Shown here: positions 1-64,000 of the stretch, in pieces | Layout of the letters: each line of letters opens with the position of its first letter | Position numbering within the stretch: the stretch's first letter is position 1 | From: an uncultured delta proteobacterium | GTDB lineage: Bacteria > Desulfobacterota > Binatia > UBA9968 | Assembly (NCBI GenBank): GCA_963771465.1 | Contig: CAVYTU010000017.1 | Span: 256,001-320,000, forward strand | Direction of reading: 5' to 3' | Length of the DNA stretch: 64,000 nucleotides | The notes under the pieces: generated by a model | The model's database searches: none | What the model was told of the DNA's origin: nothing | The model's input: the letters and a program-made list of their open reading frames with translations, nothing else | Made by a program: the position numbers and the translations under genes

Positions 1-302
1 AGCTCGCAGATTACGGCGTGGATACTTTCAAGTCGACCGGACAGGAGCTGCAACAAGAGCATCGCCTTGTCTGAGATCAGCTCAAACACCTTTCCCCTCC
101 AATTCCTACATCAGCTCGGTGCGCTGAACGGGCCAGGGCGTCGGTTCCAGGCTTTTGTTGTTTGCTTCTGCTCACCGCCATTCGATCAAAATCAAATAAT
201 CAAAGCCTGGCGCTCTGTACTTTGTGTGCAACGATCTATTAGGCACATCCCGGCAACAGACTATTGCGCCTAAGAACTATAAACCCAAATATCTTTTGCG
301 TG

Positions 303-755
303 TTAGTCTGGTGGCCCAAGTGGAAGGCGCTGACCTTTTTTAATTATTTCTACTCCTTGGGCAAATCGTCTATGAAACGTACCTTCCGTAAGCGTCGTCG
401 CAACGTTTAGCGTAATTCTTCGCTTTGTGACGACGGTAACTTTGGAGTTTTCCTTATCCACCGGCTCAATCCACGCTCCCATGACTGTCCCCACCGAAAC
501 CAAATTCATTCCGCTGCTGGTTAACATGTAGTTTTGGTCCTTGTGTTCTTCGATTGCATCTGAACCTTCCCAGCGAAAAACCGTCTTGGCAATATCCCAT
601 CCCTGATCTCTAGTAACAGGATAAACCTTAACCGTGCCTTCTGTCCCGGCCTCTTTAACCCGCACGACATCATTCATCGTAGCGCATCCGTTAAGCGCTG
701 CGAAAAATGACGAAAGAATAACAATCTGCAGAAATTTGAAATCTCTTTTCTCCAT
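303..755 (-). CDS. Hypothetical lipoprotein
   Basis: ORF with GGAGG-like SD upstream of ATG at 755. Signal peptide with lipobox LNG-C. Sits in a visibly AT-richer segment. Confidence 0.7.
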   Translation of the reverse strand: MEKRDFKFLQIVILSSFFAALNGCATMNDVVRVKEAGTEGTVKVYPVTRDQGWDIAKTVFRWEGSDAIEEHKDQNYMLTSSGMNLVSVGTVMGAWIEPVDKENSKVTVVTKRRITLNVATTLTEGTFHRRFAQGVEIIKKGQRLPLGPPD

Positions 756-808
756 ATGGAGTACCTCCTTGTACTCTGTACTTTTCAATCGTACGTGGTC
801 AGTTATCC

Positions 809-2023
809 CTAACCCGTCACAAACGGCTCGAGTTTTCTATGCCCCAATCGGCGTGCGCCGGAATCGCTGACGGTGATCGGTTCGCCGATGAGAGCCGGGG
901 TGCCTTTGTGCTCGATTTGCGTTTTCACGGTGAAAGTAAATCCCGGCTCGATGACGATGTCTCTGTCATGCGCGGCTGCGCCGGGGCCGACTCTCGGCCG
1001 GTCGGCGCCGAGGCCGTTGGTGTGAACCAGCACGCCGCCGCCTTTGGCGCCGCGCGCTTCCGCCAGGCGGACGAATTCATCGATCAGGCCGCCGATGGTG
1101 TTGCCCGGCTTGACCCACGCGACGATGCCTTGAAAACATTCGACGGCGACGTTGGTCGCGGCGCGGTAAGCGTCGGCGTTTTTGCTGCCGATTAAAATTG
1201 AATGGTTGCATTGTGCCCGGTAGCCTTGCAGGCGCGCGTCGATCTCCTGACAAATCACCTTGCCGTCTTCCATGGCGATGGCAAGCCCCATGGAGTTACT
1301 CGCATTCGCTGTCTTGTTGTTCGAGCCGAGCGAAAGCCGCGCCGGATAGTCAGCGGTGTGCGAGATAAGTACTTTGGCCATCTCGATCCATAGTTCGCCT
1401 TCCTCCATGCCGGGCTTGGCGACCTCCATCATTTTGGCGATCGCCGCTTCATTGGCGTCGGCGATGCGCTGGATAACGGAGATTTCTTCTGGACCTTTGA
1501 CGATGCGCGAGAATTCCAACACGTCGTTGGCCGGTAAGAAGGTCGCCTCCGGCAATGCAGCCTTAATGCGCCGCCAGGTTTCGAACGGGATGGTGCCCTC
1601 GGTCATACGATACTGTGCCAGCAAGCCGGTGATGCCGATGCGGCTTTTGGCGAAACCGAGCTCGTGCAACCGATCGGGAACCAACTTGGAAAAATCGCCC
1701 CAGCGGATATCCGATGGCCAAAATAAATTGGCCGCCCACATGCGCAGCTCGCGCTCGGAAGAAAGAATTGCCGTGACCTCGTCCGACGCGGGAAACACCA
1801 CCCAGGCGCCACCCTGGACGCCGCCCATCTGGCAAAGGTAACGCGAGTTGGCTTGCGGTTCGCCGTTGTCCGCTGCGGGGGCGAGCAAGCAATCTAAGTT
1901 GTGCTCGCGCATCAATTGCCGAACCCGCGCGTAGCGCCGGTCGCGCTCGGCGAGAGAAAAGGACGGCAAGCGCCGTTTGCCATCGGCGCCAGTTTGAAAT
2001 GGATCGACGGGGTTATATGTCAT
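809..2023 (-). CDS. M24 family (Xaa-Pro peptidase/creatinase fold) protein
   Basis: 404 aa. Creatinase N-domain (ERDRRYARVRQLMREHNLDCLL), RIVKGPEEI linker, HTNGLG and IEPGFTF C-terminal motifs. Confidence 0.85.
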   Translation of the reverse strand: MTYNPVDPFQTGADGKRRLPSFSLAERDRRYARVRQLMREHNLDCLLAPAADNGEPQANSRYLCQMGGVQGGAWVVFPASDEVTAILSSERELRMWAANLFWPSDIRWGDFSKLVPDRLHELGFAKSRIGITGLLAQYRMTEGTIPFETWRRIKAALPEATFLPANDVLEFSRIVKGPEEISVIQRIADANEAAIAKMMEVAKPGMEEGELWIEMAKVLISHTADYPARLSLGSNNKTANASNSMGLAIAMEDGKVICQEIDARLQGYRAQCNHSILIGSKNADAYRAATNVAVECFQGIVAWVKPGNTIGGLIDEFVRLAEARGAKGGGVLVHTNGLGADRPRVGPGAAAHDRDIVIEPGFTFTVKTQIEHKGTPALIGEPITVSDSGARRLGHRKLEPFVTG

Positions 2024-2048
2024 CGGTCACCTCGTAAGAAATGGGAAT

Positions 2049-2129
2049 TGGCCGCAAAGAACGCAAAGTACACAAAGGAATTCATTCGAAGTTGGCTTCT
2101 TTGCCTCCGATTCCAATTCGGTTGCGGCC
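2049..2129. repeat. REP-like CGCAAAG tandem/inverted intergenic repeat
   Basis: TGGCCGCAAAGAACGCAAAGTACACAAAG ... TTGCGGCC. The same start motif recurs at 4966, 42859 and 54972. Confidence 0.7.
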
Positions 2130-2148
2130 GTGTCGCTTTGAGCCGCCG

Positions 2149-3091
2149 TCAACTATTGCGCTCGACAAAATTCATTACCACCTGATTCCACGCTTCGGGA
2201 ATCTCGCGGTAGTGGAAATGGGCGACGTTATTGAATATGTGCATCTCGGTTTTTTTATTTGTCGCCCGGATCATATCGAAGAGTTTCAGTCCGATCGGCA
2301 GGATCGCCGATGGGTCGTCGGCGCCCCAGGTGATCAGCACCGGCATACGTCATTCGGCCTTCCTCGATCCATTTGTGCGTCTCTGCTTTGTCGCGCGGAA
2401 AGGTGCGCGCGTTGGCCTCCGGATTGACGCTTTCGTCTTCCCGTCCGTCAGTCTTGAGCAAGCGGAGTGTTTCTAGCGCCTTCGGTTGGCTCGCCATGAA
2501 CATGGCGGCGTCCAAATAGTCGTCGGTGATATTGTCCGTATTCACCGACAGCTTGCTCCAGTGAAAGCGAATATAGTCGCGCAGCGCTTTCGGTGGATTG
2601 GCGAATAGTTTGTGGCGCCGCTCCGCCATGTCGCCGGCCGGCGGGCCCAAAGTCCCGCTATCGACGAGCACCAGGCTTTTGCACATGTCGACATGTTCCA
2701 ACGCCAAGCGCGCGGCGGTGTAGGCGCCGTTGGATTGACCGACCGAGTGAAACGACTCGATGCCGAGCTTTTCGATCAAGCTATAAATATGCTGGACGAT
2801 GGCGTGCTGGGTGAAGTCGTCGAGACTTTTCGGGTTATCGGTCATGCCGGCGCAAAGTTTGTCCGGCGCGATGACGCGAAATCTCTTCGCCAGGCCGCCG
2901 ATGTTGCGCGTCCAGGTGTTGGCGCTGCCCCACGGCGAGAAGCGCGAGCCATGGATCATCAGCATCACATCGCCCTGGCCTTCGTCGTAATAGCGCGTTC
3001 TGATGCCGTTTACGTCGATAAACTTGGCTTGAAAATTGACTGATCCCGACGCCAACATCTCCGGCGTCGGTTTAATTGCGGCGCTTTGCAT
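2149..3091 (-). CDS. Alpha/beta hydrolase (C-C/meta-cleavage hydrolase-like), frameshifted near 2347
   Basis: ORF 2255..3091 has HGS oxyanion and GQSNG nucleophile motifs. ORF 2149..2346 supplies PVLITWGADD...AHF (acid and His). Removing one base joins them as ...EEGRMT-MPVLITWG. Confidence 0.85.
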
Positions 3092-3254
3092 GGATCGCTT
3101 CCTCCGGTTCGAGAATCGCGCGCATCTTAATGCAGGTGTTCGATTTGAAGCAAGTCAAATTAAACTTTCATGCTGTATTGACTTCATTCAGCCGAGGAAT
3201 GTATGAACGCCAAGTAGAGAACCCGGTGGTCTCGGTATTTTTAGGAGGCGGCTA

Positions 3255-4959
3255 ATGGCGAATAGGAAATACGGAACCCATCTGAGCCGGCGACAGTTTT
3301 TGCGCCTGGCGGCGGCATCGGGCGCTGCGGTTGGGATTCTGCCTCGCGGTGTCGGGCATGCAGCGCAGGCCGGCAGAAAACGCATCGTTATTCATGGCGA
3401 GCGTCAGGTGACTAGTCTTGGCTATCACAACCGGCGTGAGACGGAGCATGTGTCGATCGTCGATGCCGGACTCGTCGGACAGAACCCGGTGACATTTGAG
3501 CGTGTGCCGGTGCTCGCCGAAGAGTTGCCGTCGGTGAAAAAGGGCACCTGGAAGATCGACCTGCAGAAGAAAACGATGACGACCGTCTATAAGCTGCGGC
3601 CAGGTCTCAAGTGGCACGACGGTAAGCCGTACACGTCAAAGGATTTCGAATTCGGTTGGCAGATCGCTAAGCATCCCGAGTTTCCCATGCCCGATCGGCT
3701 GGTGCCGGAGATGATTTCCAAGATCGAGACACCCGACGACCGCACCATCGTGATTCATTGGAGCGATCTCTACAACGAAGCCTATGCCATTCAATACACT
3801 CACGTGCGCGCGTTTCCGCGCCACCTGTTGCAGGACGCGTTCAGCGCCGGCGACATGAAGGCGTTCGCGAATTTGCCGTATTGGAATAAGAATTTCATCG
3901 GCGCGGGTGCCTTCCGTGTGGCGGAATGGGATCAGGGAAGCCGCGTGGAGTTGGAAGCGTTCAATGATTTTTGCCTGGGCCGGCCGAAGATCGACCGGAT
4001 CACCTACAAGACGGTGGAAGACTCCAACACGAACCTTGCCGCGGTCCTGGCCGGGGAAGTCGATCTGTGCATGCGCAGCACGATCTCCTTCGATGGCGCG
4101 ACGATTTTGCGCGAGCAATGGGAAAAGCAGGGCAAGGGTAAAGTGATGAGTAGCCCGGCGTCGTGGAGTTGGTTGAGTCTCAGCCGGGATAACCCCTGGT
4201 TCAGCGACGTCAAAGTGCGGCGCGCGCTGCTGCATGCCATCGATCGTGATGCCATGACGCAAAATCTTTTCAAGGGCGAAAAAGTCGTGTCGCACTTGCC
4301 GCTGGCGCGCGCCCGCAAGATCAACAGCAAGGCGTTGGCAGTCTCGACGATTTATAAGTATGACGTGGAGCGTGCCAAGAAACTCATGGCGGAAGCGGGG
4401 TGGAAGCCCGGCGCGGACGGCGTATTGACCAACGCTAAAGGCGAGAAGATGGAGTTCGAGTTTCGCGTCACCGCCGAGCGGCGCGATCATGAACAGGCCC
4501 AGGCGGTCATCGCCGACTTTTGGAAAAAGATCGGTGTGCGCACCAACATCAAAAATATGCCCAACCGTTTGCTCAATTCGTCGGAGAATCGCAGCCGCTG
4601 GCCGGGCGCTTACATCGGCTCCCACAACGTGACGGTGGAAGAATGGCCTGAACGGTTTCACTCCAAGAACATTCCGACGGCGGAAAACAAGTACGCGCCG
4701 GAAAACGTGTCGGGGTGGAACGATCCCAAGAAGGATGCGATTCTCGACGATATTAACTCGATCATCAGCACCCGAACAGTCGGAGAAGCTGCAACTCGAA
4801 TTCTGCAGGATGTTTAGCGCGGCGCTGCCGCATCTGCCGCTTTATTTCACGCCGGAAATTCTCGTGGTGAAAAAAGGTTTGACCGGCATCACGCCGCGCC
4901 AGGAGAGCGGCGGGCAGAACTCCAGTAGCTGGAACACCCATAAGTGGGATAAGGTTTAG
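3255..4959 (+). CDS. Peptide/nickel ABC transporter substrate-binding protein (family 5), Tat signal, frameshifted near 4767
   Basis: SRRQFL Tat motif, LRPGLKWHDG family-5 signature, DVKVRRALLHAIDR. C-terminus continues in ORF 4735..4959 and aligns with the paralog at 12172. Confidence 0.9.
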
Positions 4960-5021
4960 AGAGAATGGCCGCAAAGAACGCAAAGGACGCAAAGAAGATT
5001 TTCAAAACAGCGAGGTGAACG

Positions 5022-6329
5022 ATGGCAGGTGAGGCAAATGGCGTGGTGGCTTTAAATGTTAAACGGATTGGCCACCTCGATATTCCTGGCGGCGGTCAGG
5101 TGGTGGTGCAGGGGAACCGCGCTTATGTGGGGCATATGGATCCGCCCCATGGGACATCGATTGTCGACGTGACGGACGTTTCGAAACCGAAGATCCTTTC
5201 GACCCTCGAGGTCGCCGACGATAATCACTCGCATAAAGTGCGCGTCAGCGGCGACGTTATGTTGATCAACAACGAAGCGCACCGGCGCCATCAAATGTGG
5301 GGCGGCGCGAAGATTCCGGCGACGCAGACGCGCTTGGAAAAAGAGCTTGGCCGCGCTCCCACCAATGCCGAGCTTGCCGCGGCGCTCAATTACAAGCCGG
5401 AAGATATTCCCGCTTTGTTGAAAGCGGCGGGCGAAGTTTACGACAGCGGCGGTTTGCGCATCTACAATGTCGCCGATCCCTACAAGCCGCGCGAAATCGC
5501 ATTCTTTAAAACCGCCGACACCGGCGTGCATCGCTTCGACTTCGACGGGCGTTATGCCTATATCTCGACCCGCATGGAAGGCTACCACGGCAATATCATG
5601 GTGATCGTCGACGTCGGCGAGCCGAGCAAGCCCAAGGAAGTTTCACGCTGGTGGCTGCCGGGTCAATGGACGGCGGGCGGCGAAAAGCCTTACTGGGGTG
5701 GCGAGCGTTGGGAGTGTCACCATCCGCTGCGCTTCGGCGATCGGCTCTATGTCAGCTATCATCACGCCGGCATCGTGATTCTCGACATCAGCGATATTAC
5801 TAAACCGAAGATGCTGAGCCATTACAATTATCATCCGCCGGTGGATTGCAGCACGCATACCTATGCGCGCATGCCGGTGCGCTTGGACGGCAAAGACATT
5901 GCAGTGGTCGTCGACGAAGAGCCGGGGCGCGCGCGCGCCGGTCATATTCCCGGCTTCATGTGGGTGTTCGACGTGACCGACGAGACCAAGCCGGCGCCGC
6001 TTTCGGCCTATTTCATGTCCGAGCAGGATACGCCGTGGACCCGCGCCGAACATGGCGGCCGCTTCGGCGCGCACCAGTGTCAGGAGCGCATGACCGATAG
6101 TTTGGTTTATCTTACCTGGTTTCGCGGCGGACTCAGGATTGTCGATATCGCCAATCCGCATAAGCCGAAGGAAGTCGGTTACTATATCCCGACGCCCGGC
6201 GCGGGGCACAAGACCGTGCAATCCAACGATGTGTTTCTCGACGGCGAGGGACGGATATATCTGCTCGACCGGTTCAACGGTCTCGATATTCTTGAATACA
6301 CCGGGCCGGCGGGGCAGAAGGCGGCGTAG
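5022..6329 (+). CDS. LVIVD-repeat beta-propeller protein with sigma70 region-3-like insertion (paralog 1)
   Basis: Repeated strands TSIVDV, MVIVDV, IVILDI, GLRIVDI. His motifs HSHK, GVHRF, CHHP, THT, GAHQ. Insert RLEKELGRAPTNAELAAALN. Confidence 0.85.
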   Translation: MAGEANGVVALNVKRIGHLDIPGGGQVVVQGNRAYVGHMDPPHGTSIVDVTDVSKPKILSTLEVADDNHSHKVRVSGDVMLINNEAHRRHQMWGGAKIPATQTRLEKELGRAPTNAELAAALNYKPEDIPALLKAAGEVYDSGGLRIYNVADPYKPREIAFFKTADTGVHRFDFDGRYAYISTRMEGYHGNIMVIVDVGEPSKPKEVSRWWLPGQWTAGGEKPYWGGERWECHHPLRFGDRLYVSYHHAGIVILDISDITKPKMLSHYNYHPPVDCSTHTYARMPVRLDGKDIAVVVDEEPGRARAGHIPGFMWVFDVTDETKPAPLSAYFMSEQDTPWTRAEHGGRFGAHQCQERMTDSLVYLTWFRGGLRIVDIANPHKPKEVGYYIPTPGAGHKTVQSNDVFLDGEGRIYLLDRFNGLDILEYTGPAGQKAA

Positions 6330-6420
6330 TCGAAGCGAAATCAGATGGATTCGCTGTATTCATGCAGGAGAACACCATCGTTTAAAAGCAGAGAATGGTC
6401 GAGTAGCCAGCGGTTTCCGA

Positions 6421-6572
6421 ATCCCCCTTTTGGAAAAGGGGGATCAAGCGGGATTTGAGTGGGCGGCGGGCGAGGTCTTCGTTTTAATTTAATCGGTCGC
6501 CTCTCGTATGGTACAACGGCGCAAAATGCGATGAAGAAAATCTCCCCTGGCCCCTCTTTACCAAAGTGGGGT
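6421..6572. repeat. REP-like palindrome pair (CCCCCTTT..AAAGGGGG family)
   Basis: ATCCCCCTTTTGGAAAAGGGGGAT and AAATCTCCCCTGGCCCCTCTTTACCAAAGTGGGG. Near-identical inverted copies occur at 49516-49603. Confidence 0.75.
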
Positions 6573-6610
6573 AGAAGAAGAATTGAAAGGCTCTGGATGA
6601 AGGACGACCA

Positions 6611-7918
6611 ATGAAAATGGAAGCAGACGGCGCGGTCGCTTTTAACGTCAAACGGATCGGCCATTTCGATACTCCGGGCGGCGGACAGGTTTTGGTCAAA
6701 GGCAAAACCGCTTTCGTCGGTCACATCGATCCGCCGTACGGAACTTCCATCGTCGATGTCTCGGAGCCAGCGCGGCCGCGGTTGATGGCGAGCTTAGAAG
6801 TGCCGCCCGAGACCCATTCACACAAAGTCCGAGTGGTCGGCGACATCATGGTCATCAACAACGAAAACTACACGCGCCACCAGCAGATCGGCGGCACTCG
6901 GATTCCCGCCGAGCGCGTGCGCCTGGAGAAAGAACTCGGCCGGCCGCCGACGGATGCGGAACTCGCGGGCGCGCTCAACTATTCGGTCGCCGATTTGAAA
7001 TCTTTGATCGAGTCGGCGGCGCGCGGTTATCAGGGCGGCGGCATTCGCATTTTTAACGTGGCCAACCCCGCCCAACCGCGCGAGATTTCATTTTTCAAAA
7101 CCGGCGGCAACGGTGTGCACCGTTTCGATTTCGATGGCCGCTATGCGCATTTATCGACGCGCATGGACGGCTACGAGGGCTACATCGTCATGATCGTCGA
7201 TCTCAAAGATCCGGCGCGGCCGCAAGAAGTCTCGCGCTGGTGGCTGCCGGGGCAGTGGGTCGCCGGCGGCGAAAACCCTTACTGGGGCTACGAGCGTTAC
7301 GAATGCCATCATCCGATGCGCTTCGGCGATCGGCTCTACGTCAGTTACTGCATGGCGGGTTTGGTGATTCTCGATATCGGCGATATCGCCAACCCCAAAG
7401 TCATTGGGCGCTATAATTATCATCCGCCCTTCTTCAAGACCCACACCTTTGTTCCCGCGCCGTTCAAAATGGCCGGCAAGAACGTCGCCGTCGCAGTCGA
7501 CGAACAGCCGCCGCGGCCGCGTCCGGAACAGGTACCGGCGTTTATGTGGGTGTTCGATGTCAGCGCTGAGTCGGATATCAAACCGTTGTCGGCGTATTCC
7601 ATGTCGGAGTCGGACACGCCGTGGACCCGCGCCGAGCATGGCGGGCGTTTTGGTGCGCACCAATGCCACGAGCGCATGACCGACAGTTTGGTCCATGTGA
7701 CTTGGTTTCGCGGCGGCTTGCGCATCGTCGACATCGCCGATCCGTTGAAACCGAAAGAAGTAGGCCACTACATTCCGCCGCCGGGCAAAGGTCAGAAGAC
7801 GCCGCAGTCCAACGACGTATTCGTCGACGGCCAAGGATTGATTTACCTCATCGATCGGCTCAACGGTCTGGACATTCTCGAATACAGCGGGCCGGCGGGA
7901 CAAAAATCCGCGGCTTAA
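6611..7918 (+). CDS. LVIVD-repeat beta-propeller protein with sigma70 region-3-like insertion (paralog 2)
   Basis: 435 aa, collinear with 5022..6329 with long identical blocks (DTPWTRAEHGGRFGAHQC). Insert RLEKELGRPPTDAELAGALN. Confidence 0.85.
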   Translation: MKMEADGAVAFNVKRIGHFDTPGGGQVLVKGKTAFVGHIDPPYGTSIVDVSEPARPRLMASLEVPPETHSHKVRVVGDIMVINNENYTRHQQIGGTRIPAERVRLEKELGRPPTDAELAGALNYSVADLKSLIESAARGYQGGGIRIFNVANPAQPREISFFKTGGNGVHRFDFDGRYAHLSTRMDGYEGYIVMIVDLKDPARPQEVSRWWLPGQWVAGGENPYWGYERYECHHPMRFGDRLYVSYCMAGLVILDIGDIANPKVIGRYNYHPPFFKTHTFVPAPFKMAGKNVAVAVDEQPPRPRPEQVPAFMWVFDVSAESDIKPLSAYSMSESDTPWTRAEHGGRFGAHQCHERMTDSLVHVTWFRGGLRIVDIADPLKPKEVGHYIPPPGKGQKTPQSNDVFVDGQGLIYLIDRLNGLDILEYSGPAGQKSAA

Positions 7919-8000
7919 TAGAGATGACTCGCGCAAAGCCTGTCCCGAGATTAGCGAAGGAGCGTCAACAACGCCAAGTTCGAAATAGAAGGAGGAACCC

Positions 8001-9059
8001 ATGGCTGCGAATCGAAATCTAGTGTGGCTCGGGTTGACAATCGTTACCGTGCTCGGCTTTAGCTCCAGTGCGTCAAGCCAGCGGCTGGGAAAAAATCTTG
8101 ACGAAATCATCCAGCTCGCCAATAAAGAAAAAAACGTCCGGGTGGCGACCTCGTGGGAGCCAGAAAATGAGACGGCGCTGCTCAAAGGATTCACGCAGAA
8201 ATATCCCGGTATCAAGATTTCCACCGATCGCATCAGCGGCATCGATACCCGCGAGCGGATTATGAACGAAGCGCTTGGCGGTATCGTCGATCATGATCTG
8301 GTCAATGTGTCGGGCGAACTGCGCAATCAATACATCAAGTCCGGTGTGCTCGCCGGGCCGATACCGTGGAAAACTCTATTTCCCAAAATCAACGAGCGTC
8401 ATTTCAGTCCCGATGGTTATTTCGCCGCCAGCGGCTTTAGCACTTACATCATCGCCTACAACCCGACGCTGGTGCCGAAGGACAAAGTGCCGAAAAGTTG
8501 GAACGACTGTCTCGATCCGTACTGGAAAGGAAAGTTAGTGGTGTTGACTCGGCCGCGCACATTTACCGGACTGGCGCCCGGATGGGGTGAGGAGAAAACT
8601 CTTGCCTTCGCGCGCGCGCTCAAGGACAACCAGCCGGTATGGAAGAGCAGTCAAACCGGCGCCCTGACGCAGGTTGCCGTTGGTGAGTATCCGATGATCT
8701 GCGGCATGGCCTACCATTCTTTAAAGAGCACGATGATGCGCGACCCTACTGCGAAGGCCGCTTACGCCGTGCCCTCCGATCTGCCGTTTCAGATTGGCGA
8801 AGCGATGGGCATCATGAAAGGCGCCAAGAATCCCAATGCGGCGCTCGCTTTGACCGGCTGGTTGGTGACGCCGGAAGGACAAAAAAATATGGATCTCGAA
8901 GGCCGCAGCTCACCCTTTGTGCCGGGCACCGAGGCGGCTGAATTGATCAAGAAGCATAAGGCGAAAATTGTTTTCGAAAGTTGGGACGCCCTACAACACG
9001 AAGCCGAAATGGCGCGCAAAATCACCGCCGCATGGGGTTTCCCGAAGGCGAAGAACTAG
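8001..9059 (+). CDS. ABC transporter substrate-binding protein (Fe3+/thiamine/polyamine-like, SBP_bac_6)
   Basis: Signal peptide, IAYNPTLV...PKSWNDCLDPYWKGK and AKNPNAA...EGQ motifs. Strong SD AAGGAGG. Confidence 0.85.
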   Translation: MAANRNLVWLGLTIVTVLGFSSSASSQRLGKNLDEIIQLANKEKNVRVATSWEPENETALLKGFTQKYPGIKISTDRISGIDTRERIMNEALGGIVDHDLVNVSGELRNQYIKSGVLAGPIPWKTLFPKINERHFSPDGYFAASGFSTYIIAYNPTLVPKDKVPKSWNDCLDPYWKGKLVVLTRPRTFTGLAPGWGEEKTLAFARALKDNQPVWKSSQTGALTQVAVGEYPMICGMAYHSLKSTMMRDPTAKAAYAVPSDLPFQIGEAMGIMKGAKNPNAALALTGWLVTPEGQKNMDLEGRSSPFVPGTEAAELIKKHKAKIVFESWDALQHEAEMARKITAAWGFPKAKN

Positions 9060-9198
9060 CAGCGAAGATTGATTAACGGCAAATAGCGCAAAATGGGAAA
9101 TTCGCAATTGAATAAAATCCAAAGCTTCGCGCTCGTAGCCGGTGGTGAGCGTCGTCGATCCATGCCCTTCGTTTAATCCATTTCTTGACAAGGACTTT

Positions 9199-10953
9199 AT
9201 GAGAACCATTGCCATCCCGCGTCCTAGCGTGCAGATCTTCAGCCGTATCAAAGGCAACTTCATCCCTTATGCGTTGACCGGCTTTTTGCTTTTCTTGATC
9301 ATCATTCCATTGGCGCGTTTGCTGCTCAGTAGCTTTCAATTGGGACATCCGGCGATCCCCGAAGGCTGGACGCTGCAAAACTATCTGACTGCCTACCAGA
9401 TGCCACTGTTCTATCAAGCGCTCGGCACGACGATCGTGATCTCAGCCATCGGCACGTTGCTGACGGTGGGGATCTCAGTAGGGTTCGCTTGGCTGATCGA
9501 ACGCACCGATATGCCGCTGCGTAATCTAGCTTGGGCCTTGATCTTGATTCCAATGGCGATACCGGGCGTTTTGTTCGCTCTCGGTTGGGCGCTCTTGCTG
9601 TCGCCCAAGACCGGCGTGTTGAATATCTTGCTGCGCAGCGGCCTCGATATTTTTGGGATTCAAGTCGACGCTGGGCCGCTGAATATTTATTCCGTCGGCG
9701 GGCTGATTTTTCTTGATGGCCTGCGGGGCGTGACCACCGTGTTTCTCATGGTCGTCGGCGCCTTTCGCATGATGGACCCAACCATGGAAGAAGCGGCGCG
9801 GGTGGCCAAAGCCAACGGCCGACGCGCGTTTTTCCAGGTGACCTTGCCGGCCTTGATGCCGGCGATTCTCGGCGCGGCGATCTATTCCTTTATCTCCAGC
9901 ATGGAGTCCTTCGAAGGCCCGCTCGCCATCGGACTGCCCGGCGGTATTTTCGTGCTGAGCACATTGATTTATTTCACCACGCGATTGCAGGCGCCGCTGG
10001 ATTACGGTTTGGGCGCGGTGTTCGGTGTCATATACATGGTGATGATGCTGGTCTTGCTCGCCGGCTATCGGCGCATCGTGCGCCACTCCGAGCGCTATTC
10101 GACGATAACCGGCAAAGGCTTTCGCCCGCGCGTGGTCTCCATCGGCAAATGGCGCTATCCGGCGCTCGGTATGTTCGTGTTGTACTTTCTAGTCACGGTG
10201 GGCGCGCCGTTCCTGGTTCTCCTGTGGGCATCCTTATTGCCCAGTTACCGCGTGCCGTCGGAGGAAGCGCTCAGTTTAGTCACGCTCAACAACTACGCGC
10301 AAATTTTTGCCATGCCGCGGATCGCCTCGACAGTTTGGAATACGCTGGTGCTGATGGTGCTTTCGGCCACCGCCACCATGTTGCTGGCGTTTTTCGTCTC
10401 ATGGATAATCGTGCGCACGGAGCTGCGCGGCCGTGGGACGCTCGATGCGGTGACGTTTTTTCCCCACGCCGTGCCCGGCATCGTCATCGCGCTCGCCTTG
10501 ATGATGGCTTACCTGAGCCCGCCGCTAAAATATTTAAGCATCTACGGCACGGTCTGGATTCTCGCCATGGGCTTTATCGTGAGTTACATCGCGTTCGCCA
10601 CGCGTTTGATGAACAGTTCGATCATTCAAGTGCAGAAGGAATTGGAACAGGCGGCCTATGTTTGCGGCGCGACGCCGACGCGGACGTTGATGGCAATTAC
10701 TTTGCCGCTGATCTTTCCCGCTTTTGCCGCGGGTTGGATTTGGGTTGCCGTGCATGTGCTGCGCGGTTTTTCCATTCCACTCATGTTATCGAGCAAGAAC
10801 AATCAGGTGTTTGCCGTTGCCCTGTGGGAGTTTTGGGATCGCGGCATGGTCTCCATGGCGTCCGCGCTGGGCGTCTTGCTTATTATTGTCTTAATTCCGA
10901 TGACGCTCATCATGCGCCGCTTCATCATGAGCGTAAGCGCCCAGGAAAGGTAG
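9199..10953 (+). CDS. ABC transporter permease, FbpB-type with two fused permease domains
   Basis: About 12 TM segments. Two EAA-type loops (MEEAARVAKA; LEQAAYVCGA). Confidence 0.9.
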   Translation: MRTIAIPRPSVQIFSRIKGNFIPYALTGFLLFLIIIPLARLLLSSFQLGHPAIPEGWTLQNYLTAYQMPLFYQALGTTIVISAIGTLLTVGISVGFAWLIERTDMPLRNLAWALILIPMAIPGVLFALGWALLLSPKTGVLNILLRSGLDIFGIQVDAGPLNIYSVGGLIFLDGLRGVTTVFLMVVGAFRMMDPTMEEAARVAKANGRRAFFQVTLPALMPAILGAAIYSFISSMESFEGPLAIGLPGGIFVLSTLIYFTTRLQAPLDYGLGAVFGVIYMVMMLVLLAGYRRIVRHSERYSTITGKGFRPRVVSIGKWRYPALGMFVLYFLVTVGAPFLVLLWASLLPSYRVPSEEALSLVTLNNYAQIFAMPRIASTVWNTLVLMVLSATATMLLAFFVSWIIVRTELRGRGTLDAVTFFPHAVPGIVIALALMMAYLSPPLKYLSIYGTVWILAMGFIVSYIAFATRLMNSSIIQVQKELEQAAYVCGATPTRTLMAITLPLIFPAFAAGWIWVAVHVLRGFSIPLMLSSKNNQVFAVALWEFWDRGMVSMASALGVLLIIVLIPMTLIMRRFIMSVSAQER

Positions 10954-10963
10954 CCCCCAGCCA

Positions 10964-12055
10964 ATGAAAGTTACTGTTACCGGTTTGGCCAAAACTTTTC
11001 GTACGATGGACGGCAAAGTCGACGCGATCCATGATCTGAATTTTGAAGTTCAGCCGGGCCAATTCTACACCCTGCTCGGGCCGAGCGGCTGCGGCAAGAG
11101 CACGACGCTGCGTTGCCTGGCCGGCCTGGAGCGGCCCGATGCAGGTGAGATTAGGATCGGCGATCAAATCGTTTCGTCCGCCAATGTGTTTCTGCCGCCC
11201 AACGAGCGGCCCATCGGCATGGTATTTCAATCCTATGCTATCTGGCCGCATATGACGGTCTTCAACAACGTCGCTTTTCCGCTGAAGCAGCAAAAGGTGC
11301 CCAAGGCCGAACGCGAGCGCTTGGTCATGGAAGCGTTGTCGTTGGTGCAGATGGCCGAGCTCGCGCCGCGGCCGGCGCCCAATTTGAGCGGTGGCCAGCA
11401 ACAGCGCGTCGCGTTGGCGCGCGCACTCGTTTCCAAACCGCAGGTGCTGTTGTTGGACGAGCCGCTGAGTAATCTCGATGCCAAGCTGCGCGAGGAGTTA
11501 CGCTTCGAAATCAAAGAATTGTTGCGCCGATTGGGCATCACGGCGCTCTATGTCACGCACGATCAGGCTGAAGCGTTGACCATGTCGGACCGCGTCGCCG
11601 TGATGTTCGGTGGGCAAATTCTCCAAGAGGCGAGCCCGCGGGAACTCTATCTCAAACCCAGCGCCAAGTTCGTCGCCCAATTCATCGGCCAGGTAAATTT
11701 TTTCGCCGGGAAAATTGCGCCGGGCTCAGCCAACGGCATGGGCGTGGTGCAAACCGCTCAGGGCGATTTTCATTGCGCGTTGTCGCCGACTTTGCAGAGT
11801 GGCAGTAGCGCATTGGTGGCCGTGCGGCCGGAAAGCATCATGGTGTCAGCCGAACAGCCGGCGAATGGCTTCAATGTGCTGCGCGGACAAGTCGAGAAGA
11901 GCGTATTTCTCGGCGACTTTATCGACTGCCAGATTCGCGTCGGCGAACAACTCGTTCACGTCAAGCTGGCGCCGACCAGCGATCTGAGCGACGCCGACAA
12001 AGTGTTTTTGCAATTCGCCGCGCACGCGTGCATCGTTCTGCCCACCGCGGATTAG
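10964..12055 (+). CDS. ABC transporter ATP-binding protein (FbpC/PotA family, TOBE domain)
   Basis: Walker A GPSGCGKS, signature LSGGQQQR, Walker B LLLDE, YVTHD. Confidence 0.95.
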   Translation: MKVTVTGLAKTFRTMDGKVDAIHDLNFEVQPGQFYTLLGPSGCGKSTTLRCLAGLERPDAGEIRIGDQIVSSANVFLPPNERPIGMVFQSYAIWPHMTVFNNVAFPLKQQKVPKAERERLVMEALSLVQMAELAPRPAPNLSGGQQQRVALARALVSKPQVLLLDEPLSNLDAKLREELRFEIKELLRRLGITALYVTHDQAEALTMSDRVAVMFGGQILQEASPRELYLKPSAKFVAQFIGQVNFFAGKIAPGSANGMGVVQTAQGDFHCALSPTLQSGSSALVAVRPESIMVSAEQPANGFNVLRGQVEKSVFLGDFIDCQIRVGEQLVHVKLAPTSDLSDADKVFLQFAAHACIVLPTAD

Positions 12056-12088
12056 ACTTTGAAATGAATCGGCATCGGCTATTGGCGC

Positions 12089-12142
12089 AAATCCCCCTCC
12101 TCTTTCCTCCCCCGCATTGCGGGGGAGGATGAAGATGGGGGT
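12089..12142. repeat. REP-like GC-rich palindrome
   Basis: CCCCCTCCTCTTTCCTCCCCCGCATTGCGGGGGAGGATGAAGATGGGGG forms a stem-loop in the intergenic spacer. Confidence 0.65.
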
Positions 12143-12171
12143 ACGCGTTCAATCGTAATGGAGAAAGGTTC

Positions 12172-13875
12172 ATGGCTACTCGCAAGAGTAAACCGCTGAC
12201 TCGGCGCGAGTTTATTGCGAATGCTACATTGGCGGCCGTCGGTCTCAGCATTTCTTCGCGCGCCAAGCCATTGTTCGCCGCGCAAACCGGGCAGAAGCGG
12301 TTAATGATGATGGGCGGCCGGCGCACGGCCGGCTTTGCCAATCATGGGCGATCGGACACCGAGCTTACCGGTTTAGTCGATGCCGGACTGGCGGGACAGA
12401 ATCCGATTACCCTGGAGCGCTTTCCGTTGCTCGCAGAGGAGCTGCCTTCGGTCAACAAGGGAACGTGGAAGATCGACCGGCAAAAGAAAACCATGGTTAC
12501 GGTTTACCGTCTGCGTCCCGGTCTCAAGTGGTCCGACGGCAAGCCGCATACGGCGCAGGATTTCAAGTTCGGTTGGGAGGTGCACCGTCATCCGGAGTTC
12601 CCGCTGCGCGATCGCTTGGTGCCGGATATGATCGAAAAGATCGAAACCCCCGACGACCGCACCATCGCGATTCACTGGAAGGCGCTCTACACCGAGGCCC
12701 ACGCGATTCAAAAGCAGCAACTGCGCGCCTGGCCGCGCCATATTCTCCAAGATGCGTTTCAGGCGGGAGATATCAAAGGCTTGGTGCGCGACGCCTACTG
12801 GAATCAAAAATTTGTCGGCACCGGGCCGTACCGCTTGCTCGACTGGGGCGGCGGCGCGCAGATCGAAGCCGAGGCCAATCCGTATTACGCGCTGGGTAAA
12901 CCGAAAATCGATCGGGTAACATTCAAAGTCGTCGAAGACAGCAATACCGCGCTTTCCGCCATGCTCGCCGGGGAGGTGGATTTTGCCCTGCGCGATACAC
13001 TGTCATTCGACGGCGCGCTGGTCTTGAAAGAACAGTGGGAGGCCAAAGGACTCGGCACGATCAGCATCCGGCCAATCACATTTCGCTGGCTCAATCTGAG
13101 CGGCACCAATCCGCTCTTCAAAGACGTACGCGTCAAGCGCGCCCTGCTCCACGCCATTGACCGCAACACCATGGTGAACAATATTTTCCGCGGCGTGGCG
13201 CCAATCATTCACTTTCCACTGTCGCCGTTTCGCAAGGCCTATAAGCGCGCCGATCAGGCGGCGCTGAAATACGAGTACAACGTCGACAAGGCAAAGCAGC
13301 TTTTGGGCGAAGCCGGCTTCACCACCGGTTCCGACGGAGTGTTGGCGAACGCCAAGGGCGAACGTATGGAGTTCGAGTTCCGTACCGAAGCGGGCAGCCG
13401 GGAAGACGAACAAGCGCAGGCGATCATCGTCGATTACTGGAAAAAAATCGGCGTGCGGGCGCAGATCAAAAACCTGGCGCCGCGGGTATTCAATTCCGAG
13501 GAGTTTCGTAACCGCTGGCCCGGCGCGGCCCTGGGCGGGCAAAATCTCGTCGTCGAAGAGTGGGCCGAGCGTTTTCACAGCGCCGGTACGCCCACCGCGG
13601 AAAATCGCTGGGCATCGGAGTCGGTCTCGCTCTGGCAGAATCCTCAAGCGGACAAGATCATGGACGAGCTGAATACGATCATTCCCGAAGCGCGGGCCAC
13701 CGACCTGCAAGTGGAGTTTGTGAAATTATTCACCCGCGACTTGCCATACTTGCCGCTCTACTACCGGCTTGAATGGCTGGCCATCCGAAAAGGGCTGAGC
13801 GGCATCACGCCGCGCATCGAAAGCGGCGGGCAAAATATGAACACCTGGAATATGCATCTGTGGGACAAAACTTAG
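12172..13875 (+). CDS. Peptide/nickel ABC transporter substrate-binding protein (family 5), Tat signal
   Basis: TRREFI Tat motif, LRPGLKWSDG, VGTGPY. Clear paralog of 3255..4959. Confidence 0.9.
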   Translation: MATRKSKPLTRREFIANATLAAVGLSISSRAKPLFAAQTGQKRLMMMGGRRTAGFANHGRSDTELTGLVDAGLAGQNPITLERFPLLAEELPSVNKGTWKIDRQKKTMVTVYRLRPGLKWSDGKPHTAQDFKFGWEVHRHPEFPLRDRLVPDMIEKIETPDDRTIAIHWKALYTEAHAIQKQQLRAWPRHILQDAFQAGDIKGLVRDAYWNQKFVGTGPYRLLDWGGGAQIEAEANPYYALGKPKIDRVTFKVVEDSNTALSAMLAGEVDFALRDTLSFDGALVLKEQWEAKGLGTISIRPITFRWLNLSGTNPLFKDVRVKRALLHAIDRNTMVNNIFRGVAPIIHFPLSPFRKAYKRADQAALKYEYNVDKAKQLLGEAGFTTGSDGVLANAKGERMEFEFRTEAGSREDEQAQAIIVDYWKKIGVRAQIKNLAPRVFNSEEFRNRWPGAALGGQNLVVEEWAERFHSAGTPTAENRWASESVSLWQNPQADKIMDELNTIIPEARATDLQVEFVKLFTRDLPYLPLYYRLEWLAIRKGLSGITPRIESGGQNMNTWNMHLWDKT

Positions 13876-13899
13876 GTTCCGAGTTTACCGAAACATTTC

Positions 13900-14871
13900 A
13901 TGCTCCACTATCTGCTCCGCCGGACCTATCAGCTCGTGCCGCTGCTGCTGGTCATTTCGGCGTTCATCTATTTGCTGCTTTATCTCATGCCGGGCGATCC
14001 GCTCTATCGGATGCTCGAAGACGTCCCTAACCTGCGGCCGCAAGACTATGAGCGGTTGCGCAAGATCTACGGCCTGGACGATCCGGTTTACATTCAATAC
14101 TGGAAATGGCTCTGGCAATTGATCCTGCTCAACCCCGGCTACTCGCGCGAGTATGGCCAGCCGGTGATCGAGATCATCCTGCCGGCGCTGAAAAATACCT
14201 TGGTGTTGACCATTAGCGCCGTGGTGATCGGCAAAGTTCTGGCGATTCTGTTGGGAATTTTTTCCGCCGTACGGCAATATTCCATCGGCGACTACATTCT
14301 CACGGCGGTGACTTTTATCTCTTACTCCGTGCCGGCGTTTTGGCTCGGCCTCATGTTGATCATTTTATTTTCCGTTAAGCTCGGTTGGCTGCCGACTTCC
14401 GGCATCGCCGATAGCAATCTGGTGGCCGGTAGCTGGGAAGCGTGGTGGGACTACCTCAAGCATATGATTTTGCCGGTGGCGGTGTTGGCCATTTCGGAAA
14501 TCATCCAGGTGCAGCGTTTCATGCGCTCCAGTTTGTTGGAAGTGCTGCGCCAGGATTACTTAACCACCGCGCGCGCCAAAGGTTTGAGCGAACCGGTCGT
14601 CATCGGCCGTCACGCGCTCAAGAATGCGCTGATTCCGGTGGTGACGATCATCGCCGTGACCATGCCCCGCGTGGTTGGCGGCTCGACGGTGGTCGAAACC
14701 GTGTTCGCCTATCCCGGCATGGGCCGGCTGCTGTTTACGTCGATCATGGCCAATGACTACGTCGTGGCGATGACCGTGGTCATGATCATCGCGGTGACCG
14801 TGGTGTTTTTTAATTTGCTGGCGGACGTGATTTACGGCTGGCTCGATCCGCGCATTCGCTATCAGAGTTGA
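13900..14871 (+). CDS. Peptide ABC permease, DppB/OppB family
   Basis: MPGDP, YGLDDP, QDYLTTARAKGL (EAA loop), ETVFAYPGMG, LDPRIR. Confidence 0.95.
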   Translation: MLHYLLRRTYQLVPLLLVISAFIYLLLYLMPGDPLYRMLEDVPNLRPQDYERLRKIYGLDDPVYIQYWKWLWQLILLNPGYSREYGQPVIEIILPALKNTLVLTISAVVIGKVLAILLGIFSAVRQYSIGDYILTAVTFISYSVPAFWLGLMLIILFSVKLGWLPTSGIADSNLVAGSWEAWWDYLKHMILPVAVLAISEIIQVQRFMRSSLLEVLRQDYLTTARAKGLSEPVVIGRHALKNALIPVVTIIAVTMPRVVGGSTVVETVFAYPGMGRLLFTSIMANDYVVAMTVVMIIAVTVVFFNLLADVIYGWLDPRIRYQS

Positions 14872-14874
14872 AAA

Positions 14875-15789
14875 ATGGCTGATCACGTTACTAGCATCAC
14901 CGATAGCCAAGCGCTGCTCGCCCACGCTGCCGAACCACATCCGAGCTATTGGCGCGTGGTCTGGCGCCGCTTCAAGCAGCACCGCGTCGCCTACGTCGGT
15001 TTCTTTTTTTTCATGTTTCTGCTTTTTCTCGTCGTCGCCGGTCCGTACATGGTGCCCTACGAGCTTGATCAAGTATCGCTGGCGGAACGCATGCACATGC
15101 CGTCGGCGCGACACTGGTTCGGCACCGATGAGTTGGGGCGCGATACCTGGGTGCGCATCATGCACGGTGGGCGCGTCTCGCTCACCGTCGGCTTGATCGT
15201 TGGTTTCAGCACCGTCATTCTCGGCGGCCTGATCGGCATACTTGCCGGTTACGTCGGCGGCTTCGTGGACAATGCCTTGATGCGCTTGGTTGACACCATC
15301 TACACGATCCCGCGCATCGTCTTACTATTGGTTCTATCGAAACTCGCCGGGCCGGGGTTGCTCAACATCATCATCATCCTCGTCGCGTTGGAGTGGACCA
15401 ACGCGGCGCGCTTGGCGCGCAGCGCCGTGTTGTCGTTTCGCGAGCAAGAGTTCGTCCTCGCCGCTCAATGTCTCGGGGCGTCGCGCTGGCGCGTCATGCT
15501 GCGCCATCTGCTGCCGAATTCTCTCGCGCCGCTGATCGTCGCCGCGACGCTGGATGCCGGCGCCGCCATTCGCGCCGAAACCACGCTGAGCTTTCTCGGT
15601 CTGGGCATTCAACCCCCGACGCCGAGCTGGGGCAATTTGCTGACCAATGCCGCGACGAATATTTTCATCGCACCGCTGCAAGTATTCCTGCCGGGATTGT
15701 TTATTTTCTTCGCGTTGATGAGCTTCAACCTGCTCGGCGACGCGCTGCGCGATGCGCTCGATCCGCGCTTGTCGAAAACAAGGGGATAA
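14875..15789 (+). CDS. Peptide ABC permease, DppC/OppC family
   Basis: HWFGTDELGRD, RHLLPN, LSFLGLG, PSWG, GDALRDALDPR. Confidence 0.95.
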   Translation: MADHVTSITDSQALLAHAAEPHPSYWRVVWRRFKQHRVAYVGFFFFMFLLFLVVAGPYMVPYELDQVSLAERMHMPSARHWFGTDELGRDTWVRIMHGGRVSLTVGLIVGFSTVILGGLIGILAGYVGGFVDNALMRLVDTIYTIPRIVLLLVLSKLAGPGLLNIIIILVALEWTNAARLARSAVLSFREQEFVLAAQCLGASRWRVMLRHLLPNSLAPLIVAATLDAGAAIRAETTLSFLGLGIQPPTPSWGNLLTNAATNIFIAPLQVFLPGLFIFFALMSFNLLGDALRDALDPRLSKTRG

Positions 15790-15799
15790 AGAACGGGTC

Positions 15800-15882
15800 G
15801 AGGGTGGAGGATTGAAGATCGAGGATGGAAAAATCGAAGATCGCCAGACAACGATTGCGATCATCCATCTTCTATCCTCCAT
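15800..15882. repeat. Heptamer (GAGGATG/GAAGATC-like) tandem repeat with inverted complement
   Basis: GAGGGTG GAGGATT GAAGATC GAGGATG ... CCATCTT CTATCCT CCATC, between convergent genes. Confidence 0.6.
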
Positions 15883-15890
15883 CATTGACC

Positions 15891-17198
15891 CTATTTCATT
15901 TTCGGTCTGACCGCATTCCACGGTTTTATCAGCAGTGCGGTCAGCGCTGAGCCCAGTAGTAGCGTTGCGATCAATCCCCACAAACTCGTAGCGTAGCTTT
16001 GGTCGCGGTCGTAGGCCGCGCCGGCGATTACCGGTCCGAGGACGCTGCCCCAGGTGTAAAAAAACGACATGGTGCCGCGAATCGTCGCAAAGTTTTTGCG
16101 GCCATAAAAATCGCCGATGGTCGCCCAGACGACTGGGAACGATGAGTCGATGGTTGTGAACAAAATGGTAAACACCCAGAGCGGCCAAACGCCGCTGCCC
16201 CAGATCAGCACTAATATCCCAGCCGCGGCCGCGACGCCGCAAAACGACAAAAGCTTGGGCCGATTGGTGTTATCGGCGAACCAACCGATTGCATAGTGTG
16301 CCGCCCAATTTAAAAAGGCGAAGCTGGCGAGTAGGAATGCCGCGCTTTCTTGCGACAAGCCTTTCCAAACCATGATCGGGACGAAGTGCACGGTAATCGT
16401 GCTATAGGCACCGACGCGTACCGTCATGGCGATGGTGAAGAGCCAAAACACCCAGGTCTTCATCGCTTGGCGCAAAGTCGGATCTTCGCGCGCCGACGGC
16501 TGAGTAGCGCCGTCAAGCGTGTCTTTGTCATTGGATGGAGACGCGACCGGCGCTTCGCCATCGGGGTGTAGCCCGATGCTTTCCGGGGTCGAGCGCACGC
16601 CGATGCCGAGCGGAATCCCGACGATGATAAACAGCGTTCCAGCGAGGATCGCGCCCCAGCGCCAACCCCAAGATTGCACCGCCAGCGCCAATAGCGGCGT
16701 GATCAAGGTGCCGCCGATGGGTACCGCCGAACTGATCACGGTCATCGCCCGAGCACGCCAGCGGATGAACCAGGTATTGCCTATGGCCATCGGCGCGTGG
16801 ACGAAGCCGGGAGTATATGAGAGCGAGATCAAGCCCAGGTAGACAATCAGAAACGCCGTGTAGCTTTGCACCCAGCCCAGTGCGATATAACCGAGCCCCG
16901 TGAGTAACGTCGCAATCAAGATCATCGGCCGCGGGCCAAAGCGATCGATGAAGTAACCGACGAACGGTCCTTCAATCGCGCCCTGCGCGCGCGCCAGCGA
17001 GAACGCCAACGACGTCTCAGCGCGGCTCAATCCCAAGTCTTGGCTTATGGGAAGAAAAAAAACCGTGAAGCCAAAGTTATGCAGCCCGCCGCCGACCACG
17101 CGCAGTGCGGACACCAATCCGACCATGCGCCAGCCGTAGAAAGATTCAGAGAGAAGTTTGCGAAAACGTTGCAGCGCTATACCTCGATGTCGATTCAA
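15891..17198 (-). CDS. MFS transporter (MCT/OFA-like); start uncertain
   Basis: FYGW N-terminus, GYFIDRFGPR motif A, DFYGRKNFATIRG, about 12 TM segments. Confidence 0.85.
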   Translation of the reverse strand: MNRHRGIALQRFRKLLSESFYGWRMVGLVSALRVVGGGLHNFGFTVFFLPISQDLGLSRAETSLAFSLARAQGAIEGPFVGYFIDRFGPRPMILIATLLTGLGYIALGWVQSYTAFLIVYLGLISLSYTPGFVHAPMAIGNTWFIRWRARAMTVISSAVPIGGTLITPLLALAVQSWGWRWGAILAGTLFIIVGIPLGIGVRSTPESIGLHPDGEAPVASPSNDKDTLDGATQPSAREDPTLRQAMKTWVFWLFTIAMTVRVGAYSTITVHFVPIMVWKGLSQESAAFLLASFAFLNWAAHYAIGWFADNTNRPKLLSFCGVAAAAGILVLIWGSGVWPLWVFTILFTTIDSSFPVVWATIGDFYGRKNFATIRGTMSFFYTWGSVLGPVIAGAAYDRDQSYATSLWGLIATLLLGSALTALLIKPWNAVRPKMK

Positions 17199-17405
17199 TG
17201 CTTGTCCGTTTTTCCCAGATGTGTCCAACGAACACAAGAACAAAATTGAATTCTCGTCTACGCGTCGATGATGGCGCAGTGAGAGAATCGTCCGAGTGAT
17301 AAAAAAATATGAGTGGGGGCGCTCAATTTTGACACTGCACACCGTCGCTGGGAATCAAAAGAGCGATTCAGTTCAGAATTAAGTCAAACGCAACGGCGTG
17401 TCACG

Positions 17406-17435
17406 TTGACACCCGAAAGGCGGTTGTAATAAGTT
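17406..17435 (+). promoter_or_regulatory. Putative sigma70 promoter for the EmrBA-like operon
   Basis: TTGACA-N18-TAAGTT, about 70 nt upstream of ATG 17503. Confidence 0.4.
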
Positions 17436-17502
17436 GAGTTGAAACCCGACCTTCGCCGCAGCCGCGAATTCTGGATCGAGTCTCAGTCAACGGTTTCCTA
17501 GC

Positions 17503-19155
17503 ATGATCGCATTTACACAACTCTCCGTGTCGCGTGACAGCCCGTCGTATAAGTGGTGGATGGGCATTGCTCTGGCGATCGGCTCGACAACCGTCAGTTT
17601 TGCCGAGCGCATGATCGAGATTGCGATTCCGCAGATCATGGTAGCGATGGGTGTAAGCCTGGACAAAGTGCAGTGGGTTCGCACGGGTCCTGCCATAGTC
17701 AGGACCATTTTGGGTCCGATGGTCGGCTGGCTCGTGGGCATCTTCGGCACGCGCCCGCTTTATCTTGCAACGTTCGTGCTTTACATCATCTGCTCGGGTT
17801 TTGCCGGATCATCGTGGAGCCTGGGCGTGTTGATTTTTTTTCTGACACTGAAAAACGCCGGCGGTGGTCTCAGGCAACCGCTATCGATGTCGCTGATGTA
17901 CCGCGCGTTTCCGGAGCAGCAGCGTGGCCTGGCGATGGGGCTTTACCAAGCCAGCCATATGGTCGGCCCGCTGATGGCGCCGCTTGTCGGCGGCTGGCTG
18001 GTGGAAACCTTTGGTTGGCGGTCAGTATTCTACGTCAACATTCCCATCAATTTTGTTTCGTTGCTTCTGATCATGATGGTCTTGCCGCGTGAACTTGGCG
18101 ATGAGAAACGATCAAAGCCGGCCTCGGTGGACTTCATCGGTTTGGGCGCTATGTCGCTGGGTCTGAGCACTTTGGTTTGGGCGGTCAACAACGGCACCGA
18201 ATGGGGTTGGAGTTCCACCCACATCTTGAGCCTCTTTGGCATCGCCGCGGTTTCACTCGTTGGGCTCATCTTCGCTGAGCTGAAGACGCAGTACCCGGTC
18301 TTTGAAGTACGAGTTTTCCAAAATCTATCTTTTACACTGTCGTTCCTGGCGCGCCTTCTCAACACCGCGATTTTCCAAAGCACGAATTTTATATTTGGGA
18401 TTTTCTTGCAGCGTGAGCTGCGCTTTTCGCCGCTCCAGGCGGGCCAGCGGCTGGTGCCGATGGCGGTAACTTCCGGCATGGGCGCACTCGGTTTCGGCAT
18501 GCTCGCCGACAAGATACAGACACCGGCGGTGGTGGCGCTCTCGGTCATGGCTGCGTCGATTACAATGTATTTCTATACCGGATTAGATGTAGGTGCGACG
18601 TTGCTCCACATCGTCACGTTGACGGCGATGCAAAGTTTTTTTCGCTCCGGCACCCAAGCAACCATGACGACGATGGGGCTAGACACGCTGCCGCCGGAGC
18701 AAACTACTTTGGGTGCGGGTATGGACACTCTGGCGCGCAATCTCGGCAACACTGCCGGCGTGCCTTTGATGACAACTTATGTCGTTCACAGAGAGTTGTC
18801 GCACCTGACCAAAATGATGCGCATTCAATCCCTCGATCGTGACGGTCCCAGAGAGGCCATGGAAACGATGCAAAGAGCATACTCACAAGCCGGACAGCCG
18901 CTCGACGAAGCGCGGGTGAGATCCCAAGGAATGTTGAGAAATCAATTAATCCAGCGGGCGACGATCGAGGCTTATCACGATAGTTTTCGTCTGGTTTCAA
19001 TCGCCGGCTTGCTGCTCGTGCCAATGGTGCTATTGATTAGGGGCCGGCCGCGTCGGAAAGAAACGTCCGTGAGCTTCGAGTCGGAGCCGTCGGCCAAACC
19101 ATTTGAAGCACTCCAAATGCGCGCAAAAGAACTGCACGGGAAGAAGGATTCTTGA
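17503..19155 (+). CDS. DHA2/EmrB-type MFS efflux permease
   Basis: 14-TM pattern, GPLMAPLVGGWLVETFGWRSVFYVNIP, AYHDSF tail. Overlaps the next gene. Confidence 0.9.
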   Translation: MIAFTQLSVSRDSPSYKWWMGIALAIGSTTVSFAERMIEIAIPQIMVAMGVSLDKVQWVRTGPAIVRTILGPMVGWLVGIFGTRPLYLATFVLYIICSGFAGSSWSLGVLIFFLTLKNAGGGLRQPLSMSLMYRAFPEQQRGLAMGLYQASHMVGPLMAPLVGGWLVETFGWRSVFYVNIPINFVSLLLIMMVLPRELGDEKRSKPASVDFIGLGAMSLGLSTLVWAVNNGTEWGWSSTHILSLFGIAAVSLVGLIFAELKTQYPVFEVRVFQNLSFTLSFLARLLNTAIFQSTNFIFGIFLQRELRFSPLQAGQRLVPMAVTSGMGALGFGMLADKIQTPAVVALSVMAASITMYFYTGLDVGATLLHIVTLTAMQSFFRSGTQATMTTMGLDTLPPEQTTLGAGMDTLARNLGNTAGVPLMTTYVVHRELSHLTKMMRIQSLDRDGPREAMETMQRAYSQAGQPLDEARVRSQGMLRNQLIQRATIEAYHDSFRLVSIAGLLLVPMVLLIRGRPRRKETSVSFESEPSAKPFEALQMRAKELHGKKDS

Positions 19156-20555
19156 ACGACGGCAGCGAAAATATTCAAGCCACCGGATGGCGTCGATGGC
19201 TGCGCTACCGCCCGAGCGAAACTCGCCATATCTTTGCTTTGGTCGCTTTCGGAATCGGATTTTTATTTGCCGTGGTCTACGTCATCAACTGGTGGATTAC
19301 AGCGATGAATACCGTATCCACGGATGAGGCTCGCGTGACCGCCTCCTATGCAACGATCAGCTCCGAAGTAGCGGGTAAGATCATCAAGTTTCCCGTCGAA
19401 GAAGGGGACGTCGTGCGCCAGGGCGACCTGTTGGTTGGCATCGACAAGGATGAATATCAGAGCGCACTGGATGATGCCGAAGTGGAATTGAAACGCGCCA
19501 CGGCCAACTACGAGGAAACCAAGCTCCAGCTCAAGGGAATAACCGCGGCGGTGGGCAGCGAAATCAGCCGTGCCGAGGCAGGACTCGAAGGCGCCGGCAC
19601 CCTGCTCAAGGAAAAAATACGCTTGCACGAACTCGCCAAGGTCGTCGGCAAATCGCAGATCGAACAGTCAGAGGCAGGCGTTAGAGTCGCCGATTCCAAT
19701 CTGGCGCGAGCGGAAGTCGACTTGAAAAAGGCCGGACTCGATCTGGAGCGCGCCAAATCGCTTTTCGATAAGCATTTTATTGCCGCCAAGGACCTTGACG
19801 ATGCGCGCACCGCCTACGACAGCGCGCGCGCCACCGTCGACATGCGCCGGGCAGAACTACAGCAGCTGAAGGCCGACTTGCAGATGGCGCAGGTTTCCAA
19901 GCTGAATAATTTTCGCGACGACGCGCCGCTGGCGGAAGTGCGCACCCTAACGGCCAAGTCCGACATTCGCAAGGCGGATGCCGATTTGCGTTTGGCGCGC
20001 GCCCGTCTGGCTGAAGTGGAAGCCTTTAAGGCGCGTCTCGAGTCGCAGGAATCGATGATCCATCAGCTCAAATTAAAAGTGCAGACTCACAAGCGCCATC
20101 TCGAAAGCGCCACCGTCACCAGTCCCGTAAACGGTGTGGTGGTGCGCAAGACGGCCAACGTCGGCGACATCATGCAGCGCGGCCAGCCGTTTCTGAAGAT
20201 TATCATCCGCGACACGCTGGTGGTGCGCGCCAACGTTCGTGAGACCTATGTGCGCTATATCGGCCAGGGCAATACCGTCGACATCTACATCGACGCCTAT
20301 CCCAATCGTCTATTCACCGGAAAAGTTAAATTGATCGGCGACAGCACCGATTCGGAGTTTGCCCTATTTAAACCCGGTGGGCCATATTCCCGTTTGGAAC
20401 AGATGATTCCCGTCGAGATATCGCTAGAAGGCGATTCCAACAATCGCGAACTGAGGCCCGGCATGAATGCCTCTGTCTATATTAGGCGCAATACGGCGCT
20501 CGTCGCCGCGTCCAGCAATGTGAAACAACACGAGCGCGGACAATCTAGGCAGTAG
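19152..20555 (+). CDS. HlyD/EmrA family membrane fusion protein
   Basis: N-terminal TM, VSTDEA, lipoyl-like VEEGDVVRQGD and SPVNGVV halves, long coiled coil, LRPGMN. Confidence 0.9.
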   Translation: MNDGSENIQATGWRRWLRYRPSETRHIFALVAFGIGFLFAVVYVINWWITAMNTVSTDEARVTASYATISSEVAGKIIKFPVEEGDVVRQGDLLVGIDKDEYQSALDDAEVELKRATANYEETKLQLKGITAAVGSEISRAEAGLEGAGTLLKEKIRLHELAKVVGKSQIEQSEAGVRVADSNLARAEVDLKKAGLDLERAKSLFDKHFIAAKDLDDARTAYDSARATVDMRRAELQQLKADLQMAQVSKLNNFRDDAPLAEVRTLTAKSDIRKADADLRLARARLAEVEAFKARLESQESMIHQLKLKVQTHKRHLESATVTSPVNGVVVRKTANVGDIMQRGQPFLKIIIRDTLVVRANVRETYVRYIGQGNTVDIYIDAYPNRLFTGKVKLIGDSTDSEFALFKPGGPYSRLEQMIPVEISLEGDSNNRELRPGMNASVYIRRNTALVAASSNVKQHERGQSRQ

Positions 20556-20718
20556 TTTCGGGCATGGTATCTTTCCGCCTCGAGCGACAGTTTGGCAGTT
20601 GTCTTTATTCCACTTCGGTTTGTCCAGGTTTGATTCAATAAGCGGTTGATTGGTGAAGATTGTCTGTACTATGATGACGTGAGTCGAGCGGGACCGAAAA
20701 AAATCTTAGGAGGAATCC

Positions 20719-21204
20719 ATGGAAGCAGCAGCAAAAGCGAAAACCAGCGAGGCGCCGAAAGCGCAGTTGTTCTCACTCAAGACCCCGTACATGCAACAAG
20801 GCCGGGTGACACAGACGGTGGCGAAGACAGACAATATGTGGATCGCGGTGAAGATCAACGCCGAAGGCGGTGAAAATGAAATTCACACTCACTTGAACCA
20901 AGACCACGCGTTTATCGTATTGGAAGGCGAGATGAGCGTCTTCGACGAGAACGACGTTGAGATCAAAGTGAAACCCATGCAAGGGATCAACCTGCCGAAG
21001 GGTGCTTACTATCGTTATCTTAATACCGGCGAGGGAAACTTGGTCGTGTTGCGCTTCGGCGCGTACACTCCAGACCGGCCGTCAAAGGGCGAAGCGGTGC
21101 GGCTCATGCCCGACGGCACGCCAATCCTCGGCGGATCGGAGGAGAATCATTCGCTGCCGCCCATCGAAATGCCCGGCAAATTCTTCGCCGAAACGGCGGG
21201 ATAA
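20719..21204 (+). CDS. Cupin domain protein
   Basis: GENEIHTHLNQDHAFIVLEGE and LPKGAYY cupin motifs. SD AGGAGG. Confidence 0.85.
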   Translation: MEAAAKAKTSEAPKAQLFSLKTPYMQQGRVTQTVAKTDNMWIAVKINAEGGENEIHTHLNQDHAFIVLEGEMSVFDENDVEIKVKPMQGINLPKGAYYRYLNTGEGNLVVLRFGAYTPDRPSKGEAVRLMPDGTPILGGSEENHSLPPIEMPGKFFAETAG

Positions 21205-21224
21205 TAATTTCCAGCTCTCTTGTT

Positions 21225-21270
21225 AGTCCCCTGCTCCGCGCTAAATAGATTAAGCGCGGAGCAGGGGATT
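21225..21270 (+). terminator. 18-bp hairpin after the cupin gene (terminator/REP-like, or 5' domain of the adjacent RNA element)
   Basis: AGTCCCCTGCTCCGCGCT-N10-AGCGCGGAGCAGGGGATT. No clear U-tract. Confidence 0.5.
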
Positions 21271-21274
21271 CAGC

Positions 21275-21534
21275 GTATTGTCGAGCGCCTCGTAGCCTTT
21301 GTCCCGACAAAGTAGACGGGACGAGCCGGCAACCTGACAATGCCGTGGTCGACGACGCAATCCCATCAAAGCGCCGTGTTTCATTTCACGAGAAAGCTGC
21401 GACTAAAGGTCGTAAGGAAATGACATTTCGAACCGCCGTTTAGCTTGGCCAGGCCGTGCAAATATGACGTGCCTGGTTAGTTAGATGGCCGCGCTGGGAC
21501 GCTAGCCTCGTTACAATTCCATGAGATCCGAGGA
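21275..21534 (+). ncRNA. Candidate structured cis-regulatory RNA (unknown family)
   Basis: Seven or more helices found by eye, many closed with G-U pairs on the + strand only. Terminal CCUCG/CGAGG helix covers the SD of gene 21544. Confidence 0.5.
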
Positions 21535-21543
21535 AACTTTCCG

Positions 21544-22566
21544 ATGAACGGTATGGCTATTTTCTTTATCGCGGTGGCGTTGCTGAGCCAGGGATTCGCC
21601 GCGTGGGCGCAAGATCATACGAGCAAGCTGGTGGAGGGCGCCAGAAAGGAAGGGAAACTAGTCGTCTATACATCGATGAATCAGCGCGATGCGTCGCTGC
21701 TGGTTCAGGATTTCAAGAAGCGCTATCCATTTATCGATGGCCAAATCTTTCGCGCCAACTCGCAAAAGCTCTTGCCACGCATCGAAACCGAAGCGCGCGC
21801 CAAGAAATACCAAGCCGATGTTTTCACCGCTTCCTTCCCAATCTGGCCGGAACTGATCAGACAGAAGCTGGTTTTGCCTTATCAATCGCCGGAAAGCCTG
21901 CGCTATCCTAAAGAACTAAAAGACCCGAACGGCTACTGGACGATACTCTATTTGCAGGTCATGGGCATGGCTTATAACACCCGACTGATCCCGGCCGGCA
22001 GCGCGCCGAAGCGGTACGAAGATCTTTTGAGCCCGCGTTGGAAGAAGCAGGAAATCGGCATGGATTATCGGGACAACACTTGGTTCGCGGTGATGATGGA
22101 GATCATGGGAGAGAGCGAAGGTTTGAATTTCATGAAACGGCTGGCGGCCAAGGATCTTTACATGCGGGAGAACAAAAGTTTGTTGACCCAGCTTATGGCG
22201 GCAGGCGAGTTCCTCATTCTGACCAACACTTACGTTGATACGGCAGCCGAGTACATCAAATCCGGAGCGCCCATCGCCTGGTTGCCGGGACGGGATCCCG
22301 TGCCGGCGTCGACTCATCTTTTGGGCATCCACGCCTTTGCGCAAAATCCCAACGCCTCCAGATTATTTGTCGACTTTCTATTGTCGCGAGACGGACAAAA
22401 AGCCTTAAGCGGCGGCGCTGTGGCGAAGTTTCCGGCCAATCCCGAGGTCGACTCGGATTTAAAGGCGATGGTCAAAGGGCACAAGCTGCATCCCATCGAC
22501 CCCACCATGGCGTCGAAATTTGATCGATTGACCAAGAACTATGAAGAAATTTTTTGGAAAAAGTAG
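21544..22566 (+). CDS. ABC transporter substrate-binding protein (SBP_bac_6/Fe3+-like)
   Basis: Signal peptide, GARKEGKLVVYTS, AYNTRLI, AQNPNASRLFVDFLLSRDGQ. Confidence 0.85.
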   Translation: MNGMAIFFIAVALLSQGFAAWAQDHTSKLVEGARKEGKLVVYTSMNQRDASLLVQDFKKRYPFIDGQIFRANSQKLLPRIETEARAKKYQADVFTASFPIWPELIRQKLVLPYQSPESLRYPKELKDPNGYWTILYLQVMGMAYNTRLIPAGSAPKRYEDLLSPRWKKQEIGMDYRDNTWFAVMMEIMGESEGLNFMKRLAAKDLYMRENKSLLTQLMAAGEFLILTNTYVDTAAEYIKSGAPIAWLPGRDPVPASTHLLGIHAFAQNPNASRLFVDFLLSRDGQKALSGGAVAKFPANPEVDSDLKAMVKGHKLHPIDPTMASKFDRLTKNYEEIFWKK

Positions 22567-22743
22567 TTTGAATCGAGAGCGTCCGGCGATTCTCTAAGAA
22601 AATGTTTAGGATAAATGCAATTTGTCCAATAGATATTGAACGCGTGCCTGATAGTTTGCGAGCGCTTGCAGTCGGAGCTAACGGCGGCTTTTGTAGCATA
22701 AATTATTTCAGCACGCCAAGAGTCCTATCGAGAGGAGACCGGA

Positions 22744-23628
22744 ATGACCTACAAAGACACAATCATTGATGACTTGCTCGTCGGTTCGATCGATCTTCAT
22801 GTTCATGTTGGTCCGGACCCGTCGCACCGTGCCGGCGGAACGCGCCGCTACGATGTGGCGCAGGTGGGAGAAATGGCTAAAGCCGCGGGACAACCGGCGG
22901 TCGCTTGTAAGAGCCACCAACAAGTAACCGCGTCTTTGGCCAGCCTGGCAAGCCGCATGGTGTCCGGCGTTACGCTCCTTGGCGGCATTACGCTCAACAA
23001 AACCGTCGGCGGATTGAATCCCCACGCGGTGCGAATGGCCGGGGAACTCGGCGCGCGCATCCTCTGGTTTCCCACCCATCACGCCGCGCATCATAACAGC
23101 ACGCTCGTCGAAGGCGGCGGCGGCGACGATAAGGGCATTCGCGTTCTTGATGATGAAGGCAAGCTGCTTCCCGAAGTTCATGAAATTCTCGATTTGGTCT
23201 CGCGTTACGACATGCTTCTCGGCACGGGCCACGTCTCGTTTCCAGAGGCTAAGGCGATCGTCGAGGCGGCGCGGGCAAAGGGTATTAAACGGATCATCGC
23301 CAATCACCCGTTATCGAAAAATTCTTGCCGCTACACGGTCGCGGAGGCCAAACAGCTGGCAGATCTCGGCGCGACTGTCGAGATGACTTTCGTCTCGATG
23401 ATGCCTTTCACTCGCGCCAAGACCTCCACTCCGAGAGAAACCGTCGAGGCGATCCGGGAAATCGGCGCCGAGCGGTGTATCATCAGCACCGACTTTGGCG
23501 CCTATGCGACACCGCCGCCACCGGAAGGCTTGCGCATGTTTATCGCGACTTTATTGAATCACGGCATGGCGCCGGAAGAAGTTGATTGCATGGCGCGCCG
23601 CAACCCGACCCAATTGGCGGCGCTATAA
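22744..23628 (+). CDS. Amidohydrolase-fold protein (DUF6282-like)
   Basis: IDLHVH metal motif, KSH, TGH, NHP, STDFG, RRNP end. Confidence 0.8.
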   Translation: MTYKDTIIDDLLVGSIDLHVHVGPDPSHRAGGTRRYDVAQVGEMAKAAGQPAVACKSHQQVTASLASLASRMVSGVTLLGGITLNKTVGGLNPHAVRMAGELGARILWFPTHHAAHHNSTLVEGGGGDDKGIRVLDDEGKLLPEVHEILDLVSRYDMLLGTGHVSFPEAKAIVEAARAKGIKRIIANHPLSKNSCRYTVAEAKQLADLGATVEMTFVSMMPFTRAKTSTPRETVEAIREIGAERCIISTDFGAYATPPPPEGLRMFIATLLNHGMAPEEVDCMARRNPTQLAAL

Positions 23629-23881
23629 TCCACGGCGAAAATTTGAGCCTCTAGATATTCCAATTCGAGCGCATCTGGATTCACGATTCACGCAACCAAG
23701 GGAAAGACTCGTTTTCATCACCCGCTTGAGAAAAAGCATCGCATTCGCGGGCTCAGGCTTAAGGACTGTCGCTAGTTCAAGATTCAAATATGGCAGGCCT
23801 TGGGCTGACGGTGGAGACCATCAGCCTGTGCCGGCGACTTTTTAGTTGCTACTGGGTCCAGGAAAGACTAGGGTCATATCT

Positions 23882-24130
23882 ATGAAATCGAATACTGAAG
23901 ATCGGCAACGATACAAAATTACCGATTCGCATCGCAATCAGACCTTCGTCGGGACGCTGCGCCGAGATCCCGACACTTATTGTTGGACCTGGAAAGGTCA
24001 CATCGATTTTACTGACGGGCATAATTTTTCTTTCGCCAGCCAACGCAGTTTCTCCACCAAACTCGAGGCCGAAGACTATATGCGGCGATTCGCCCGTGAC
24101 CGCATTGACAATCGGCTGAGCTCAAACTAG
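23882..24130 (+). CDS. Hypothetical protein (82 aa)
   Basis: Protein-like beta-strand-rich ORF (WTWKGHIDF...F.TKLEAEDY). No family recognised. Confidence 0.6.
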   Translation: MKSNTEDRQRYKITDSHRNQTFVGTLRRDPDTYCWTWKGHIDFTDGHNFSFASQRSFSTKLEAEDYMRRFARDRIDNRLSSN

Positions 24131-24328
24131 CGAGCCGACCCGCCATGCGGGCGCACTTCTCGTCCTAGGCCGGACCGCGGCGGTCGTGTTATTGCCGCTT
24201 TTTGGCGCGACTATAATTCTTTTCTAAATTGTTCACTATTAGACAGTAATTGTCCTCAATGCTGTCTAGCTTGGAATTGCGCGGATTGTTTCTGTCGCCC
24301 TCGTTAGAGGCGGAAGAAGGATGTTTAC

Positions 24329-24649
24329 ATGGCTTTTTATGCCGTTGATGTGCGCGATCGGGTGATTCAAAGGGTGACGCAGCAATATAGGGGAGCGGAC
24401 AACGCGCGCTATTTTTTGATCGAGGCCGGTTCGGCGAAATTAGCGTGGGCCAAAGCGATGCGTGCATCCGATACGCCGGGCAGTGCCGAATGTGATTCCT
24501 GCGGTCATCATTACTGCTATGCGTGTGCAGACTGCTCGTTATCGCAGCGCTACTCGGACTACTGGATTTGTCACAGTTGCGGAGCGCTGACTCCGCGCAG
24601 TCAAAAATTTAAATTAACGGAGGTGTCGTATGGATTGGGACAAAGTTAA
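24329..24649 (+). CDS. Hypothetical Cys-rich (metal-binding) protein
   Basis: SD AAGGA. C-terminal CxxC-HH-CxxCxxC-x11-CxxC. Confidence 0.65.
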   Translation: MAFYAVDVRDRVIQRVTQQYRGADNARYFLIEAGSAKLAWAKAMRASDTPGSAECDSCGHHYCYACADCSLSQRYSDYWICHSCGALTPRSQKFKLTEVSYGLGQS

Positions 24650-24980
24650 ACTAGGATGCTGGAGCGGCGTCGGCGGTGCGATTCTGGCGGCGATCATCGG
24701 CTTCAACTGGGGCGGCTGGGTGACCAGTAGTACCGCGGAAGTTATGGCCAAGGAGATCGCTGAAAACGCGGTCGCCAAGCGCTTCACGCCGGCCTGCATC
24801 GCGCGCTTCAACCAGGATGCGAAAAAGGAGCAGAAATTCAAAGAATTCAAAGCCAAGGATTCTTGGGATGGACAGAAGTTCGTCGAGGAGCAGGGCTGGG
24901 CAACCCTACCTGGTGAAGAGCGACCCGATAGCAAGGTTGCCGAGGGTTGTGCCAAACAGCTGATGGAAGCCAGCAAGTAG
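24630..24980 (+). CDS. Hypothetical membrane-anchored protein
   Basis: SD GGAGG. TM helix GAILAAIIGFNWGGWVT, with paired Cys in the soluble part. Confidence 0.75.
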   Translation: MDWDKVKLGCWSGVGGAILAAIIGFNWGGWVTSSTAEVMAKEIAENAVAKRFTPACIARFNQDAKKEQKFKEFKAKDSWDGQKFVEEQGWATLPGEERPDSKVAEGCAKQLMEASK

Positions 24981-25123
24981 CGCCGCCGGCGGGAGTTTCT
25001 GGCAACGCTCGTGAGCGTCAAATCAGTCGGAGCTGTCAAGCTAGCTGACTAGGCCGGAGCCTGTGGTTTTTGACTGTCACAGTCATGGTGCCCGCTGGGC
25101 CAACGGTGCGAGAGGAGCTGATC

Positions 25124-25234
25124 ATGGGAGATAAAGGCAAAAAAGATAAAGACAAGAACCAGAAGCAGAAACAGAAAAAGCTAAACCAAGCAGCAAAGAT
25201 CGCTTTGGACAAACAACCTGTAAAACTCGCGTAA
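25124..25234 (+). CDS. Lys-rich microprotein (36 aa, not in the ORF track)
   Basis: SD GAGGAG followed by MGDKGKKDKDKNQKQKQKKLNQAAKIALDKQPVKLA*. Confidence 0.6.
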   Translation: MGDKGKKDKDKNQKQKQKKLNQAAKIALDKQPVKLA

Positions 25235-25477
25235 TAAAATCCACCCTGCGCGATGAGCCGTTCACACGAGCGGCCGCTCCGACCGGTGCCAAGTCGCGCC
25301 CCATCATAAGGATTGAGCGGAGCGATCAAACAAACCAACCCGCTTCACTGGCAGGAGCTGCCACGCCAGCGATTTGACAATGCGCAGTTTACCGACCGCT
25401 TTGGAAACGCGACGAAATGTTCTACTCTGCAACCAGCCCAGTTACGAACTCAGCCGATTAACTCCCGCAGAGGCGAA

Positions 25478-25861
25478 ATGAACGCAACTCAAGCCTGGAA
25501 AATTCAGCAAATTATTTCAGCACAACCCGGTTGGAAAGCCATGTATTGCCAAAGATCGAACAATAGCGAAGTAAGAATTTCCAACCGGGTGATCATCTGC
25601 TGGGCGCTGGTGGAAACCGTGGGAGCCGATGCGCCGCCGCGAACCGAAGTGCGAGGCGTCGTGCAAGATTCAAATCGCCTGATTGTTGTCGGGAATTCAA
25701 CTGTCGCGGACATGACGACCAACGGCGATAGCGCCGAGAACCAATATTTTCTTGGCTACAACGATCCGGACGCGCACAAAGAGTCGGACTATTGGATCGA
25801 TCACGCCCGCGCGCGGCTTAGGATCGAGCAGAGCAAAACCGCTGAGCAGAAAAGCGGATAG
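25478..25861 (+). CDS. Hypothetical protein
   Basis: GAGG SD before ATG 25478. IISAQPGWKAMY...IICWALVE...FLGY looks globular. Confidence 0.65.
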   Translation: MNATQAWKIQQIISAQPGWKAMYCQRSNNSEVRISNRVIICWALVETVGADAPPRTEVRGVVQDSNRLIVVGNSTVADMTTNGDSAENQYFLGYNDPDAHKESDYWIDHARARLRIEQSKTAEQKSG

Positions 25862-26120
25862 ATTTGCCGCGCCGACATTCGCGCGCCGTCTGGACAATTC
25901 AACCCGTGAGCTTCGATGGAAAAATCACCGGGGTATCTTTATGCTAGCCATCTGATATAGTGCTGGGAACAAATACTGACCTAACGTCCAAATAGAATAC
26001 ACTCGGTTTGACTTTTTCCGAGTCTCGAAGAGGCGGTCCACAGGGTGCCGCTTCTTTGCGTTTCTGGGCCGGAAAAAAATTCGGCACCTCAGGCGCGAGC
26101 GCCGGCGAGGAGAACCTTTC

Positions 26121-28406
26121 ATGGAACTCAAACTTAGCCATTCCGCAATCAAACGTATTGCCTTCATCGGTAATTACTTGCCGCGCCAATGCGGCATTGC
26201 AACGTTTACCACAGACCTGTGCGAGGCCATCGCCGCTGGACATAGTGACACAACGTGTATTGCCGTGCCGGTCAATGACATCGAAAGCGGCTACGCCTAT
26301 CCGGCGCGAGTTCGTTTTGAACTGACCGAGAAAGACCTTGAGTCTTATCGACGCGCCGCCGACTTCTTGAATATCAACAGCGTGGATCTCGTCTGTCTGC
26401 AATTTGAATATGGCATCTTTGGCGGGCGCGCCGGCAGCCACATCCTGGCTCTCTTGCGCGATCTGCGCGTGCCCGTGGTGACTACCCTGCACACGATTCT
26501 ACGCGATCCCGACGCGCACCAACGCAGGGTTTTGATGGAGGTTGCCGGTTTGTCGGATCGCTTGGTGGTCATGAGCAAGCGTGGCGTGGAGTTTCTCAAA
26601 GAGATTTATAATGTAGCGCCTGAAAAGATCGATCTGATCCCGCATGGCATCCCCGATCTGCCTTTCGTCGATCCGAGTTTTCACAAAGACCTGTTTGGCG
26701 TCGAAGGCAAAATCGTCTTGCTCAGTTTCGGCTTGTTGTCGGCGAACAAGGGGATCGAAAATGTCATCTCCGCTCTTCCCGCCATTCTGGCCAAGCATCC
26801 CAACGTGGTCTACTTCATCGTTGGCGCGACCCATCCGCACGTGCTGCGCCATGACGGCGAAACCTATCGGTTCTCGCTGCAATGGTTAGCTCAAGAGAAC
26901 GGCGTCGAAGGTCAGGTAATTTTCTACAACCGCTTTGTCAGTTTGGAAGAACTCGTGGAGTTCATCGGTGCGGCGGATATTTATATCACGCCCTATTTGA
27001 ATCCGGCGCAGATTGTCTCGGGAACGTTGGCCTATACGTTGGGGGCTGGCAAAGCAGTGATCTCGACACCCTATTGGTATGCCGAAGAGATGTTGGCTGA
27101 GGAGCGCGGAGCGCTCGTGCCGTTTCGTGATCCGGCGGCGTTGGCCGAGCAAGTGATCGATCTGTTGGACAACGAGGCCAAGCGCCACGGCATGCGCAAG
27201 CGCGCCTATTTATTTGGCCGGGAGATGATCTGGCCACAGGTCGCGCGCCGCTACATGGAGAGTTTTCAGCGCGCCCGAGCTGAACGGCGGCACTTCACTC
27301 ATCCCGGTTTTGTCGTCAAAGCGCTGGACAAACGTCCGGTCGAGTTGCCCCCTCTCAAACTCGATCACTTGCGCCGCATGACGGACGATACCGGTATGTT
27401 TCAACATGCCATTTTCACCGTGCCCAACTATCACGAGGGATATACTATCGATGACAATGCGCGCGCTCTGACAGTCAGCACACTTTTGGAAGAGCTCGGC
27501 AGTGAAGAGACCGCTGATCTAATGTCACGCTATTTTGGCTTCGTCTGGTACGCATTCAATGCGAAGACCGGACGCTTCCGAAATTTCATGAACTATCAGC
27601 GCGCTTGGCTGGAGGAGAACGGTTCTGACGACAGCCACGGGCGCGCGTTGTGGGCGTTGGGCACCGTGTTGGGCCATTCCAACACACCAGCGCTGCAAAG
27701 TATGGCCGGCTGGGTATTCGAGAAGTCCTTGCCGGCGATACTCAAGACAACCAGTCCGCGGGCGTGGGCATTCGCGCTGATAGGTATCAATCAATATCTT
27801 CAGCGTTTTGCCGGTGACCGAACCATAGCTCAGGCTCGTGAAGTGTTGGCCGGGCGGTTACTTAAAATGTATCGCGAGAATCGAACAGGCGCATGGCGCT
27901 GGTTTGAAGATTCGCTGACCTATTGTAATGCCGCGCTGCCCCACGCGTTGCTCATGTGCGGTCACGGCATACCCAATAATGACATGACCGAAGCCGGATT
28001 GGAGTCGCTCAGTTGGCTGGCCGACTTACAACGCGCTGAAGAGGCCGGGGGCCATTTTGTGCCCATCGGCTCCAACGGTTTTTATCGACGCGGCGGTGTG
28101 CGTGCGCGCTTCGATCAACAACCGGTCGAAGCTCAGGCAATGGTATCGGCCTGCCTCGAAGCGCAGCGGATCACGGCAGACAAGAGCTGGTCCAAAGAAG
28201 CTCGCCGCGCCTTTGACTGGTTTCTCGGCCGCAATGACCTCGACCTGCCGATCTATGATCCGACAACCGGCGGTTGCCGAGATGGTTTGCATCCCGATCG
28301 CCCCAACGAAAATCAAGGTGCAGAATCTTCCCTCGCTTATCTTCAGGCGGTGCTAGAGCTGCGCTTGGCTGAAACAACATTGGCATCCGTAGAGACAGGA
28401 GCTTGA
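26121..28406 (+). CDS. Glycosyltransferase family 4 fused to a C-terminal (alpha/alpha)-barrel glycoside hydrolase-like domain
   Basis: PRQCGIATFT, IPHGIP, FGLLSANKG, SGTLAY, STPY (GT-B fold). C-terminal DDNARAL, DSHGRALWALG, FDQQPVEA, NQGAESS. Confidence 0.9.
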   Translation: MELKLSHSAIKRIAFIGNYLPRQCGIATFTTDLCEAIAAGHSDTTCIAVPVNDIESGYAYPARVRFELTEKDLESYRRAADFLNINSVDLVCLQFEYGIFGGRAGSHILALLRDLRVPVVTTLHTILRDPDAHQRRVLMEVAGLSDRLVVMSKRGVEFLKEIYNVAPEKIDLIPHGIPDLPFVDPSFHKDLFGVEGKIVLLSFGLLSANKGIENVISALPAILAKHPNVVYFIVGATHPHVLRHDGETYRFSLQWLAQENGVEGQVIFYNRFVSLEELVEFIGAADIYITPYLNPAQIVSGTLAYTLGAGKAVISTPYWYAEEMLAEERGALVPFRDPAALAEQVIDLLDNEAKRHGMRKRAYLFGREMIWPQVARRYMESFQRARAERRHFTHPGFVVKALDKRPVELPPLKLDHLRRMTDDTGMFQHAIFTVPNYHEGYTIDDNARALTVSTLLEELGSEETADLMSRYFGFVWYAFNAKTGRFRNFMNYQRAWLEENGSDDSHGRALWALGTVLGHSNTPALQSMAGWVFEKSLPAILKTTSPRAWAFALIGINQYLQRFAGDRTIAQAREVLAGRLLKMYRENRTGAWRWFEDSLTYCNAALPHALLMCGHGIPNNDMTEAGLESLSWLADLQRAEEAGGHFVPIGSNGFYRRGGVRARFDQQPVEAQAMVSACLEAQRITADKSWSKEARRAFDWFLGRNDLDLPIYDPTTGGCRDGLHPDRPNENQGAESSLAYLQAVLELRLAETTLASVETGA

Positions 28407-29374
28407 TGAACAATCAACACGCTGAACTATTTCGTCGCCACAAACTTAATCCGATCTTGAGCGCTACGGATTGGCCCTATCCGGTCAATAGCATCTTCAA
28501 TCCCGGCGCAACACTATTGCCCGATGGAACTACGCTGTTGTTGTGCCGCGTCGAAGATCGCCGCGGCCATTCTCATTTAACCGTCGCTCGTTCCGACAAC
28601 GGCATGGACAACTGGCGGATCGAATCTCGGCCAACCCTGTTGGCCAACCCAGAAAACTTTCCGGAAGAGCTTTGGGGTATCGAAGATCCGCGGATTACGT
28701 ATGTCCCTGAATTGAGCAAGTTTGCCGTCGTCTATACCGCGTTCTCACGCGATGGCCCAGGCGTTTCTCTGGCGCTGACTGCGGATTTTCACAGCTTCGA
28801 GCGCTACGGCGTCATCATGTCGCCAGAAGATAAAGATGCCGCGTTACTTCCCCGTCGGATCGACGGGCAGTGGGCTTTGATCCATCGGCCCGTCAGCGCT
28901 CCGCGCGCGCATATGTGGATATCTTTTTCGCCCGACCTGCGCCACTGGGGCAATCACAAACTGATGCTGGAAGCGCGCCGCGGTGCGTGGTGGGACGCGA
29001 ATAAAATCGGCCTCTCGCCGCCGCCCATCGAAACCCCGCGCGGCTGGCTGGTAATTTACCACGGCGTGCGGCAAACCGCGGCCGGCTCGATCTACAGGCT
29101 CGGCCTGGCACTGTTCGCATTGGAAGCGCCGGAACGCTGCATAAGGCGGGGTGATGAGTGGATCTTCGGCCCGCAAGAAGTCTACGAGCAACGAGGCGAC
29201 GTGGACAACGTGGTTTTTCCTTGCGGCCACACGATTGCAGCCGATGGCGACACCATCAATATTTATTATGGCGCGGCGGATACCAGCATCGCGATGGCCA
29301 CGGGCAGTCTGCGCGCCATTCTCGATTGGCTCGAGTGTAATGGAGAAGAACCCGCGGAAACGATTAACGGATAA
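28403..29374 (+). CDS. Glycoside hydrolase family 130 (beta-mannoside phosphorylase/mannosidase-like)
   Basis: FNPGA, GIEDPRIT, EDKDAALLP, HRP, YHGV, NVVFPCG, YYGAAD. Overlaps the GT4 stop codon. Confidence 0.9.
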   Translation: MMNNQHAELFRRHKLNPILSATDWPYPVNSIFNPGATLLPDGTTLLLCRVEDRRGHSHLTVARSDNGMDNWRIESRPTLLANPENFPEELWGIEDPRITYVPELSKFAVVYTAFSRDGPGVSLALTADFHSFERYGVIMSPEDKDAALLPRRIDGQWALIHRPVSAPRAHMWISFSPDLRHWGNHKLMLEARRGAWWDANKIGLSPPPIETPRGWLVIYHGVRQTAAGSIYRLGLALFALEAPERCIRRGDEWIFGPQEVYEQRGDVDNVVFPCGHTIAADGDTINIYYGAADTSIAMATGSLRAILDWLECNGEEPAETING

Positions 29375-29384
29375 AGGAGCGATT

Positions 29385-29564
29385 ATGGCTAGTGAGACAT
29401 TTAAAAAACGGCAAAAAGAAACGGCGCGGAAAGAAAAAAAAATGCAAAAGTTAGCCCGCCGGCAGGAACGAAAGAATGAGAAAGTGCCGGGCGTAAACAG
29501 TTTAGACGAGGACATCATAAAGCTCGAGCAACAAGCCAATCAACCCGGACCAACGATCTCATGA
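29385..29564 (+). CDS. Basic small protein (59 aa)
   Basis: SD AAGGAG. MASETFKKRQKETARKEKKMQKLARRQERK..., a predicted charged helix. Confidence 0.65.
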   Translation: MASETFKKRQKETARKEKKMQKLARRQERKNEKVPGVNSLDEDIIKLEQQANQPGPTIS

Positions 29565-29628
29565 AACGTCAGTTCGCTTAGAAGTTTGGACTGGGTCGCA
29601 GCGCGCTTAACCAACTGAGGAGAATTGG

Positions 29629-30141
29629 ATGACATTGACCATTGGGGAAAAAATCATTCTTCCGAGTCACGGTCCCTGTGTGATCGATGCGGTGGTGAAC
29701 AAGCTGGTCGGCGGTATGTCGACGACGTTCTACCGTTTGGCGCCGCTCGAAGACAGTGGCGGAGAATTGTTTATCCCGGTAGACAAGATCACGAAACTGG
29801 GCATCCGACAGTTGCTACGACGATCCGAGATCCCGAAGCTGCTCAGCCGGCTGAACCGCGCAGCCAAATCAATCATCCTCCCGACCACGGCTCGAAACTG
29901 GAAACAGCGTGCCATCGATCATTCGAAACTTCTGGCCTCCGGTTCGGCGTTTGACCTCGCCGAGATCGTCGAGTCGCTTACCGAGCTAAACGAAGCGCGC
30001 GCGCTCGCACCTCATGACCGTCAGACTCTGGAGCGGGCGAAAAAACTCCTGGTCTGCGAAATCGCCGAAGTGCTGGGCGAGACAAAATCCGCGGTCGAAG
30101 AACGGATCGATAAAGCGTTGCAGGTGCGTCGAGCTGTCTAA
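29629..30141 (+). CDS. CarD/CdnL family transcription regulator
   Basis: IGEKIILPSHGPCVI (CarD RID, consensus GDxVVYPxHG), GIRQL, NWKQR, SGSAFDLAEIV. Confidence 0.85.
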   Translation: MTLTIGEKIILPSHGPCVIDAVVNKLVGGMSTTFYRLAPLEDSGGELFIPVDKITKLGIRQLLRRSEIPKLLSRLNRAAKSIILPTTARNWKQRAIDHSKLLASGSAFDLAEIVESLTELNEARALAPHDRQTLERAKKLLVCEIAEVLGETKSAVEERIDKALQVRRAV

Positions 30142-30395
30142 GAATCCGGCCCAGGCCGCGTCGACGCATGCTCAAGGGTGGTCAATTCGCCGTGAAAGTC
30201 GCCAGCGATCGTGATGAAAAAGCACGGCTGATAATGTTCAGCCCTGCGCAGCGAAACTTCGGCCGATGCTCTCGCGCTGGGCGAAGCGACGAAATGGATT
30301 AACAAAACTCGCGGAGGCGATGGACAAGCCATCCGGCCCACGGAAGAGTATAGCGCCATCGCCGCGAACTCAGGCAAACGACGAAAGTACCCAGG

Positions 30396-31079
30396 ATGAC
30401 GATTCAGCAGACGCCTCAAGCCGACCAGTTCAAAAGACAACTGCGTGACTCGCTGCAGCGCGAGACCGCGAACTCTCATGCCGTCAAGATTGCCAGACAT
30501 ACCAACGTCTACAGCTGCGGCGATCAAGACGAGATGGTTTACTTCGTCGAGAGTGGCCAGATCAAGCTGCTCATGCTCTCCGCCGAGGGTAAAGAGTGTC
30601 TGCTAGCCATCCATAGCGTCGGCGACATTTTCGGTGAGCTCTGTCTATCCGGGTTAGGCGCGCGTTTGGAAACCGCGACGGCGATGAAAGCGACGACTCT
30701 AAAACAAATACCTTGCAAACAGTTTTTTGCCCGTCTGAGCCGCGACTCCCTGTTTGAGGGTTTCGTGCGCTACCTGGCGGTGCGCATAGCAGATCAACAG
30801 CAAATCATCGCCAATCTCGTGACGGTCGACAGCGAGCAGCGGCTGGGACAGACGTTGCTGCAGTTGGCTCGCACCATGGGCAAGAAGGATCCGCGTAGCA
30901 TCCGTATCGAGCTCAAGATTACCCATGAAGAACTTTCCGAGATGGTCGGCACGACCCGGCCGAGGATCAGCCTGTTCATGCAGCGGTTCCATAACCTTGG
31001 GCTGATCGAGACCAACAAAGACCGCTTTCTCATCGTCAAAGAAAATAAGCTCACCGAATATCTAGCGCAGATCGCCTAG
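30396..31079 (+). CDS. Crp/Fnr family transcription regulator
   Basis: cNMP domain (YFVESGQIKL, GDIFGELCL) and HTH (ITHEELSEMVGTTRPRIS). Confidence 0.9.
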   Translation: MTIQQTPQADQFKRQLRDSLQRETANSHAVKIARHTNVYSCGDQDEMVYFVESGQIKLLMLSAEGKECLLAIHSVGDIFGELCLSGLGARLETATAMKATTLKQIPCKQFFARLSRDSLFEGFVRYLAVRIADQQQIIANLVTVDSEQRLGQTLLQLARTMGKKDPRSIRIELKITHEELSEMVGTTRPRISLFMQRFHNLGLIETNKDRFLIVKENKLTEYLAQIA

Positions 31080-31294
31080 CGGGGCCGTACAACTCGGCGA
31101 GTTGGGCTACTTTGATTGCGTCTAATATTGGACAGTAAAGGCTCATGCGCGACAGTATTATCGGCTGGATCACTGCAACATCGGCTTGTGAGCAATGCTC
31201 TTGTGACCGAGCGCGGAGGCCCGGTGGCGAGTCGAACTCCGGGCCGCAATGTGGCTTCGCCTTCTAGCGATTAGGCTTTACGAGGTGCGTAATA

Positions 31295-32326
31295 TTGAAT
31301 AATAAGGATTCCGCCAATTCGAATTCCTCCAGGCCCGCTTGGTATGGCATCACGGCCAAGTTCGGCCAGTCGCATCTCGGCAAATCGTTGTGGCAACTTT
31401 TAAATACGTTGGTTCCTTATTCCATCTTATGGGCGGCGATGGTTTATTTGGTTCAAGGTGGTTTTCCCTATTGGATTACACTGGGGTTGGCATTGGTGGC
31501 GGGAGGCGTATTGGTGCGCGTTTTCATCCTGTTCCACGATTGTTGCCATGGTTCCTTCTTTGTTTCGCGCCGAGCCAATTCGATTTTCGGCTTCGTCACC
31601 GGCGTGCTCACTTTCACGTCGTTTGAAGACTGGCGGCGCGCCCACAACTCTCATCATGCCACGGCGGCGGATTTGGACCGGCGCGGCTTGGGCGACGTGT
31701 GGACGATGACGGTGGAGGAGTATCTTGCGGCGCCGCGACGACGGCGCTTCACCTACCGGCTATATCGACATCCCGTTATCGTGCTCGGGCTGGGGTCGGC
31801 CGCGCTCTTTCTGATTCGCCATCGATTTCCCAGCAAAGGCGCGGGGCGACGGGAGCGCAGGAGCGTGTTTCACACCAACATGTCACTCTTGTTTATCGCA
31901 GCCATTGCGACCTGGACGATCGGTTTTTGGACTTATCTCTTGGTTCAGCTGCCGGTCATTTTGATTGCCGGCACTCTCGGATTGTGGCTGTTCTATTTGC
32001 AGCATCAATTTGAGGATGTGTATTGGATACGGCATGATGCTTGGGATCCGCTGAAAGTAGCGCTGGAAGGTAGCTCGTATTTCAAGTTGCCAAAAATACT
32101 CCAATGGTTCACGGGCAATGTTGGACTGCACCACGTGCATCACGTTCGCCCGAGTATTCCGAATTACAATTTGCAACGATGCCACGACGATATTCCGGTG
32201 TTTCAAACGGTCACGGTGATGACGCTGCGGACAAGTTTTAGGTCACTGCAGCTAGGTCTATGCGATGAAAAACGCAAAAAACTGGTGAGTTTCCGATCGT
32301 TGCAGACGCTGGGTGAAGGCCGTTGA
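31295..32326 (+). CDS. Fatty acid desaturase (Bacillus Des/DesA-like)
   Basis: His boxes HDCCH, HNSHH and HHVHH, plus QHQFE. Confidence 0.9.
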   Translation: MNNKDSANSNSSRPAWYGITAKFGQSHLGKSLWQLLNTLVPYSILWAAMVYLVQGGFPYWITLGLALVAGGVLVRVFILFHDCCHGSFFVSRRANSIFGFVTGVLTFTSFEDWRRAHNSHHATAADLDRRGLGDVWTMTVEEYLAAPRRRRFTYRLYRHPVIVLGLGSAALFLIRHRFPSKGAGRRERRSVFHTNMSLLFIAAIATWTIGFWTYLLVQLPVILIAGTLGLWLFYLQHQFEDVYWIRHDAWDPLKVALEGSSYFKLPKILQWFTGNVGLHHVHHVRPSIPNYNLQRCHDDIPVFQTVTVMTLRTSFRSLQLGLCDEKRKKLVSFRSLQTLGEGR

Positions 32327-32531
32327 CAGGAATCCCGCGTTGCGAATCCAATTCCTGACAGTTTTTTGTATCTCCTATCCTCGACTTGCTATCGCCACCC
32401 AATTCACCTAGTCTTGAAACACTTCACTCTAGTCGCAGGGTTCTCCTCGCGGTTACTTGAAATCCTTCAGGTAAGCCTTTGCTCTCAGCCCTTCTTGAAC
32501 GGCCGTCAATTACGGTTAAAGGAATACTATC

Positions 32532-32783
32532 TTGAGTTTGTTATTAGTTGTCGTTCTTCCCCTGGCGCTGACGATTGTCGGGGTCATGTTGTTAAACCGG
32601 TTAAACCACGTGCGCGATCAGCCTGAATATTCACGCGAAATCGATACCGATGATAAATTAGCTGCCGAGCGTGAAACGAATCATCACGATTCCCATCTTC
32701 AACGAGCGCGGATTTTGGAACGGCAAAGAAGCAGTTGCGATTTCGCTCTAGGCATGGACCAGGAGTTTCGAAGTCAATTATAA
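32532..32783 (+). CDS. Possible small membrane-anchored protein
   Basis: AAGGA SD, TTG start, N-terminal hydrophobic helix. No family recognised. Confidence 0.3.
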   Translation: MSLLLVVVLPLALTIVGVMLLNRLNHVRDQPEYSREIDTDDKLAAERETNHHDSHLQRARILERQRSSCDFALGMDQEFRSQL

Positions 32784-33046
32784 TCCGCAACGATTATCAT
32801 CGGCGATAAGGCCACCGAGCGTTCGATGAAAAGTATGATTTCATCCAAGAACTGTCTCATTCCCAGCGAATCGTTCGTGCTCGCGCAAAGTAACGGCAGG
32901 ATTCCCCGATAAATTAGGCCTTGTTTCCCCTAGATCGGTTCGGCCGGAACTCGACGCGGCACGCGTGTTTCTTTGGAAAAGTGTCTAGTATTGAACGGCG
33001 TTTTTTCACAACGGAGAGTAAACTCCAACTCAAAGGGAGACCGACT

Positions 33047-33718
33047 ATGACCTTGGTACTGTTGCTCCTATTAGTGCTTTACGTGATGGTATGTTTGCCG
33101 CGCTGGGGTTATCACTCGGACTGCTATAATGCTGCGAGAGTTGGCGCTGTGGGACTTCTGATCAGCGTCATCTGGTTACCCACTTTCGCGATCGCTGCCG
33201 GTCCGACTGACCAGGTGCGGGCTACGGTGGACAAGGTGCTGGTGATGGTCAAAAATCCCGACCTAAAATCGCCAGCGCAAAAGAAAGATCTCCAAGCCCG
33301 GCTGGTCGAAGTGATCTATCCCAGGTTCGACTTTGCCGAAATGGCCAAGCGCACGCTGGGACCGCATTGGAGCCGCCGCACGGCCGAGGAACAACGTGAG
33401 TTCGTAAGTATTTTTGCCGCGCTGCTGGGCAGATCCTATTCCGACAAGATCGAATCCTATCGCAGTCAAAACGTCCTCTACACCCGCGAGGTCGAGGATA
33501 AGAACTACGCGGAAGTCGATACTACGATCGTCTCGGAGAAGCAGGAGAGAGTGTCGGTCAATTACAAACTGCACAGCGTCGACAAGGAGTGGCGCGTCTA
33601 CGATCTGGTGATCGAGGATATCAGCATGATCAACAATTACCGATCGCAGTTTAATCGCGTCATCGCGCGTTCCTCTTTCGAGGAACTGGTGCGCGTGTTG
33701 AAAGAAAAGCAGCTGTAG
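33047..33718 (+). CDS. MlaC/Ttg2D phospholipid-binding protein with a DUF3309-like N-terminal extension
   Basis: FDFAEMAKRTLG, WRVYDLVIEDISMINNYRSQF. N-terminus LLLLVLYVMVCLPRWGYHS. Confidence 0.85.
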   Translation: MTLVLLLLLVLYVMVCLPRWGYHSDCYNAARVGAVGLLISVIWLPTFAIAAGPTDQVRATVDKVLVMVKNPDLKSPAQKKDLQARLVEVIYPRFDFAEMAKRTLGPHWSRRTAEEQREFVSIFAALLGRSYSDKIESYRSQNVLYTREVEDKNYAEVDTTIVSEKQERVSVNYKLHSVDKEWRVYDLVIEDISMINNYRSQFNRVIARSSFEELVRVLKEKQL

Positions 33719-33799
33719 AATTGCCGAAGCCGGCAGTTAAATTCCCAAGCATTGTGGCTTTATCAGATTTATTTACCGGCATGGAAAGCTTGGTTACAT

Positions 33800-35896
33800 A
33801 TGAAATTACCGTTTCATAGTTTCGCCAGTCGAATTACTTCGGTATCCGACCGCCATTTCGCCGAAAGCCCGGTAGAAACCGGGCCGCGTAAGAGCGTTGC
33901 CGAATTTATCGCCGGTATCCGTACGCGTTACGCCGAGCAAAAGAAAAATGGCGCACCTAATGAGAAAAAATTCCGGCCGGCGACGATCTGGTATTTTCTC
34001 GCGATTATTTCTCTCGTCTTCTTAGTGCAAAATCTACTCGGCAGTCGGCATGTCGAAATCATCAGTTATAGCCAGTTCAAATCCCTGGTCAAAAAGGACT
34101 TGATCAACGATCTGGTCATTCGTGAAACCACCGTCGATGGCAATTTAAAGGGAGCGGCGGTTAAGGAAATCTTTAGCCCGGAGAAACTAAAGGATATAGC
34201 GGCGGAGGTGATCGCCGGCAAAAAACTTTTTCCTTTCGTAACGGTAAGAGTGGAAGATCCGGGCCTGACGGCCGAACTTGAAGCGGCGAAAGTACCGTTT
34301 AAAGGGGAAGTGACCAACAATTGGCTACCGACCCTTTTGTCCTGGGTGGTTCCGGTTGTGCTGTTTTTTCTGATGTGGAGTTATCTTGGCAGGAAGATGG
34401 GGTCGGCGAGCGGTGGTTTGATGCAGATCGGCAAGAGCAAAGCAAAAGTCTATATCGAGAAAAAAACCGGCGTTACCTTTGCCGACGTTGCTGGCATCGA
34501 CGAAGCCGAAGAAGAAGTCGCTGAAGTCGTCGGATTCCTCAAAGATCCGGCAAAGTATCAAAGATTGGGCGGTCGTATTCCCAAGGGTGTTTTGATCGTC
34601 GGACCGCCGGGTACGGGAAAAACTCTGCTCGCCCGCGCGGTGGCCGGCGAGGCCGGCGTGCCATTCTTCAGCCTGACCGGTTCCGACTTTGTCGAGATGT
34701 TTGTCGGTGTCGGCGCGGCACGGGTCAGGGATCTGTTTATGCAAGCGGTGAAGAATGCGCCGAGCATTATTTTCATCGATGAGCTCGATGCCATCGGCAA
34801 GGCCAGGGGAGTGAGCATACTCACGGGCAACGACGAGCGCGAACAAACCCTCAATCAACTCTTGGCTGAGATGGATGGCTTTGATCCGAACCAAGGAGTC
34901 ATCATCATGGCTGCCACCAACCGGCCGGAAATCCTCGACGCCGCACTGCTCCGTCCGGGCCGCTTCGACCGGCAGATCCTCGTCGACCGACCCGACATCA
35001 AAGGACGGACAAAGATTCTCGAATTGCATGCCAAGAAGGTTACGCTTTCCGCTGATCTCGACCTTGCCGTTGTGGCCGCTAAGACGCCGGGCTTCGTCGG
35101 CGCCGATCTCGCCAACATCGTCAACGAAGCGGCGTTGTTGGCGGCGCGCCAGGACAAGGAGTCGATTGAGATGGCAGAATTTGACGAGGCGATCGAACGG
35201 GTGGTCGCGGGATTACAAAAGAAAAGCCACGTCATCAATCCGAAGGAAAAGAAAATTGTCGCCTACCACGAATCCGGTCACGCGTTGGTGGCGGAGCTCG
35301 TGCCTGGTGCCGATGCGGTTTCCAAGATTTCCATCATACCGAGAGGCGTAGCGGCCTTGGGTTACACAAGTCAGCTGCCCACTGAGGACCGCTATCTCAT
35401 GACCCGTTCTGAGTTGCTCGGGCGCATCGATGTCCTTTTGGGCGGCCGAGTCGCCGAGGAAATCGTCTTCGGCGATGTCTCGACCGGGGCGCAGAACGAC
35501 TTGCAGCGAGCCACCGAGATTGCCAGAACCATGGTCACCCAATTCGGCATGAGTGAAAAACTCGGCCTCGCGTCTCTCGAAGGACCGCGCCATGCCACGT
35601 TCTTGATGGTGCCCACTCAGAGTCCCAAGGAGTACAGCGAGGAAACCGCCCGGCTCATCGATGAAGAGGTAAAACGAATATTGTCAGACGCTCATACCAA
35701 AGCTCGGGATATCCTGGTCGCGCACCGCTCGGCGCTGGAGGAATTGGCAAAGCTGCTGCTGGAAAAGGAAGTGGTTGAGCGGCCGGCGCTGCAGGCGATT
35801 TTAAAAGTGCGGAGCATCGACAGTTTGAAAGACAAAAAGCGCGCCGCCGACTCGTCCGGCAGCGAAAGCAATCAGACCAAGGTCGAGCGGGAATAG
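33800..35896 (+). CDS. ftsH: ATP-dependent zinc metalloprotease FtsH
   Basis: Two TM segments, [40 protein letters not shown]. Start uncertain. Confidence 0.95.
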
Positions 35897-35988
35897 CTAT
35901 TTGTGGAAAATGAAAATCGATGATCTAAATCAGCGGAAAAGCGGGGCGCCATTGCCAAACAGATATAAGTCGAGGGATCGGAGCTAAA

Positions 35989-36144
35989 ATGTTGTGGTTT
36001 ATTTTGGCATTGCTGGTAATCACCGGTTTGACGGGATTTTTTGGCTCGCACACGCTGGTTAGCGGGGTCATCCAAATATTTGTGATATGCGCTTTGGTGG
36101 CGCTCGGGATCAAGCGTATCTGGCGGATTAAAGATGAATACTAA
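35989..36144 (+). CDS. Small membrane protein (51 aa, lmo0937/DUF5670-like; not in the ORF track)
   Basis: GGAG SD, then MLWFILALLVITGLTGFFGSHTLVSGVIQIFVICALVALGIKRIWRIKDEY*. Confidence 0.6.
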   Translation: MLWFILALLVITGLTGFFGSHTLVSGVIQIFVICALVALGIKRIWRIKDEY

Positions 36145-36364
36145 ATCGCTAATCCAATTCGGCATAGCCCTGATTTTTCTTGCTCTCGCGGCGTTCATTT
36201 ACTCAGGTGTTAGCCTCACCAGCCGCGAGAAGCTTCTCGAATATGGACCCATGCAGGCGATCGCTGAGATCAATACGGTAGTGCCTTGGTCACCACTTGT
36301 GGGCGGATTGGTGTTGGTGGGAGGGATTGTATTGGTTGTGGTTGGCGTTAAGAATTCTTCGTAG
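36134..36364 (+). CDS. Small two-TM membrane protein (DUF3185-like)
   Basis: GIALIFLAL...TSREKLLEYGPMQA...PLVGGLVLVGGIVLVV. Confidence 0.7.
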   Translation: MNTKSLIQFGIALIFLALAAFIYSGVSLTSREKLLEYGPMQAIAEINTVVPWSPLVGGLVLVGGIVLVVVGVKNSS

Positions 36365-36473
36365 CGGGCGTGGTCGTTTGCCCAGCGCGGGCCGGAGTTG
36401 TGCTACATTGGGATCGCTGGAAGTCGTCGGCATAGGCGAAAATCGCACGCGTATCTGCCACGTGAAAATACCC

Positions 36474-38153
36474 ATGGCGGAAACAAGCATGAATCTCGTC
36501 CCTTCATTTCTCAATTACGTTCCAGTTTCGTTGGAATTTGGCACCAGCGGGTTACGCGGTTTAGTTGCCGATATCACTGACCTCGAAGCCTACATCAATG
36601 TCAAAGGCGCACTCAGTTATTTGTCGAGCAGCGGCGATATTCATTCCGCCAGCACGGTGGTTATCGCCGGCGACTTGAGGCCGAGTACTGACCGGATCAT
36701 GGGCGCTTGCGCCCGGGCGATTGTCGATTCGGGTTGTCGGGTCGAAAACGCCGGCAAGATCCCGACGCCGGCGCTCGTCGCGCATGCGATCGCCAATGGA
36801 CGCGCCGGCGTGATGGTAACCGGTAGCCATATTCCCTTTGACCGTAACGGCATCAAGCTCAACAAAAGCGCCGGCGAAGTTTTGAAGTCGGACGAAGCAG
36901 CGATTATCCGCGCCGTCCAGCGCGTGCGCGCTGAAGAATACAGCAGGAGCGCGGCCGCATCGGCATTCGATGCATTCGGGATGTTCAAGCAAACGGCGGA
37001 TTTGCCGCCGCTCGATGGCGCTGCTGAAGATGCCTATGTACGGCGATATCTGCAAAGCTTTACCCGCGGTGGGCTCGCCGGTATGAGGATTCTGGCTTAT
37101 CAGCATTCGGCGGTGGGGCGCGATTTATTGCCGCGTATCTTGCGCGAGTTGGGCGCTTTCGTGGTAACCGCCGGACGGAGCGAAACTTTCATTCCCATCG
37201 ATACCGAGAATATTACCGACGAGCAGTTGGACCGATTGGAAGCCTTAGCGGTCAGCGCTGAAACTACGGACGGACCGCTCGACGCGATTGTTTCCACCGA
37301 CGGCGACTCCGATCGGCCGTTGGTTGCCGCCGTGCTACCCGCCGCTGCGGTCCAGTCAGGTGGCCGCCGCGTGCGCTTCCTGCCTGGCGATCTGCTCGGC
37401 ATCGTCGTCGCCGAGTATCTCGGCGCGGATGGCGCCGCGGTGCCCATCAGCGCCAACGATGCCGTCGAGCGACGCATGAGTGAGCGCAAAGTTTTGCTGG
37501 AAAAGACCAAGATCGGCTCGCCCTACGTGATCTCGGCTCTCGATGAGTTGCGCGGCAAAAACGTGGCGCAGCGTATCGTCGGTTGGGAAGCCAACGGCGG
37601 CTTCTTGACCGGCAGCGACATCGCGCTAAATGCCGGTACGCTAGCGGCGCTGCCGACGCGGGATGCGATGCTGCCGATCTTGGCAAACCTTTTTGCTGCC
37701 GCCGAGCAGACCATTTCCTTGTCGACCTTGTGGGATCGCTTGCCCGCGCGATTTGGCCGGGCCGGCTTACTCGACAATTTTCCCACCACGGCGAGCCGGG
37801 CCATTCTCGCTCAACTGACTCCCAATGAGGACGTAATCGAAGTTGAGTTCGATAGCGCGGAGCTTGGCGTTGTTCGCAATCACGGACAACGCTGCCAAGC
37901 GGCGTTAATGCGTTTCTTCACGCCAGCCCTCGGTTTCGATGACATCGTGCGAATCAATGTACTTGACGGCGTGCGGGTTTATTTTCGTAACGGCGACGTC
38001 GCCCATATCCGGCCGTCGGGGAACGCGCCGCAGCTGCGCATCTATGCCGTCGGCGATTCTCAAGCGCGTGCCGATAACATCGTCGAATGTGCCGTGCGCG
38101 AGCCGGACGGCATCCTGCGTCAGTTGGAACGATCGTTGACGGGAAGTTTGTAA
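36474..38153 (+). CDS. Phosphomannomutase/phosphoglucomutase family
   Basis: FGTSGLRG, TGSHIP (phospho-Ser), DGDSDRP metal loop, GWEANGG, HIRPSGNAP. Confidence 0.92.
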   Translation: MAETSMNLVPSFLNYVPVSLEFGTSGLRGLVADITDLEAYINVKGALSYLSSSGDIHSASTVVIAGDLRPSTDRIMGACARAIVDSGCRVENAGKIPTPALVAHAIANGRAGVMVTGSHIPFDRNGIKLNKSAGEVLKSDEAAIIRAVQRVRAEEYSRSAAASAFDAFGMFKQTADLPPLDGAAEDAYVRRYLQSFTRGGLAGMRILAYQHSAVGRDLLPRILRELGAFVVTAGRSETFIPIDTENITDEQLDRLEALAVSAETTDGPLDAIVSTDGDSDRPLVAAVLPAAAVQSGGRRVRFLPGDLLGIVVAEYLGADGAAVPISANDAVERRMSERKVLLEKTKIGSPYVISALDELRGKNVAQRIVGWEANGGFLTGSDIALNAGTLAALPTRDAMLPILANLFAAAEQTISLSTLWDRLPARFGRAGLLDNFPTTASRAILAQLTPNEDVIEVEFDSAELGVVRNHGQRCQAALMRFFTPALGFDDIVRINVLDGVRVYFRNGDVAHIRPSGNAPQLRIYAVGDSQARADNIVECAVREPDGILRQLERSLTGSL

Positions 38154-38253
38154 AAGATTCTTGGCATAGGGTTTCACTTCACGGTTACTTGTAATGCTTC
38201 AAGTAAGCCTCCGATGCTTAAACCCTCTAACCGATTCAATCCAGGAGGTTGAA

Positions 38254-38574
38254 ATGTACAGTCGCAACGTCAGTTTCAAACTTAAGTCGAAGTGCAGCGC
38301 GGAGTTTACCAGCATTCTCGAGGGGCAGATTATTCCCTTGCTGCGCCGGCAGAAAGGCTTTGAGGACGAGATCAGTTTTATCGCGCCGGAACGTAACGTG
38401 GCGGTGGCGATCAGTCTTTGGGAGAAGAAGGATGACGCCGAGGCGTATGGCCGAAAGACCTATCCTGAGATCTTGAAGTCTTTATCCAGCGTTATCGAAG
38501 GCACTCCCGTCGTGGAATCGTTTGAGGTCTCGAACTCGACCTCGCACCAGATCGCGGCGAGCGCGGTAAGCTAG
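38254..38574 (+). CDS. Hypothetical dimeric alpha+beta barrel (ABM-like) protein
   Basis: SD GGAGG. PLLRRQKGF, AISLWE and PVVESFEV pattern. Confidence 0.7.
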   Translation: MYSRNVSFKLKSKCSAEFTSILEGQIIPLLRRQKGFEDEISFIAPERNVAVAISLWEKKDDAEAYGRKTYPEILKSLSSVIEGTPVVESFEVSNSTSHQIAASAVS

Positions 38575-38603
38575 TCAAGCCTTGCGGCTCGGAAAGTGCG
38601 ATA

Positions 38604-38645
38604 TCCCCGTCTCCGGATTGGCGTAACCCTATGCCGGAGCGGGGA
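38604..38645 (+). terminator. GC-rich hairpin at the end of the island-like block
   Basis: TCCCCG-T-CTCCGG ... CCGGAG-CGGGGA. No U-tract. Confidence 0.35.
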
Positions 38646-38837
38646 CGACTGGGTTGTCGTAGCGAGTGATCCTTGCCGCACGCGCCTTCCAGGGCGAAAT
38701 TTTAGAGACTGCAGGCGGCAGAACTGCTCTCGCTGTCGTCGTTGAGCTAATGAGTCCTCGATCCATCATTCGCATGGCCTCGCTAGGATTGCGCCGCTAA
38801 TCGATATCCGTTAGTTTCGAATTCTCGACTTTGACGT

Positions 38838-40133
38838 TTGGGCACAACTTTGGATTCACAGCGCAGCCGCATTTACCCACCCGCTTCACCCGGTGCGAAA
38901 AAAAGAATTGCCTTCGCGGCGCTCAAGCATAAAGACTATCGCTGGTTTCTTGGCGCGACGATGCTCGCCATGATGGCGGACAACATCGAGCATGTGATCA
39001 GCTATTGGGTGTTGTTTCAAAAATTTCAGTCGCCGGTGCTGGCGGGCTTCGCCGTCATCAGTCATTGGACGCCGTTCCTGTTGCTGTCGGTTTACTTCGG
39101 CGCTTTGGCGGATCGCTACGATTGCCGCAAGCTGATTCAGATCGCGCAAGTGATGTACATGGCGGTGACGGTGGTCTGGGCAATCCTGTTTTGGACGGAT
39201 ACGATTCAAATATGGCACGCCTGTGTGCTGCTGGTGATTCATGGTATCGCCGGCGTGTTCTGGACCCCAGCGGAGATTCTGTTGATTCACGATATCGTCG
39301 GTGGCGACGATCTGCCGAGCGCGGTCCGGCTCAACGCCACGGCGCGCCAACTTGGCATTCTTTTCGGTCCAGCGGTGGGCGGTGCCATGATGCTCTGGTT
39401 CGGCGCGCCGACGGGTTTGCTGATCAACGCCGTCATTTACGTTCCCTTCACGGTTTGGTTAATGCTTGTCCCCTACACCGGACATCTGCGCGAAGGCGCG
39501 CCGGCTCGCCGGGGTCTCCGGTGGCGCGACGCACTTGGCGTGCTGCGCGAGGTCGCGCAACATCGCTCGATTGTGACCATGATCGTGCTCGGCGGCGCGG
39601 CGTCGCTTTTGGTCGGCAATGCTTTTCAAGCCAGCATGCCGGAGTTCGCCCATGACCTCGGCACGGAAAAAGCAGATTACGCCTATAGCGCGCTGCTCGC
39701 CGCCAACGCCGCCGGCGCCGTGTTCGGCGGCTTTGTGCTCGATGGCAAAGCCTGGCTGCCGCCGACAGTGAAGGCGGCGATCGGCTGCGCGATCCTTTGG
39801 TGCGTCGTTATGACTGCCTTCGCTTTTTCCAACAGTTATTCCCTGTCAATGACGCTGTTGTTCGTCGCTGGCGCTTTGAATCTCGCTTTCTACTCCATCG
39901 CCCAAACCATCGTTCAGCTGGAAGCGCCGATGCATCTGCGCGGCCGCTTGATTGGCCTCTTCTCCATGTCCGCCTTTGGATTGCGCGCTTTCAGCGGCGT
40001 AACCGTCGGAGTGATCGGCGGACTGATCGGGATTCACTGGTCATTGGCGCTCAGTTCCTTGGTGCTGCTGGCGGTGACTTTGGCTCTCCTCGCTTTCGCG
40101 CAACAGCGTCAAACCGTGGGTGAAATGAGTTGA
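38838..40133 (+). CDS. MFS transporter (MFS_3/DHA3-like), tandem paralog 1
   Basis: AFAALKHKDYR, DNIEHVISYW, GALADRYDCRK, LRGRLIG. Confidence 0.9.
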   Translation: MGTTLDSQRSRIYPPASPGAKKRIAFAALKHKDYRWFLGATMLAMMADNIEHVISYWVLFQKFQSPVLAGFAVISHWTPFLLLSVYFGALADRYDCRKLIQIAQVMYMAVTVVWAILFWTDTIQIWHACVLLVIHGIAGVFWTPAEILLIHDIVGGDDLPSAVRLNATARQLGILFGPAVGGAMMLWFGAPTGLLINAVIYVPFTVWLMLVPYTGHLREGAPARRGLRWRDALGVLREVAQHRSIVTMIVLGGAASLLVGNAFQASMPEFAHDLGTEKADYAYSALLAANAAGAVFGGFVLDGKAWLPPTVKAAIGCAILWCVVMTAFAFSNSYSLSMTLLFVAGALNLAFYSIAQTIVQLEAPMHLRGRLIGLFSMSAFGLRAFSGVTVGVIGGLIGIHWSLALSSLVLLAVTLALLAFAQQRQTVGEMS

Positions 40134-40246
40134 GCGGTGTTCGCTTGTCCGCATGAACCGACGAGGCTAATCGCGGAATCCCCCCACTCCAGTACGCGCT
40201 GCGATTTGAATCACCTAGAGATATTGGTTACTGTCCGAATTTAATC

Positions 40247-41524
40247 TTGCAACTTTTGGAGTCTCCATTGGCATCGGCTGCACCGGAAAAACGGCTCGCC
40301 TTCGCGGCGTTACATCACAAAGATTTTCGCGCCTATTTCGTCACAACGGCGCTGGCCATGATGGCGGACAACATCGAGCACGTGATTAGCTACTGGCTGC
40401 TCTATCAGAAATTTCAATCGCCGGTGCTCGCCGGCTTCGCCGTGCTGAGCCACTGGACGCCGTTCTTGCTCTTCGCGGTTTATTTCGGCGCCATGGCCGA
40501 CCGCTACGATTGTCGCAAAGTCATTCAGGTGGCGCAGATCATGTACATGGGCGTGTCGGCGGCGTGGGCGTTTCTGTTCTGGACCGATACCATCGAACTC
40601 TGGCATGCCTGCGTTCTTCTCATCATCCATGGCATGGCGGGAGTACTGTGGGGGCCGGGCAGCCAATTGCTCATCCACGATATCGTCGGCCACGAGCAAT
40701 TGCAGAGCGCCATTCGGCTCAACTCGACGAGTCGGCAGCTGGGAGTTCTTTTCGGGCCGGCGGTGGGCGGCGCCATGATGCTGATCTTCAGTCCGTCGGC
40801 GGGATTGATGGTCAACACACTCATCTACATGCCGCTGACCCTTTGGCTGCTCAGAGTGCCCTATACCGGCCACAGCCGCGAAAGCGCCGCGCCGTCGCGG
40901 CGTGCCATCGGCTGGGGCGACGCGTTTCAAATCGTTCGCGAAATTTCGGGCAACCGGCCGATCATCACGATGGTCGCTCTCGGTGGTTGCGTGTCGTTTT
41001 TTGTCGGCACCGCTTTTCAAGCGACCATGCCGGAGTTCGCCCATGACCTCGGTACGGAGAAGGCCGATTTCGCCTATAGCGCGCTGCTCGCCGCCAACGC
41101 CGCCGGCGCCGTGGTCGGCGGCTTCTTGCTCGAGGGCCGGTCGTGGTTGCCGCCGAATCAAAAAACCGCGTTTATCAGCGCCATTCTATGGTGCGTTGCC
41201 ATCGCCTCGTTCGCACTGTCGACCCACTATTACTTATCGTTGAGTCTGCTGTTTGTCGCCGGCGTGTTGAATCTCGCCTTCTCTTCGATGGCGCAAACCA
41301 TCGTCCAGCTTCGTTCGCCGGCGGAGTTGCGCGGCCGCGTGATCGGCTTGTACGCGATGACGAGCATGGGCTTCAAAGCGTTCAGCGGCTTGACCGTAGG
41401 CGTCGTCGGCGGCTTGATCGGCGTGCACTGGTCGTTGGCTTTGAGCGCCATGGTCTTGATGACGATCACCATCGCGCTGTTCGCTTTCTCGATACCCGCA
41501 GTGCCGGCAAAGGCGCAAAGCTGA
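40247..41524 (+). CDS. MFS transporter, tandem paralog 2
   Basis: Same motifs as paralog 1 (DNIEHVISYW, MPEFAHDLG). Confidence 0.9.
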   Translation: MQLLESPLASAAPEKRLAFAALHHKDFRAYFVTTALAMMADNIEHVISYWLLYQKFQSPVLAGFAVLSHWTPFLLFAVYFGAMADRYDCRKVIQVAQIMYMGVSAAWAFLFWTDTIELWHACVLLIIHGMAGVLWGPGSQLLIHDIVGHEQLQSAIRLNSTSRQLGVLFGPAVGGAMMLIFSPSAGLMVNTLIYMPLTLWLLRVPYTGHSRESAAPSRRAIGWGDAFQIVREISGNRPIITMVALGGCVSFFVGTAFQATMPEFAHDLGTEKADFAYSALLAANAAGAVVGGFLLEGRSWLPPNQKTAFISAILWCVAIASFALSTHYYLSLSLLFVAGVLNLAFSSMAQTIVQLRSPAELRGRVIGLYAMTSMGFKAFSGLTVGVVGGLIGVHWSLALSAMVLMTITIALFAFSIPAVPAKAQS

Positions 41525-41557
41525 CGCTCAACTCGCACCAACGCAGCGCGCAATAAC

Positions 41558-42844
41558 ATGGCAAGTCCTGACTCTCAGTCTGATCCCTCAGCGGCGAAAC
41601 CCGCGGCGCGCGTTGCTTTCGCCGCGTTGCATCATCGCGACTATCGGCGCTATTTTCTCGTTCACCTGTGCTCGACCATGGGCGATAACATCGAGCATGT
41701 GATCAGCTACTGGCTGCTTTATCAAAAGTTCAAATCGCCGGTGCTCGCCGGCTTTGCCGTGATCAGCCACTGGATGCCGTTTTTATTTTTTGCCGTCTAT
41801 TTCGGCGCCCTCGCCGACCGGCACGATTGTCGGCGCGTGATCCAAGCCTCGCAGCTGATGTATGCCTTGGTATCGCTCACTTGGGGCATACTTTTTTTTA
41901 CCGACACGATCGAAGTCTGGCACGCTTGCGTGCTGCTGGTGATTCACGGCATGGCCGGTGTCTTAGGCGGGCCGGGCGGCCAGCTGATCATTCACGATAT
42001 CGTCGGACGGGAATATCTCCAGAGCGCCGTAAGGCTGAATTCGACATCGCGCAATTTGGGCGTGCTCTTGGGTCCAGGGATAGGCGGCGCGACGATGCTT
42101 TGGTTCGGCGCGCCCACGGGACTCTTCATCAATACGTTGATGTTTTTACCCAACCTCCTCTTCATGTTCTTCCTGCCCTACACCGGCCATGGGCGGGACG
42201 ACGTGGGAAGCAGAAGAGCGCCGCGATTTAGTTTCAAGAGCACGATCCAACTGATGCGCGAGACGTCGGCCAATCCGACGATTTTTTCGATGATACTCCT
42301 GGGCGGCGCGACCTCGCTGCTCGTCGGCAACGCGTTCCAAGCGCAGATGCCGGAGTTCGCCCACGATCTCGGCCATGACAAGCAAGATGTCGCCTATAGC
42401 GTTCTGTTGGCATCGAGCGCCGCCGGAGCGGTGATCGGCGGTCTTTTGCTCGAAGGCAAGGGATGGCTCAGAGCCAACGCCAGTAACGCCGCGATCTGCT
42501 CGATACTTTGGTGCGTGGTGATTGCCGCGTTTGCCGCTTCGACGAGTTATCCGCTTTCCGTTGCTTTGCTGTTTTTCGCCGGAGTTCTAAATCTGGCTTT
42601 TCATTCCATGGCGCAAACCCTGGTGCAGCTCCAGGCGCCGCCGCAACTACGTGGACGGTTGATCGGTTTGTTCAATATGTCGAACAATGGTCTGCGCGCC
42701 TTTAGCGGCGTGACCGTCGGCGTGGTCGGCGGCCTAATCGGTGTTCACTGGTCATTGGCGTTGAGCGCCATGGTGTTGCTGGCGGTGACGGTCGCGCTGT
42801 TTGCGTTGGTGATCCCGGCGCGAGGTAGCGAAGCTTCGCATTAG
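41558..42844 (+). CDS. MFS transporter, tandem paralog 3
   Basis: Same motifs as paralogs 1 and 2. Confidence 0.9.
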   Translation: MASPDSQSDPSAAKPAARVAFAALHHRDYRRYFLVHLCSTMGDNIEHVISYWLLYQKFKSPVLAGFAVISHWMPFLFFAVYFGALADRHDCRRVIQASQLMYALVSLTWGILFFTDTIEVWHACVLLVIHGMAGVLGGPGGQLIIHDIVGREYLQSAVRLNSTSRNLGVLLGPGIGGATMLWFGAPTGLFINTLMFLPNLLFMFFLPYTGHGRDDVGSRRAPRFSFKSTIQLMRETSANPTIFSMILLGGATSLLVGNAFQAQMPEFAHDLGHDKQDVAYSVLLASSAAGAVIGGLLLEGKGWLRANASNAAICSILWCVVIAAFAASTSYPLSVALLFFAGVLNLAFHSMAQTLVQLQAPPQLRGRLIGLFNMSNNGLRAFSGVTVGVVGGLIGVHWSLALSAMVLLAVTVALFALVIPARGSEASH

Positions 42845-42882
42845 AGAATGTGGAGAAGTGGCCGCAAAGAACGGAAGTTCAT

Positions 42883-42965
42883 TTCACCACGAAGGACACG
42901 AAGAGCACGAAGTTCGGAAAATATTTATCCGAACCCTTCGTGTCCTTCGTGATCTTCGTGGTGAA
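42883..42965. repeat. REP-like long inverted repeat built of 9-nt CACGAAG units
   Basis: TTCACCACGAAGGACACGAAGAGCACGAAGTTCGGA ... TCCGAACCCTTCGTGTCCTTCGTGATCTTCGTGGTGAA, between convergent genes. Confidence 0.8.
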
Positions 42966-42986
42966 TAGTTTGTTTTGATCTCGCGC

Positions 42987-43946
42987 TTACGCGGCTTGGT
43001 GGGTACCTTGGGGACGGAATTCGTTCTGCTTGAGCGCGCGATAGCTATCGAGAAGTTGTTTTTTCTCAGCCTCGGAAATTCCTAACTGCGGGCGGCGCAC
43101 TGTTGCCGTTTTGATCAATCCTTCATAGTGCAGCACGGCTTTGATCCGTGCCACCGCTTCGACGATCGGTTCGTTGAAAACTAGTTCTTTAATCGATTCC
43201 AGTTCCTTCTGGATCGCGGCGGCTTGGTCGAACTTGCCGGCGCGGCCGGCGAAGTCTAACGCGCCCCATTTTTCCGTCGCCACGTTGGCGACGCCAATCA
43301 ACGCGCCGTTGGCGCCGAGCTGGTAACTCTCGGCGACGAAGCGGTCGTTGCCGGTGAGCACGCGCATGACGGCTTTGTCGGCATGCAGCCGCTTGACCGT
43401 GTCGGTGAACAGATTGATATCGAAAGACGCTTCCTTAAAGGCGACGACGTTATCCAAGCGGGCGATACGGCAAATCGTGTCGGCATCGTAGTAGTAGCTT
43501 TTAACCGGAATTTGGAAAAGCACGACGGGCAATTTCGTCTCGCGCGCGAGATCTTCGAAGAAACGCACTTTGAGATTGGGATCGACTTTGCCCCAGGCGA
43601 ACAGCAGCGGCGGAAATATCATGACGCCGTCGACGGCAAGATTTTCCAGATCGCCCATGAGCGCGACCGCTTCGTCGGTGGACTGGGGCGCGATGGCGGC
43701 GATGTGAACTTTACCGGCGGCGCGCGCCGCTTTGCCGCAAACTTCGTAGACTCTTCGTTTCTCGTCGAGGCTGAGCACCGGACTCTCGCCGATGCGCGCG
43801 CAGGAAACCAGGCCGGCAACGCCGGGCAGGGACGCGAAGTGTTGGGTAAGGCGCGCTAGACTGTCTGGGTCTAAGGAACCGTCGTGGTTAAACGGCGTGA
43901 CGTACGGGATAAATAGGCCACCGAAACGTTCGTGGTTAGTTGCCAT
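42987..43946 (-). CDS. Dihydrodipicolinate synthase (DapA/NAL) family aldolase
   Basis: VTPFNHDGSLD, GES, Schiff-base AFKEAS, TGND. Confidence 0.88.
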   Translation of the reverse strand: MATNHERFGGLFIPYVTPFNHDGSLDPDSLARLTQHFASLPGVAGLVSCARIGESPVLSLDEKRRVYEVCGKAARAAGKVHIAAIAPQSTDEAVALMGDLENLAVDGVMIFPPLLFAWGKVDPNLKVRFFEDLARETKLPVVLFQIPVKSYYYDADTICRIARLDNVVAFKEASFDINLFTDTVKRLHADKAVMRVLTGNDRFVAESYQLGANGALIGVANVATEKWGALDFAGRAGKFDQAAAIQKELESIKELVFNEPIVEAVARIKAVLHYEGLIKTATVRRPQLGISEAEKKQLLDSYRALKQNEFRPQGTHQAA

Positions 43947-44046
43947 GTGGCTCCTCCGCAAAATGCGGTTGAAATTATTACCGCTCCAAGTAGAACAGAA
44001 TGCGACGACTGGTTCAAGTTGAGTTTGCCGAGGAGTGCGTCAAAAA

Positions 44047-45609
44047 ATGAACAAAATCATTTCCTGCCAGGAACTCGCAACGTTGGTGGCGTCGGACGGC
44101 TTGTTCGCTGTCTTCGACGTGCGCGAGCGCGGCGAGTACAACGATTGCCAAATTCCCAACACGACTTCGCTGCCACGCAGCCAGATCGAGTTTCGTATCG
44201 CCGAGTTACTACCCAGCCGCTCCATTCCAGTTGTCGTCTATGACGAGGGCGGCAAGCGCGCGGAGGTCGCTGCCGAGACATTGACGCACCTTGGCTATGC
44301 GCAGGTTTCAATTCTCGATGGCGGCTTGACGGCGTGGCGGAATGAAGGCCGGGAAATCGTTAGCGGCGTCAACGTGCCGAGCAAGGCGTTTGGCGAGCAT
44401 GTGCACCATGATCGAAACGTGCCGGACTTGGCGCCGGAAGAATTGAAAAATTTGATTGACAGCAATGCTGAGTTAACGATTCTCGACGTGCGTACGCCGG
44501 AAGAGTTCGGCAGGTTTTGCATTCCCGGTGGTTTGAATGTTCCCGGTGGCGATTTGATTCTTTGGGCTGATGAATTGCGACACAAACCGACGGTCATCGT
44601 CAACTGCGCCGGCCGCACGCGTAGCATCATTGGCACCGCCGCGCTGCGGCGCCTGGGCTTGACCAACGTGCGCGCGCTTCGCAACGGCACCATGGGTTGG
44701 CTGCTGGCGGGATTTCAATTGGAAACTCGGCCATTGCGTCGCGGACCAGCGGCGAATTCGGACAGCAGAGTGCGGGCACTCACAACAGCTCTCAGTATTG
44801 CGGCGGAAGAGAAGCTAACGTGGATCACGGTCGAAGATTTCGATCGTTTGATTAAAGAATCGCGCGCGACTGTCGCCTATCTTATCGATGTCCGGTCTGA
44901 AGATGAATTTGCCGCCGCTCATATCGCCGGCTCGATCAACGTGCCCGGCGGACAGGCGGTGCAGCGCGCCGATGATTTCGTGCCGGTGCGCAATGCCGAG
45001 ATAGTTTTTATCAGTAATCAGTCGGCGCGCGCCGTGATGGCGGCGTTCTGGTATCGGCAGATGGGATTCAAACAGGTTCGCGTGCTGGAAGGGGGCCTGG
45101 AGGCATGGCAGGCGAGCGGTCAGGGGCTAGTTGCTGGCATATCGATGGCGGAACCGTCGAGCTTCAGTGCGGCGCAGCGTAGTACGCAATATATCGATGG
45201 CGCAAAACTGCAAAACCATATCGATAGTGGATCGTACACGGTGCTCGATGTTAGCACGAGTCTTGAACATGAAACTGCCCATGTGCCGGGTGCCAAGTGG
45301 ATATCTCGTGGCTGGATTGACATCAAGTTGCCGGAGCTGATCGCTGATCGCGCTCAAAAAATTATTTTGACGTGCCGCGATGGACGGCAATCGACTTTCG
45401 CAGCGCAACAGCTGGCGCGAGTCGGATTCGCCAATATTTCTGTGCTTGTCGACGGCGTACGTGGTTGGACGGCGGCAGGCTACCCAACCGATTCGGGGCT
45501 GAGAGACGCGCTGACTCCGGCGAACGATGTGGTTTTGTCGCCTTCGATTCGTGGCAACAAAGAGGACATGCAGAAATATCTGGATTGGGAACTCACGCTC
45601 AAGCACTGA
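44047..45609 (+). CDS. Four-domain rhodanese/sulfurtransferase
   Basis: Four DVR/DVS...GG..W repeats, VNVPSKAFGE, active-site NCAGRTRS. Confidence 0.9.
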   Translation: MNKIISCQELATLVASDGLFAVFDVRERGEYNDCQIPNTTSLPRSQIEFRIAELLPSRSIPVVVYDEGGKRAEVAAETLTHLGYAQVSILDGGLTAWRNEGREIVSGVNVPSKAFGEHVHHDRNVPDLAPEELKNLIDSNAELTILDVRTPEEFGRFCIPGGLNVPGGDLILWADELRHKPTVIVNCAGRTRSIIGTAALRRLGLTNVRALRNGTMGWLLAGFQLETRPLRRGPAANSDSRVRALTTALSIAAEEKLTWITVEDFDRLIKESRATVAYLIDVRSEDEFAAAHIAGSINVPGGQAVQRADDFVPVRNAEIVFISNQSARAVMAAFWYRQMGFKQVRVLEGGLEAWQASGQGLVAGISMAEPSSFSAAQRSTQYIDGAKLQNHIDSGSYTVLDVSTSLEHETAHVPGAKWISRGWIDIKLPELIADRAQKIILTCRDGRQSTFAAQQLARVGFANISVLVDGVRGWTAAGYPTDSGLRDALTPANDVVLSPSIRGNKEDMQKYLDWELTLKH

Positions 45610-46176
45610 TTAGCAATTGTCGTATTTTGCGCTGGCGAAAAACTTAACGGACCGAGTGGCGACGTCGAATTGCAACCGCTGCATGTTGACCAACTCTTTG
45701 CCGTAGACGTGCACTTCGACGGTGTTTTTCTTCGTGACATTGAGCATTTCGTGGATGTCATTTTCGGGTGCGAGCAGGGTCGACACCATACCGGCTTGGT
45801 TGCGATTCACGCCTTTTACTTCCAACTCGGCGTGACCTTCTTTCGAGCCGTCGTCCAGTCTGACAAAGCGGGTTTCTTGAAGCTCGTTTTCGTGCACGCC
45901 GACCAATCCCCAAGTGTCATGATTGTGCGCCTTGGCATTATCGCCGGGCCCCCAAACTACCGAAGAGATGTTGAAGAGCGGCGCCCGGTGGAGCATGTAG
46001 CGGCCGTAGATCTTGCCGCCATGTTGTTTGAAGCGTGGCTCGATGCAGTTCGGATTCTGCACCAATTCCGCGAGCAGCGGTTTCGCCGCCGCGACGATTT
46101 TTGCTTGTGAGGTTTCGGCGCGGGTAATTCGATCGAGATCCTCAATGAAGTCGGCGAGCGCGTAACGATCGGCCAT
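45610..46176 (-). CDS. Cysteine dioxygenase / 3-mercaptopropionate dioxygenase family cupin
   Basis: VVWGPG, HNHDTWG, DIH (3-His site), HVYG. Confidence 0.85.
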   Translation of the reverse strand: MADRYALADFIEDLDRITRAETSQAKIVAAAKPLLAELVQNPNCIEPRFKQHGGKIYGRYMLHRAPLFNISSVVWGPGDNAKAHNHDTWGLVGVHENELQETRFVRLDDGSKEGHAELEVKGVNRNQAGMVSTLLAPENDIHEMLNVTKKNTVEVHVYGKELVNMQRLQFDVATRSVKFFASAKYDNC

Positions 46177-46185
46177 AATAAAGAA

Positions 46186-46635
46186 TTACTTTCCACGTAC
46201 CGTCAGCACCGGGCAGTTCGCCGACGAAACGACTTTGCCGGCGACGCTGCCCATGAAGAGTTTCGAAAGCCCCGTGCGACCGTGAGTGCCGATGACGATC
46301 ATATCGGCTTTCTTGCTTTTTGCCACTTTGACGATTTGATCGTGGACCGAGCCTTTGAACAACAGGCCCTGAGCTCTGACCTTGAGCTTTTTAAGTCGCG
46401 CGATCAGCTTACTCATGGACGATTGGGATTCCTGTGTAGCGAGGTCTTCCAATTTCGTGTACATTTCTGCGCTGCCGAACTCCTCCTCGCCGGCGACGAA
46501 AGGCGCGGGTTCAATGACGTGAACCACTAACAGTTCGGCGCGGTTTTGCTTGGCCAGCTTGACGGCTTCTGCGAGCGCCCGACTCGATGCCTTCGAGTAG
46601 TCGGTCGCGTAAAGGATTTTCTTGATGCCTGCCAC
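46186..46635 (-). CDS. Universal stress protein
   Basis: KKILYATDYS, IVIGTHGRTG, MGSVA, CPVLTV. Confidence 0.95.
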   Translation of the reverse strand: MAGIKKILYATDYSKASSRALAEAVKLAKQNRAELLVVHVIEPAPFVAGEEEFGSAEMYTKLEDLATQESQSSMSKLIARLKKLKVRAQGLLFKGSVHDQIVKVAKSKKADMIVIGTHGRTGLSKLFMGSVAGKVVSSANCPVLTVRGK

Positions 46636-46681
46636 GTTAACGCTCCTTGAGGATGACTCGGTTCAGCTCGACATAACCGTT

Positions 46682-47734
46682 CTACGCAGCCTGCTTTTGC
46701 ACGCGCGGCAACTTCGCCGCGTCGATGTCGTAGAGCCGGCAGACGTTGTCGCAGACGACTTTACGCTGAATCTCCGCAGGCAGGTGGCCAAGGTCGCGTT
46801 CGATGATTTTTCTTGAGTTGGGCCAGGTCGAATTGGGATGCGGGAAGTCGTTGGACCACATGACGGTGTCTTGGCCCCAAAAGGCGAGGTTCTCGCCGCA
46901 GACATGGTCGTTGAAGAAGCAGGAATAAATCTGATCTTTGACGAAGCTGCTCGGATTGCGCGTAAACGCCGGCGGATTGTCTTTCTTGAAACGATTGTAA
47001 TAGTAATCCCACTGCTGGAAGATCCACGGCATCCAGCCGACTTCATTTTCCACCGAAACGATCTTCAGCTTCGGGTGCCTTTCAAGCACGCCGCAGAATA
47101 CCAACTCGAAGAGCGCATTGGCGATGTCCATCAGCTTCAAATTCACGCTGCCGCGGTAGCGCTCGACGCCTTTGCGGTTTTTGTCTTTATTATAACTGTG
47201 GCCGGTCAGGATATGCAGGCTCACCGGCGCGTCTAAACTTTCGCAGGCTGACCAGAATCTTTCATAGTGGTCGGAAGTGAACGGCAGATCTTTATGCGGC
47301 GCCTGCCAGATGAGCGCGCCTTTCAAGCCGGCTTTGCGGCAGCGTTCGAGCTCTTTGATGCCGTTGTCGATGTTGTAAACCGGGATCGCTGGAATACCGA
47401 TCAGGCGGTCGGTGTTGGCGTTGCAGTAGCTGATCAACCAGTCGTTGTAAGCGTGGAAACAGGCTTCCTGGAGGCCGGCATCGTCGATGGCGAAAAGATC
47501 GAGGCCCAGGGTTGGATAAAGCACTTCGGCGCTCAGACCGTCGGTTTCCATTTCTTTCATGCGCGCATGCGGATCCCAGCCGCCGGCGTGTTTTTGAAAG
47601 CCTTCGCCGACCTGATGCGGCGGAAACAGCGGCGCCGCGTCGCGATATTTTTCCGCCACGCCTTTTTTCCAAAGGTCTACCGGCTCCATGACGTGAGAAT
47701 CCGACGAAATAATCAGATCGCTTGCGATGGCCAT
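46682..47734 (-). CDS. Amidohydrolase_2 family protein
   Basis: SSDSHVMEP, LYPTLG, SLHI, MWSNDFPH. Confidence 0.9.
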   Translation of the reverse strand: MAIASDLIISSDSHVMEPVDLWKKGVAEKYRDAAPLFPPHQVGEGFQKHAGGWDPHARMKEMETDGLSAEVLYPTLGLDLFAIDDAGLQEACFHAYNDWLISYCNANTDRLIGIPAIPVYNIDNGIKELERCRKAGLKGALIWQAPHKDLPFTSDHYERFWSACESLDAPVSLHILTGHSYNKDKNRKGVERYRGSVNLKLMDIANALFELVFCGVLERHPKLKIVSVENEVGWMPWIFQQWDYYYNRFKKDNPPAFTRNPSSFVKDQIYSCFFNDHVCGENLAFWGQDTVMWSNDFPHPNSTWPNSRKIIERDLGHLPAEIQRKVVCDNVCRLYDIDAAKLPRVQKQAA

Positions 47735-47834
47735 TGATCGATCCTCCTGAATATTGAGTTGAAGATTTAGCTGCACATTAGTCGAAAGGCGACGTGGCTG
47801 TCAATTGGTGGGAAGGCAACAGGAAGACAGTTTG

Positions 47835-48470
47835 TTACTTGCGCCACACCGATGCGAGCCACGGTTGCTGCTCGCACGGTAGCCCTGTTGGGCGATAGTA
47901 ATGGCGAACTTCGCTGAAGCCCGCTGCGGTAACCAATTCTTTCCAACGCGGCCAATCGTAGTAGCAACCGTAACGCTCGCCGCTCCAGCCTTCTTGATTG
48001 TCGCCGCGCGGGTTGGAGCTAAAGAGCACGCCGTCCGGTTTTAGCGTGGCGTAAAGTTCGCGCATCACGCGCGGCAGTTCCTGGCTTGGCACATGGAACA
48101 GTGACGCGTTGGCAAAGATGCCGTCGAAATATTCCGCAGGCAGGTCGAGCTTGAGAAAGTCCTGGCACCAAACTTCGCAGCCACTGTGTTCGCGCGCCAT
48201 CGCGACGAAACGCTCGGAGCCATCGAGGCCGATCGCTTCCTGTCCCAACTCTTTGAAAGTTATTAAGTCGCGCCCCGGCCCGCAGCCGAAATCGAGAACG
48301 CGAAAAGGCGCTGAACCGATCAAACTCTGCAGCAGAGCGTCGATATTCTGGCTGACATCATGATCGCGCGTGTCGCGCCAAAAAATTTCGGCGCGTTGAT
48401 CGTAGTGGCCGAGGGTGACGGATGAGGTTTTGGCGAGGTCTTTCGGAGCAAGCATGAGCGCAGAGGTCAT
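47835..48470 (-). CDS. Class I SAM-dependent methyltransferase
   Basis: VLDFGCGPG motif I, FDGIFANASLFH. Confidence 0.9.
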   Translation of the reverse strand: MTSALMLAPKDLAKTSSVTLGHYDQRAEIFWRDTRDHDVSQNIDALLQSLIGSAPFRVLDFGCGPGRDLITFKELGQEAIGLDGSERFVAMAREHSGCEVWCQDFLKLDLPAEYFDGIFANASLFHVPSQELPRVMRELYATLKPDGVLFSSNPRGDNQEGWSGERYGCYYDWPRWKELVTAAGFSEVRHYYRPTGLPCEQQPWLASVWRK

Positions 48471-49450
48471 TTCTGCTGCACATTCGGATTGATCAGTTTC
48501 AACGGCTTGCCGTCGAGATAAGTCAGAATATTCGTCAGTGCCTGTTCGTAGCGCTCGCTTAAGATTTCCACCGTGGCGTAGCCGCGGTGCGACATGAGTA
48601 TGGCGTTGTCGAAACGGCGCAGCGGGTGATCCATCGGCAAAGGTTCGTTGTCATAGACGTCGAGGCCGACGCCGCCGAGCTGGCCGCTTTCGAGCGCTTT
48701 GAGCATCGCTTGCTCGTTGATGATCGGGCCGCGGCCGGTATTAACCAGGCAGGCGCCGCGTTTCATTAACGCTATTTCTTTTTCGCCGACTAAACCGACG
48801 GTTTCGGCATTCAAGTGGACATGGACCGTGACGAAGTCCGATTCTCTGAAAAGCGTTTCCCTCGACACCGATTCGGCGCCGACTTGGGCGGCTCGTTCCG
48901 GCGTCAAGCTGCGCGACCAGCCAAGCACTCTGGTGTTAAAGGCTTTCATGATCCGCGCAACTTCATTGCCGATACGGCCGAGACCGACGATGCCGATGGT
49001 TTTACCTTCGAGCATCATGCCGGTCAGCGGCGGCCAGCTTTCTTCGCGCATGCGTTGATTCACCTGGGGAATCTTGCGCGCTAACGCGAGGATCAAGCCG
49101 ATGGTAAGTTCCTTGGTCGTTGCGCCGGTGTCGCTTGGTGTGCCGGAGATGGCGATGCCGCGGCGGGTAGCGTTTGCTAAATCGAGATGGTGGCTGGTGC
49201 GGCCGGTTTGCGAGATGAATTTGAGTTTCGGTAGTTGGCTATACTCTGTGTCGCTAAAAAATGTTCGCTCGCGCATGAGCAAGAGCGCGTCGAACTCGCG
49301 CAACCTTGAGACAATCTTCTCGCTTGAATCGAGACGCTCGCGCAGGATCGTGATTTCGGCGCGCGCCTTGAGCTTTTCGTATGCCGGTACGGTGTCGGAA
49401 ATCTTTTCGAAGTCGTCGAGGATGGCGACTTTAAAGTTGTTACTTGCCAT
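48467..49450 (-). CDS. D-2-hydroxyacid dehydrogenase family protein
   Basis: MRERT, GIVGLGRIG, VNTGRG, LDVYDNEP, SHRGY. Confidence 0.92.
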   Translation of the reverse strand: MASNNFKVAILDDFEKISDTVPAYEKLKARAEITILRERLDSSEKIVSRLREFDALLLMRERTFFSDTEYSQLPKLKFISQTGRTSHHLDLANATRRGIAISGTPSDTGATTKELTIGLILALARKIPQVNQRMREESWPPLTGMMLEGKTIGIVGLGRIGNEVARIMKAFNTRVLGWSRSLTPERAAQVGAESVSRETLFRESDFVTVHVHLNAETVGLVGEKEIALMKRGACLVNTGRGPIINEQAMLKALESGQLGGVGLDVYDNEPLPMDHPLRRFDNAILMSHRGYATVEILSERYEQALTNILTYLDGKPLKLINPNVQQK

Positions 49451-49515
49451 AACTGCCTTTTAAATAAGCGTGCAGCGATTGACGCGCTTGGCTCGTCCAA
49501 TGTCCATACAATACA

Positions 49516-49603
49516 AATCCCCCTCGATCCCCCTTTTTCAAAGGGGGAAATTCTTGACCACCGCAGTTTCCCCTCTTTGAAAAAGAGGAGCCAGGGGAGA
49601 TTT
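49516..49603. repeat. REP-like palindrome pair (same family as 6421-6572)
   Basis: AAATCCCCCTCGATCCCCCTTTTTCAAAGGGGG ... CCCCTCTTTGAAAAAGAGGAGCCAGGGGAGATTT. Confidence 0.75.
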
Positions 49604-49627
49604 TCTACTTTGGTTTGTCATAATCAA

Positions 49628-50308
49628 TTACGCCGTTGCAGTAACTTCGACTTCGCAGAACTTGCCTGGCGAAGAGTAGCCGTCGACGAAGCAATACTCC
49701 ATTTGCGGCATCTTCGCCGTTACGTGGCGCGCGAAGAGCGCTTTTAAATTATCCACGGTCTGGCTGCGATGCAAGTAAAACGACACCCGCCCGACCTTGT
49801 CCCACGAGCTGCCGGCGTCGGCGAGGGAGTCCGTGATGCGCGGGATGATGTTGTTCAATTGTTCTTCAAGCGTTGGTAACACGGTGGTGACTCCGGATAA
49901 TACCACTATGGAATCGTAAACTAGAAATCGGATCGGCACGATCGGCGGATCGTATTCAACGATTCGCTTGGAGCCGTTCGGGTCGGTCGGGCGCATCGCC
50001 AGCAAATCGACGGCAACCTTGGCGGCGGAGTCGAAATGGCCCGGCGCGATGTAGCTTGAACTTGCCGAGCGCGATTGGCCGGAGAGGGTTTTGACGCGCT
50101 CAGTGCTGCCGAGATCGCGGCTTTCCCGGTCGCGGCCCCAGAGGCGGCTGCGCACGGTGTGAGCCAAGGACAAACCGTGGAACTTCAGTTCTTCGTTGAA
50201 GCGGTTGAAAAGTTCTTGCCCTTCAACCGTTGCGGTCGCCGCTGGCTTGGCTTCGCCACAAAGCTCGATGAACTCCCGACCCAACCATGAGAAGATTTTT
50301 TTACGCAT
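49628..50308 (-). CDS. RidA/YjgF-like protein, apparently two tandem domains
   Basis: C-terminal LADAGSSWDKV...CEVEVTA. The N-terminal half has a similar GLSLAHTVRSRLW segment. Confidence 0.65.
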   Translation of the reverse strand: MRKKIFSWLGREFIELCGEAKPAATATVEGQELFNRFNEELKFHGLSLAHTVRSRLWGRDRESRDLGSTERVKTLSGQSRSASSSYIAPGHFDSAAKVAVDLLAMRPTDPNGSKRIVEYDPPIVPIRFLVYDSIVVLSGVTTVLPTLEEQLNNIIPRITDSLADAGSSWDKVGRVSFYLHRSQTVDNLKALFARHVTAKMPQMEYCFVDGYSSPGKFCEVEVTATA

Positions 50309-50387
50309 GGCGATTACCTCCCGTCATTGCGGCGCTGATACTATCCCAGTGCCTTTATCGGATCAACGGAATCGTCGTCGAGAATGG

Positions 50388-51554
50388 CTATTTGAAAATA
50401 ATTCGAATCACCCGGTCGTCATCGGCGTTCGGCCGACCGCGACCGTCGTGATTGCTGGTGAGCAGATAGAGCGCTTTGTCCGGGCCTTCGACGATGTCTC
50501 TCAAGCGGCCCAATTGACGGTCGAAGTGGCGTTCGAGTTTTGCGACTTTGCGGGGATCGTTGGGATCGAGAATTACCCGGTATAGTGTTTGGCCGCGCAG
50601 TCCGGTGAAGACAAGCGAGCCGATCCATGGACCTTGGCTAACGAAAGCTGCACCGCCGGGTGCCCAGGTTTCGCTGCTGCCGGAGTGAATGACCGGCGGT
50701 ACCAATCCTTCTTTTGTTTCATCACCGCGAATCTCCGGCCAGCCGTAGTTTTTGCCGGGCTCGACGAGATTTACTTCATCGCGGCAACAGCCTTGAAAAC
50801 CACTCGGTCCATGTTCGGTGGCGTATAGTCGTCGCGTGGGAGGCTGCCAGGCGAGCCCTTGGGGATTTCGATGACCGTAGGAATAAACATATGAGTTTGG
50901 AAAAGGATTGTCCGTCGGAATGCCACCGTCGGAGTTGAGGCGCAGAATTTTGCCGTTCAGTGATTTTAAATCCTGGGCGTGTCGCGTTGTCTGCGCGTCG
51001 CCTACCGTCCAGTAAAGCTTGCCGTCCGGTCCGAACTTTACCCGTCCGCCGTCGTGATTGTTGGCGCCGGGAACGTCGTCAATGAGAATTTTATCGGCAA
51101 TTCCAGATCCGCCCTTCGGATCTTCGCGCAAACGCACCAGACGGTTGCGGGTGCCGGATGCGCCGCTGCGGTAGCTATAAGCGGCGTAGAGGAAGCGATT
51201 CAGGGTAAACTGCGGATCGATGGCGAGACCCATGAGCCCGGATTCGCCGCTGGCGGCGACATCGATCTTCATCCAGGGCTCAGACTGAAGTTGGCCGCGC
51301 TCGATGATGCGTATACGTCCCGGCCGCTCGCTGATAAAAATTCTACCGTCCGGCGCGAAGTCGATGGCCCAGGGTGTGTTAAAACCGCGCGCGAACGTTT
51401 CGATGCTAGGTTCCGCGGCGGCGGCGGTAGATGGCTGATGGGGCAATCCAACCGCGCAGGCGGCGGCGATCAGAATAAGTTGTAAGATGCGGCGCGCCGT
51501 TCCAGTCGTTTTCACAGAGTTTGCCGCGCGCAACATCCGGCCGCGTTGCTTCAT
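50388..51554 (-). CDS. PQQ-dependent sugar dehydrogenase (GSDH/YliI family)
   Basis: PWAIDFAPDG, HDGGRVKFGPDG, GHRNPQG, NYGWP, GRLRD. Confidence 0.92.
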   Translation of the reverse strand: MKQRGRMLRAANSVKTTGTARRILQLILIAAACAVGLPHQPSTAAAAEPSIETFARGFNTPWAIDFAPDGRIFISERPGRIRIIERGQLQSEPWMKIDVAASGESGLMGLAIDPQFTLNRFLYAAYSYRSGASGTRNRLVRLREDPKGGSGIADKILIDDVPGANNHDGGRVKFGPDGKLYWTVGDAQTTRHAQDLKSLNGKILRLNSDGGIPTDNPFPNSYVYSYGHRNPQGLAWQPPTRRLYATEHGPSGFQGCCRDEVNLVEPGKNYGWPEIRGDETKEGLVPPVIHSGSSETWAPGGAAFVSQGPWIGSLVFTGLRGQTLYRVILDPNDPRKVAKLERHFDRQLGRLRDIVEGPDKALYLLTSNHDGRGRPNADDDRVIRIIFK

Positions 51555-51560
51555 CGGCTC

Positions 51561-53117
51561 CTAATGGGTTGACGGCACCGGCTCGCAACAAGCGGTTTGA
51601 GCCGATCGTTTCTCAGCGGGCGTGGCGGCCTCCCACACGGTACGAAGATCAGACGAGTAGGGATAGCGAATGCCGTTCTCTTCGAGAATTTTACTGGTAG
51701 CTTCCTTGAGATCGGCGCGGTTGAATACCATAGTCTCGTGGGTGAGTACGCCGGAGGCGGCGAACTTGAAACTGATTTGTTCGTCACGGGTATCGCGCAG
51801 GATCTCGACTAGATGACGGAGATTTTTTAGCGGCACTCCATTAACTTCGCTGAGCACGGCGCGATTGGGATCGTCATAGCCTTTGGTGATGCGGTGGGGA
51901 AACAACGGCGAGGCGACGACAATCAACTCTTCATTCTCGAACGCCGGCTGGTCATAGCGGCGCGTCACCAGCGGGCTTGGCTGGCGGCCAAATGATGTCG
52001 GGCGTTGATTGCCCAGCCGTTCGAGATAATCCTGAGTGGTCTGTGAAAAAACGAAGGGACCAAAGATAAAAAACCTCGGCTGAGCTTCCAGCAAATAAGG
52101 AATCACCAGATCTCGTTTTGTGCGCGCCGGTAAATTGATGTTCGTTAATTTGCCGGCACGGAATACGGTTATGGGCAACAGGCCGTTCTTAGCATGCTTC
52201 TGCACGAGATAGGATGCCGAGAGACGCAGGTCATAACGGATCGCGACTTTGCCATCGCTGTCGATCGGCACTCCGCCGATATGGGTGATGACGTCCCACT
52301 CATTCAATGGATAGTTTGGCTCGTGGCGATAGGGTTGTGCCACCATCACGCCGTTGACCCCTTTCGGTAGTCCGAGGCGCTTGCGCAATGCGTCATTTTC
52401 GACGGTCTGAATCAAGTCGTGAGTTTGCGGCTTACCGTCGTAGACGCCGTCGGCGATGTCATCGAGAAATAATTGGATCTCCTCGACGGGAATCAGATAG
52501 CCGATGTTCTGCGCGTTTTGAATCAAGCTAAAGACGAGGCCAACCAGCTTGCCGTCGGACACCGCCGGCCCGCCGCTATTGCCGAAATTTAGCGCGGCGT
52601 CGACTTGGATGCGCAGACCGGTGGCCTGATAGTAGTAGTCAGTGTACTCGATGCGCGAGATGATGCCCTGAGTTACTGAAAGCTCGGTGCCGCCGGTAGG
52701 ATAGCCGTACACGCTGATGTTGTCTTTGACTCTGGGCAACTCTTGGGCGAAAGGAAGCGTGCCGCGGTTGTCGAAAAAAGATTCGTCATCGAGACGCAGT
52801 ATCGCTAAGTCCATTCCCGGCGTCATGGCTTCGACGCGCGCCGAGATGTAGCTCGCCGACTGATTCGGCTGGACATAGATCTGGCTCGCATACTTGACGA
52901 CGTGGGCGTTAGTCAGAATTCGCTTGCGATCGATGACAACGCCGGAGCCTTTGATTTGCTGGGGGCTATTCTTGGTCCAGGGACGAAGCAGATCGGGCGT
53001 ATGATGAGTCGCGTGGATTTTGACGACGAGGTCGCGGATCTTGTCTTGCGCCTCCGCGCGGCCGGACAGCAGGCCACAGATGAGTACGGTAATAATAGTT
53101 ATAAGGCTTCGGCGCAT
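51561..53117 (-). CDS. Trypsin-like serine protease with PDZ domains (Deg2/Deg9-like HtrA)
   Basis: TNAHVV (His), DLAIL (Asp), GNSGGP (Ser), C-terminal PDZ-like domains. Confidence 0.92.
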   Translation of the reverse strand: MRRSLITIITVLICGLLSGRAEAQDKIRDLVVKIHATHHTPDLLRPWTKNSPQQIKGSGVVIDRKRILTNAHVVKYASQIYVQPNQSASYISARVEAMTPGMDLAILRLDDESFFDNRGTLPFAQELPRVKDNISVYGYPTGGTELSVTQGIISRIEYTDYYYQATGLRIQVDAALNFGNSGGPAVSDGKLVGLVFSLIQNAQNIGYLIPVEEIQLFLDDIADGVYDGKPQTHDLIQTVENDALRKRLGLPKGVNGVMVAQPYRHEPNYPLNEWDVITHIGGVPIDSDGKVAIRYDLRLSASYLVQKHAKNGLLPITVFRAGKLTNINLPARTKRDLVIPYLLEAQPRFFIFGPFVFSQTTQDYLERLGNQRPTSFGRQPSPLVTRRYDQPAFENEELIVVASPLFPHRITKGYDDPNRAVLSEVNGVPLKNLRHLVEILRDTRDEQISFKFAASGVLTHETMVFNRADLKEATSKILEENGIRYPYSSDLRTVWEAATPAEKRSAQTACCEPVPSTH

Positions 53118-53497
53118 TGGAACTCCTTCTATTCTAAATGAATCGCTTTGATGACCACCGACAAGTATATACGAAAATATGGGTTGGAGTTAAGCGCTAA
53201 CTCTATTTCGTTTGCTTGACTGGCGCCGGGGTTTAATCCACCGATGGCGACCTCGCGTCCCCACCTTTGCCTTGTTCGCGATCTACGGTTGGCGCGGATG
53301 GCGCTATTCAACTCCCTCGCCGCGACCAGCGAGTCTTTAACAGGACTCTAGCGGTATCGCTGGAAGTATTGCCATGGACGTCGCCCTTTAGATTTCCTTG
53401 ACAGTTGGACGGCGCCGTCATATCGGTGCGAAGTAACCGTTCGAGTAACCCATTAAGACAAAAAAGGCGGTGCAAAATCTAGTTAGAGGAGGCGAAC

Positions 53498-53806
53498 ATG
53501 TGGTATTTGACATTGCGTCAGCCAACCAAACCAAGGGATCAGTGGACGGTGACACTTGACCAGCATCTAGTGTGGATGAGGCAGCAGCATCAGGATGGGA
53601 AAATACTATTTTCGGGTCCTACCACCGATCGGAAGTACGGCGTCTACGTGATTCGCGCCGGATCTAAAGATGAAGCGGCAAAGATTGCCGCCAGCGATCC
53701 TTACACCGCGGCAGGCTTTTGCTCCTTCGAACTACTCGAATGGGAAGTCCATCAGATCATGGGCTGTGGCCCGTTCACGGCGGCGGAGATGCAGGCGCAT
53801 CGGTGA
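53498..53806 (+). CDS. YciI family protein
   Basis: HLVWM, SGP, DPY motifs. SD GAGGAGG. TTGACA at 53398. Confidence 0.8.
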   Translation: MWYLTLRQPTKPRDQWTVTLDQHLVWMRQQHQDGKILFSGPTTDRKYGVYVIRAGSKDEAAKIAASDPYTAAGFCSFELLEWEVHQIMGCGPFTAAEMQAHR

Positions 53807-53843
53807 GGGATATGGAAAGTTGGAGTAATGGAGTGATGGGTCT

Positions 53844-54970
53844 ATGCGAATTCTGAACTTCGGAAAAGTTTTTGTTGCGCTAGGCTTTCTTATGCAGGTG
53901 ATTGAGACACCGTGTACATGGCCAATCGGACTGGAAGAAACAATGGGAGTCGACGATTGAGGCGGGCAAAAAAGAGGCCGAGGTGGTCATCTACGGACCG
54001 CATAATCCAGCCTACCAGCAAATCTGGTCGATATTTCAGAAAAGTTATGCCAGAGATTAAGTTCAGTTTCGTCCCAGGCAAAGGTTCCGATCACGCGCAG
54101 CGCATCGTCGCCGAACGGCGCGCCGGAAAGTATCTCGCCGATCTCATCATGGGCGGGTCGTCGACGTATGCTGCGTTCGCGCCGGGAACCTTGGAGCCGT
54201 TAAGGCCATTGCTCATGCTCCCGGACGTTACCGACATGGCCAACTGGTTTGACGGCAAGTTTCATTTCGCCGATCCGGAAAACCACGCCGGGCTGATAAT
54301 TTCCGGTGAAATTGGCACGCGGCGGGGTTCCTACAATACCAAGCTGGTCAATCCCAAGGACATTCAATCTTGGTGGGATCTGCTCCAGCCGCGATGGAAA
54401 GGCAAGCTTGCCAGCTTCGATCCGCGCGTTGCCGGTGGCGGTGGTGAAACTTTCATGTTCTTTTATTATACGCCTGCGCTCGGGCAAAAGTTCATTACGC
54501 GTTTGCTCAGTGAAACGGATATGCTCCTGACACGCGATTTGCAGCAGGGCACCGATTGGCTGGCCACGGGCAAAATTCATTTTTACATCGGCAGCGGCCA
54601 GCCGATCATGAAAGCCAACAAGCAAGGGTTGCCGGTCGATCTTTTGCCGCACCCGATGAAAGAAGGGGACATCATGGGCGGCGGCTCTTGCTGCTTAGCG
54701 GTCATGAGCAAATCACCCCATCCCAATGCGACGAAGCTTTTTGTTAACTGGGTACTGTCGCGGGATGGGCAGATGGCATGGCAAAAATACGCCGAAGTGA
54801 ATTCCCTGCGTGTGGATATTCCGAAAACCGATCTGCCGCCGGACGACGTGCCGCAAAAGGGCGTGAACTATTTCATGCTCAACTCGGCAAAGTACAATGG
54901 CCAGGAAGGGCGCAAGGCGCTGCACCAGATTGTCGAAGACGCGCTCAAAAAAGCGGGTAAGGGAAGATAG
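53844..54970 (+). CDS. ABC substrate-binding protein (SBP_bac_6-like), two +1 frameshifts near 53911 and 54049
   Basis: Reconstructed N-terminus MRILNFGK...QSDWKKQWESTIEAGKKEAEVVIYG...FQKSY-PEIKF joins ORF 53912..54970 (AERRAGKY, PHPNATKLFVNW). Confidence 0.8.
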
Positions 54971-54999
54971 TTGGCCGCAAAGACGCCAATGAGGAGACG

Positions 55000-55953
55000 A
55001 TGCCATCGATTGGTTTGATCGGACTCGGCAACGCGGGGCGGCCGATGGCGGAACGGATTCTCGCCGCGGGGTTTTCGTTGACGGTTTATGACATTGATGC
55101 CGCGGCGCTCGAATACGCCGTCGAGCGCGGCGCGGCGCTGGCAAGTAGTGCACGCGAAGCGGTGCGCGACATTACCATCACGCTTTTGCCCTCGTCGGTC
55201 GAAGTGCGCCAAGCGGTGCTCGGCGAAAACGGCGCGCTGAGCGCGCTCGGAGCGGGCAAGGCGCTCATCGATCTCAGCGGCACCGACCCGGATTGCGCTC
55301 GCGAGTTAAGCGAGCGGCTCGGAGAAAAGCAAGCAGTATTTATCGGCGGTACGATCCACGCCAGCGGCGCGCCAGCCGTTGTGATCCCCAACGGGCAATT
55401 TGCCATCGTCATCGGCGGCGAGAAGGCGGCAATCGAGCCAGCGGCGAAGTTTTTGAATAGCTTAGCGCAGACTGTGATCTGCCTGCCCGAGCCGTGGATG
55501 CCCAAGGCATTCAAGATTGCGATCATTTTATACGCGACGACAAACAACATCATCAGCGCCGAAATTTGTTCATGGCTAACGGCCCAGGGCGCTGACCCGA
55601 AATTATTCCTCAAGCTATTACAAACCACCGGCTCGCAAGCTTCGGCGTCGCGCATGGAAGAGTTCATGAAGCGCAACAACAACGACGGCGGCGCGCTCAG
55701 CAACAGCTACAAAGATTTTCGCCAGGCGCTGAACATCGCCGCTAAACTGGAAGTCCCCATGCCGCTGGCGTCCATGGCAAATCAGATTCAAGAGATGGGG
55801 CGAGCGACGGGGTTGAAGCGCTTCAACAGTCCGGCGGCGATGGGCAAGCTCTATGAACTCATTAGCGGCGCAGATCTAAGCGATGCGACCGTGCCGGCCA
55901 ATAAGAAAATTCCAGCAAGCCGCGAGCCGAGAATTATTTTTCTCGACAAGTGA
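55000..55953 (+). CDS. NAD(P)-dependent oxidoreductase, beta-hydroxyacid dehydrogenase family
   Basis: IGLIGLGNAG Rossmann motif, catalytic K in KAFKI, KD...A C-domain. Confidence 0.85.
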   Translation: MPSIGLIGLGNAGRPMAERILAAGFSLTVYDIDAAALEYAVERGAALASSAREAVRDITITLLPSSVEVRQAVLGENGALSALGAGKALIDLSGTDPDCARELSERLGEKQAVFIGGTIHASGAPAVVIPNGQFAIVIGGEKAAIEPAAKFLNSLAQTVICLPEPWMPKAFKIAIILYATTNNIISAEICSWLTAQGADPKLFLKLLQTTGSQASASRMEEFMKRNNNDGGALSNSYKDFRQALNIAAKLEVPMPLASMANQIQEMGRATGLKRFNSPAAMGKLYELISGADLSDATVPANKKIPASREPRIIFLDK

Positions 55954-55981
55954 CGCAATTGTAAATATTTGAAAATAACTC

Positions 55982-56010
55982 TTGACTTGATTATGCGGCG
56001 GCGTTAGGAA
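55982..56010 (+). promoter_or_regulatory. Putative sigma70 promoter for the 56 kb RNA element
   Basis: AT-rich UP-like tract, then TTGACT-N17-TAGGAA (weak -10). Confidence 0.4.
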
Positions 56011-56015
56011 GCAAT

Positions 56016-56428
56016 TAGAGCGAGCGATTAGCGCAATGAGAAGCAGAGCGAGGCTCACGCGAGCTTCAGCTGCTTCATGAAATGGAGGAGTTCATGAACG
56101 AACAAGACACTCCACCGGGCCATTGGCGCCCGCTAGCGGCGGGCGCGGGCAGGTCGATGAGCTTAACAGTTGGATATCGAGCTGCGTGAATCGAGGCCGC
56201 AACTTCGGCACCAGAAGGTGCGAACCCGTAATCGGGTCAATCAGAAGGACGGGCCTCCCTCAAAAAAGCAGTTCCGTCAAATCCATCCAACGTTAGCTCA
56301 ACGCGAAGCAGTGCCAAGCGAAAAGCCAGCTAGCGGGGCGGGCTAAAAAAATTCTAAATCGCTAAGTATCGACGCGATAGCGTCGGCAAACGGGCAACCG
56401 AACTCCAGAGGTTGCCCGTTTTGTTTTT
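56016..56428 (+). ncRNA. Candidate large structured RNA (unknown family)
   Basis: No long ORF. Nested helices 56023-31/56354-63 and 56158-75/56285-300 enclose several tetraloop hairpins. Ends in an intrinsic terminator. Confidence 0.6.
56388..56428 (+). terminator. Rho-independent terminator
   Basis: AAACGGGCAACC-N10-GGTTGCCCGTTT followed by TGTTTTT. Confidence 0.85.
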
Positions 56429-56480
56429 GTGGCAAAACCTCATTCGGAGTATGGTTCACAACATGGGCGCTGGCGGAGAG

Positions 56481-57173
56481 TTAACTCAGAAGCCGGCCGT
56501 AGCCCTTGACCGGAATCTTCATCCCGAGCGTTTTCATCACCCACCCGAGCGATGCAGCGGTGGACGACACTACAGGCCGTCCAGTGTCATCTTCTAATTC
56601 CTGCACGTATGCGACTGTGCGCCAGCGGCCTTGAAGCAGTAGGCTTTCGACTTCTGGATGCGCGCGGCGACTTTGTAAGAAGCGTAATCCGGCAGCTTCA
56701 CCTGGTCGACCGGCTTGGACACGTTCAATCCTGCGATGGCCAAAACCTTGACGCCACCGTCGTCGTAGTATTTTTTGATTGATTGGTTGATGGATTCCTT
56801 ATACGCCGTTGCAATAATAGTCTTGACCTGTAAATGCTTAAGCGCTTCGACCGTCGCGCTCATCGCTGTGCTGACCGGCAGGCCGACTTGTTGTGAAAGC
56901 TTGGCGACGACTTCCTGTTCCGCTGCAAAACCTCGCTGGGTTCCGAGCGTAATTCCGCCCATCAGGATCGCGTCGCACTCCTCGGCCTTGAAAATGCCCA
57001 GACCAGTGCGGAGGGCGGCGATCGCTTTGTTAAATTCCGCTTCAGTGTGCGACTGGACGTTGAGTCCCGACGAGACGATCGTGAAGCCTTTGGGTAGGGT
57101 GAAACCCCCAATCCGATGGGTTTTCAAAAACCGATGGTGATAAATAGCCAATGCGCGCTTTCCAACCAGACAT
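56481..57173 (-). pseudogene. Maleate isomerase/arylmalonate decarboxylase (Asp/Glu racemase fold) homolog with two frameshifts
   Basis: Three frames reconstruct MSGWKARIGYLSPS... / FTLPKGF...PDYASYKVA / HPEVESLLLQGRW...ELEDDTGRPVVSS...GYGRLLS*. SD AGGAG. Confidence 0.75.
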
Positions 57174-57429
57174 GTTGCGGCTCTCCTCGTGATGAATTTT
57201 TATTATCCCCAATGTTGTGGAGATAGAAAGTCTGCTTTTGTCGCGCCGCTAGTGTCAAGGAAGTCGCCAGCATCGCTGGAATAGCAAAACGATGGATTAG
57301 CCGAGTAAAGTAAGGTATTATTTTTGAAATTCTTTTTCCTAACGTCTAATCATTAGGAATAATTCGATTCTACGCTCAATCGCGCGTGTAAGTATAGGAA
57401 AGGATAGGGTTAATTTCTCAGTATATCTT

Positions 57430-58599
57430 ATGAATTTAAAAGGGTTTATGCGTTTCAAAAAGCTGCTTGTTATGGTTGGATTCGGTGCCATCGTCGCGCT
57501 TCTATTATTCAGTTCGGAAGTTCGCTCGGCGAGCAGCGAGCTGGAGTTTAATCGTCGCGCTACGGCGACTGCCCAGCTGTTGGCCGGTATCACACCGAAC
57601 CCGCCGGAGCCGGCATTTTTCAAGTTCATCGAGCTCGATCCTTGGAAAGAGCATCAAAAATGGATGTCGACCCAGTGGGCGCTAGTGCGCGCCCGCTTGA
57701 ACATCGTGGAAAATTGGCGCGATCATGAAATCAAAATAGGCGGCGCGCACAAAAAAACCATGATCTACCCGTTCAGCGGTCCCGATTTCATCAATCCGTA
57801 CGCGCTGTTTCCAGACCATTCACGCTATGTCTTTTTCAGTTTGGAACGGCCCGGCTCATTACCGGACATGGAATCGGTGACGCCGGTTCAATTTGTGAAG
57901 TTGTTGAACGACGTGCGCGGCGCGTTTCGCGATATCTTCGAGCGCAATTATTTTATCACCTCTTATATGACCAAGCAGCTTACCACGCCGTGGGTGCGCG
58001 GCGCCGTGCCGGTGATGGCGACGATGATGGCGCTGATGAACCGCCGTATTGTGCGCATCGAGCCGATCGATCTATTTCCCGATTTGACCAAAGCGTACGA
58101 TACGCCGGAAGGTAAGCGGCCGCGCATGCTACTTCGCGGCGTGCGCATCGAGTTCGCCAACCCGGCAACTGCCGTAACGCAGCAGCTTTACTATTTCTCA
58201 ATGGATGCTACCGACAAGGCGCAAGAGTACTATCCTGATTTTCTCAATTGGGTTGGACAGCACAAACCCTCGACGGTGTTGCTCAAGTCGGCATCCTACT
58301 TGTTGCACGACGAACAATTTGCCAAAACTCGGGCGATGGTGTTGGAATCCGCCGATATCCTAGTCCAAGATGACACGGGTATACCTTATCGTTATCTCAA
58401 CCAAACGCCGTGGCATGTGAAGCTTTATGGCAAGTACCATAAACCGGTCAGACCGATGGGATACGCTTACCAGAAGGACTTAGACTTAGCCTTTAAGGAC
58501 AAGACGGTGACTGCGGACCTGCCTTTCTCGTTCGGTTATCATTGGCGCGGCAGTCAGTCTGGGTTAATTTTGGCGAATAAGGAACGCAGTTCCAATTAG
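57430..58599 (+). CDS. Hypothetical exported protein (YPFSGPD motif)
   Basis: Signal peptide. YPFSGPDF, NYFIT, KSASYLLH, QDDTGIPY and FGY motifs. Function not recognised. Confidence 0.75.
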   Translation: MNLKGFMRFKKLLVMVGFGAIVALLLFSSEVRSASSELEFNRRATATAQLLAGITPNPPEPAFFKFIELDPWKEHQKWMSTQWALVRARLNIVENWRDHEIKIGGAHKKTMIYPFSGPDFINPYALFPDHSRYVFFSLERPGSLPDMESVTPVQFVKLLNDVRGAFRDIFERNYFITSYMTKQLTTPWVRGAVPVMATMMALMNRRIVRIEPIDLFPDLTKAYDTPEGKRPRMLLRGVRIEFANPATAVTQQLYYFSMDATDKAQEYYPDFLNWVGQHKPSTVLLKSASYLLHDEQFAKTRAMVLESADILVQDDTGIPYRYLNQTPWHVKLYGKYHKPVRPMGYAYQKDLDLAFKDKTVTADLPFSFGYHWRGSQSGLILANKERSSN

Positions 58600-58636
58600 T
58601 CCGACTCAACAACTGCTCGGAGTTATTCTGCTGCTC

Positions 58637-59455
58637 ATGGCACAGAGCAGTGCCAGTCAAATCACACGGCTCGCGCTGGTCACCAGTGACGGCGTAACGC
58701 TTTCCGTCCTTGAATCCGGGCAGGTTCATGCGAAAAAGTCCCAGCTAAAAGTTGCCTTGATCCCCGGCTGGTCGATGCCGGCGACGATTTGGCAAAAACA
58801 GCTCGAACAATTTGGCCAGCGTTATCACACGCTCGCTCTCGATCCGCGCGGCCAGGGTGAGTCCCAGGTGCCCATCGATGGCTTTACCGCTGAGCGGCGC
58901 GCTACCGATCTCAAAGAGTTTCTCGAACCGCATTCGAATGTTTTACTGGTCGGCTGGTCCTTGGGCGCGCTCGAAGCGTTGCAGTATATCCATATGTTTG
59001 GCGCCGATCGGCTCGCCGGTTTGGTATTGGTCGACAGTTCGGTGGGCGAAGAGCCGGCGCCGCCGCCAGGCGGTACCTTCTTGCAATCACTGCGCGATGA
59101 CCGGGACAAAACTTTGGCGAAATTCGTTCGCGCCATCTTCAAGAGTCCGCGCAGCGATGCCCAAATCGGAGCGATGGTGCAGGGCGCCAAGAGAATGCCG
59201 GTTGAAAGCAGTATCGCGCTGTTGTCCTATCCGTTCGTGCGCACACACTGGAAAGAAATCGCGCACCGGTTTAATAAACCTTTGCTTTATGTCGTCACCC
59301 CGCAGTTCAAAGAGCAAGCGGGAAATCTGCAAAAGAATCGGCCGGGAACTCAAGTGGAAATTTTCAAAGACGCCGGCCACGCCCTTTTTGTCGACGAGCC
59401 GGTACGCTTCAACGAATTGATCCTGCGCTTTGCGCAAAGTCTCCTGCCTCGCTAA
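58637..59455 (+). CDS. Alpha/beta hydrolase (non-heme haloperoxidase-like)
   Basis: IPGW, DPRGQGES, GWSLG nucleophile, AGHALF. Confidence 0.9.
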   Translation: MAQSSASQITRLALVTSDGVTLSVLESGQVHAKKSQLKVALIPGWSMPATIWQKQLEQFGQRYHTLALDPRGQGESQVPIDGFTAERRATDLKEFLEPHSNVLLVGWSLGALEALQYIHMFGADRLAGLVLVDSSVGEEPAPPPGGTFLQSLRDDRDKTLAKFVRAIFKSPRSDAQIGAMVQGAKRMPVESSIALLSYPFVRTHWKEIAHRFNKPLLYVVTPQFKEQAGNLQKNRPGTQVEIFKDAGHALFVDEPVRFNELILRFAQSLLPR

Positions 59456-59500
59456 TTCCCGGTTCGTAATTTTATTTTACGCCTCAACGGCGCATTGTTG

Positions 59501-60542
59501 TCATTTCCGTTCCGATCGTTCATGCAGTTTGCGCCGGGCCTCGGTGAGAAAGCCGCTCTCTTCGAGGCCGCGGACGAAGGCCGGGTTGTTGAGTTGATTA
59601 ATGTCGACTTGAGTAACTTTGGGATTGATGCGCGCAACGATCCGTTGGACGATTTTCCATGCGGCCGGATCGGGCAACAGCTCGATGGTGGCCATCTGGG
59701 TCAGTACTTTGTACGACGCCGCGGCGTCTTCCAGACGGGGAAAGCGAAAGCTCTTGCGCAGAATCTCCGTGACGTCGGTCCTGGCGGCGGGATCGTGGAT
59801 CAACAGCACGCTATCGACGAGCCCCTTGAGCAACCGCGAGATCGATGTCGGACGAGTTCGACGGCGTGTCGCGCAAAAAACAAAGGGTCGTGCCTTGATA
59901 AGGAATCGGTAGTTTACCGATGTCGGCGAGAACATTGGCGCCGGCGCGCTTGGCCGCCTCGCTGAAGCTATACGGGATGACGGTGGCGTCGACGCCGCCG
60001 CTGCCAAGCGCCTGCGTGACCGTGGCGGTGTCGCCCAGGATGCGCATCTTGAGATCGTATTTGTCGGGATCGATGCCGAGGAAATCCAGCGCGATCATGG
60101 TTTGCAACCAAAAGCCGCCGCCGATGCTTTGCACGCCGAAGGTTTTGCCGCGCAAGTCTTCCAGCGTGCGGATTTCCTTTCTGGCGATCAATTCGCGGGG
60201 TATTTTTTGCACCGCGGAAGCGACGCACTGGAGGCGCATGCCGCCGGCCGCGGCGCTCAGCGCGTTGGCCGGCGAGCCGTAATTGTATTGCACCTGGCCC
60301 GAAGCGAGCGTGGACATGCTCAGAGAGCCATTGCGCAGCTGCACCATTCGGACGTCGAGGCCGTATTTCCTGAACGTGCCTCTCTCAATGCCGACCCACA
60401 TGGGCCCGACGGTTTCATTCTGGCCGGCATAGGCGACCAGAATCGGCGCCGGTGTTTGTGCGTAAACGGCGGGCAAATTTGCCAGCAGAGCGGTTGCCAC
60501 AAAGGCACCAAGGACCCAGGGGTGTCGGCGCTGTTTGCTCAT
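59501..60542 (-). CDS. NMT1/SsuA-like ABC substrate-binding protein, frameshifted near 59844
   Basis: GTFRKYGLDV, LEDLRGKTFGV in ORF 59811..60569. C-terminus ISRLLKGL...LEESGFL lies in ORF 59501..60007. Confidence 0.82.
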
Positions 60543-60663
60543 TACTTTCTCCCGCGGACAAAAAATCAAGATTAACCTCTGCGAACTCCCAATCCCTGCG
60601 CAAATTATTTCCCTACTAATTGTGGCGACGCCGAATTTACCGTTCCGCGTCCATCGAAAGCGG

Positions 60664-61206
60664 TCACTGGACCAAAACTTCGTCGATTTTATCGACTTCC
60701 TTCAAGCGGACTTCGACGTTGCCGCCGGTCGGCAAACTAATCTTCTTACCGACGTAGTTTGCCGCGATGGGTAGCTCGCGGCCGCCGCGGTCGACCATCA
60801 CGGCTAAGTGAATCATCCGCGGTCGACCGAGATCGATCAGATGATCCACAGCCGCGCGCACGGTGCGGCCGGTATTCAAGACGTCGTCGAACAGCACGAC
60901 GATCTTGTTGGCAATATCGAAGGGGATGCGCGTGTGATCGATGGTACCGCCGGGGAGCAGCGCGTTCAGGTCGTCGCGATAAAGCGTGATGTCCATCTCA
61001 CCGATGGGAATTTCTCTGCCGTGCCGTTTCTTGATGATCTCGGCGAGCCGCTTGGCCACGTAAGGGCCGCGGGTGCGGATGCCGATGAAGACGACTTGCT
61101 CGAGTGAGCCGTATTCTTTCGCCATCTCGCGGGCGAAGCGCTCGAAGATGGCTTTGACCTGGACGGAGTTGAGAATTCGTTTACTCTTGTTTTTAGAAGT
61201 TTTCAT
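60664..61206 (-). CDS. pyrR: Bifunctional pyr regulator/uracil phosphoribosyltransferase PyrR homolog
   Basis: GIRTRG, DITLYRDDL, DDVLNTGRTVRAA, DRGGRELPI. Confidence 0.88.
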   Translation of the reverse strand: MKTSKNKSKRILNSVQVKAIFERFAREMAKEYGSLEQVVFIGIRTRGPYVAKRLAEIIKKRHGREIPIGEMDITLYRDDLNALLPGGTIDHTRIPFDIANKIVVLFDDVLNTGRTVRAAVDHLIDLGRPRMIHLAVMVDRGGRELPIAANYVGKKISLPTGGNVEVRLKEVDKIDEVLVQ

Positions 61207-62492
61207 TGGCGACTCTGATCATGGTTTCCATCAGCAATTGGGTGCCCAGGCCGATATCGTCGGGATGCGTCCATTCGAGGGGGTTGTGGCTGATGCCGCG
61301 CTGGCTCGGAATAAAAATCATCGCCGCCGGCGTGATCTTGGCCATCTGCATGGCGTCATGACCGGCGCCGGACGGCATGATTTCATAGACGATTTGTTTC
61401 TCATGACAAATCTCTTTTGTCACGCGCAGCAAACGCTTGTCGAGGGGTACGGGATCTTCTTCGCGGATCGTGAGTATTTCGACGCCGATGGCGCGACTGC
61501 GGGCGATACTTTGCGCTTCATTCTTAACCATGCGCGCGACGCGATCTTTCGATTGGGCCGTAATGCTGCGGATGTCGACAGATAATTCCGCTTTCCCTGG
61601 CACGGCGTTGATCACGCCCGGTTCGATTTTCAAAGCGCCCGACCGTGCCGACGACACGGCCCTTCGCCATGGAAGAAAACTTGCGGCAAGTCTTTTCGAT
61701 AAACTCAATCAGCTGGGCCGCGGCGACCAGCGCATCTTTGCGCATCTCCATCGGCGTGGTGCCGGAGTGATCGGCTTGGCCCGTGAAAATAATTCTAAAT
61801 CGGCTCGGCGCGGCGATGGATGTCACCAGACCGATTCTCTTGCCGATCGCTTCGAGAATCGGTCCTTGCTCGATGTGCAGTTCAAAATAGGCTTTGAGTG
61901 TTTTCGGATCGCGCGTGAGCCCATGGAGCTTTTTCTGCGCGATGCCGAGGCTTGCCAGCACATCGGCGAGCTTTGTTCCTTGAGCATCTACGGCATTTGC
62001 CAATTCTTTCGGATGGACTTGGCCGGCGAGCAAACTGCTGCCGAGGGTAGAAAAACCGAACCGGCTCGACTCTTCGCCGACAAAACAGACGACTTCGAGC
62101 GGCGAGCGAATGACAATTCCGTTTTCACTGATCGTGCGAATCGCCTCCAGCGCGCCGATCACGCCCACCGGCCCGTCGTATTTGCCGCCATGAATCACGG
62201 TGTCGAGGTGCGACCCGGCGAGGACGGCGGGCGCCTTGGCATCAGCTCCCTCCAGGCGGCCGAAGATATTGCCGATGCCGTCGATGTGAATACTCAACCC
62301 AGCCTGGCGCATCATATGAATCAGCACCTGGCGGCTGCGCAGTTCTTTTACCGAGAAAACCAAGCGAGTGACCGCGCCGCGGTTGCCGATGCCGATACGT
62401 CCGATGGCGTTCAGATCGCGCATCAGACGGCGCTGATTGATGGTAGGTAAGGTGGACGGACGGCGTGCCGCCGCAGCGGGTATGCGTTTCAT
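61193..62492 (-). CDS. M20 Zn-dependent ureido-hydrolase (allantoate amidohydrolase/beta-ureidopropionase/N-carbamoylase), frameshifted near 61639
   Basis: GSHLDTV, GKYDG, GEE, ELHIEQGP, ADHSGTTPM. Then INAVPG, SGAGHDA, GISHNP in the second frame. Confidence 0.88.
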
Positions 62493-62685
62493 TCGGGCAC
62501 AGCTTATCAGTTTACGGCGTGGCTGAGAATTGATTTCTCCTTGCTTCGATAGGCCAGGCGATGCAATCGGGCGCAAGCTGATTCTCGTTGTCAGGCGGAC
62601 CAGCGCCATGTTAGAAGCGCTTCGTATGTAGAATTGCCGGGCCCCATAAAAATTACTCGTAACTTTTTCAGGGAGGTTAAGCGCC

Positions 62686-63675
62686 ATGGTAGCTACAAGA
62701 CTCTCCATGATTGCGGTCCTGGTGCTGTTGGCTTCCCCGGTGAGCGCTGAACCGATTCGCATCGCTTACTCCGGTGTGTCGGCGTCGGGCACGCCGGTTT
62801 GGCTCGCTAAGGAAGAAGGGATTTTTGCCAAGCATGGACTGGAAGCGGACCTTGTCGCCGTGCGTAGCGCGCCGCTGCAAGTCACGGCGCTGGTCTCCAA
62901 CGAAGTGCAGTTTGTTCGGGGCAGCGCTTCCAGTATGCTTACCGCGGCGGCGCAAGGGGCGAAGCTCAAGATCATCATGTCGCTGTTCGCTGAGCGGGCC
63001 TCCTATGATTTTCTAGTCGGGCCATCGATCACTAAACCTAGCGATTTGCGCGGCAAGAAAATCGGCGTACAGGACTTCAGCGGTCTGCTCTGGAGCCTCA
63101 CCATGCTGTCGCTGCGAGAGATGGGCCTCGATCCGCAAAAAGATAACATCAGCATCCAAGCGATCGGCGATAGCACCGTGATCGCGCAATCCCTGGCGAG
63201 CGGCATTATCGACGGCGCCGCGTTGGATAGATTGCAGTCGGCGCGACTGCAGGGACTGGGAGTCAAAGTGTTGTTGGACTTGAGCAAGATCGCTCTGCCG
63301 TCGAGCCCGTTCATGTGCGCCGAGGCTTTTATTCAAAAAAGTCCGCAGACCGTGGAGAACTTGATCAAAGCGCTGATCGAAGCCAGCGCAATCATGCGCG
63401 CGCAGAAAGAGCGCGGCCTCGCGATTCTGCAAAAACACATCAAGGTGGACCGCCAGCTCGCCGAGCTTGGCTACAAATTTTTGCTGGAGGATCTGACGTC
63501 CTATACTTTCGTCACCGTCAAGGGCTTGAAAACCGCCCAGGACATCATCGCCCTGCGCGATCCCAAAATCGCCAAGTTCAATGTCGAGGAACTTCTCGAT
63601 CAGCGTATTCTGACCAAGGTGGTGAAGAGCGGCTACGTCGAGGAGATCGAGAGGAGATACAAGCTGCGGTCTTAA
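62686..63675 (+). CDS. NMT1/SsuA-like ABC substrate-binding protein
   Basis: Signal peptide, IRIAYS, GIFAKHGLE, DLRGKKIGV. Confidence 0.88.
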   Translation: MVATRLSMIAVLVLLASPVSAEPIRIAYSGVSASGTPVWLAKEEGIFAKHGLEADLVAVRSAPLQVTALVSNEVQFVRGSASSMLTAAAQGAKLKIIMSLFAERASYDFLVGPSITKPSDLRGKKIGVQDFSGLLWSLTMLSLREMGLDPQKDNISIQAIGDSTVIAQSLASGIIDGAALDRLQSARLQGLGVKVLLDLSKIALPSSPFMCAEAFIQKSPQTVENLIKALIEASAIMRAQKERGLAILQKHIKVDRQLAELGYKFLLEDLTSYTFVTVKGLKTAQDIIALRDPKIAKFNVEELLDQRILTKVVKSGYVEEIERRYKLRS

Positions 63676-63859
63676 CAGAAGTGTTTGATTCTGCGTCGTT
63701 GTGTTTCGAACAACAGCGTACGGTGGAGAAAGACAACCGCTTTGAAGGAACGATCTAGCAAATTCCCAAGACATCTCCTTTGCGCTCTCACGCGAACGCG
63801 AGAAACTTGCTGTTAGACTGACATATTGACGTTGCCACGATACGAATGAGGACAATACG

Positions 63860-63889
63860 TTGACAAAGAGACTCGGAGCAAGCTACGTT
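63860..63889 (+). promoter_or_regulatory. Putative sigma70 promoter for a gene starting at 63996 (beyond the window)
   Basis: TTGACA-N18-TACGTT. Downstream AGGAG SD and ATG at 63996. Confidence 0.4.
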
Positions 63890-64000
63890 CCCCCGAGAAA
63901 ACGTTGCAAGGCAAAGTCATTTCGAGGGTCTCACGATAGCAACGCGATATTCATTCTTAAACGGATCGAGTGTCTCAAATTACAGGAGATAAATCATGAA

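What the first reader, a model, noticed from the sequence alone, without database searches (positions are those of the whole stretch)
55954..56428. Stand-alone ~410-nt structured RNA candidate with its own promoter-like element and terminator
Seen in the sequence: a >500-nt gap between convergent genes with no long ORF. It starts with an AT-rich tract plus TTGACT and ends in a 12-bp terminator with a U-tail. Helices nest inside one another. The outer helix is AGCGAUUAG(56023-31)/CUAAAUCGCU(56354-63). A 5' hairpin GAAGCAG/CUGCUUC holds an inner AGGCUC-ACGC-GAGCUU. A 16-bp bulged long-range helix UGAGCUUAACAGUUGGAU(56158-75)/AUCCAACGUUAGCUCA(56285-300) closes a multibranch domain containing GCACC-AGAA-GGUGC, ACCCG-UAAU-CGGGU and GACGG/CCGUC. 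A further hairpin UCGACGC-GAUA-GCGUCGG precedes the terminator. CCCGCUAGC(56129) can pair locally or with GCUAGCGGG(56329), so alternative folds exist. I do not see RNase P, tmRNA, SRP or 6S hallmarks. Inference: an undescribed lineage-specific large ncRNA.
Basis: partly seen in the sequence, partly recalled or inferred. Interest (0 to 1): 0.8.

Follow-up and report, generated by a model that had tools for sequence, protein, structure and literature searches.

The report
Abundant structured RNA carrying a mini-gene
An uncultured soil bacterium (Candidatus Binatia) makes a previously undescribed, roughly 410-base folded RNA that turns up in many soil RNA libraries and also carries a conserved 31-codon mini-gene, half of it locked inside the fold; its function is unknown.

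Summary
Window 56018-56428 (+) is a real RNA gene with its own promoter-like element and terminator. It is single-copy in this genome and matches no Rfam 15 family. Relatives occur in 13 of 41 genomes (10 of 23 genera) of one family of MAGs labelled Candidatus Binatia. None were found in 142 genomes from 18 other families of the class. Soil metagenomes gave 76 distinct full-length copies. Covariation supports a three-way-junction domain (17 of 23 pairs change on both sides) and a long helix of about 24 bp (17 of 19 pairs). Contigs from soil and rhizosphere RNA libraries cover it, two at word depths of 455 and 1202. It has an invariant GGAGG and ATG with a variable spacer, all indels before the Pro-Pro motif are multiples of three, and the frame to a shared UGA holds in 74 of 81 copies. 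The ORF's 3' half forms one strand of the long helix. Its codons are frozen at wobble positions while the peptide varies, so selection acts mainly on the RNA. Best reading: a new dual-function, translation-coupled structured RNA. It is dispensable, being absent or IS-disrupted in relatives. Its function is unknown.

The parts
55955..55981 (+). A/T-rich tract upstream of the -35, UP-element-like
   Evidence: Read from the sequence. A/T-rich tracts sit at the same place in homologues. Function is inferred.
55982..55987 (+). -35 hexamer TTGACT (TTGACA in nearly all homologues)
   Evidence: CTTGACA is conserved in the alignment and in 10 divergent loci. The scan did not flag it, because the -10 fails that scan's rule.
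56005..56010 (+). -10-like hexamer TAGGAA, 17 nt after the -35
   Evidence: A TAG/TAA-type hexamer is conserved at constant spacing. It departs from TATAAT at the last position. It is a promoter by inference only.
56018..56428 (+). Predicted transcript of about 411 nt. The start is inferred from the promoter and the end from the terminator.
   Evidence: RNA-library contigs cover 56031-56391. The exact ends were not measured.
56040..56076 (+). 5' hairpin H2: outer stem GAAGCAG/CUGCUUC, inner stem GAGGCUC/GAGCUUC, loop ACGC
   Evidence: MFE. The homologous helix AAGAGC/GCUCUU shows changes on both sides (columns 45-50 with 79-84 and 56-58 with 68-72). In 65 of 86 family members the apical loop holds GCGCGC, but not in this copy.
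56084..56088 (+). Shine-Dalgarno GGAGG, 5 nt before the ATG
   Evidence: GGAGG or AGAGG is present in the rows shown with a 4-7 nt spacer of varying sequence (two of 76 copies have a weaker motif). Mean predicted unpaired probability is 0.34 for the SD and 0.59 for the AUG, against 0.37 over the whole RNA.
56094..56189 (+). Small ORF of 31 codons plus UGA, MNEQDTPPGHWRPLAAGAGRSMSLTVGYRAA. An in-frame upstream ATG at 56082 would give 35 aa.
   Evidence: The frame from ATG to the shared UGA is intact in 70 of 76 distinct copies. The start-to-Pro-Pro distance is 18, 15 or 12 nt in 81 of 81 copies.
56112..56120 (+). Pro-Pro-Gly codons CCA CCG GGC. They contain CGGGC (X1), one of four CGGGC copies in the RNA.
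   Evidence: Invariant in the alignments. Wobble bases of the second Pro and the Gly are frozen; the first Pro varies synonymously.
56128..56144 (+). GCCCGC (Y, 56128-33) and GCGGGC (X2, 56139-44): a local hairpin, or Y pairing with the distal X3
   Evidence: RNAalifold predicts the local hairpin but its pairs hardly vary. The thermodynamic ensemble gives Y-X3 0.53, Y-X2 0.20 and Y-X1 0.12. Y-X3 has no covariation support.
56144..56174 (+). 5' strand of the long helix ('rod'), equal to ORF codons 17-27
56285..56321 (+). 3' strand of the long helix
   Evidence: Cognate duplexes average -27.96 kcal/mol against -22.27 +/- 0.45 for swapped partners; 0 of 5000 permutations reach the cognate value; median 24 bp. 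On an unfitted MAFFT alignment 17 of 19 pairs change on both sides and 0 of 500 shuffles reach this.
56177..56277 (+). Tip domain. Helix Pa is 56177-85 with 56268-77. The internal loop holds the UGA stop (56187-89). The three-way junction comprises Pb (56193-98 with 56252-57), Pc (56208-12 with 56217-21) and Pd (56225-28 with 56233-36).
   Evidence: Model R1 was aligned to 87 copies, 76 of them distinct. 96.4% of cells pair, 17 of 23 pairs change on both sides, 0 of 500 shuffles reach this, and slid controls pair 26-46%. Junction strands are nearly invariant.
56330..56343 (+). Distal GCUAGCGGGGCGGGC (X3): a conserved CGGGC after the rod, complementary to Y
   Evidence: Conserved. Pairing with Y is predicted but not shown by covariation. 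Predicted pairing with the terminator is 0.0.
56344..56369 (+). A-rich linker
   Evidence: A-rich in all aligned copies. No function was tested.
56370..56385 (+). 3' hairpin CGACGC-GAUA-GCGUCG
   Evidence: Conserved, with changes on both sides (columns 401-406 with 411-416). GGCGC/GCGCC variants occur in L154 and L156.
56388..56428 (+). Intrinsic terminator: 12-bp stem, 10-nt loop, U-tract
   Evidence: Read from the sequence. The stem covaries (columns 424-432 with 445-453). The scan missed it because it allows loops of 3-8 nt only.

Best explanation
Window 56018-56428 (+) encodes an independently transcribed, abundant RNA of about 410 nt. It belongs to a new family found in one family of Candidatus Binatia. 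I read it as a dual-function, translation-coupled structured RNA.

Shown:
- It has its own conserved promoter-like element and terminator.
- Its architecture is conserved: 5' hairpins, a linker with SD and AUG, a long irregular helix of about 24 bp capped by a three-way junction with nearly invariant junction strands, an A-rich linker, a 3' hairpin and a terminator.
- It carries a conserved ORF of about 31 codons. Codons 17-27 form the 5' strand of the long helix, and the UGA lies in the internal loop at the base of the junction.

Inferred:
- Ribosomes start at the SD/AUG, which has no conserved pairing partner, and must melt the long helix to reach the stop. The folded form and the translated form therefore exclude each other.
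- The main selected product is the RNA fold, probably a binding site for a protein or an RNA. It is not the peptide.
- Translation, with the invariant Pro-Pro-Gly/Cys pause-prone motif early in the ORF, gates how much folded RNA exists.
- In most family members, though not in this copy, a palindromic apical loop suggests kissing-loop dimers.

The molecular target is unknown.
For: Reality and novelty:
- No Rfam family matches.
- The gene is single-copy in G000.
- tmRNA, RNase P and SRP RNA are found elsewhere in the genome.
- Homologues: 19 of 61 relatives by BLAST; 13 of 41 family genomes in 10 of 23 genera by covariance model; 2 of 151 in the class sample, both in the same family.
- 76 distinct full-length copies came from genomes and soil metagenomes.

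Structure:
- Junction domain: 96.4% of cells paired, 17 of 23 pairs change on both sides, 0 of 500 shuffles reach this.
- Long helix: 17 of 19 pairs change on both sides, 0 of 500. Cognate versus swapped strands give -27.96 versus -22.27 kcal/mol, 0 of 5000 permutations.
- H2, the 3' hairpin and the terminator covary.
- Frequent G-U pairs would be A-C on the other strand, which points to the + strand. Examples: U-G in 39 of 76 rows at one pair, G-U in 14 of 76 at another.

Expression:
- 20 of 24 listed runs hold the stretch or part of it. 17 hold half or more of its words, 15 are on record as RNA, and they come from 11 studies of soil or rhizosphere.
- All 4 runs laid have contigs on 56031-56391, with word depths of 1202 and 455 in two of them.

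ORF:
- SD and ATG are conserved while the spacer varies.
- The ATG-to-UGA frame is intact in 70 of 76 copies.
- With a start chosen from the SD alone, the distance to the Pro-Pro motif is 18, 15 or 12 nt in 81 of 81 copies, and the length to the shared stop is a multiple of 3 in 74 of 81. The other + frames are open in only 23 and 22 of 81.
- The ORF is kept in divergent genera, one with a GTG start.
- Pro7 (CCA 43 / CCG 8), Val26 and Ala30 vary only synonymously (Val26 in 50 of 51 copies) and Leu24 mostly so (43 of 51).

The RNA level dominates:
- Mean entropy by codon position is 0.63 / 0.52 / 0.67, so there is no wobble excess.
- The conserved codons CCG, GGC, CCG, GCG, GGC and CGA are frozen at the third base in 49-51 of 51 copies.
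- Residues 12, 23, 25 and 27 change radically.
- Non-coding parts downstream of the stop are the most conserved stretch.
- Indels downstream of the stop are not multiples of three.
Against: - No direct evidence of translation exists: no ribosome profiling and no peptide detection.
- The frame is broken in the 3' third of the ORF in 6 of 76 copies (L004, L018, L054/L093, L063, L080). The C-terminal part of the peptide and the exact stop position are therefore not essential.
- One minus-strand frame is open in 71 of 81 copies, so an open frame in this composition is weak evidence on its own.
- The SD's predicted unpaired probability is only average (0.34 against 0.37).
- The contigs laid cannot show strand, ends or level. 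The RNA libraries may contain DNA (tool caveats).
- No target, partner or phenotype is known. The gating step is inference.
- The RNA is dispensable. It is absent next to the conserved neighbour gene in G014, G007 and G008, and an insertion sequence interrupts it in G024.
- The palindromic loop is absent from this window's copy.
Confidence: 0.5

Rival explanations
1. Pure non-coding RNA. The SD-like GGAGG and the AUG are conserved for RNA-level reasons such as pairing or protein binding. The ORF stays open only because the sequence is constrained, and no peptide is made.
For: - Codon-position entropies show no wobble excess, and wobble bases of conserved codons are frozen.
- The third base of codon 6 is an invariant U while its first two bases vary.
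- The peptide matches no Pfam or NCBIfam family.
- 6 of 76 copies break the frame.
- A minus-strand frame is open in 71 of 81 copies.
- GGAGG can pair weakly with UCCACC downstream in some members.
Against: - The spacer between GGAGG and ATG varies in sequence and length (4-7 nt) while both motifs stay put.
- All length changes between the start and the Pro-Pro motif are multiples of three (81 of 81; classes 18, 15 and 12 nt).
- The other + frames are open in only 23 and 22 of 81 copies.
- No conserved partner for the SD was found.
- A GTG replaces the ATG in frame in L153.
Confidence: 0.2
2. An ordinary small-protein gene. The 31-aa peptide is the product, and the long structured 3' part only stabilises the mRNA or tunes its translation.
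For: - SD, ATG and frame are conserved.
- Pro7, Val26 and Ala30 (and mostly Leu24) change synonymously.
- A peptide profile finds 38 library proteins at E <= 0.001, 31 of them small ORFs of 31-100 aa and, in the 19 of 38 fetched, all of the same sequence type.
Against: - The peptide is low-complexity and variable, with radical changes at many positions.
- Nearly invariant unpaired junction nucleotides downstream of the stop are not needed for mere stability.
- Frameshifts that replace the C-terminal third are tolerated.
- No protein family matches.
Confidence: 0.15
3. A cis-acting regulator of the convergent neighbour, an Amdase / Asp-Glu-racemase-like gene. It would act either as a leader-peptide attenuator that controls read-through of antisense transcription, or as a GadY-like convergent antisense RNA that overlaps the neighbour's 3' end.
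For: - The RNA is convergent with this gene in 16 of 17 genomes examined. By eye, the same holds in 5 of 10 divergent loci.
- The gene's stop lies 0-65 nt from the RNA's terminator.
- CGGGC and GCCCG repeats in the ORF, at X3 and in the terminator could in principle compete for pairing.
Against: - Predicted pairing between X3 and the terminator is 0.0.
- There is no co-oriented downstream gene.
- In G000 the neighbour gene is broken into three frame pieces while the RNA is intact and RNA-library contigs cover it.
- Orthologues of the neighbour at about 80% identity exist without the RNA in G014, G007 and G008.
- About 250 nt of conserved structure between the stop and the terminator is far more than an attenuator needs.
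Confidence: 0.07
4. A divergent housekeeping RNA (6S-like or a second tmRNA-like RNA), or a mobile, toxin-antitoxin or phage-derived element.
For: - RF00013 (6S) was not detected in G000.
- The RNA has a rod-like part and looks abundant.
- Its distribution is patchy.
Against: - A canonical tmRNA is present at 188 bits.
- The shape is multibranched and about 410 nt, not a 180-nt rod with a central bubble.
- It is absent from about two thirds of family genomes and cleanly missing in G014.
- The peptide is hydrophilic and not toxin-like.
- There is one copy per genome at a syntenic site.
- It has no match in viral contigs or plasmids.
Confidence: 0.05

Closest known systems
Dual-function (coding) small RNAs such as S. 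aureus RNAIII/delta-haemolysin, E. coli SgrS/SgrT and B. subtilis SR1/SR1P (recalled from knowledge, not from a call)
   Same: It is a stand-alone transcript with its own promoter and terminator. It is a few hundred nt long, highly structured, and holds a small translated-looking ORF of about 30 codons inside a regulatory RNA body.
   Different: There is no sequence or Rfam relation. Half of the ORF is one strand of a 24-bp long-range helix, and the stop lies at the base of a three-way junction. No base-pairing target is known. The peptide seems less constrained than the RNA.
Large structured bacterial RNAs of unknown or recently found function (OLE, GOLLD, ROOL, HEARO, raiA; all in Rfam)
   Same: At 400+ nt it has many covarying helices and conserved junctions. 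It is lineage-restricted and common in environmental RNA data. A self-complementary loop in most members hints at RNA-RNA assembly.
   Different: It matches none of these models. It carries an SD and an ORF. Its range is much narrower, a single family.
Leader-peptide transcription attenuators (trp, his, thr leaders; recalled)
   Same: The order is promoter, SD, short ORF, then hairpins with alternative partners, then an intrinsic terminator. A pause-prone motif (Pro-Pro-Gly) sits in the ORF.
   Different: No co-oriented gene follows. About 240 nt of conserved structure lies between the stop and the terminator. No predicted antiterminator exists.
tmRNA (RF00023)
   Same: It is an abundant structured RNA with an internal short reading frame that ends in ...RAA or ...RAV.
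   Different: It has no tRNA-like domain. It has an SD and an AUG. It gives no RF00023 match at this locus. The genome has a canonical tmRNA elsewhere.
HIV-1 dimerisation initiation site kissing loop (GCGCGC or GUGCAC loop; recalled)
   Same: A 6-nt self-complementary sequence sits in the H2 hairpin region (in the apical loop where read by eye). 65 of 86 members have GCGCGC. The variants GCAUGC, GUGCAC, AGCGCU and CGCGCG are also self-complementary.
   Different: It is unrelated in origin. Dimerisation was not tested. The loop is lost in several clades, including this window's copy.
6S RNA (RF00013)
   Same: It looks abundant, has a long irregular helix, and no 6S was detected in G000.
   Different: It is twice the size and multibranched, contains an ORF, and is absent from most genomes of its own family.

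Membership tests
Any Rfam 15 family | A covariance-model score at or above the family's gathering threshold | tested here: not met
   There were 0 matches in the whole window at gathering thresholds. With E <= 10 on 55800-56700, only 5 sub-threshold matches to snoRNA and miRNA models appeared (12-17 bits against cut-offs of 40-100).
tmRNA | A tRNA-like domain (paired 5' and 3' ends, T-arm, CCA) and a tag frame entered without SD or AUG | tested here: not met
   There is no RF00023 match at the locus. The ORF has GGAGG and ATG. The 3' end is a terminator. The genome's tmRNA is at C10:92569-92920 with 188 bits.
6S RNA | A rod of about 180 nt with a large central bubble, near-universal within a lineage | tested here: not met
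   There is no RF00013 match in G000. The element is about 410 nt with a three-way junction. It is present in only 13 of 41 family genomes.
RNase P RNA / SRP RNA | A match to RF00010 or RF00169 | tested here: not met
   Both are found elsewhere in G000, at 309 bits and 69.9 bits.
Dual-function small RNA (a functional class, not a homology family) | An independent transcript | tested here: inconclusive
   The promoter-like element and terminator are conserved. RNA-library contigs cover the element. Ends and strand were not measured.
Dual-function small RNA (a functional class, not a homology family) | A small ORF that is translated | tested here: inconclusive
   Only comparative evidence exists: SD, ATG, frame and in-frame indels. 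There are no translation data.
Dual-function small RNA (a functional class, not a homology family) | A regulatory activity of the RNA body | not testable with these tools
   The covarying structure and invariant junction strands argue for an RNA-level function. No target was sought or found.
Leader-peptide attenuator | An antiterminator that competes with the terminator, and a co-oriented regulated gene downstream | tested here: not met
   Predicted pairing of X3 with the terminator is 0.0. The next gene is convergent.
Type I toxin-antitoxin | A hydrophobic or membrane-active small peptide | tested here: not met
   The peptide MTGEDSPPGQSSPLAAGASSS... is hydrophilic, rich in Ser, Gly, Pro and Ala, and has no hydrophobic stretch. 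An antisense RNA was not tested.
Kissing-loop dimer (DIS-like) | A self-complementary 6-mer exposed in an apical loop | tested here: not met
   The family mostly meets this: GCGCGC in 65 of 86 members, plus four other palindromic variants. The window's own loop is ACGC and holds no 6-nt palindrome. Dimerisation itself cannot be tested here.

The most novel reading that the evidence does not exclude
This is the first member of a new class of abundant, self-associating RNAs in soil bacteria whose activity is switched by their own translation. When ribosomes are active, or EF-P relieves the Pro-Pro-Gly pause, the 24-bp rod is melted and the RNA is inactive or degraded. In slow-growing soil cells it folds, dimerises through the palindromic loop and accumulates, and its invariant three-way junction binds a cellular partner. 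On this reading it is a translation-status sensor made of RNA.
Probability: 0.15. Interest if true: 0.85.

Novelty: new variant of a known kind. Interest (0 to 1): 0.65.

Why it matters
Structured bacterial RNAs of 400 nt or more with good covariation are rare, and each has opened new biology. This one comes from a globally distributed, uncultured phylum (Binatota) for which I found no RNA biology in print. Of the 51 papers that hold the word 'Binatota', none of the 25 listed by title concerns an RNA. Searches also found nothing.

Many soil and rhizosphere RNA libraries hold the element, so reads that now go unassigned can be named and may serve as a marker of Binatia activity.

The layout puts half of a conserved mini-ORF inside a long helix and the stop at the foot of a conserved junction. 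That makes it a clean natural case for studying how translation and RNA folding compete. It can be tested in vitro without culturing the organism.

Tried and rejected
- Rfam at gathering and at permissive thresholds gave nothing usable.
- The promoter and terminator consensus scans did not flag the element on the + strand. I rely on conservation instead.
- BLAST over relatives undercounts. It missed G006, which the covariance model then found next to the neighbour gene.
- Covariation between Y (GCCCGC) and the distal X3 was tested with cognate versus swapped partners. The result was -17.43 against -17.12 kcal/mol, and 544 of 5000 permutations reached it. There is no support beyond the invariant core.
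- I looked for an SD-sequestering partner. Predicted partners differ between members. By eye, the CUUCCUC stretch next to the junction does not co-vary with the SD. I dropped this idea.
- Read-through of the UGA: some public gene calls read it as W and run on. The downstream frame is not conserved, and indels there are not multiples of three. I rejected recoding and a SECIS-like reading.
- Column-wise scanning for the rod on the MAFFT alignment A2 was too noisy. I used a hand-set register instead and the alignment-free duplex test.
- mafft-qinsi is not usable on the script machine because MXSCARNA is missing.
- Flank coverage: in runs X2, X6 and X9 no contig lay outside 56031-56391, while X1 had low-depth contigs on the flanks. 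The loose ends of the X6 and X9 contigs look like library adapters (recognised from memory), so contig ends are not RNA ends.
- Depths of 1202 and 455 are contig word depths. They are a poor measure of expression, and one library is labelled 'Hybrid Selection'.
- Viral contigs and plasmids gave no match.
- Literature: four searches or look-ups found nothing on this RNA. From I saw listings and abstract starts only. In one search I ran a term search in one preprint and got 0 hits. Supplements are closed and might list candidate motifs that I could not see.
Full report
**What is in the window.**
- The stop of a 317-aa NAD-binding dehydrogenase-like ORF is at 55953 (3-hydroxyisobutyrate dehydrogenase type).
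- Minus-strand ORFs of an Amdase-like gene start at 56481/56594.
- Between them lie about 530 nt without a long ORF.
- The + strand RNA folds at -175.7 kcal/mol, against -136.7 +/- 6.2 for shuffles (z = -6.3). The minus strand does the same (z = -6.45).
- The consensus scans do not flag the promoter or the terminator. The -10 is TAGGAA and the terminator loop has 10 nt.

**It is not a known RNA.**
- Rfam 15 gives no match at gathering thresholds in the whole window. At E <= 10 it gives only noise.
- The genome (G000; 6.9 Mb, 19 contigs) has tmRNA, RNase P RNA and SRP RNA elsewhere.
- 6S RNA was not detected.
- The element is single-copy.

**Who has it.**
- Record titles of matching public contigs name Candidatus Binatia MAGs. 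Some carry older 'delta proteobacterium' or 'Syntrophobacter' labels.
- BLAST finds it in 19 of 61 relatives including G000. All are in family f1 (18 of 36), with 0 of 24 in two sister families.
- I built a 110-position covariance model of the tip domain (R1).
  - It finds the element in 13 of 41 genomes of the family, in 10 of 23 genera.
  - In an even sample of the class it finds only 2 of 151, both in f1. That is 0 of 142 genomes from 18 other families.
- A degenerate 25-mer finds 15 stretches in species genomes, all from genomes already found.
- The same motif finds 82 stretches in metagenome contigs, of which I judged 8 to be chance.
- After removing duplicates there are 76 distinct full-length copies, plus 10 divergent ones from other genera.
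- Nothing turned up in viral contigs or plasmids.

**It is dispensable.**
- Orthologues of the neighbour gene at about 80% identity exist in G014, G007 and G008 with no RNA beside them. In G014 the dehydrogenase gene is directly convergent with the neighbour.
- In G024 a 481-aa DDE transposase gene sits inside the RNA gene.

**Architecture**. In order, the RNA has:
- an A/T-rich tract, then CTTGACA, 17 nt, and a TAG-type -10;
- a 5' hairpin H1 (GCCCC...GGGG, whose inner pairs change together) that is divergent in G000;
- hairpin H2;
- a linker with GGAGG and ATG;
- UCCNCCGGGC;
- GCCCGC, a 5-nt loop, then GCGGGC;
- a long irregular helix whose tip is helix Pa, an internal loop and a three-way junction (Pb, Pc, Pd);
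- a conserved distal CGGGC (X3);
- an A-rich linker;
- a GACGC/GCGUC hairpin;
- a terminator.

**Covariation.**
- Tip domain, 87 copies aligned to R1 (76 distinct):
  - 96.4% of cells pair.
  - 17 of 23 pairs change on both sides (125 cells).
  - 0 of 500 shuffles reach any of the five measures.
  - Slid controls pair 26-46%.
  - This alignment is fitted to the model, which favours the structure.
- Long helix, on a MAFFT alignment not fitted to structure:
  - 80.5% of cells pair.
  - 17 of 19 pairs change on both sides.
  - 0 of 500 shuffles reach this.
  - Slid controls pair 25-43%.
  - I chose the register by eye.
- Alignment-free check of the long helix:
  - Cognate 5' and 3' strands give -27.96 kcal/mol, against -22.27 +/- 0.45 when partners are swapped among 67 copies.
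  - 0 of 5000 permutations reach the cognate value.
  - The median duplex is 24 bp.
- H2, the 3' hairpin and the terminator show changes on both sides among 17 genomes.
- Many G-U pairs would be A-C on the other strand, so the + strand is the functional one.

**The small ORF.**
- In the rows shown GGAGG (or AGAGG) is followed, after 4-7 variable nt, by ATG; two of the 76 copies have a weaker motif. L153 has GTG.
- The ORF has about 31 codons. The pattern is M-x-G-E-x-[ST]-P-P-[GC]-x-x-x-P-x-x-A-G ... R-A-[AV], ending at a UGA that lies in the internal loop between Pa and Pb.
- The frame from ATG to that UGA is intact in 70 of 76 copies. The six exceptions keep the first 20 or so codons and differ only downstream.
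- I also chose the start from the SD alone. This worked for 81 of 86 copies; 5 were dropped by the script's rules.
  - The distance to the Pro-Pro motif is 18 nt (61 copies), 15 nt (10) or 12 nt (10).
  - The length to the shared stop is a multiple of three in 74 of 81.
  - The other two + frames are open in 23 and 22 of 81.
  - One minus frame is open in 71 of 81, the usual mirror effect of a sense ORF.
- The peptide itself is weakly constrained.
  - Entropy by codon position is 0.63 / 0.52 / 0.67.
  - The conserved codons are frozen at their third base.
  - Several positions change radically.
  - Pro7, Val26 and Ala30 vary only synonymously (Val26 in 50 of 51 copies) and Leu24 mostly so (43 of 51).
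- No Pfam or NCBIfam family matches.
- A profile of eight peptides finds 38 proteins at E <= 0.001 among 1.84 billion representatives.
  - 31 are small ORFs of 31-100 aa; the 19 of 38 that I fetched are all of the same sequence type.
  - The other seven are long proteins (695-4026 aa) with repeated partial matches; I did not fetch them and take them for low-complexity repeats.
  - Some database entries read the UGA as W, which I take for a gene-caller artefact.
- Codons 17-27 are the 5' strand of the long helix. A ribosome that reaches the stop must therefore unwind the helix.

**Alternative pairings.**
- CGGGC occurs four times: in the Pro-Pro-Gly codons, after the local loop, distally (X3), and in the terminator's 5' arm.
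- GCCCG occurs twice: Y in the ORF, and the terminator's 3' arm.
- In the thermodynamic ensembles of 66 copies, Y pairs with X3 (0.53), X2 (0.20) or X1 (0.12). X3 never pairs with the terminator.
- Covariation does not discriminate between the partners.
- The SD has no consistent partner.

**Palindromic loop.**
- 65 of 86 copies hold GCGCGC in the region that contains the H2 hairpin; where I read the rows by eye it lies in the apical loop.
- The variants GCAUGC (L079), GUGCAC (L153), AGCGCU (L112) and CGCGCG (L149, L151) are also self-complementary.
- Several clades, including G000's, lack it.
- This is what a kissing-loop dimer would predict, as in the HIV-1 DIS (a recalled parallel). Dimerisation was not tested.

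**Expression.**
- 20 of 24 listed public runs hold the stretch or part of it. 17 hold at least half of its sampled words. 15 are on record as RNA. They come from 11 studies of soil or rhizosphere.
- Four of these runs have only 8-14 million letters yet hold 83% of the words.
- All four runs laid have contigs on the element:
  - X6: 56070-56391, word depth 1202.
  - X9: 56042-56373, word depth 455.
  - X2: 56031-56387, word depth 7-10.
  - X1: 55843-56437, word depth 4.
- Contigs give neither strand, ends nor reliable levels.

**Neighbourhood.**
- The RNA is convergent with an Amdase / Asp-Glu-racemase-like gene of 246 aa (PF17645) in 16 of 17 genomes. G024, with the insertion, is the exception.
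- Beyond that gene lie a 390-aa protein with no family and an alpha/beta hydrolase.
- The upstream neighbour varies: the dehydrogenase, a YciI-like gene or a DegP-like protease.
- In G000 the Amdase-like gene is split over three frame pieces.

**Reading.**
- The RNA fold is the main object of selection. A ribosome-loading site and the first 20 or so codons are also kept.
- I therefore favour a dual-function, translation-coupled structured RNA (0.5).
- Rivals are a pure non-coding RNA (0.2), a plain small-protein mRNA (0.15), a cis regulator of the convergent gene (0.07), and housekeeping or mobile readings (0.05).
- What the junction binds, and what the RNA does for the cell, remain unknown.

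Noticed in passing
window 56487-57188 (-): In G000 the Amdase / Asp-Glu-racemase-like gene that is the RNA's conserved convergent neighbour is split over three frame pieces: 57188-57102, 57097-56657 and 56789-56487. A related contig in run X1 carries 13 extra bases behind 56665. This is either a pseudogene or an assembly error.
   Followed up: partly
L029:194-1636 (+), genome G024 contig C648: In G024 the RNA gene is interrupted after the junction and rod region by about 1.7 kb encoding a 481-aa DDE transposase (PF01609, PF05598). The RNA's 3' end lies at the contig end.
   Followed up: partly
L137 (genome G014), about 50 nt between the two stops: In G014 the dehydrogenase-like gene and the Amdase-like gene are directly convergent with no RNA gene between them. 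This is a clean presence/absence difference within the genus.
   Followed up: partly
whole genome G000: No 6S RNA (RF00013) was detected in a genome that is 99% complete, although the same control search finds 6S in only 5 of 14 well-known genomes.
   Followed up: no
window 57430-58599 (+) and L028:3106-4284: A conserved protein of about 390 aa next to the Amdase-like gene matches no Pfam or NCBIfam family.
   Followed up: no
proteins P0004, P0006, P0011, P0014, P0018: Public gene calls of the small ORF read its UGA as W and run on into the junction domain. This probably comes from alternative-code gene calling on short contigs. The extensions are not conserved.
   Followed up: partly
window 56092-56211 (-): A minus-strand frame across the small-ORF region is open in 71 of 81 copies. 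I take this as the mirror effect of the sense ORF. I did not look for a conserved antisense start site.
   Followed up: no
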